In this document: positions 1-19,457 of the stretch, one piece after another
Layout: each line of letters starts with the position of its first letter
How positions within the stretch are numbered: position 1 is the first letter of the stretch
Source: Clostridiales bacterium
Lineage (GTDB): Bacteria; Bacillota; Clostridia; Christensenellales; QALW01
Length of the DNA: 19,457 nucleotides
Direction of reading: 5' to 3'
Assembly (NCBI GenBank): GCA_018376855.1
Contig: JAHAAN010000020.1
Location: 1-19,457, forward strand
The notes under the pieces: model-generated
The model's input: only the letters and a program-made list of their open reading frames with translations
What the model was told of the DNA's origin: nothing
Databases searched by the model: none
Translations under genes and position numbers: made by a program

Positions 1-186
1 CGGATTTTTGATCCGGTATGTAATCCCCGCGTACCAGTCAACGTCCTTCTGCCGCTGCTCCCTGCGCCCGTCCCGATGTCCGCCAAAGTACGCAAGCAGA
101 ATCACCGCCAGCATCAGCAGAATCAGGATTACAATGCCGCCGTTGCTGGTTGACGCCGCGCTGTGCCACCATTGTAAAAAGTTCAT
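1..186 (-). CDS. Partial small membrane protein. The N-terminus lies in the window and the gene runs off the left edge (MNFLQWWHSAASTSNGGIVILILLMLAVILLAYFGG...). Possibly phage-associated.
   Basis: Minus-strand ATG at 186 overlaps the stop of the upstream XRE gene in an ATGA arrangement. The frame stays open to position 1 and has one clear hydrophobic TM segment. It is absent from the ORF track because no stop falls inside the window. Confidence 0.35.
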   Translation of the reverse strand, partial: MNFLQWWHSAASTSNGGIVILILLMLAVILLAYFGGHRDGRREQRQKDVDWYAGITYRIKNP

Positions 187-422
187 GTTTTCACCCCCAT
201 GACAGTCGATCTTTCAGCGTCGTCAAATTGCAGCACGGCGCACAGCCGCAAAAGCTCGTCGTAACGGAACGTTTTTGGATTACGCAGCTTTGCTGATATT
301 GTTGGCGGCGTCATACGGATTTTGGGCGCAAGCTTTGCCTGCGTCAGTCCCAACTTAGTCATGTGATATGCTGTAATCGCTTTAAATTCAGTATAATTTG
401 CTTCCATGTAGTCTTTGGTCAT
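183..422 (-). CDS. XRE-family helix-turn-helix transcriptional regulator (Cro-like), 79 aa.
   Basis: The segment TAYHMTKLGLTQAKLAPKIRMTPPTISAKLRN is a classic XRE HTH. It sits directly downstream of the antirepressor, and the ATG at 422 is preceded by an RBS. Confidence 0.7.
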   Translation of the reverse strand: MTKDYMEANYTEFKAITAYHMTKLGLTQAKLAPKIRMTPPTISAKLRNPKTFRYDELLRLCAVLQFDDAERSTVMGVKT

Positions 423-435
423 TGCTTTTCACCCC

Positions 436-1173
436 CTAAATAAATCTTCGCAGCGCGTCAATCACGTTATCAAAGTACCTAAACGACTGCACCTCTTTAT
501 TACAGCTCTTTGCTTTATCACAAAACCAAGCCCCATATTGCTCCGTTTTGAGATCATGACGGTTTGTAAGCACGCCAACCTTGTTAGCAGATATTCCCAG
601 TTTGTCCCCAATTTCGGCGGCGGTGTATGTCTTTCGCGGAAGTTCCGGCAGTGGCAGAAGATGCTCCCCCGTCAACTCCTTAGTAGCGTAAGAATTAAGC
701 ACTTGCCTGTATGTACCGTTGTACTGCTCGGCCAACCGCGTCAGAATTTGCGCCTTGCGGATTTTCGCATTTTCAGATCGCGTGTTTGCAATCATGGTTT
801 GATATTGCGTCATGCCGACAAGCTTCGTTTCACCTTTTCGCAGCGATTTCAAAATTCCGCGAATCCATGTGCGGAATTCCCGCGCCTTATCTGTTTTCGC
901 AAGCATGGTTATTTCGTAGATACCATCCTCTGTGAAAACGCGAGTATTTTGAGTTCCTCCATCAGGGGTACCCATTTTGACTACCCCTGAAAAATCACTG
1001 TTTTTAAGGTAATCATTACGCTCAAGAATCTTGCTAATAGCTTGCTTGGGATGCGAATATCCCAAACATTCACCCAACTGTTCAGTAGTCATATACGGCT
1101 CATTGTTTCTCTGATAAATATCCGCTTGTACTTCTCCAAATTTAGCGGATTTAATTAACTGCAATTCGCTCAT
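436..1173 (-). CDS. Phage antirepressor, Bro-N N-terminal domain plus KilA-C/ORF6C-like C-terminal domain.
   Basis: The N-terminus SELQLIKSAKFGEVQADIYQRNNEPYMTTEQLGECLGYS matches a Bro-N domain, and the C-terminal half resembles the KilA-C domain of antirepressors. The likely start is the ATG at 1173 (MSELQL), preceded by AAAGGA. The track's longer form begins with TTG at 1191. The stop codon is TAG. Confidence 0.75.
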   Translation of the reverse strand: MSELQLIKSAKFGEVQADIYQRNNEPYMTTEQLGECLGYSHPKQAISKILERNDYLKNSDFSGVVKMGTPDGGTQNTRVFTEDGIYEITMLAKTDKAREFRTWIRGILKSLRKGETKLVGMTQYQTMIANTRSENAKIRKAQILTRLAEQYNGTYRQVLNSYATKELTGEHLLPLPELPRKTYTAAEIGDKLGISANKVGVLTNRHDLKTEQYGAWFCDKAKSCNKEVQSFRYFDNVIDALRRFI

Positions 1174-1187
1174 GTGTTTTTCCTTTC

Positions 1188-1364
1188 TCAACTTTCTGTT
1201 CTTTTTGCAGCCGCTTCAAACTCTGCAAGATGTTCTTCTGACACGCGATACATTTTCCCGATCTTCATAGCCTTCAACTTGCCGGATCTGATCCAGTCCC
1301 ATACGGTAATTTTTTTAACTCCGTACCGATTCGCCACATACTCGCAGCTATATAATGGTTTCAT
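1188..1364 (-). CDS. Small excisionase/MerR-type HTH DNA-binding protein, 58 aa (MKPLYSCEYVANRYGVKKITVWDWIRSGKLKAMKIGKMYRVSEEHLAEFEAAAKRTES).
   Basis: A complete ORF with ATG at 1364 and TGA at 1188-1190. The motif ITVWDWIRSGKL...KIGKMYRV is typical of the excisionase-family HTH. It falls below the size cutoff of the ORF track. It sits at the head of the leftward operon, divergent from the cI-like gene. Confidence 0.55.
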   Translation of the reverse strand: MKPLYSCEYVANRYGVKKITVWDWIRSGKLKAMKIGKMYRVSEEHLAEFEAAAKRTES

Positions 1365-1391
1365 GCTTTATCCCTCCTTTGCTATTGTGTT

Positions 1392-1512
1392 TTGTTCGGT
1401 TATGTGATACACTAAATAATAAAACCTATCTATAATTCAAAATACCGAACTTTTAATACAGTATAATTCATTATTCCGAATTTGTCAATAGTGTTTTTTC
1501 GGTATTTTGAAT
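1392..1512. promoter_or_regulatory. Divergent promoter/operator region of the lysogeny-switch-like module.
   Basis: A perfect 14-bp inverted repeat: TTCAAAATACCGAA at 1436-1449 and TTCGGTATTTTGAA at 1498-1511. Two more TTCGG(T/A)AT-type half-sites occur at 1394-1402 and 1473-1481. TATAAT hexamers lie at 1431-1436 and 1462-1467. The region is AT-rich and lies between divergently transcribed HTH genes. Confidence 0.45.
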
Positions 1513-1531
1513 TTTTTAAAGGGAGATCTTT

Positions 1532-1987
1532 ATGTACGAAATTTTTGAACAATTATTACATGAAAAAGGCGTTAAAGTAGCTGATGTATGCAACGCAACT
1601 GGATTAAAACCATCCACTATTTCCGAGTGGAAAAATGGCAAATCGCAATTAAGAATAGATAAATTGCTATCACTCGCCAAATATTTCGGAGTATCGCTTG
1701 ATTATTTATGCGGAAACGAAATAGGCGAACCAACACTAATAATAAAAGCAATTACCCCGCCTAACGTAGAGGCGTTACAGCGAGTATATAGCCAACTGAA
1801 CACAACAGGACAAGACAAGGTAATCGCTTATGCCGAAGACTTAATACAAAGCGGCCTGTATAAAAAAGATTCCCCCGTCCACCTCATAGCAGCACGAGGA
1901 GACGGGGGTGTGAAAGAATTGTCTGAAGAAGAATACCAAAAACTAAAAAAAGCTGTGCAGGCCATGCCGATAGTGGACGACCTATAA
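1532..1987 (+). CDS. XRE-family repressor (cI/ImmR-like), 151 aa, with an N-terminal HTH and a C-terminal extension.
   Basis: The segment VADVCNATGLKPSTISEWKNGKSQLRIDKLLSLAKYFGVSLDYL is an XRE HTH. An RBS GGGAG lies 7 nt upstream of the ATG. The gene is paired with the adjacent ImmA-type protease gene. Confidence 0.75.
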   Translation: MYEIFEQLLHEKGVKVADVCNATGLKPSTISEWKNGKSQLRIDKLLSLAKYFGVSLDYLCGNEIGEPTLIIKAITPPNVEALQRVYSQLNTTGQDKVIAYAEDLIQSGLYKKDSPVHLIAARGDGGVKELSEEEYQKLKKAVQAMPIVDDL

Positions 1988-2560
1988 ACGATGCGATTTT
2001 ATGTATTTGCGGAACTGCCGCTCTACTTTACGCTCTAATGGAGACATACCAAAACATGACCGCCCGCGGTCGATGAGGAATCGTTTTTCCCTGTCATATA
2101 GCTCTTGTAATCGTTCCATGCGGTATTCAGCTGCCGTTTGCGATATTTGGCACAACTCGGCTATTTGTTCGGCGTTCGTTACGCCCAGATCCCTAAGTAC
2201 AATAGCCGGCGCGAGCAAGCGAGCTGCAAACACATTGGCAGCTTGTTCTTTTGGATCATCCTTTGCACTTGGGTCGTGGTACACAACACCATATTTATCC
2301 GTGTGGCCGAGTAAAATGTGCCCTAACTCATGAGCCGCGGAAAAACGTTGTCGCACAGACGGATCATCGCCATTTACGATTATGGTTGGGCAGTTGTCAA
2401 TAAGAGTAGTATAACCTCCCGGTTTAAGCGTACTCCTACGGATATCAACTCCCATTTGGCGGCATAAACCTACCATGCTGACAGGCAACTCTGTGATTTT
2501 TTCGCAGATTAGGATTTCCCACGCAAGATCGCGGCTTGCTTGATAGTCTGTATATTTCAT
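1982..2560 (-). CDS. ImmA/IrrE-family zinc metallopeptidase (DUF955), 192 aa.
   Basis: Contains the HEXXH motif HELGHILLGH and the conserved context around it. Start is ATG at 2560 (MKYTDYQ) with a GGAGGTG RBS 8 nt upstream. It converges on the XRE repressor gene with a 6-nt overlap. The stop codon is TAG. Confidence 0.8.
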   Translation of the reverse strand: MKYTDYQASRDLAWEILICEKITELPVSMVGLCRQMGVDIRRSTLKPGGYTTLIDNCPTIIVNGDDPSVRQRFSAAHELGHILLGHTDKYGVVYHDPSAKDDPKEQAANVFAARLLAPAIVLRDLGVTNAEQIAELCQISQTAAEYRMERLQELYDREKRFLIDRGRSCFGMSPLERKVERQFRKYIKSHRL

Positions 2561-2741
2561 ACATACAACACCTCCACTGGCATTGTATGTCGTAATTTGT
2601 CGTTTGTACACTGGATAGTTATGGTTGGTAATTATTTTCCTGTTTTGTAAAATTAAAAATTTTGTATAAAATGTTGATTTATAAGAAATTATGTGCTAAT
2701 ATACAATTAAAAACAATTTTATATACAAATTAGGAGAAATT

Positions 2742-3236
2742 ATGAAAAAAGAAACAAAAGTCGCATCCATAGTAGTTGGAAGCATTTTAGTCGTTGGATC
2801 TGTTGGCGGAATTATAAGCAGCAACAACAACGCAACTGTAAACAATAGCGCAACAAACACAGCCGAAGCCACAACGAAACTGGCTATTTATACAACCTAT
2901 ACGCCAGCCCCATCAAACATTGAAGATTTGATTACCGTAACACCCACTATTACGCCAGCAATAACGGATGCTGCAACGGGACACCCAACCGTAACAAATA
3001 CGGCGAAACCTACCAACAAGCCTACTGTGACGCCAAAACCTACCGCAAAAAAGAAAGACTTAGTATATTGGGGCGAAAGCGGCGACAAAGTACACACTAC
3101 ACAGTGCCGCACAATCACCAATTTAGTGCAAGGCACTTTAGCAGAAGCTCACAGTGCAGGTCATACAGAATGGTGTAAAATATGTTCTCGCGGCATGACT
3201 GACGAACAATATTACTCTACTCACGAAAAGGGATGA
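2742..3236 (+). CDS. Membrane-anchored protein, 164 aa, with an N-terminal TM helix, a Thr/Pro/Asn-rich low-complexity linker and a small C-terminal His/Cys3 domain (putative zinc-binding).
   Basis: AGGAGA RBS before the ATG. The hydrophobic segment VASIVVGSILVVGSVGGII is followed by a TP-rich spacer. The C-terminus reads VYWGESGDKVHTTQCRTITNLVQGTLAEAHSAGHTEWCKIC. Confidence 0.6.
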   Translation: MKKETKVASIVVGSILVVGSVGGIISSNNNATVNNSATNTAEATTKLAIYTTYTPAPSNIEDLITVTPTITPAITDAATGHPTVTNTAKPTNKPTVTPKPTAKKKDLVYWGESGDKVHTTQCRTITNLVQGTLAEAHSAGHTEWCKICSRGMTDEQYYSTHEKG

Positions 3237-3240
3237 TCCT

Positions 3241-3438
3241 ATGGGATATGGCGGTTTTAGTTGGAGACGTGCATTGGGCATTACCAAAGCAAAACGCAAA
3301 ATCAGTCGTGCAACGGGCATCCCCCTCACGAAAGCAGGTAGACATAGGAAAATTGGAAAAGCGATAACCGGCGGCGGATGCTTGCTATATGTCATTTACG
3401 TTGTGATAATTGCATTATTTGTATTGTGGATATTATAA
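3241..3438 (+). CDS. Small hypothetical protein, 65 aa, with a basic N-terminus and a C-terminal TM segment.
   Basis: The ORF begins 5 nt after the preceding stop and carries a hydrophobic tail LLYVIYVVIIALFVLWIL. No recognisable domain. Confidence 0.3.
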   Translation: MGYGGFSWRRALGITKAKRKISRATGIPLTKAGRHRKIGKAITGGGCLLYVIYVVIIALFVLWIL

Positions 3439-3472
3439 AAACGATGATGAAGTAAAAAGGAACTTAATTACA

Positions 3473-4534
3473 ATGGCAACAGCAAAAAAGCTTCCATCAG
3501 GCCGATGGCGCTGCATTATCTATATAGGAAAAGACGAAAACGGAAAACGCATATATAAATCCGTAACCGGAGACACGAAAAAAGAAGCTGAATATGCGGC
3601 ATTGGAGTACGCAAACAATGCGCATATACAGGCCGCAAATGCAGATAAACTTACCTTTGCGCAGGCTGCTGTTGCCTATGTCGCGCAAAAAGACGCTGTG
3701 CTGTCCCCCAGTACACTAATGGAATATACCCGTTTAGCCAATCGTGGCTTTGGCGATTTTGGAAAATTATTTGTGGATGATATTACTCAAACCGATATAG
3801 ATAAATTGGTAAATACTTGGGCAAGTCAGGGTACATCCCCTAAAACAATCCGCAACAGACACGGTTTTCTAACTACCGTCATGCGTTCACAGCGGCCTGA
3901 TTTTTCTATTCACACAAAGCTACCGCAGAAAATAAAAACGGAATTTTACATTCCGGAACCAGCCCAAATTCAACGAATCTATGAATATACAAAAGGAACA
4001 CCGGTTGAACTGCCATTCCTCCTTACCTCTCAGCTTGGTTTGAGATCAAGCGAAATTGCAGGACTGCAAGTAAAGCATATAGACTTCAGCCGCAACGAAT
4101 TAACAATAACACAGGCCCGTGTAGTCTCTAATTCCGGAACATCTGTTAAAACGCCGAAAACATTTGCGGGTAATCGCACTATACCATTCGGCTCTATTGT
4201 TGCATCTGTATTACAGGCAGCATGCAACGGCAAATCAGCAACCGATTTTATTTATGCAGGCAATACAAGAAACATTCGATACGCTTGGACTGCTCTGCTA
4301 AAGCAGAACAATGAACCATACTTTCGATTTTATACGCTCCGCCATTTTTTCGCATCGCAGGCCTTGCTAAAAGGCATTCCGCAACGATATATTGCTGAAT
4401 TGATGGGGCACTCTTCGGAAAAAATGATCGAAACGGTTTATCAGCATACCTTTAAAAATGCCAAACAAAACTTTGCAAATTTAATGGCAGAAAACTCAGA
4501 TTCTCTACTCAGAAAACCTCAAAATGCAACATGA
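3473..4534 (+). CDS. int: Tyrosine-type site-specific recombinase/integrase, 353 aa.
   Basis: An N-terminal arm-binding-like segment KKLPSGRWRCIIYIGKDENGKR. The C-terminal catalytic region reads LRHFFASQALLKGIPQRYIAELMGHSSEKMIETVYQH, which has the R..H..R..Y pattern. It lies at the end of the element, directly beside tRNA-Lys. Confidence 0.85.
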   Translation: MATAKKLPSGRWRCIIYIGKDENGKRIYKSVTGDTKKEAEYAALEYANNAHIQAANADKLTFAQAAVAYVAQKDAVLSPSTLMEYTRLANRGFGDFGKLFVDDITQTDIDKLVNTWASQGTSPKTIRNRHGFLTTVMRSQRPDFSIHTKLPQKIKTEFYIPEPAQIQRIYEYTKGTPVELPFLLTSQLGLRSSEIAGLQVKHIDFSRNELTITQARVVSNSGTSVKTPKTFAGNRTIPFGSIVASVLQAACNGKSATDFIYAGNTRNIRYAWTALLKQNNEPYFRFYTLRHFFASQALLKGIPQRYIAELMGHSSEKMIETVYQHTFKNAKQNFANLMAENSDSLLRKPQNAT

Positions 4535-4569
4535 AATGCAACATAAAATGCAACATAAAATGCAAAAAG
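4521..4569. repeat. About 12-bp tandem repeat AAATGCAACAT(G/A), roughly 3.5 copies, spanning the integrase stop codon.
   Basis: Direct reading gives aaatgcaacatg aaatgcaacata aaatgcaacata aaatgcaaaaag. Confidence 0.6.
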
Positions 4570-4590
4570 CCCCGATTTTCGGGGCTTTTA
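4566..4590. terminator. Bidirectional rho-independent terminator between the integrase (+) and the tRNA operon (-).
   Basis: The hairpin is GCCCCG-attttC-GGGGC, flanked by an A-run on one side and a T-run on the other, so there are T tracts on both strands. Confidence 0.7.
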
Positions 4591-4666
4591 TGGTGATCCA
4601 TCCGGGATTCGAACCCGGGACACCCTGATTAAAAGTCAGGTGCTCTACCGACTGAGCTAATGAATC
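4591..4666 (-). tRNA. tRNA-Lys (anticodon UUU), with an encoded CCA.
   Basis: Cloverleaf built by hand. The acceptor GATTCAT pairs with ATGGATC, the anticodon stem-loop is CCTGA-cTTTTaa-TCAGG, and the T-arm is CCGGGTTCGAATCCCGG. Confidence 0.85.
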
Positions 4667-4675
4667 ATAACAAAA

Positions 4676-4750
4676 TGGCTGGGGAGGAAGGGATCGAACC
4701 TTCGCATGTCGGAATCAAAATCCGATGCCTTACCGCTTGGCTACACCCCA
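4676..4750 (-). tRNA. tRNA-Gln (anticodon UUG), with an encoded CCA.
   Basis: The 5' end is TGGGGTGTAGCCAAGCGGTAAGGCA. The anticodon arm is TCGGA-ttTTGat-TCCGA and the T-arm is GAAGGTTCGATCCCTTC. Confidence 0.8.
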
Positions 4751-4763
4751 ATAAAAGAAAAAG

Positions 4764-4841
4764 TGGGGCGAGTAGTGAGAGTCGAACCCACGACCTCCAG
4801 AGCCACAATCTGGCGCTCTAACCAACTGAGCTATACCCGCC
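4764..4841 (-). tRNA. tRNA-His (anticodon GUG), with an encoded G-1 and CCA.
   Basis: Reads G-GCGGGTATAGCTCAGTTGGTTAGAGC. The anticodon arm is CCAGA-ttGTGgc-TCTGG. G-1 pairs with the discriminator C, which is the hallmark of tRNA-His. Confidence 0.85.
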
Positions 4842-4857
4842 GTATAAAGGATAAAAG

Positions 4858-4934
<77 letters not shown>

Positions 4935-4937
4935 AAA

Positions 4938-5011
4938 TGGAGCGGGTGATGGGAATCGAACCCACGCAACCAGCTTGGAAGGCTGGGGCTCTACCATTGA
5001 GCTACACCCGC
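4938..5011 (-). tRNA. tRNA-Gly (anticodon UCC), with an encoded CCA.
   Basis: Reads GCGGGTGTAGCTCAATGGTAGAGC. The anticodon arm is CCAGC-cTTCCaa-GCTGG and the T-arm is GTGGGTTCGATTCCCAT. Confidence 0.85.
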
Positions 5012-5041
5012 GCATAAATATCTATCGCTCAAACACGTGGT

Positions 5042-5070
5042 ATTATATTACGATTATTTGCATTTGTCAA
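5042..5070 (-). promoter_or_regulatory. Consensus sigma70/sigA promoter for the tRNA operon (Gly-Arg-His-Gln-Lys).
   Basis: The minus strand reads TTGACA-N17-TATAAT exactly. This is the complement of 5065-5070 and of 5042-5047. It lies about 30 nt upstream of the tRNA-Gly 5' end. Confidence 0.7.
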
Positions 5071-5213
5071 CGCATTTTTATCGTTCAGCCATAAAAATCA
5101 GCGTTGTTTGCCACAAAGATCGTACTTTGCAAACAGAATATTGACCGTTTGGCTGCCGGCATGTTATAATAATGATAATATATGAAAACGATGTTGAAAA
5201 GGGGGGCATTCCT

Positions 5214-5597
5214 TTGAACTATCAGGTCCCGAATTATTATGTGCAGCCGCAAACCGGAAAATGCATTGCGGCGATTGTCCTTGGCGCCATATCGCTTCTG
5301 CTTTGCGGAAACGTCGTCTTCGGCATTGCCGCGATTGTCCTTGGTGCGATAGGCTATAACAACGGCACCGCCGCTCGGAACGCTATTCTGTACAATCAGT
5401 CTGTCATCGCGAACCAGCAGGCAGCGCTTTGCAATAAATACGGAAAACTCGGTTTAATTTTAGGAATCATCGGCATTGCGCTGATGGTGCTGCTGATCAT
5501 TCTATGGACTGCGCTGATCATTAACAATATCCCCTACTTGCCGGAATTTCCCGGATTCTCAGATTTCTTCGACCAATACTACAATGCAATTCGGTAA
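5214..5597 (+). CDS. DUF4190-family small membrane protein with a Tyr/Gln/Pro-rich N-terminus.
   Basis: AIVLGAIG and GKLGLILGIIGIALMVL match the DUF4190 pattern (AIVLGHIA...G.AIAGLVLGYI). The likely start is TTG at 5214, after a GGGGGG RBS. The track's ATG at 5172 lacks an RBS. There is an internal nucleotide repeat at 5263-5289 and 5326-5352. A TTGACC-N18-TATAAT promoter lies at 5138-5167. Confidence 0.55.
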   Translation: MNYQVPNYYVQPQTGKCIAAIVLGAISLLLCGNVVFGIAAIVLGAIGYNNGTAARNAILYNQSVIANQQAALCNKYGKLGLILGIIGIALMVLLIILWTALIINNIPYLPEFPGFSDFFDQYYNAIR

Positions 5598-5961
5598 ACG
5601 AGCCATATAACAACAGCGCAGGTTATTATGATAAATAACAGAAAAATTATTGTGAAAAAATTGCATGTTTTTATAACCCTGATAACACATGAATATCTAA
5701 GTAATTGGCATCTTTCGGATTTTTGTATAAATTATATTCAATATTTTTCTATGGAACAGATATGACGCGCCGAAAAGCATTGGAAAGGTCTGTCGGGAAC
5801 TATGAGGACATATTGCAGAATGATACATGTCCCAAGGATTCCTTGAAAAATTTCAGCAAAATATTGAGTTAAAAAAATTCCGGATACGCAAAGCCATAGC
5901 GTTGGTCTTTCAATGAAAGATGAAAGAAGATTTTATTGAGATGAGCGGCAAGGTCAAAACT

Positions 5962-6432
5962 TTATAATTTGCACACCATTATATATTCTTCCTCATTCTC
6001 ACTGAACACCTTAAACCCGACTTTTTTATACATGCCCACTGCATAATTTGCTTTCTGCACGGAAAGCGACACCTGTTTATAGCCTTTGCTTTTCAGAAGC
6101 CGCAGCATAGCCCGCATAAGCGCCGTACCGATTCCCAAACGGCGATACTCCTCATAAAGAGATATAGCAAGCGAAGGAGTTTCGTTATCAATATGGCCAT
6201 AATCCCTCATGATACGCGCCCATACAGCTCCTGCAATTTTCCCTTCCGATTCGGCAACTAAGCATCTATCGTCTTTTTTCCCGAAATCGGCAACATATAC
6301 TTGCAGCTCCGGCTGTTCAATAATAGCTCTCGGCGGCTTCTCCATTCCATCGGGAACAAAAATCGCTTCATATAAAAGATCTGACAGTATTGAATATTCG
6401 CTTGGTCTGATTTCTCTGATCCGATAACCCAT
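5962..6432 (-). CDS. GNAT-family N-acetyltransferase, 156 aa.
   Basis: The segment RRLGIGTALMRAMLRLLKSKGYKQVSL is the acetyl-CoA-binding motif A (R/Q-x-x-G-x-G/A). Confidence 0.8.
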   Translation of the reverse strand: MGYRIREIRPSEYSILSDLLYEAIFVPDGMEKPPRAIIEQPELQVYVADFGKKDDRCLVAESEGKIAGAVWARIMRDYGHIDNETPSLAISLYEEYRRLGIGTALMRAMLRLLKSKGYKQVSLSVQKANYAVGMYKKVGFKVFSENEEEYIMVCKL

Positions 6433-6452
6433 CTCAGCAGCTCCCCACTAAT

Positions 6453-7036
6453 TCATTTAAGCCAATACAAGCCCTCGTTTGAAGCCTGAATTTTCGCCCC
6501 GTTGGGAACCTGCCGAATTATGGAAACGACATCCATATAATCCGGAGATGGCAAAATCATTCCCATAAAGGCGGGAACAACACAGACCGTCAACAAAGCC
6601 TTCCATTGCAGCGGACAAACAAGAAAAACTGCAAGCGGGATCACCCCCAGCAGCATCGGCGAGAGCGACATAACAATATAACGGCCTTTCTTTATCGGGC
6701 AAAACGACACCGCATATGCTGTCGCCTTTTTAGGCACACGCCCACATAAACTTTTGCGTTTTTCGGGCAGCACAAGGCATGAAGAAATTCATGCACGGGT
6801 ATCAGCAAAAAACGATAACAAAGCTTAACGGCATAAACCGAAAGTCAAAAATAAACGCATTGGCTGCGCTTTTTTAACACGCAGGCAAAGCATAGGATCA
6901 ACGGAATGATCCCATACGGTATCGACGCTTTTAACAGGTTATCAGGTCTTTTTATTTTTACTGTGTTTTCCGGAGCCTGCCCATCAGGAAAGTCCTTCTC
7001 CCACTCTTGGTGGCCCTCCCAAACGATTTTCCCCAT
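6453..7036 (-). pseudogene. DUF3267-like putative zincin membrane peptidase, broken into at least 3 reading frames.
   Basis: The N-part (MGKIVWEGHQEWEKDFPDGQAPENTVKIKRPDNLL...) and the C-part (...VPKKATAYAVSF...SLSPMLLGVIPLAVFL...PDYMDVVSIIRQVPNGAKIQ) both match the DUF3267 pattern but lie in different frames. The HExxH-containing segment LIPVHEFLHALCCPK is readable in a third frame at about 6760-6815. The frame breaks sit near homopolymer runs. Confidence 0.5.
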
Positions 7037-7071
7037 ACGACCACCCCAAATCCCCAATTTTCCCGCCTTAC

Positions 7072-7536
7072 TTATAAACAAAACAGCTTGGGCGTTACCA
7101 TGCCGTCCTCAACGGTAAGGGAGGCATAGGTCGCGCGGCTCCTGCCCATTGCGCCCGGACAAACCAAACAGATTCCCTGCTCAAACGCAATATCCGCAGC
7201 ATGCGTATGCCCGTACAACACCGCCTGAACCCTCAGCTCCAAAGCGCGGTACAGCAGCCGCTGCAAGCCGTATTTCACCGCGCAAGTATGCCCATGCAGC
7301 AGCAGGATACGCGCGCCCTCCAGCGTAATGATCTCCTCAAGCGGTTTATCCGATCCGAAATCTCCGTTGCCGCGCACGGAATAAACCGGCTTTTTCGTAA
7401 GCGGCGCAAACGCTTCCGCGTCGGACACATAATCGCCCAAATGCGCATAGGCGGCGCCGTCCCGCGTCAGCGCAAGAAACCTTTCAAAGCCATCCCGATA
7501 TCCGTGCGTATCGGAAAACGCATAAATTTGTTTCAT
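7072..7536 (-). CDS. YfcE/MJ0936-family metallophosphoesterase (phosphodiesterase), 154 aa.
   Basis: The motifs FSDTHG, HLGDY, GNGD and LLHGHTH together form the calcineurin-like phosphoesterase signature. Confidence 0.8.
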   Translation of the reverse strand: MKQIYAFSDTHGYRDGFERFLALTRDGAAYAHLGDYVSDAEAFAPLTKKPVYSVRGNGDFGSDKPLEEIITLEGARILLLHGHTCAVKYGLQRLLYRALELRVQAVLYGHTHAADIAFEQGICLVCPGAMGRSRATYASLTVEDGMVTPKLFCL

Positions 7537-7905
7537 TTTAATTTCTATACCTCACTGAATTTATAGCGCGGTTTTGTTCGCGAAAACAAGGCGGAAGCAC
7601 ACACGGGCGGAATTTTTTGCTTAAGGCATTTCTAAAACGCTTTTCTAAAAATACGCTGAGTATTGCTCCGCTCGCATCGGCGTTTCCACTCTCTTAAAAG
7701 AGAACGGCAGCCTAAACGGCTTTCAATCCGCAAACTCACTTCACTTGATATTGAAAGTAAAGCTCCACTTTAAAATAATACCCCTGAAAAATCCAAAGAC
7801 CCTTCCAACAAAAAACAGCCATAGCTTATTCCGGCCAAAAAAATCTTTCGGCGCTGTGTCTCACAGCTGCAAAACAGGCGGCCGATAGGCCGCCCGCAAT
7901 ACTTT

Positions 7906-8490
7906 CTATTTTCTTTTCCTTACAGCATAAACGATCAGCTCTGCGGCCTCGTCCAGCCCCATATCCGTATTGATCATAAGGTCGTAATTTTTATAGTCTC
8001 CCCAGTTACGCTCAGAGATCCGCGCGTAGTAGGCCGCTCGCTGTTTATCGTGCCGGCGGATCTCCGCGCGCGCCTTCTGCTGCGCAACGCCGTACTCCTC
8101 AACAGCACGGCGTTCCCGCGATGTAAGCGGCGCATAAAGAAACACTCTAAGCAGGTTCGGATCCTTCCGCAGAATATAATCGGCGCAGCGCCCCACGATA
8201 ATGCAGGAATCCTTCTCTGCTATGCTGCGAATCGCACGTGTCTGTTCCACAAAGACCTGATCGGAAGCAGGCAGCTGCGCGGAATGCATGTAAACGCTGT
8301 AAAGCAGGCTGGATGTGGGCTTTTGCTCCACACTCTCCACATACTCCGGCGTAAACCCCGTTTGCTCCGAGATCATGCCGATCAGCTTTTTGTCATATAC
8401 TGCAACGCCGAGAAGCTCCCCAAGCTTTTGCGCAACCGTGCGCCCGCCCGAAGCATACTCCCGGCTTACCGTCAAAACGATGCGTTCCAT
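7906..8490 (-). CDS. Cytidylate kinase-like (AAA/P-loop-like) family protein, 194 aa.
   Basis: The N-terminus IVLTVSREYASGGRTVAQKLGELLGVAVYDKKLI is typical of cytidylate-kinase-like family proteins. A GC hairpin at 7876-7893, just downstream, could act as a terminator. Confidence 0.65.
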   Translation of the reverse strand: MERIVLTVSREYASGGRTVAQKLGELLGVAVYDKKLIGMISEQTGFTPEYVESVEQKPTSSLLYSVYMHSAQLPASDQVFVEQTRAIRSIAEKDSCIIVGRCADYILRKDPNLLRVFLYAPLTSRERRAVEEYGVAQQKARAEIRRHDKQRAAYYARISERNWGDYKNYDLMINTDMGLDEAAELIVYAVRKRK

Positions 8491-8511
8491 ACATGCCCTC
8501 CTTTTGCCGTT

Positions 8512-8839
8512 TTACTCGCCGCAATGCCCTCCGCAGGAGGAACAGCCGCAATCGCACCCGCTGTCCCCGCAGCCGCAGCTATGCTGATGCTCCAACCGCT
8601 CAATGATCACAGGCGTAACGCGCTCCATTTCTTCATCCGAAGGCATTTCAAAGTTTTCAATTTGGTCTCCGTTAAAAATCGCCCGCATAACATACAGATT
8701 CGGCTGCTCGTTCTCCTGCAGCTGATCCTCCGGCGTTACAAACAAGGCATAGTGCTGCCCATCAAACTCAAAGGCATCCGCCATCAGCAGCGGCATTTCC
8801 TTGCCTGTCTCATCCTTAAAATACATTACTTCACTCATT
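8512..8839 (-). CDS. DUF1292-family protein with an unusual Cys-rich C-terminal tail, 109 aa.
   Basis: The N-terminal core MSEVMYFKDETGKEMPLLMADAFEFDGQHYALFV is DUF1292-like. The tail reads HSCGCGDSGCDCGCSSCGGHCGE. Start is ATG at 8839 with an RBS GGAAAGGAA. Confidence 0.6.
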
Positions 8840-8922
8840 CTTTTCAATTCCTTTCCATTTATAATCCTATTATAACCAAAACCGCCAAAACTGCAAGAGT
8901 TTTCTCTCGCCAAGCGGCATGC

Positions 8923-9885
8923 TCAGCTCAAAACACGCTCCGTGGTTTTAAAGTGCAGCTTGGCATAGCTGCGCAGCGCCTCTTCGCCCAGCTCCCGAAC
9001 CAGCCTGCGCGCCTGCTGCTCCACCGCAGGCGAAGCACCCTTTTGCAGCTCAAACCCGCAAAGCTCGCTCATTCGCGCCATAGATGCAAGATAGCGTTCC
9101 CTTGCCAGCACCGAGGCTGCGGCAACTGCGGCATCCCGCTCCCCCTTTGGCGTTTGAAACAAGCGGGTGCTGCGCCCGCGTTCCATCAAGGCGCGCTCAA
9201 GCACATGCTCGCTGCTGAACTGATCCGCAACGATCGCCCTACAATTTGGATTCGCCGTTAAAAGATTTTCGATCACACGCGCATGTCCCCACGCAAGCAG
9301 TGTGTTCAGGTTTCCCGTGCGCGCATACAGCGCATTGTATTTTTCCGGAGAAATACATATGATCTCTATGCAGGCGGGGCTTAACGCCTGCCGCAGCTCA
9401 GCGGCCAGCGCAGTATTTTTTTTATCGCTGTTCAGCTTGGAATCGCAAGCTCCAAGCGTTTCAAGCAGCTTCAGCGCCCTGTCGTCCGCGCAAACGCCCG
9501 CGATTACCAGCGGCCCAAAATAATCCCCCTTGCCCGATTCGTCGGTTCCGATATGCTCGCCAAGTTCGGGCAGTTCTTTAACCGGACGTGCTGAACCCCC
9601 CCCTTGCACCGTCTTTTCACAAGCCTGCAAAGCCAGTTGAGGCGCCAGCCCTTCTCCCGCGTTTCCCGCCTTGCCCATCGTAACAAGCTTCGTACTCCGC
9701 CCGTTTTTCTGATTAAAATAAAGCGTAAGCGAAAACGCTTCCCCGTCCGCAGTCTCTGCGCAAAGACGCACCCCGTAATCAACCGGCTGAAAACGGATAT
9801 TACCGCACCCCAACGCCTTCAGGCGTTTTTCTAACGTCAATTCCGCCTCCCCTGCCCCGCACTCAAACGGAACCGATATCGCCAT
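8923..9885 (-). CDS. rnhC: Ribonuclease HIII.
   Basis: The catalytic motif GTDESGKGDYFGPLVIAGV belongs to the RNase HII/HIII family. An N-terminal DUF3378-like domain of about 90 aa distinguishes HIII. The likely start is ATG at 9885 (MAISVPFE). Confidence 0.75.
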   Translation of the reverse strand: MAISVPFECGAGEAELTLEKRLKALGCGNIRFQPVDYGVRLCAETADGEAFSLTLYFNQKNGRSTKLVTMGKAGNAGEGLAPQLALQACEKTVQGGGSARPVKELPELGEHIGTDESGKGDYFGPLVIAGVCADDRALKLLETLGACDSKLNSDKKNTALAAELRQALSPACIEIICISPEKYNALYARTGNLNTLLAWGHARVIENLLTANPNCRAIVADQFSSEHVLERALMERGRSTRLFQTPKGERDAAVAAASVLARERYLASMARMSELCGFELQKGASPAVEQQARRLVRELGEEALRSYAKLHFKTTERVLS

Positions 9886-10014
9886 AACAATCCCCTGCCT
9901 TTTTTCAATTCGCCGCAAAGAACCCCCGCGCAAAAATTCATTTTCACGGTCGCTTCCCTGTCCTGCCCTTATTATAATTGTATCACATCTTTTTTGTTTG
10001 CGCTACACAGAACA

Positions 10015-10043
10015 TTGACAGTTTCTCCGTTCTGTGCTATTAT
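10015..10043 (+). promoter_or_regulatory. Near-consensus promoter for tRNA-Arg(CCT).
   Basis: TTGACA at 10015-10020, a 17-nt spacer, then TATTAT at 10038-10043. It lies about 32 nt upstream of the tRNA. Confidence 0.6.
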
Positions 10044-10074
10044 TTCTAAGTAAATATGCTCATTAAATTAAAAT

Positions 10075-10151
10075 GTTTCCGTAGCTCAGCAGGATAGAGC
10101 GTTTGCCTCCTAAGCGAAAGGCCGGCGGTTCGAATCCGCCCGGGAACACCA
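10075..10151 (+). tRNA. tRNA-Arg (anticodon CCU), with an encoded CCA.
   Basis: Reads GTTTCCGTAGCTCAGCAGGATAGAGCG. The anticodon arm is TTTGC-cTCCTaa-GCGAA, the T-arm is GGCGGTTCGAATCCGCC, and the acceptor pairs with one G-U. Confidence 0.8.
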
Positions 10152-10198
10152 AAACGAAAATCCTGTCGATTTCAGTCGGCAGGATTTTCGTTTTGTAT
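10152..10198 (+). terminator. Rho-independent terminator after tRNA-Arg(CCT).
   Basis: A long imperfect hairpin from ACGAAAATCCTG to CAGGATTTTCGT, followed by TTTTGTATT. Confidence 0.65.
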
Positions 10199-10935
10199 TA
10201 TTCAATATTCAATCGACAGGATTTTCAATGAATAATGAAATAATGAAGTTGCCTTACTGATGAATCACGAATAATTGATTTTAAATTAAGATACATTACA
10301 AAATAAACAGAATTTAACGCGAATGTTCAAGTGCAGACACCAAAAATAAAAATACATCTATATTCGATTGTCTTCACATCGGGATTCCGCATAGACACCG
10401 TGTGCAGTTTTTCCATATTTAATTATTATTACGACAAGAACAAAAATTCCTGTCTTTTTTGTTGTTTTAGAGCGATTGTTATCACGGTTGACCGGATAAC
10501 ACGCTGCTAAAATGGCTATCAAAAAAGGCACTAAAGCGATCCAAAGCTCCGAATCATTATAAAATTACAGAGCATTACATAACCATAATTATTCAAAGGC
10601 AACAAAACGTCTAATGCAAACATCACCCTAAGCCCCGCAAAAATCGAACTTATCAGCAATGCATCAGGCGAATACCCCGCTTCCTTTGGGGTCAAAATAC
10701 GAAAAAGCCGCCGTTAAATACTATAAAAAAACAACAAACCCATGGTAAAAAATTGCAAAAGAACAAAGACATTCGGCGGTTTATTCATAAAAGGCAGCAA
10801 AGACATATCGGAATCCCCATTTTAAAGCCGGCATACAGACTGCATCTTAAAAAACGTTCATTAAACCCGAACGCTCTTAAAATGAAGATTTGTTTACGAA
10901 AAAGCATAAAAAAGTTCCTGTTTCATACGTCAATA

Positions 10936-11560
10936 AACGATCTCTTTTATAAAAGCGAAAGAAAAAACGGAATTCAGCTCCTCCCACCCGTTCTGATGAC
11001 AAACAGGGATCGACGCTATAGCGCTTTCGATCTCCTGCACGCTGCACTACTCTATGTATCGGTTCACTCTATCAAGCCTCCGCCCTTCGCCAAGCTCCGA
11101 AGAATTTCTTTTTAAATCAAGCAGCTTTTCTACGTCCGGCTTCATTTCGCTGTCAAGATATTTAAGGCTGAAACAGCATAGGCAGCGTTCCTTCGGCTAA
11201 TATCCATTTGCACGCAAGCAACAAGCGAAGCACATAAAAATATTTTTTCAGCCGCACGGTTTCACCTTTAAGATATTCCCTATAATTGCTTTTGGCTGTG
11301 TTTAAATAGTGATAAACCCCTGCTTTGGCAACAAAATACCGATCGATAATCGCAGAAATGCCCCACCACTCAATAACGTCTCTTGTTTTATTAAGGCAAA
11401 GATAGAACTCCTTTGGCCGAACATAGATAAACCGCACGTCATAATCGCTGTCAGGCGAAGCAACGCCCCAAGCCCTGTTGCCCGATTCAACGCAATGAAA
11501 TATTCCGATATTTTCCTTTTCTTCAATTTCCTTCAGCTTAAGCCGTATAAGCTTCTACAT
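10936..11560 (-). pseudogene. RtcB-associated predicted nucleotidyltransferase (PF10127-like 'Nuc-transf' family), disrupted.
   Basis: The RBS GGGAGAAGG precedes ATG at 11560, and TAG follows immediately at 11557-11555. The open frame then reads KEIEEKENIGIFHCVESGNRAWGVASPDSDYDVRFIYVRPKEF...KKYFYVLRLLLACKWILAEG, which resembles the conserved N-half of this family. There is a frameshift at about 11165-11175. It continues in another frame as YLDSEMKPDVEKLLDLKRNSSELGEGRRLDRVNRYIE, then a TAG at 11049-11047, then CSVQEIESAIASIP...GWEELN. Confidence 0.55.
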
Positions 11561-11654
11561 GTTTTTTGCCTTCTCCCTTCCCTTATGTAATGCAAATTTC
11601 ATCCTATCCGCTTTCCCTTTATGCTCCGAATTGCGCTAAGAATACAGCGGCAAA

Positions 11655-12863
11655 TCACTCTGCCGCTTTAAAATTATATATGGGCTTGATATGCGCGATA
11701 ATTTCCGCAGTAGGCGCTATATTCGCAACGATTTCATCCATATTCTTATACGCCATAGGGGACTCGTCAAGCGTAGCGGCGTTCACGCAGGTGGTATAAA
11801 CACCTTTCATTTGCTCTTTATACTCCTCCATGGTAAGCCTTTCAAACGCTGCTGAACGGGACATAAGCCGCCCTGCGCCGTGGGGCGCGGAACAGTTCCA
11901 CTCCGCATTGCCCTTGCCCGTGCAGATCAGGCTTCCGTCGCGCATGTTGATGGGGATCAGCAGCCTCTCTCCCTTCTTAGCAGATACGGAGCCTTTCCGC
12001 AGGACCCTTTCTTCCACGTCAATGTAATTGTGGATCGTATGAAATGCAGCTCTGCCGGTCAGCCCGGCTTTATCAAGCAGGATCTCCGCCATCTTCTCGC
12101 GATTGCGCGCAGCAAACTGCTGGCAAATGTTGATATCGTGCAGGTAATCCTCCATAAAAGCGCCGTAAAGATAGCAAAGCTCTCTGGGCATTGTGAGCTC
12201 CTTGGCCTCCCATTCCCCTGCAATCGCTTTCAGCGCGGCCTGAATATCGCTTTTGCGCCCGTCTTCTTTATAGGCGCGTATGATTTCATCCCTCTGCTTA
12301 AAGTATTCTTCCTTCCCGATGTTCAGATCTATGGCCATATTCTGATAAAATTCCGCGACCTGTGTTCCCAAATTACGGCTGCCGGAATGAATGATAAGAT
12401 ATTGATTCCCCTCCGCATCCGCATCGATCTCAATAAAGTGATTGCCTCCGCCGAGCGTGCCGATGCTTCTTTCAAGCCGCTTTGTATCCTTCAAATTACG
12501 GCAGCATCTGAGCACCGTAAGGTCAAAATGCTCCTGTCTGCCTTCCCACACTCTTCTGCCGCAGGGAATGCAGTGCGCCGCCCGATCAAACGCTTCAAGG
12601 TCGATATCCGCCTTGCCGAGATCAACCGTATACATTCCACAGCCGATATCCACACCGACCATATTGGGAACAACCTTGTCAACGACCGTCATCGTTGTGC
12701 CGATCGTGCAGCCCTTTCCTGCATGAACATCGGGCATGATGCGTATTTTCGATTCAGCAAAGGCTTCCTCATTGCATACCGATTCAATCTGCGCATAAGC
12801 TGTAGGCTCAAGCTCATCAGTGTAACAGACTGCCTTATTAAATTTTCCGATTATTTCAATCAT
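11655..12863 (-). CDS. rtcB: RNA-splicing ligase RtcB (3'-phosphate/5'-OH RNA ligase), 402 aa, intact.
   Basis: Hallmark motifs are present: MPDVHAGKGCTIG, GGGNHFIEID, HSGSRNLG, HNYI and APHGAGR. An RBS AAAAGGAG precedes the ATG. Confidence 0.85.
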   Translation of the reverse strand: MIEIIGKFNKAVCYTDELEPTAYAQIESVCNEEAFAESKIRIMPDVHAGKGCTIGTTMTVVDKVVPNMVGVDIGCGMYTVDLGKADIDLEAFDRAAHCIPCGRRVWEGRQEHFDLTVLRCCRNLKDTKRLERSIGTLGGGNHFIEIDADAEGNQYLIIHSGSRNLGTQVAEFYQNMAIDLNIGKEEYFKQRDEIIRAYKEDGRKSDIQAALKAIAGEWEAKELTMPRELCYLYGAFMEDYLHDINICQQFAARNREKMAEILLDKAGLTGRAAFHTIHNYIDVEERVLRKGSVSAKKGERLLIPINMRDGSLICTGKGNAEWNCSAPHGAGRLMSRSAAFERLTMEEYKEQMKGVYTTCVNAATLDESPMAYKNMDEIVANIAPTAEIIAHIKPIYNFKAAE

Positions 12864-12940
12864 AACACAACTCCTTTTAAAAATGCCGCAAAAGCTTTAG
12901 GCCGAAATCGCCGCCAACCTTCCGCGCTTTCCTCTTCTCA

Positions 12941-14044
12941 TTACGCATGCTTTCCCTTTATAATGCCCGTAAGCTGCGCAAGAATATCGCCGGCGCTATT
13001 GAGCGTAATATTCCCCACATTCTCACAAATCCGCTCAACATACTCAAGCTCCTTGAGCCTGTAAAGCGTTTGGTTCTCATCCATCAGCTTTGCCGTGTTC
13101 AGCAAGGATCTGGTAGACGCAACCTCCTCACGGCGGGTGATCACATTCGCCTGCGCGCGCTTTTCCGCAACCAGCACGGTGTTCATGATCTCACGGATCT
13201 CTCCGGGAAGAATAATATCCTTAACGCCGGCGTCCGTGATCTCGACAAACAGTTCTTTCTCCTTTGCTTTAAGCTTCTCAAACACAAACTCAGACATTTG
13301 ATCTTTGCTCTCAAGGATCTCATCCAGTTTATGCTTGCCTACATACTCGCGCAGCGCCAACTGCGCCGCAACATGCATTTGCTCGGCAAAGTCGTCGATC
13401 TCCGTCAGGATCTTCACATAGTCGGTTACACGGTAGCTGCATACGAAGTTAATGCGAAGCGACACTTTATCCTGCGTAAGGATCTCCTGCCCGGTAACGT
13501 CCATCTGCGTAAGCCTGGTGTCCACATAACCGACGTCGATCTTGACGCCGGTTTTCCAAAAATAATATGTTCCGGCATCCAAAATCCTGACAAATTTTTG
13601 GTTGAAGTAGAGCCTTGCCTTTTGGTACTCTAAAACCTCCACCTTGGTGTAATATACCGCTGGCAGCTTAGAGAAGATATATTCCGGCACAGACGGCTCG
13701 ACCTCCGGCGTTGAAATATCGGCTATCCTGTATTCATGCCGACCGGCAGCCTCCCAAAAGGCATACTTACCCTGACGGAGCACAGAAACAAACTTCCCGT
13801 TCACGAAATGGAGCGCCAGCTCTTCGTCCGCAACCTCGATCACCGAAACGCTGTTTGCCACCGCCTCATCCCTGAGAAGTGTATCCAACGTGCACTTGTT
13901 CGATACGATCGGCTGATCCAGCTCCGTAATTTCGATCTCTCTGCCGCTGAAAAGACGGTACTTTCCGGCTGTAAGCATTTTAACATACTTTCCGTTTTTA
14001 AAAAGAAAGCCTCTTTGGTTCTGGTTAATCATAATCTTTTTCAT
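12941..14044 (-). CDS. Slipin-type SPFH/band-7 family protein with three N-terminal tandem repeats, 367 aa.
   Basis: Three copies of an F-x-NGK(Y/F)V-x-L-x-x-GKY-x-FW-like motif: QRGFLFKNGKYVKMLTAGKYRLF, LHFVNGKFVSVLRQGKYAFW and RLYFNQKFVRILDAGTYYFW. These are followed by an SPFH core (ILTQDKVSLRINFVCSYRVTDYVKI...AQLALREYVGKHKLDEIL...AEKRAQANVI). An RBS AGGAGG precedes the ATG. It lies 77 nt upstream of rtcB on the same strand. Confidence 0.7.
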   Translation of the reverse strand: MKKIMINQNQRGFLFKNGKYVKMLTAGKYRLFSGREIEITELDQPIVSNKCTLDTLLRDEAVANSVSVIEVADEELALHFVNGKFVSVLRQGKYAFWEAAGRHEYRIADISTPEVEPSVPEYIFSKLPAVYYTKVEVLEYQKARLYFNQKFVRILDAGTYYFWKTGVKIDVGYVDTRLTQMDVTGQEILTQDKVSLRINFVCSYRVTDYVKILTEIDDFAEQMHVAAQLALREYVGKHKLDEILESKDQMSEFVFEKLKAKEKELFVEITDAGVKDIILPGEIREIMNTVLVAEKRAQANVITRREEVASTRSLLNTAKLMDENQTLYRLKELEYVERICENVGNITLNSAGDILAQLTGIIKGKHA

Positions 14045-14231
14045 AATATGTAAAACCTCCTAAAAGTTAAAATACGGCTGCAATTTCTCATGAAACGCCT
14101 GCGGCCGAAAATTTCAGCGATCTCCCATGCAGGCGGAAAGGCGAGCTTCTGGCCTGCATACTTGATGCGCGGTATCCGTTTTCGGGCAAGGCAAGCGCTT
14201 CATTGCTTTTGGCTGAGCAATTGCACAAAAT

Positions 14232-14503
14232 AAAAAAACGTTCCTGCGTGCTTTCGCACGCCGTTTCCTATGCCGTTTCCGGCAGATACCAAACCACTGG
14301 CGATATGCTCAAGCGAGCATACGGCGGGATTCGAACCCGCGATAAGCGGACTTGACCGGTCCTCGAGGAATTTCCCCATCTGTCGAAGCCTCCAAGGCTC
14401 ATCAGATTGTCAAAGAGCAAGAGCTGCTTCGGGCATACACGTCGGCATCGCCTTGTGCACCGCAGTGAAAGATCTGTTCAAACACACGCTTGAAGCTTCC
14501 TTG
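14232..14503 (-). ncRNA. Candidate small RNA or 5'-leader carrying a tRNA T-arm mimic, ending in an intrinsic terminator.
   Basis: Minus-strand signals in order. An extended -10 TGgTAAAAT is the complement of 14511-14519. A T-arm-like hairpin GCGGG-TTCGAAT-CCCGC is the complement of 14323-14339. A terminator GCGTGC-GAAA-GCACGC followed by AGGAACGTTTTTTTATTTT is the complement of about 14228-14262. No ORF is present. Confidence 0.3.
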
Positions 14504-14540
14504 CGAGTAGATTTTACCAATAAATTCCCCATCAAACACG

Positions 14541-14574
14541 GAAAAAAAGCTGCGAGCTTAAAAAAGTCCGCAGC
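14541..14574 (-). terminator. Rho-independent terminator immediately after the downstream WYL gene.
   Basis: The minus strand reads GCTGCG-gacttttttaagct-CGCAGC followed by TTTTTTT. The stop codon lies inside the hairpin. Confidence 0.55.
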
Positions 14575-15469
14575 CTCTTTGCCTTTGCAGGCGTTCTATG
14601 ATTAAATTTCTAAAACGCTCCGGTTCGGTTACCTCTATCAAAGGGCCAAAGCCCAAAACGCGTATGACCATTTCCGTTTCATCGTCCTTGTCGTACCGAA
14701 TATGCACAAGGTAATGCTTTTCATCGATCCGCTCCGCCCGCTTTTCAAAGTGCGCGAAGTGAAGCATGCAGCGCTCCAAGGCATTTCTTTCATCACAAAT
14801 GCGCAAAACAACGGTTCTTTGCGGCGGCGAAGAAACCACCGACGGTGCAAAACCGCACGCCGAGCCCTTCTCACAGGAGACGATCCGCGCAAGATTAACG
14901 GTTTCTCCGTACCGGCATCCGGTACTAAGCAAGCGAAACTTATCATCCTTTTCAGAATACTCTAACCGCACCGGCAAGACCGTCATCGTCAGCAGCTTGC
15001 CTTTGCGGTTAAGCATCTGAATTTTAAGCGACTGCCTATCCCGGACAGCCGACAGCGCCGTTCTGAACCGCGCAATATAGCCTTCGTCCTGATAAGGATC
15101 GCCGTCGCCGTATTTGTCATAAATAAAGCAGTCAGCCGCCTTGAAAAGCGGCTCCACACCCTCAAGGCCGCTTATTTCCATTCCAAACAGCCTGATGCGC
15201 GGGTCAAGCGATATGGCCTTTAGCCATTGCTTTTGAAGCAGCGTCAGCGGCATTGTCGGCTTATGCTTGATCGGTGTAGACAGATCGTTCCTTGCAAGCT
15301 GCCACTTTTCGTTTTTTAACGACGGAAGGATCGTCAGCACACTTTCGCCGAACGCATTTTCACAGACTATTTTATTTAATTCTTTTTCCGAAGCGCCGCC
15401 CTCTATCATTCTTGCGATGATTTTCGCCACCGCATTATAATAAGCAGAATAAAGCTCATTAAAAATCAT
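14558..15469 (-). CDS. WYL-domain protein with a C-terminal WCX domain, 303 aa. No obvious N-terminal HTH.
   Basis: The WYL-like core is LLTMTVLPVRLEYSEKDDKFRLLSTGCRYGETVNLARIVSCE. The WCX-like tail is MVIRVLGFGPLIEVTEPERFRNLIIERL. It overlaps the upstream WYL gene by 4 nt (ATGA). Confidence 0.6.
   Translation of the reverse strand: MIFNELYSAYYNAVAKIIARMIEGGASEKELNKIVCENAFGESVLTILPSLKNEKWQLARNDLSTPIKHKPTMPLTLLQKQWLKAISLDPRIRLFGMEISGLEGVEPLFKAADCFIYDKYGDGDPYQDEGYIARFRTALSAVRDRQSLKIQMLNRKGKLLTMTVLPVRLEYSEKDDKFRLLSTGCRYGETVNLARIVSCEKGSACGFAPSVVSSPPQRTVVLRICDERNALERCMLHFAHFEKRAERIDEKHYLVHIRYDKDDETEMVIRVLGFGPLIEVTEPERFRNLIIERLQRQRGCGLF

Positions 15470-19457: not shown

Follow-up and report, generated by a model that had tools for sequence, protein, structure and literature searches.

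The window, a 19,457-nt stretch of DNA from a Clostridiales bacterium, carries on its minus strand two genes for WYL-domain regulators, a region encoding a putative structured RNA, a gene for a Band-7/SPFH (slipin) protein and a gene for the RNA ligase RtcB, in the order WYL–WYL/RNA/Band-7/RtcB (Pfam on the window ORFs; Table 1). The Band-7 family is regarded as membrane scaffolds, and PDB searches also match the protein encoded here to stomatin. Both regulators are recognised by the WYL models of PADLOC; because PADLOC recognises only the WYL domains, the locus is not one of its listed defence systems.

Table 1. Features of the WYL–RNA–Band-7–RtcB locus (positions are those of the window).
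Feature	Position	Strand	Description
WYL1	15466–16719	−	417 aa; Pfam WYL
WYL2/WCX	14558–15469	−	303 aa; Pfam WYL and WCX
WYL-pair terminator	14542–14574	−	GCUGCG:CGCAGC, then U7
Extended −10	14519–14511	−	TGGTAAAAT, seen in the sequence
Conserved 5′ domain	14417–14504	−	P1 GCAAG (14504–14500):CUUGC (14421–14417); P2 CUUC/GAAG; P3 GUG/CAC; P4 GGUGCAC (14461–14455):GUGUAUGCC (14440–14432); P5 GGC/GCC (RNAalifold and pair counts)
Variable insert	14363–14416	−	AUCUG/CAGAU around GAGCC/GGCUU (alignment of 40 relatives); GGGGA-AAU-UCCUC at 14377–14365
Anticodon-arm-like hairpin	14348–14362	−	GGAC-CGGUCAA-GUCC; 7-nt loop; all 4 stem pairs covary
T-arm	14324–14340	−	GCGGG-UUCGAAU-CCCGC; C14341 is the position-48 equivalent
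Acceptor-like stem (AS), loop-closed	14303–14322	−	GUAUGCUC-GCUU-GAGCAUAU
D-like element	14288–14301	−	GCC-AGUGGUUU-GGU; A and GG nearly invariant
Hairpin H1	14272–14283	−	GCCG-GAAA-CGGC; all 4 pairs covary
Two-part hairpin and U-run	14265–14232	−	AACG / GCGUGC-GAAA-GCACGC / AGGAA / CGUU; upper hairpin 14261–14246; lower stem AACG (14265–14262):CGUU (14240–14237); U-run 14238–14232
Domain B	14080–14224	−	Long irregular rod closed by GCAAUUGCUC (14224–14215):GAGAAAUUGC (14089–14080)
Band-7/SPFH (slipin) gene and Shine–Dalgarno	12941–14060	−	367 aa; Pfam Band_7 1e-26; GGAGG at 14060–14056
RtcB gene	11655–12863	−	402 aa; Pfam RtcB 1.8e-57

A preliminary description had marked 14232–14520 as an ORF-free region holding a tRNA T-arm mimic between an extended −10 and an intrinsic terminator. 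The T-arm is present and perfect, with the extended −10 171 nt upstream (about 180 nt had been claimed) and the GAAA-tetraloop hairpin and its U-run 63 nt downstream (about 60 nt claimed). 'ORF-free' is loosely true: mechanical ORFs of 41–59 aa overlap the region, and the substitutions and indels of relatives fit RNA helices, not codons. The T-arm is not a chance feature. With at most one mismatch allowed, 1.7 copies of its T-loop 11-mer would be expected in the window; there are eight, six falling in tRNAs and one here. In addition, 44 of the searched sources carry the element at the corresponding place. At 14232–14520 neither ARAGORN nor the Rfam tRNA model (RF00005) made a call, and the two recovered the six true tRNAs of the window, which include a tRNA-Arg gene and a tRNA cluster outside the RNA region. 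Given this lack of a call, and with the T-arm alone matching at E ≤ 10, the element does not belong to the canonical tRNAs.

Rfam was searched at gathering thresholds with the window and 18 loci, and at E ≤ 10 with the region, a sibling intergenic region and a Citrobacter region; these searches, which are not a test of YrlA membership, returned tRNA or T-arm-level matches only. In the region itself the E ≤ 10 scan gave T-arm-level partial matches, such as one to beta_tmRNA that reaches 15 bits where the threshold is 84. A covariance model of the family scores its members at 35–99 bits and the window at 90.6 bits (E 4e-21), with true tRNAs reaching at most 27 bits, and the comparative alignment of relatives, as proposed in the preliminary description, revealed compensatory changes in the helices. 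The original observation is therefore real: judged from these comparisons, the T-arm belongs to a conserved, unannotated, putative non-coding RNA.

The WYL pair ends in a terminator, the GCUGCG half of which lies inside the last WYL2 codons; its AGTTCGCAGCTTTTTTTCCGTG is nearly invariant and is kept in nearly all of 80 loci. In relatives, TG-n-TAnnnT stands 6–7 nt upstream of a conserved GCAAGG. A −35/−10 scan missed the extended −10 of the window because no −35 is present. Transcription would start near 14505 and, running from this promoter to the hairpin and U-run, would yield an RNA of about 275 nt. Its conserved 5′ domain comprises five helices (P1–P5); across 38 sequences, 96.7% of cells are paired, eight pairs show compensatory change and none of 500 shuffles was as good. 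The variable insert that follows is missing from short family variants, and in the window it contains a degenerate copy of a second T-arm-like hairpin of the relatives (GGGGUUCAACUCCCC). Two further candidates in this part of the RNA were rejected. A hammerhead ribozyme suggested by CUGAUGAG (14405–14398) fails since relatives carry CGAAUGAG, CCUAUGAG and similar sequences there and the flanks covary as a plain helix, and in a long-range pairing of CACUGCGG in the 5′ domain with CCAGUGG in the D element the variants, by inspection, do not compensate.

The T-arm is part of a predicted circularly permuted tRNA mimic. The absence of matching acceptor and anticodon arms, which the preliminary description had stressed, holds for the normal tRNA order, but both arms are present in permuted order: an anticodon-arm-like hairpin, a short variable linker, the T-arm, a loop-closed acceptor-like stem and a D-like GG loop. 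In an alignment biased towards the structure, many of its members having been chosen by sequence pattern, two T-stem pairs covary (CG to UA in 10 sequences, GC to AU in 6) and all six scored AS pairs show compensatory changes, with 95.5% of cells paired; all sequences are metagenome-assembled except that of Subdoligranulum variabile. The AS loop is short, A-rich and variable in length, with no CCA and no discriminator. A 7-nt gap separates the T-arm from the anticodon-arm-like hairpin upstream of it, which stands where YrlA has its 'V' stem-loop. Among 30 in-register relatives its loop has Y32 in 30, U33 in 29, A37 in 23 and A38 in 24, a pattern inflated by the relatedness of the sequences; the middle three positions vary (GUC, GUA, CAA, UUU, GAC and others), and at position 33 the window departs from the pattern with a G.

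The counterparts of tRNA positions 15 and 48 (columns 78 and 31) are G:C in 50 sequences, A:U in three and otherwise in three, and A:U recurs in L203, a sequence outside the alignment. Support for the D stem is limited to the CC/GG pairs; a stem including G74:U88 was rejected, with 26 of 56 sequences unpaired there. With the D stem thereby cut down to two invariant pairs, a tRNA-type elbow would have conservation and a single covarying tertiary pair in its favour. No mutual pairing of the flanks of the module is seen in the alignments, and P1 closes the 5′ domain instead. Hairpin H1, downstream of the D-like element, is GUCC-UUCG-GGAC in other relatives. The T-arm module is not indispensable, since four loci (L015, L031, L005 and L024) have lost or degraded it and keep the 5′ domain and domain B.

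In the 3′ hairpin, both the upper and the lower stem covary and the internal loop is conserved. In the window it is a GC-rich hairpin with a U-run directly after it, as in intrinsic terminators, and in this genome it is predicted to terminate transcription, if leakily. Relatives conserve the hairpin, but the U-run, strong in the window, is weak or missing in roughly half of them. A candidate antiterminator, pairing GCGUGUG of the 5′ domain with the 3′ half of the terminator, was rejected because it fails in a second subgroup, in which the stem is inverted. Domain B starts 8 nt past the U-run and ends about 20 nt before the Band-7 Shine–Dalgarno sequence, which it does not sequester. Of its 47 predicted pairs, 37 show compensatory changes, with 93.1% paired and 0 of 500 shuffles as good; its conserved loops include GCCUUGCC, GGAUACCG, GCCAAAAG..CUUUCCGC and CGGCCGC, and it has no match in Rfam. 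The RNA goes beyond the description first given: it has a conserved 5′ domain, and its second domain at 14224–14080 lies outside the proposed span 14232–14520. Because the U-run is unconserved in about half of the relatives and domain B follows so closely, the RNA may act solely within the mRNA leader.

WYL2 has 476 relatives in GTDB species genomes, of which 80 loci were fetched, most with the T-arm at the same offset. The RNA is found in 40 of the 43 loci in which Band-7 comes right after the WYL regulators (37 by a strict T-AS-D pattern, and L001, L024 and L075 by the covariance model), and the strict pattern is found in none of the 22 loci with DUF2828 first and in none of the three with RtcB first. 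DUF2828-type loci carry different, normal-order tRNA-likes; sibling loci hold arrays of one to three tRNA-likes with assorted anticodons, and those with DUF2828/DUF7788 bear other RNAs. Conversely, among metagenome contigs found by the RNA pattern alone, 15 have enough flank, and in 14 of these Band-7 follows directly downstream. The RNA tracks the Band-7 gene, not RtcB alone. The broad DNA pattern of the single metagenome scan returned mostly ordinary tRNAs with chance matches behind them, about 18 of 120 stretches being family members; in viral contigs it gave five stretches, mostly in tRNA contexts and with no recognisable family member, and blastn against phages and plasmids found no match. 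The family is absent from Rfam and is common among Oscillospiraceae of the gut and the rumen; Subdoligranulum variabile is a cultured carrier (locus L207 in OY725857.1).

As for the partner proteins, sequence searches of the PDB gave no match to the WYL proteins or to the DUF2828 protein. The AF2 model of the Band-7 protein (mean pLDDT 55.6) is confident only in residues 1–170, which form three beta-rich repeats. Its fold matches past stomatin and HflK are weak, among them that of its beta-repeats and the SPFH domain after them to the major vault protein (E 0.05). Some relatives (L149) have Band-7, a DUF2828 protein and RtcB together; that combination and the weak vault match might hint at a bacterial vault-like ribonucleoprotein (RNP).

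We favour, as the probable explanation, that the locus is a Band-7-associated tRNA-mimic RNA gene of a WYL-regulated RtcB repair operon and not a decayed tRNA, the RNA being most likely a partner of the Band-7/RtcB RNA-repair module. Every functional reading of the RNA would draw on its position and its mimicry. In the model we propose, the extended −10 promoter fires just past the WYL-pair terminator, probably under the control of the WYL pair, which occupies the place that RtcR has in enterobacteria. The products would be the RNA of about 275 nt and, by read-through, domain B with the band7–rtcB mRNA. The T-loop and the D-like GG loop may join in a tRNA-type elbow, as solved for YrlA; the non-tRNA domains may bind a soluble Band-7 protein, and the tRNA-shaped module would then be offered to RtcB or to tRNA-recognising enzymes. 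The RNA might thus serve as a scaffold, a cofactor or a competitive decoy in the repair of nuclease-cut tRNA.

A cis-acting leader, the alternative named in the preliminary description, seems less likely to us. Domains A and B would form a 5′ UTR of about 460 nt for band7–rtcB, with the hairpin and U-run as a regulated attenuator and the mimic as an operator, to which a tRNA-recognising protein (RtcB, Band-7 or WYL) would bind and so control how much is read through or translated. An example of this manner of control is the E. coli thrS leader, a mimic of tRNA-Thr. The RNA lies on the same strand directly upstream of Band-7 and is missing where Band-7 is absent; the short gap between U-run and domain B leaves no room for a separate promoter, the sole promoter-like match of the −35/−10 scan before the Band-7 gene overlaps the start codon, and the U-run of relatives ranges from strong to absent. 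All of this would suit a leader. However, inspection of the alignments revealed no conserved antiterminator pairing, domain B leaves the Shine–Dalgarno sequence free, and Rfam leader and riboswitch families gave no match. Furthermore, the known RNAs of YrlA architecture are stable, trans-acting RNP components (PMC4201824; bioRxiv 10.1101/312249). We consider unlikely a 'sentinel tRNA', in which anticodon nucleases of phages or toxins would be baited by the anticodon-arm-like loop, the fragments would signal to the WYL regulators, RtcB would reseal the RNA and the Band-7 protein would form a soluble, RNA-binding cage, with hints of a bacterial vault-like RNP. Little credence, too, is given to a sentinel decoy whose anticodon-like loop baits invading anticodon nucleases, the 2′,3′-cyclic-phosphate product activating WYL and RtcB resealing the RNA together with damaged tRNAs. 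The loop pattern with its variable middle triplet and the assorted anticodons of sibling loci would fit such a decoy; RtcR, replaced here by the WYL pair, is activated by tRNA fragments (PMC7790460), and WYL and CARF are both described as ligand-binding regulator domains (PMC4012209). The scheme is nonetheless wholly inferential, the loop pattern is inflated as noted and broken in the window at position 33, and YrlA is uncut by anticodon nuclease in Salmonella (PMC7790460).

The remaining readings take the tRNA likeness more literally. The preliminary description had likened the element to YrlA Y RNAs, and the likeness stands for the tRNA mimic beside slipin–RtcB, with its T/closed-acceptor/D order and 15:48 covariation; these features and the rtcB neighbour would also suit a genuine Ro60-binding Y RNA orthologous to YrlA. 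We nevertheless regard that identity as very improbable. A Pfam scan of the 14 window ORFs of at least 100 aa found no Ro60/TROVE gene, and the Ro60-binding motif GNCGAAN0–1G is missing from the first 60 nt of the window RNA and of all 40 relatives; lacking both gene and motif, the RNA is not a true Y RNA. The RNA, moreover, follows Band-7, and the tRNA-likes of DUF2828-type loci are others, in normal order. That the element is a decayed tRNA, or that a permuted gene here gives a functional tRNA after maturation, we find scarcely credible despite the perfect T-arm and the tRNA-Arg gene and tRNA cluster elsewhere in the window. Flanking tRNA homology, which the preliminary description had named as the mark of a remnant, was not found; the acceptor-like stem is capped by a loop, and dozens of species have the element at the same position, each helix showing compensatory changes. 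This conservation across relatives refutes the remnant reading.

If the partnership of the RNA with the Band-7/RtcB module holds, a protein of the SPFH/stomatin family works with an RNA, and WYL regulators are tied to the sensing of RNA damage. The tRNA-likes of RtcB operons (YrlA and b7a-tRNA) have no established function, and the Band-7-linked type has so far only been predicted; the present locus supplies an architecture backed by covariation, in which a complete permuted tRNA mimic stands between a 5′ domain and a rod-like second domain.

Other RNAs mimic or rearrange tRNA in related ways. The tRNA-like domain of tmRNA is likewise built on a T-arm, but the window RNA is without a CCA end, ARAGORN finds no tmRNA and the Rfam match is to the T-arm only. 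In red algae, permuted tRNA genes place the 3′ half before the 5′ half and depend on an RtcB-type ligase for maturation; in contrast, the acceptor stem of the window RNA is capped and unprocessed, and no bulge-helix-bulge was seen by eye.

A close parallel is YrlA, known from Salmonella, Mycobacterium and >250 other bacteria and phages (Chen et al. 2014, PMC4201824; Wang et al. 2018, bioRxiv 10.1101/312249, PDB 6CU1), whose tRNA-like domain is defined by the order T, closed acceptor, D (PMC4201824; bioRxiv 10.1101/312249). The window RNA shares this permuted order (optional V hairpin, T, loop-closed AS, D), with covarying T and AS helices and a D stem of just CC/GG, as well as the conserved T-loop and D-loop GG, the covarying 15:48 Levitt pair and the setting in an RtcB RNA-repair operon. 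YrlA holds its module by pairing its two ends into a stem that takes the place of the anticodon stem; the window mimic sits between a 5′ domain of about 90 nt and further hairpins, its pre-T-arm hairpin is anticodon-arm-like with a 7-nt loop, and its D stem is reduced. YrlA is bound by Rsr and modified by TruB/DusA. Its gene lies no more than about 4 kb from a same-strand Ro60/TROVE gene and is accompanied by RtcR; the window RNA has a Band-7 gene as its neighbour and partner, and WYL regulators.

Band-7 genes have been linked to tRNA-like RNAs before. As given in bioRxiv 10.1101/312249, YrlA occasionally adjoins a Band-7 protein gene, and the b7a-tRNA ('band 7-associated tRNA'), predicted by Burroughs & Aravind in 2016 and never experimentally validated, is strongly like authentic tRNA. 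Measured against that account, the window RNA likewise adjoins a Band-7 gene and RtcB, but it is permuted and is called neither by ARAGORN nor by the Rfam tRNA model. In Burkholderia and Photobacterium, ARAGORN calls normal-order tRNA-likes upstream of slipin–RtcB, which agrees with this description of b7a-tRNA. In Citrobacter freundii and E. coli, a T-arm, a hairpin closed by a loop and a GG-containing element come, in the same order as in the window, before an orthologous full-length slipin (34–36% identity), at loci with no annotated ncRNA. Because the Clostridial model finds the T-arm alone there, at 12 bits, homology of these RNAs with the Clostridial ones rests on inspection. The loci differ in having a sigma-54 promoter, with a divergent rtcR annotated in Citrobacter, and in that the slipin is followed by a nucleotidyltransferase where the window has RtcB; in E. 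coli the slipin locus is present in 1632 of 5426 complete genomes (30%). The association with Band-7 appears to hold from Clostridia to E. coli, and by analogy the window RNA is a putative Clostridial counterpart of the tRNA-like RNAs, YrlA and b7a-tRNA, that lie beside Ro60 or Band-7 in RtcB operons.

The minus-strand region between the WYL regulator gene pair upstream and the Band-7 (SPFH/slipin) and rtcB (RNA ligase) genes downstream encodes a conserved two-domain RNA, which contains a permuted tRNA mimic, has its own promoter-like element and co-occurs strictly with Band-7. The extended -10, the T-arm and the hairpin with its U-run named in the preliminary description are all found in the window sequence, and a lower stem (AACG/CGUU) lengthens the hairpin and runs into the U-run. 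ARAGORN and Rfam made no call at this region of the window, though six real tRNAs were recovered, and a permissive Rfam scan of 14000-14650 returned T-arm-level fragments only. Folded on its own, the sequence improves only slightly on shuffles (z = -1.8); the case for the RNA therefore rests on comparison with relatives. Elsewhere in the window, 1.7 kb of AT-rich sequence upstream of WYL1 contains no ORF of at least 100 aa and no Rfam match. An integrated element (Bro-N, an HTH/Peptidase_M78 pair and a tyrosine integrase) ends next to a cluster of five tRNA genes, and housekeeping genes separate it from the RtcB locus.

Coordinates of features in the window and at related loci
Feature	Coordinates	Strand	Remarks
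WYL1	15466-16719	-	417 aa, Pfam WYL; PADLOC WYL model match
WYL2	14558-15469	-	303 aa, Pfam WCX; PADLOC WYL
WYL2-end hairpin and U7	14537-14574	-	includes AGTTCGCAGCTTTTTTTCCGTG
Extended -10 TGGTAAAAT	14519-14511	-	from sequence
5′ domain	14504-14417	-	P1-P5
T-arm GCGGG-UUCGAAU-CCCGC	14340-14324	-	171 nt downstream of -10
Hairpin GCGUGC-GAAA-GCACGC	14261-14246	-	63 nt downstream of T-arm
U-run	14238-14232	-	
Domain B	14224-14080	-	between terminator and Band-7 Shine-Dalgarno; compensatory changes at 37 of 47 predicted pairs
Band-7/SPFH 'slipin' gene	12941-14044	-	
rtcB	11655-12863	-	
AT-rich stretch	16720-18480		upstream of WYL1
Integrated-element end	1-5011		tyrosine integrase 3410-4534
tRNA gene cluster	4591-5011		five genes
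Permuted RNA, L028	7619-7719		
RNA to RtcB, L149	1341-6093		
RNA, L207 (Subdoligranulum variabile OY725857.1)	3655-3756		
Conserved RNA-like region, L206 (Citrobacter freundii)	3680-3995		between sigma-54 promoter and slipin + nucleotidyltransferase operon; contains GGGGUUAAACCCC, T-arm, closed hairpin, GG element
Conserved RNA-like region, L208 (E. coli NZ_CP048605.1)	3510-3828		same position and elements as in L206
Normal-order tRNA-likes, L209 (Burkholderia cenocepacia)	2666-2738		directly upstream of slipin-RtcB
Normal-order tRNA-likes, L210 (Photobacterium sp.)	2665-2806		directly upstream of slipin-RtcB

Relatives of the 303-aa WYL protein number in the thousands. Scanning one genome per GTDB species gave 476 relatives of WYL2, and the 80 loci that we fetched all come from uncultured Oscillospiraceae, Acutalibacteraceae or 'Clostridia' of gut and rumen. 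The spacing between WYL and the following gene is constant at ~500-540 nt, and in most loci GGTTCGAATCC is found 170-250 nt past the stop codon of the WYL gene. Nearly all sequences derive from metagenome-assembled genomes, and the alignment members were partly chosen by sequence pattern. The cultured Subdoligranulum variabile has a full WYL-WYL-RNA-Band7-RtcB locus, whose RNA scores 57.8 bits with the core covariance model; this species is therefore a practical experimental organism for the RNA.

The end of the WYL2 gene in these relatives (L001-L080) forms a hairpin followed by U7. The almost invariant sequence AGTTCGCAGCTTTTTTTCCGTG constitutes the 3′ half of the WYL-operon terminator plus CCGTG, the 5′ half lying within the last WYL2 codons. 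A TG-n-TAnnnT extended -10 is located ~20 nt past AGTTCGCAGCTTTTTTTCCGTG, and the conserved RNA sequence CUUGCAAGG begins 6-7 nt later. From this order of elements, the WYL genes apparently end at a terminator of their own, and transcription of the RNA apparently starts from its own promoter; AGTTCGCAGCTTTTTTTCCGTG may double as an operator for the WYL regulators.

Domain A, the ~275-nt segment from the extended -10 to the U-run, is alignable over its whole length in 40 relatives. Its 5′ domain, closed by P1 (GCAAG/CUUGC) with P2-P5 inside, is very conserved in sequence, and 96.7% of its cells are paired, a value matched by 0 of 500 shuffles; at the third pair of P5, for instance, 21 sequences have A:U and 17 have C:G. 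The preliminary description had looked to compensatory changes in the intergenic alignment of relatives, and these are present, at eight pairs in the 5′ domain and at 18 of 23 in the core. A variable insert, missing from short variants, follows the 5′ domain and in many relatives includes a second T-arm-like hairpin (GGGGUUCAACUCCCC), which is degenerate in the window.

For the core, 56 sequences were aligned, the structure was imposed and pairs were counted: 87% of cells are paired, and shuffled and slid controls are far lower. Covariation is seen at all four pairs of the H1 hairpin, in the hairpin 7 nt 5′ of the T-arm, at two pairs of the T stem and at all six scored pairs of the hairpin directly 3′ of the T-arm (AS, a loop-closed acceptor-like stem), whose capping loop is short, variable and A-rich. 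AS is followed by the D-like element GCC-AGUGGUUU-GG, in which the A and the GG are nearly invariant. The equivalents of position 48 (just 5′ of the T stem) and position 15 (second nucleotide of the D-like loop) are C/G in 50 sequences and U/A in three, with one extra U:A case outside the 56-sequence alignment; this co-change matches the behaviour of the Levitt pair. Upstream of the T-arm, the hairpin has a 7-nt loop that, among 30 in-register sequences, has a pyrimidine at position 32 in all 30, U at position 33 in 29 (the window's CGGUCAA being the sole exception), mostly A at positions 37 and 38, and a variable middle triplet (GUC, GUA, CAA, UUU, GAC and others), so that the hairpin resembles an anticodon arm. 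Starting at position 27 and ending at position 26, the predicted fold reads as a complete circularly permuted tRNA with its acceptor end closed. A covariance model of the core gives the window 90.6 bits (E 4e-21, the quick calibration making E-values rough) and 44 sources, including members outside the seed alignment, 35-99 bits; no genuine tRNA exceeds 27 bits.

The 190 nt from the U-run to the Band-7 start codon form a second structured domain, not a spacer. This domain B has a 10-bp closing helix (GCAAUUGCUC/GAGAAAUUGC, or GUUAUCAUUC/GAAUGAUAAC in other relatives) and conserved internal loops, including GGAUACCG and CGGCCGC; 93% of its cells are paired, with no shuffle as good, and the permissive scan of 14000-14650 gave no Rfam match to it. 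Domain B starts 8 nt past the U-run and is therefore transcribable only by read-through. This U-run, behind the conserved hairpin at the end of domain A, is weak or missing in about half of the relatives.

We sorted the 80 WYL-anchored loci by their next downstream gene. Band-7 follows in 43, and the permuted module is present in 37 of these by a strict pattern and in three more (L001, L024 and L075) by the covariance model. It is found in none of the 22 loci where a DUF2828/DUF7788 protein gene follows, which have one to three normal-order tRNA-likes with odd anticodons instead, and in none of the three where RtcB follows directly across an RNA-free spacer of ~100 nt. On metagenome contigs found by the RNA pattern alone, Band-7 lies directly downstream in 14 of the 15 family matches whose flanks are long enough; the WYL pair usually precedes the RNA, and RtcB often lies downstream. 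A few relatives have a degraded T-arm module and keep the other RNA domains.

DUF2828 sibling loci occur after WYL2 in L014, L021, L022, L025-L028, L032, L034-L038, L043-L045, L049, L060, L068, L069, L073 and L079. At sibling loci with DUF2828/DUF7788 and RtcB, a 0.4-1.7 kb spacer consists of a module array, each module closed by AAGGCRC..ACAGCAA / GYGCCUU and most holding normal-order tRNA-likes (odd anticodons Ile-UAU, Arg-UCG, Phe-AAA/GAA and Ser-CGA); the DUF2828-locus arrays look like multi-unit Y-RNA-like genes. Both modules come together at some loci: at L028, tRNA-likes and a DUF2828 protein are followed by the permuted RNA, and at L149 the order is RNA, Band-7, DUF2828 protein, RtcB.

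The Band-7 protein matches stomatins and is 78-96% identical across many species, being more conserved than the WYL proteins. In the structure model, its residues 1-170, which precede the SPFH domain, form three beta-rich repeats with a recurring FxNGKxxxxLxxGxY motif. Fold matches outside the stomatin/HflK family, major vault protein included, are weak, and reading the sequence by eye revealed no hydrophobic stretch suggesting a membrane anchor.

We propose that the WYL pair, in place of the enterobacterial CARF regulator RtcR, would control the RNA promoter; transcription would yield the ~275-nt RNA, and read-through would yield domain B and the band7-rtcB mRNA. Through its T loop and D-like loop, the RNA may form a tRNA elbow; it may also bind the Band-7 protein and, as a scaffold, cofactor or decoy, display a surface of tRNA shape to RtcB or to enzymes that recognise tRNA. 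The main alternative, in which the whole 460 nt is a leader acting only in cis, draws on the position of the RNA and on read-through, but we consider it less likely: inspection of the alignments showed no conserved alternative pairing, and the YrlA precedent argues against it. A bolder reading is that the anticodon-like loop serves as bait for an anticodon nuclease and the fragments as the signal for the WYL proteins; the RtcR precedent makes this conceivable and gives it no direct support.

Proteobacteria have full-length orthologues of the window slipin (34-36% identity), and P. aeruginosa too has an SPFH gene within its rtc locus. In Citrobacter and E. coli, the slipin gene lies downstream of a sigma-54 promoter, with a divergent rtcR annotated in Citrobacter, and 1632 of 5426 complete E. 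coli genomes carry the E. coli locus. Unannotated elements can be read by eye between the promoter and slipin in the same order, namely T-arm, loop-closed hairpin and GG element; homology of the enterobacterial RNA rests on this inspection. In Burkholderia and Photobacterium, normal-order tRNA-likes, which ARAGORN calls with aberrant anticodon loops, precede slipin-RtcB and are probably the published 'b7a-tRNA'. Wang et al. 2018 (bioRxiv 10.1101/312249) credit the 'band 7-associated tRNA' to Burroughs & Aravind 2016 and state that YrlA occasionally adjoins Band-7.

YrlA is defined by a T stem-loop, AS and D stem-loop in that order, an optional upstream V stem-loop, 15:48 covariation, a 5′ GNCGAAN0-1G motif for Ro60 and a TROVE gene within 4 kb (Chen et al. 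2014, PMC4201824); the structure of its tRNA-like domain was solved by Wang et al. 2018 (bioRxiv 10.1101/312249). The RNA has the T/AS/D order and the 15:48 covariation; unlike YrlA, it lacks the Ro60 motif in 40 of 40 relatives, and the window ORFs scanned include no TROVE gene. The Y-RNA-like identity suggested in the preliminary description is thereby narrowed: judged by these features, the RNA probably works like the YrlA tRNA-like domain and is not a Ro60-type Y RNA. Comparative genomics has recognised tRNA-like RNAs with Ro60 or Band-7 in RtcB operons as a kind since 2014-2016. The present analysis adds a complete permuted tRNA mimic linked to Band-7 in Clostridia, an additional 5′ domain, domain B, the WYL setting of the RNA and the rule that it co-occurs with Band-7.
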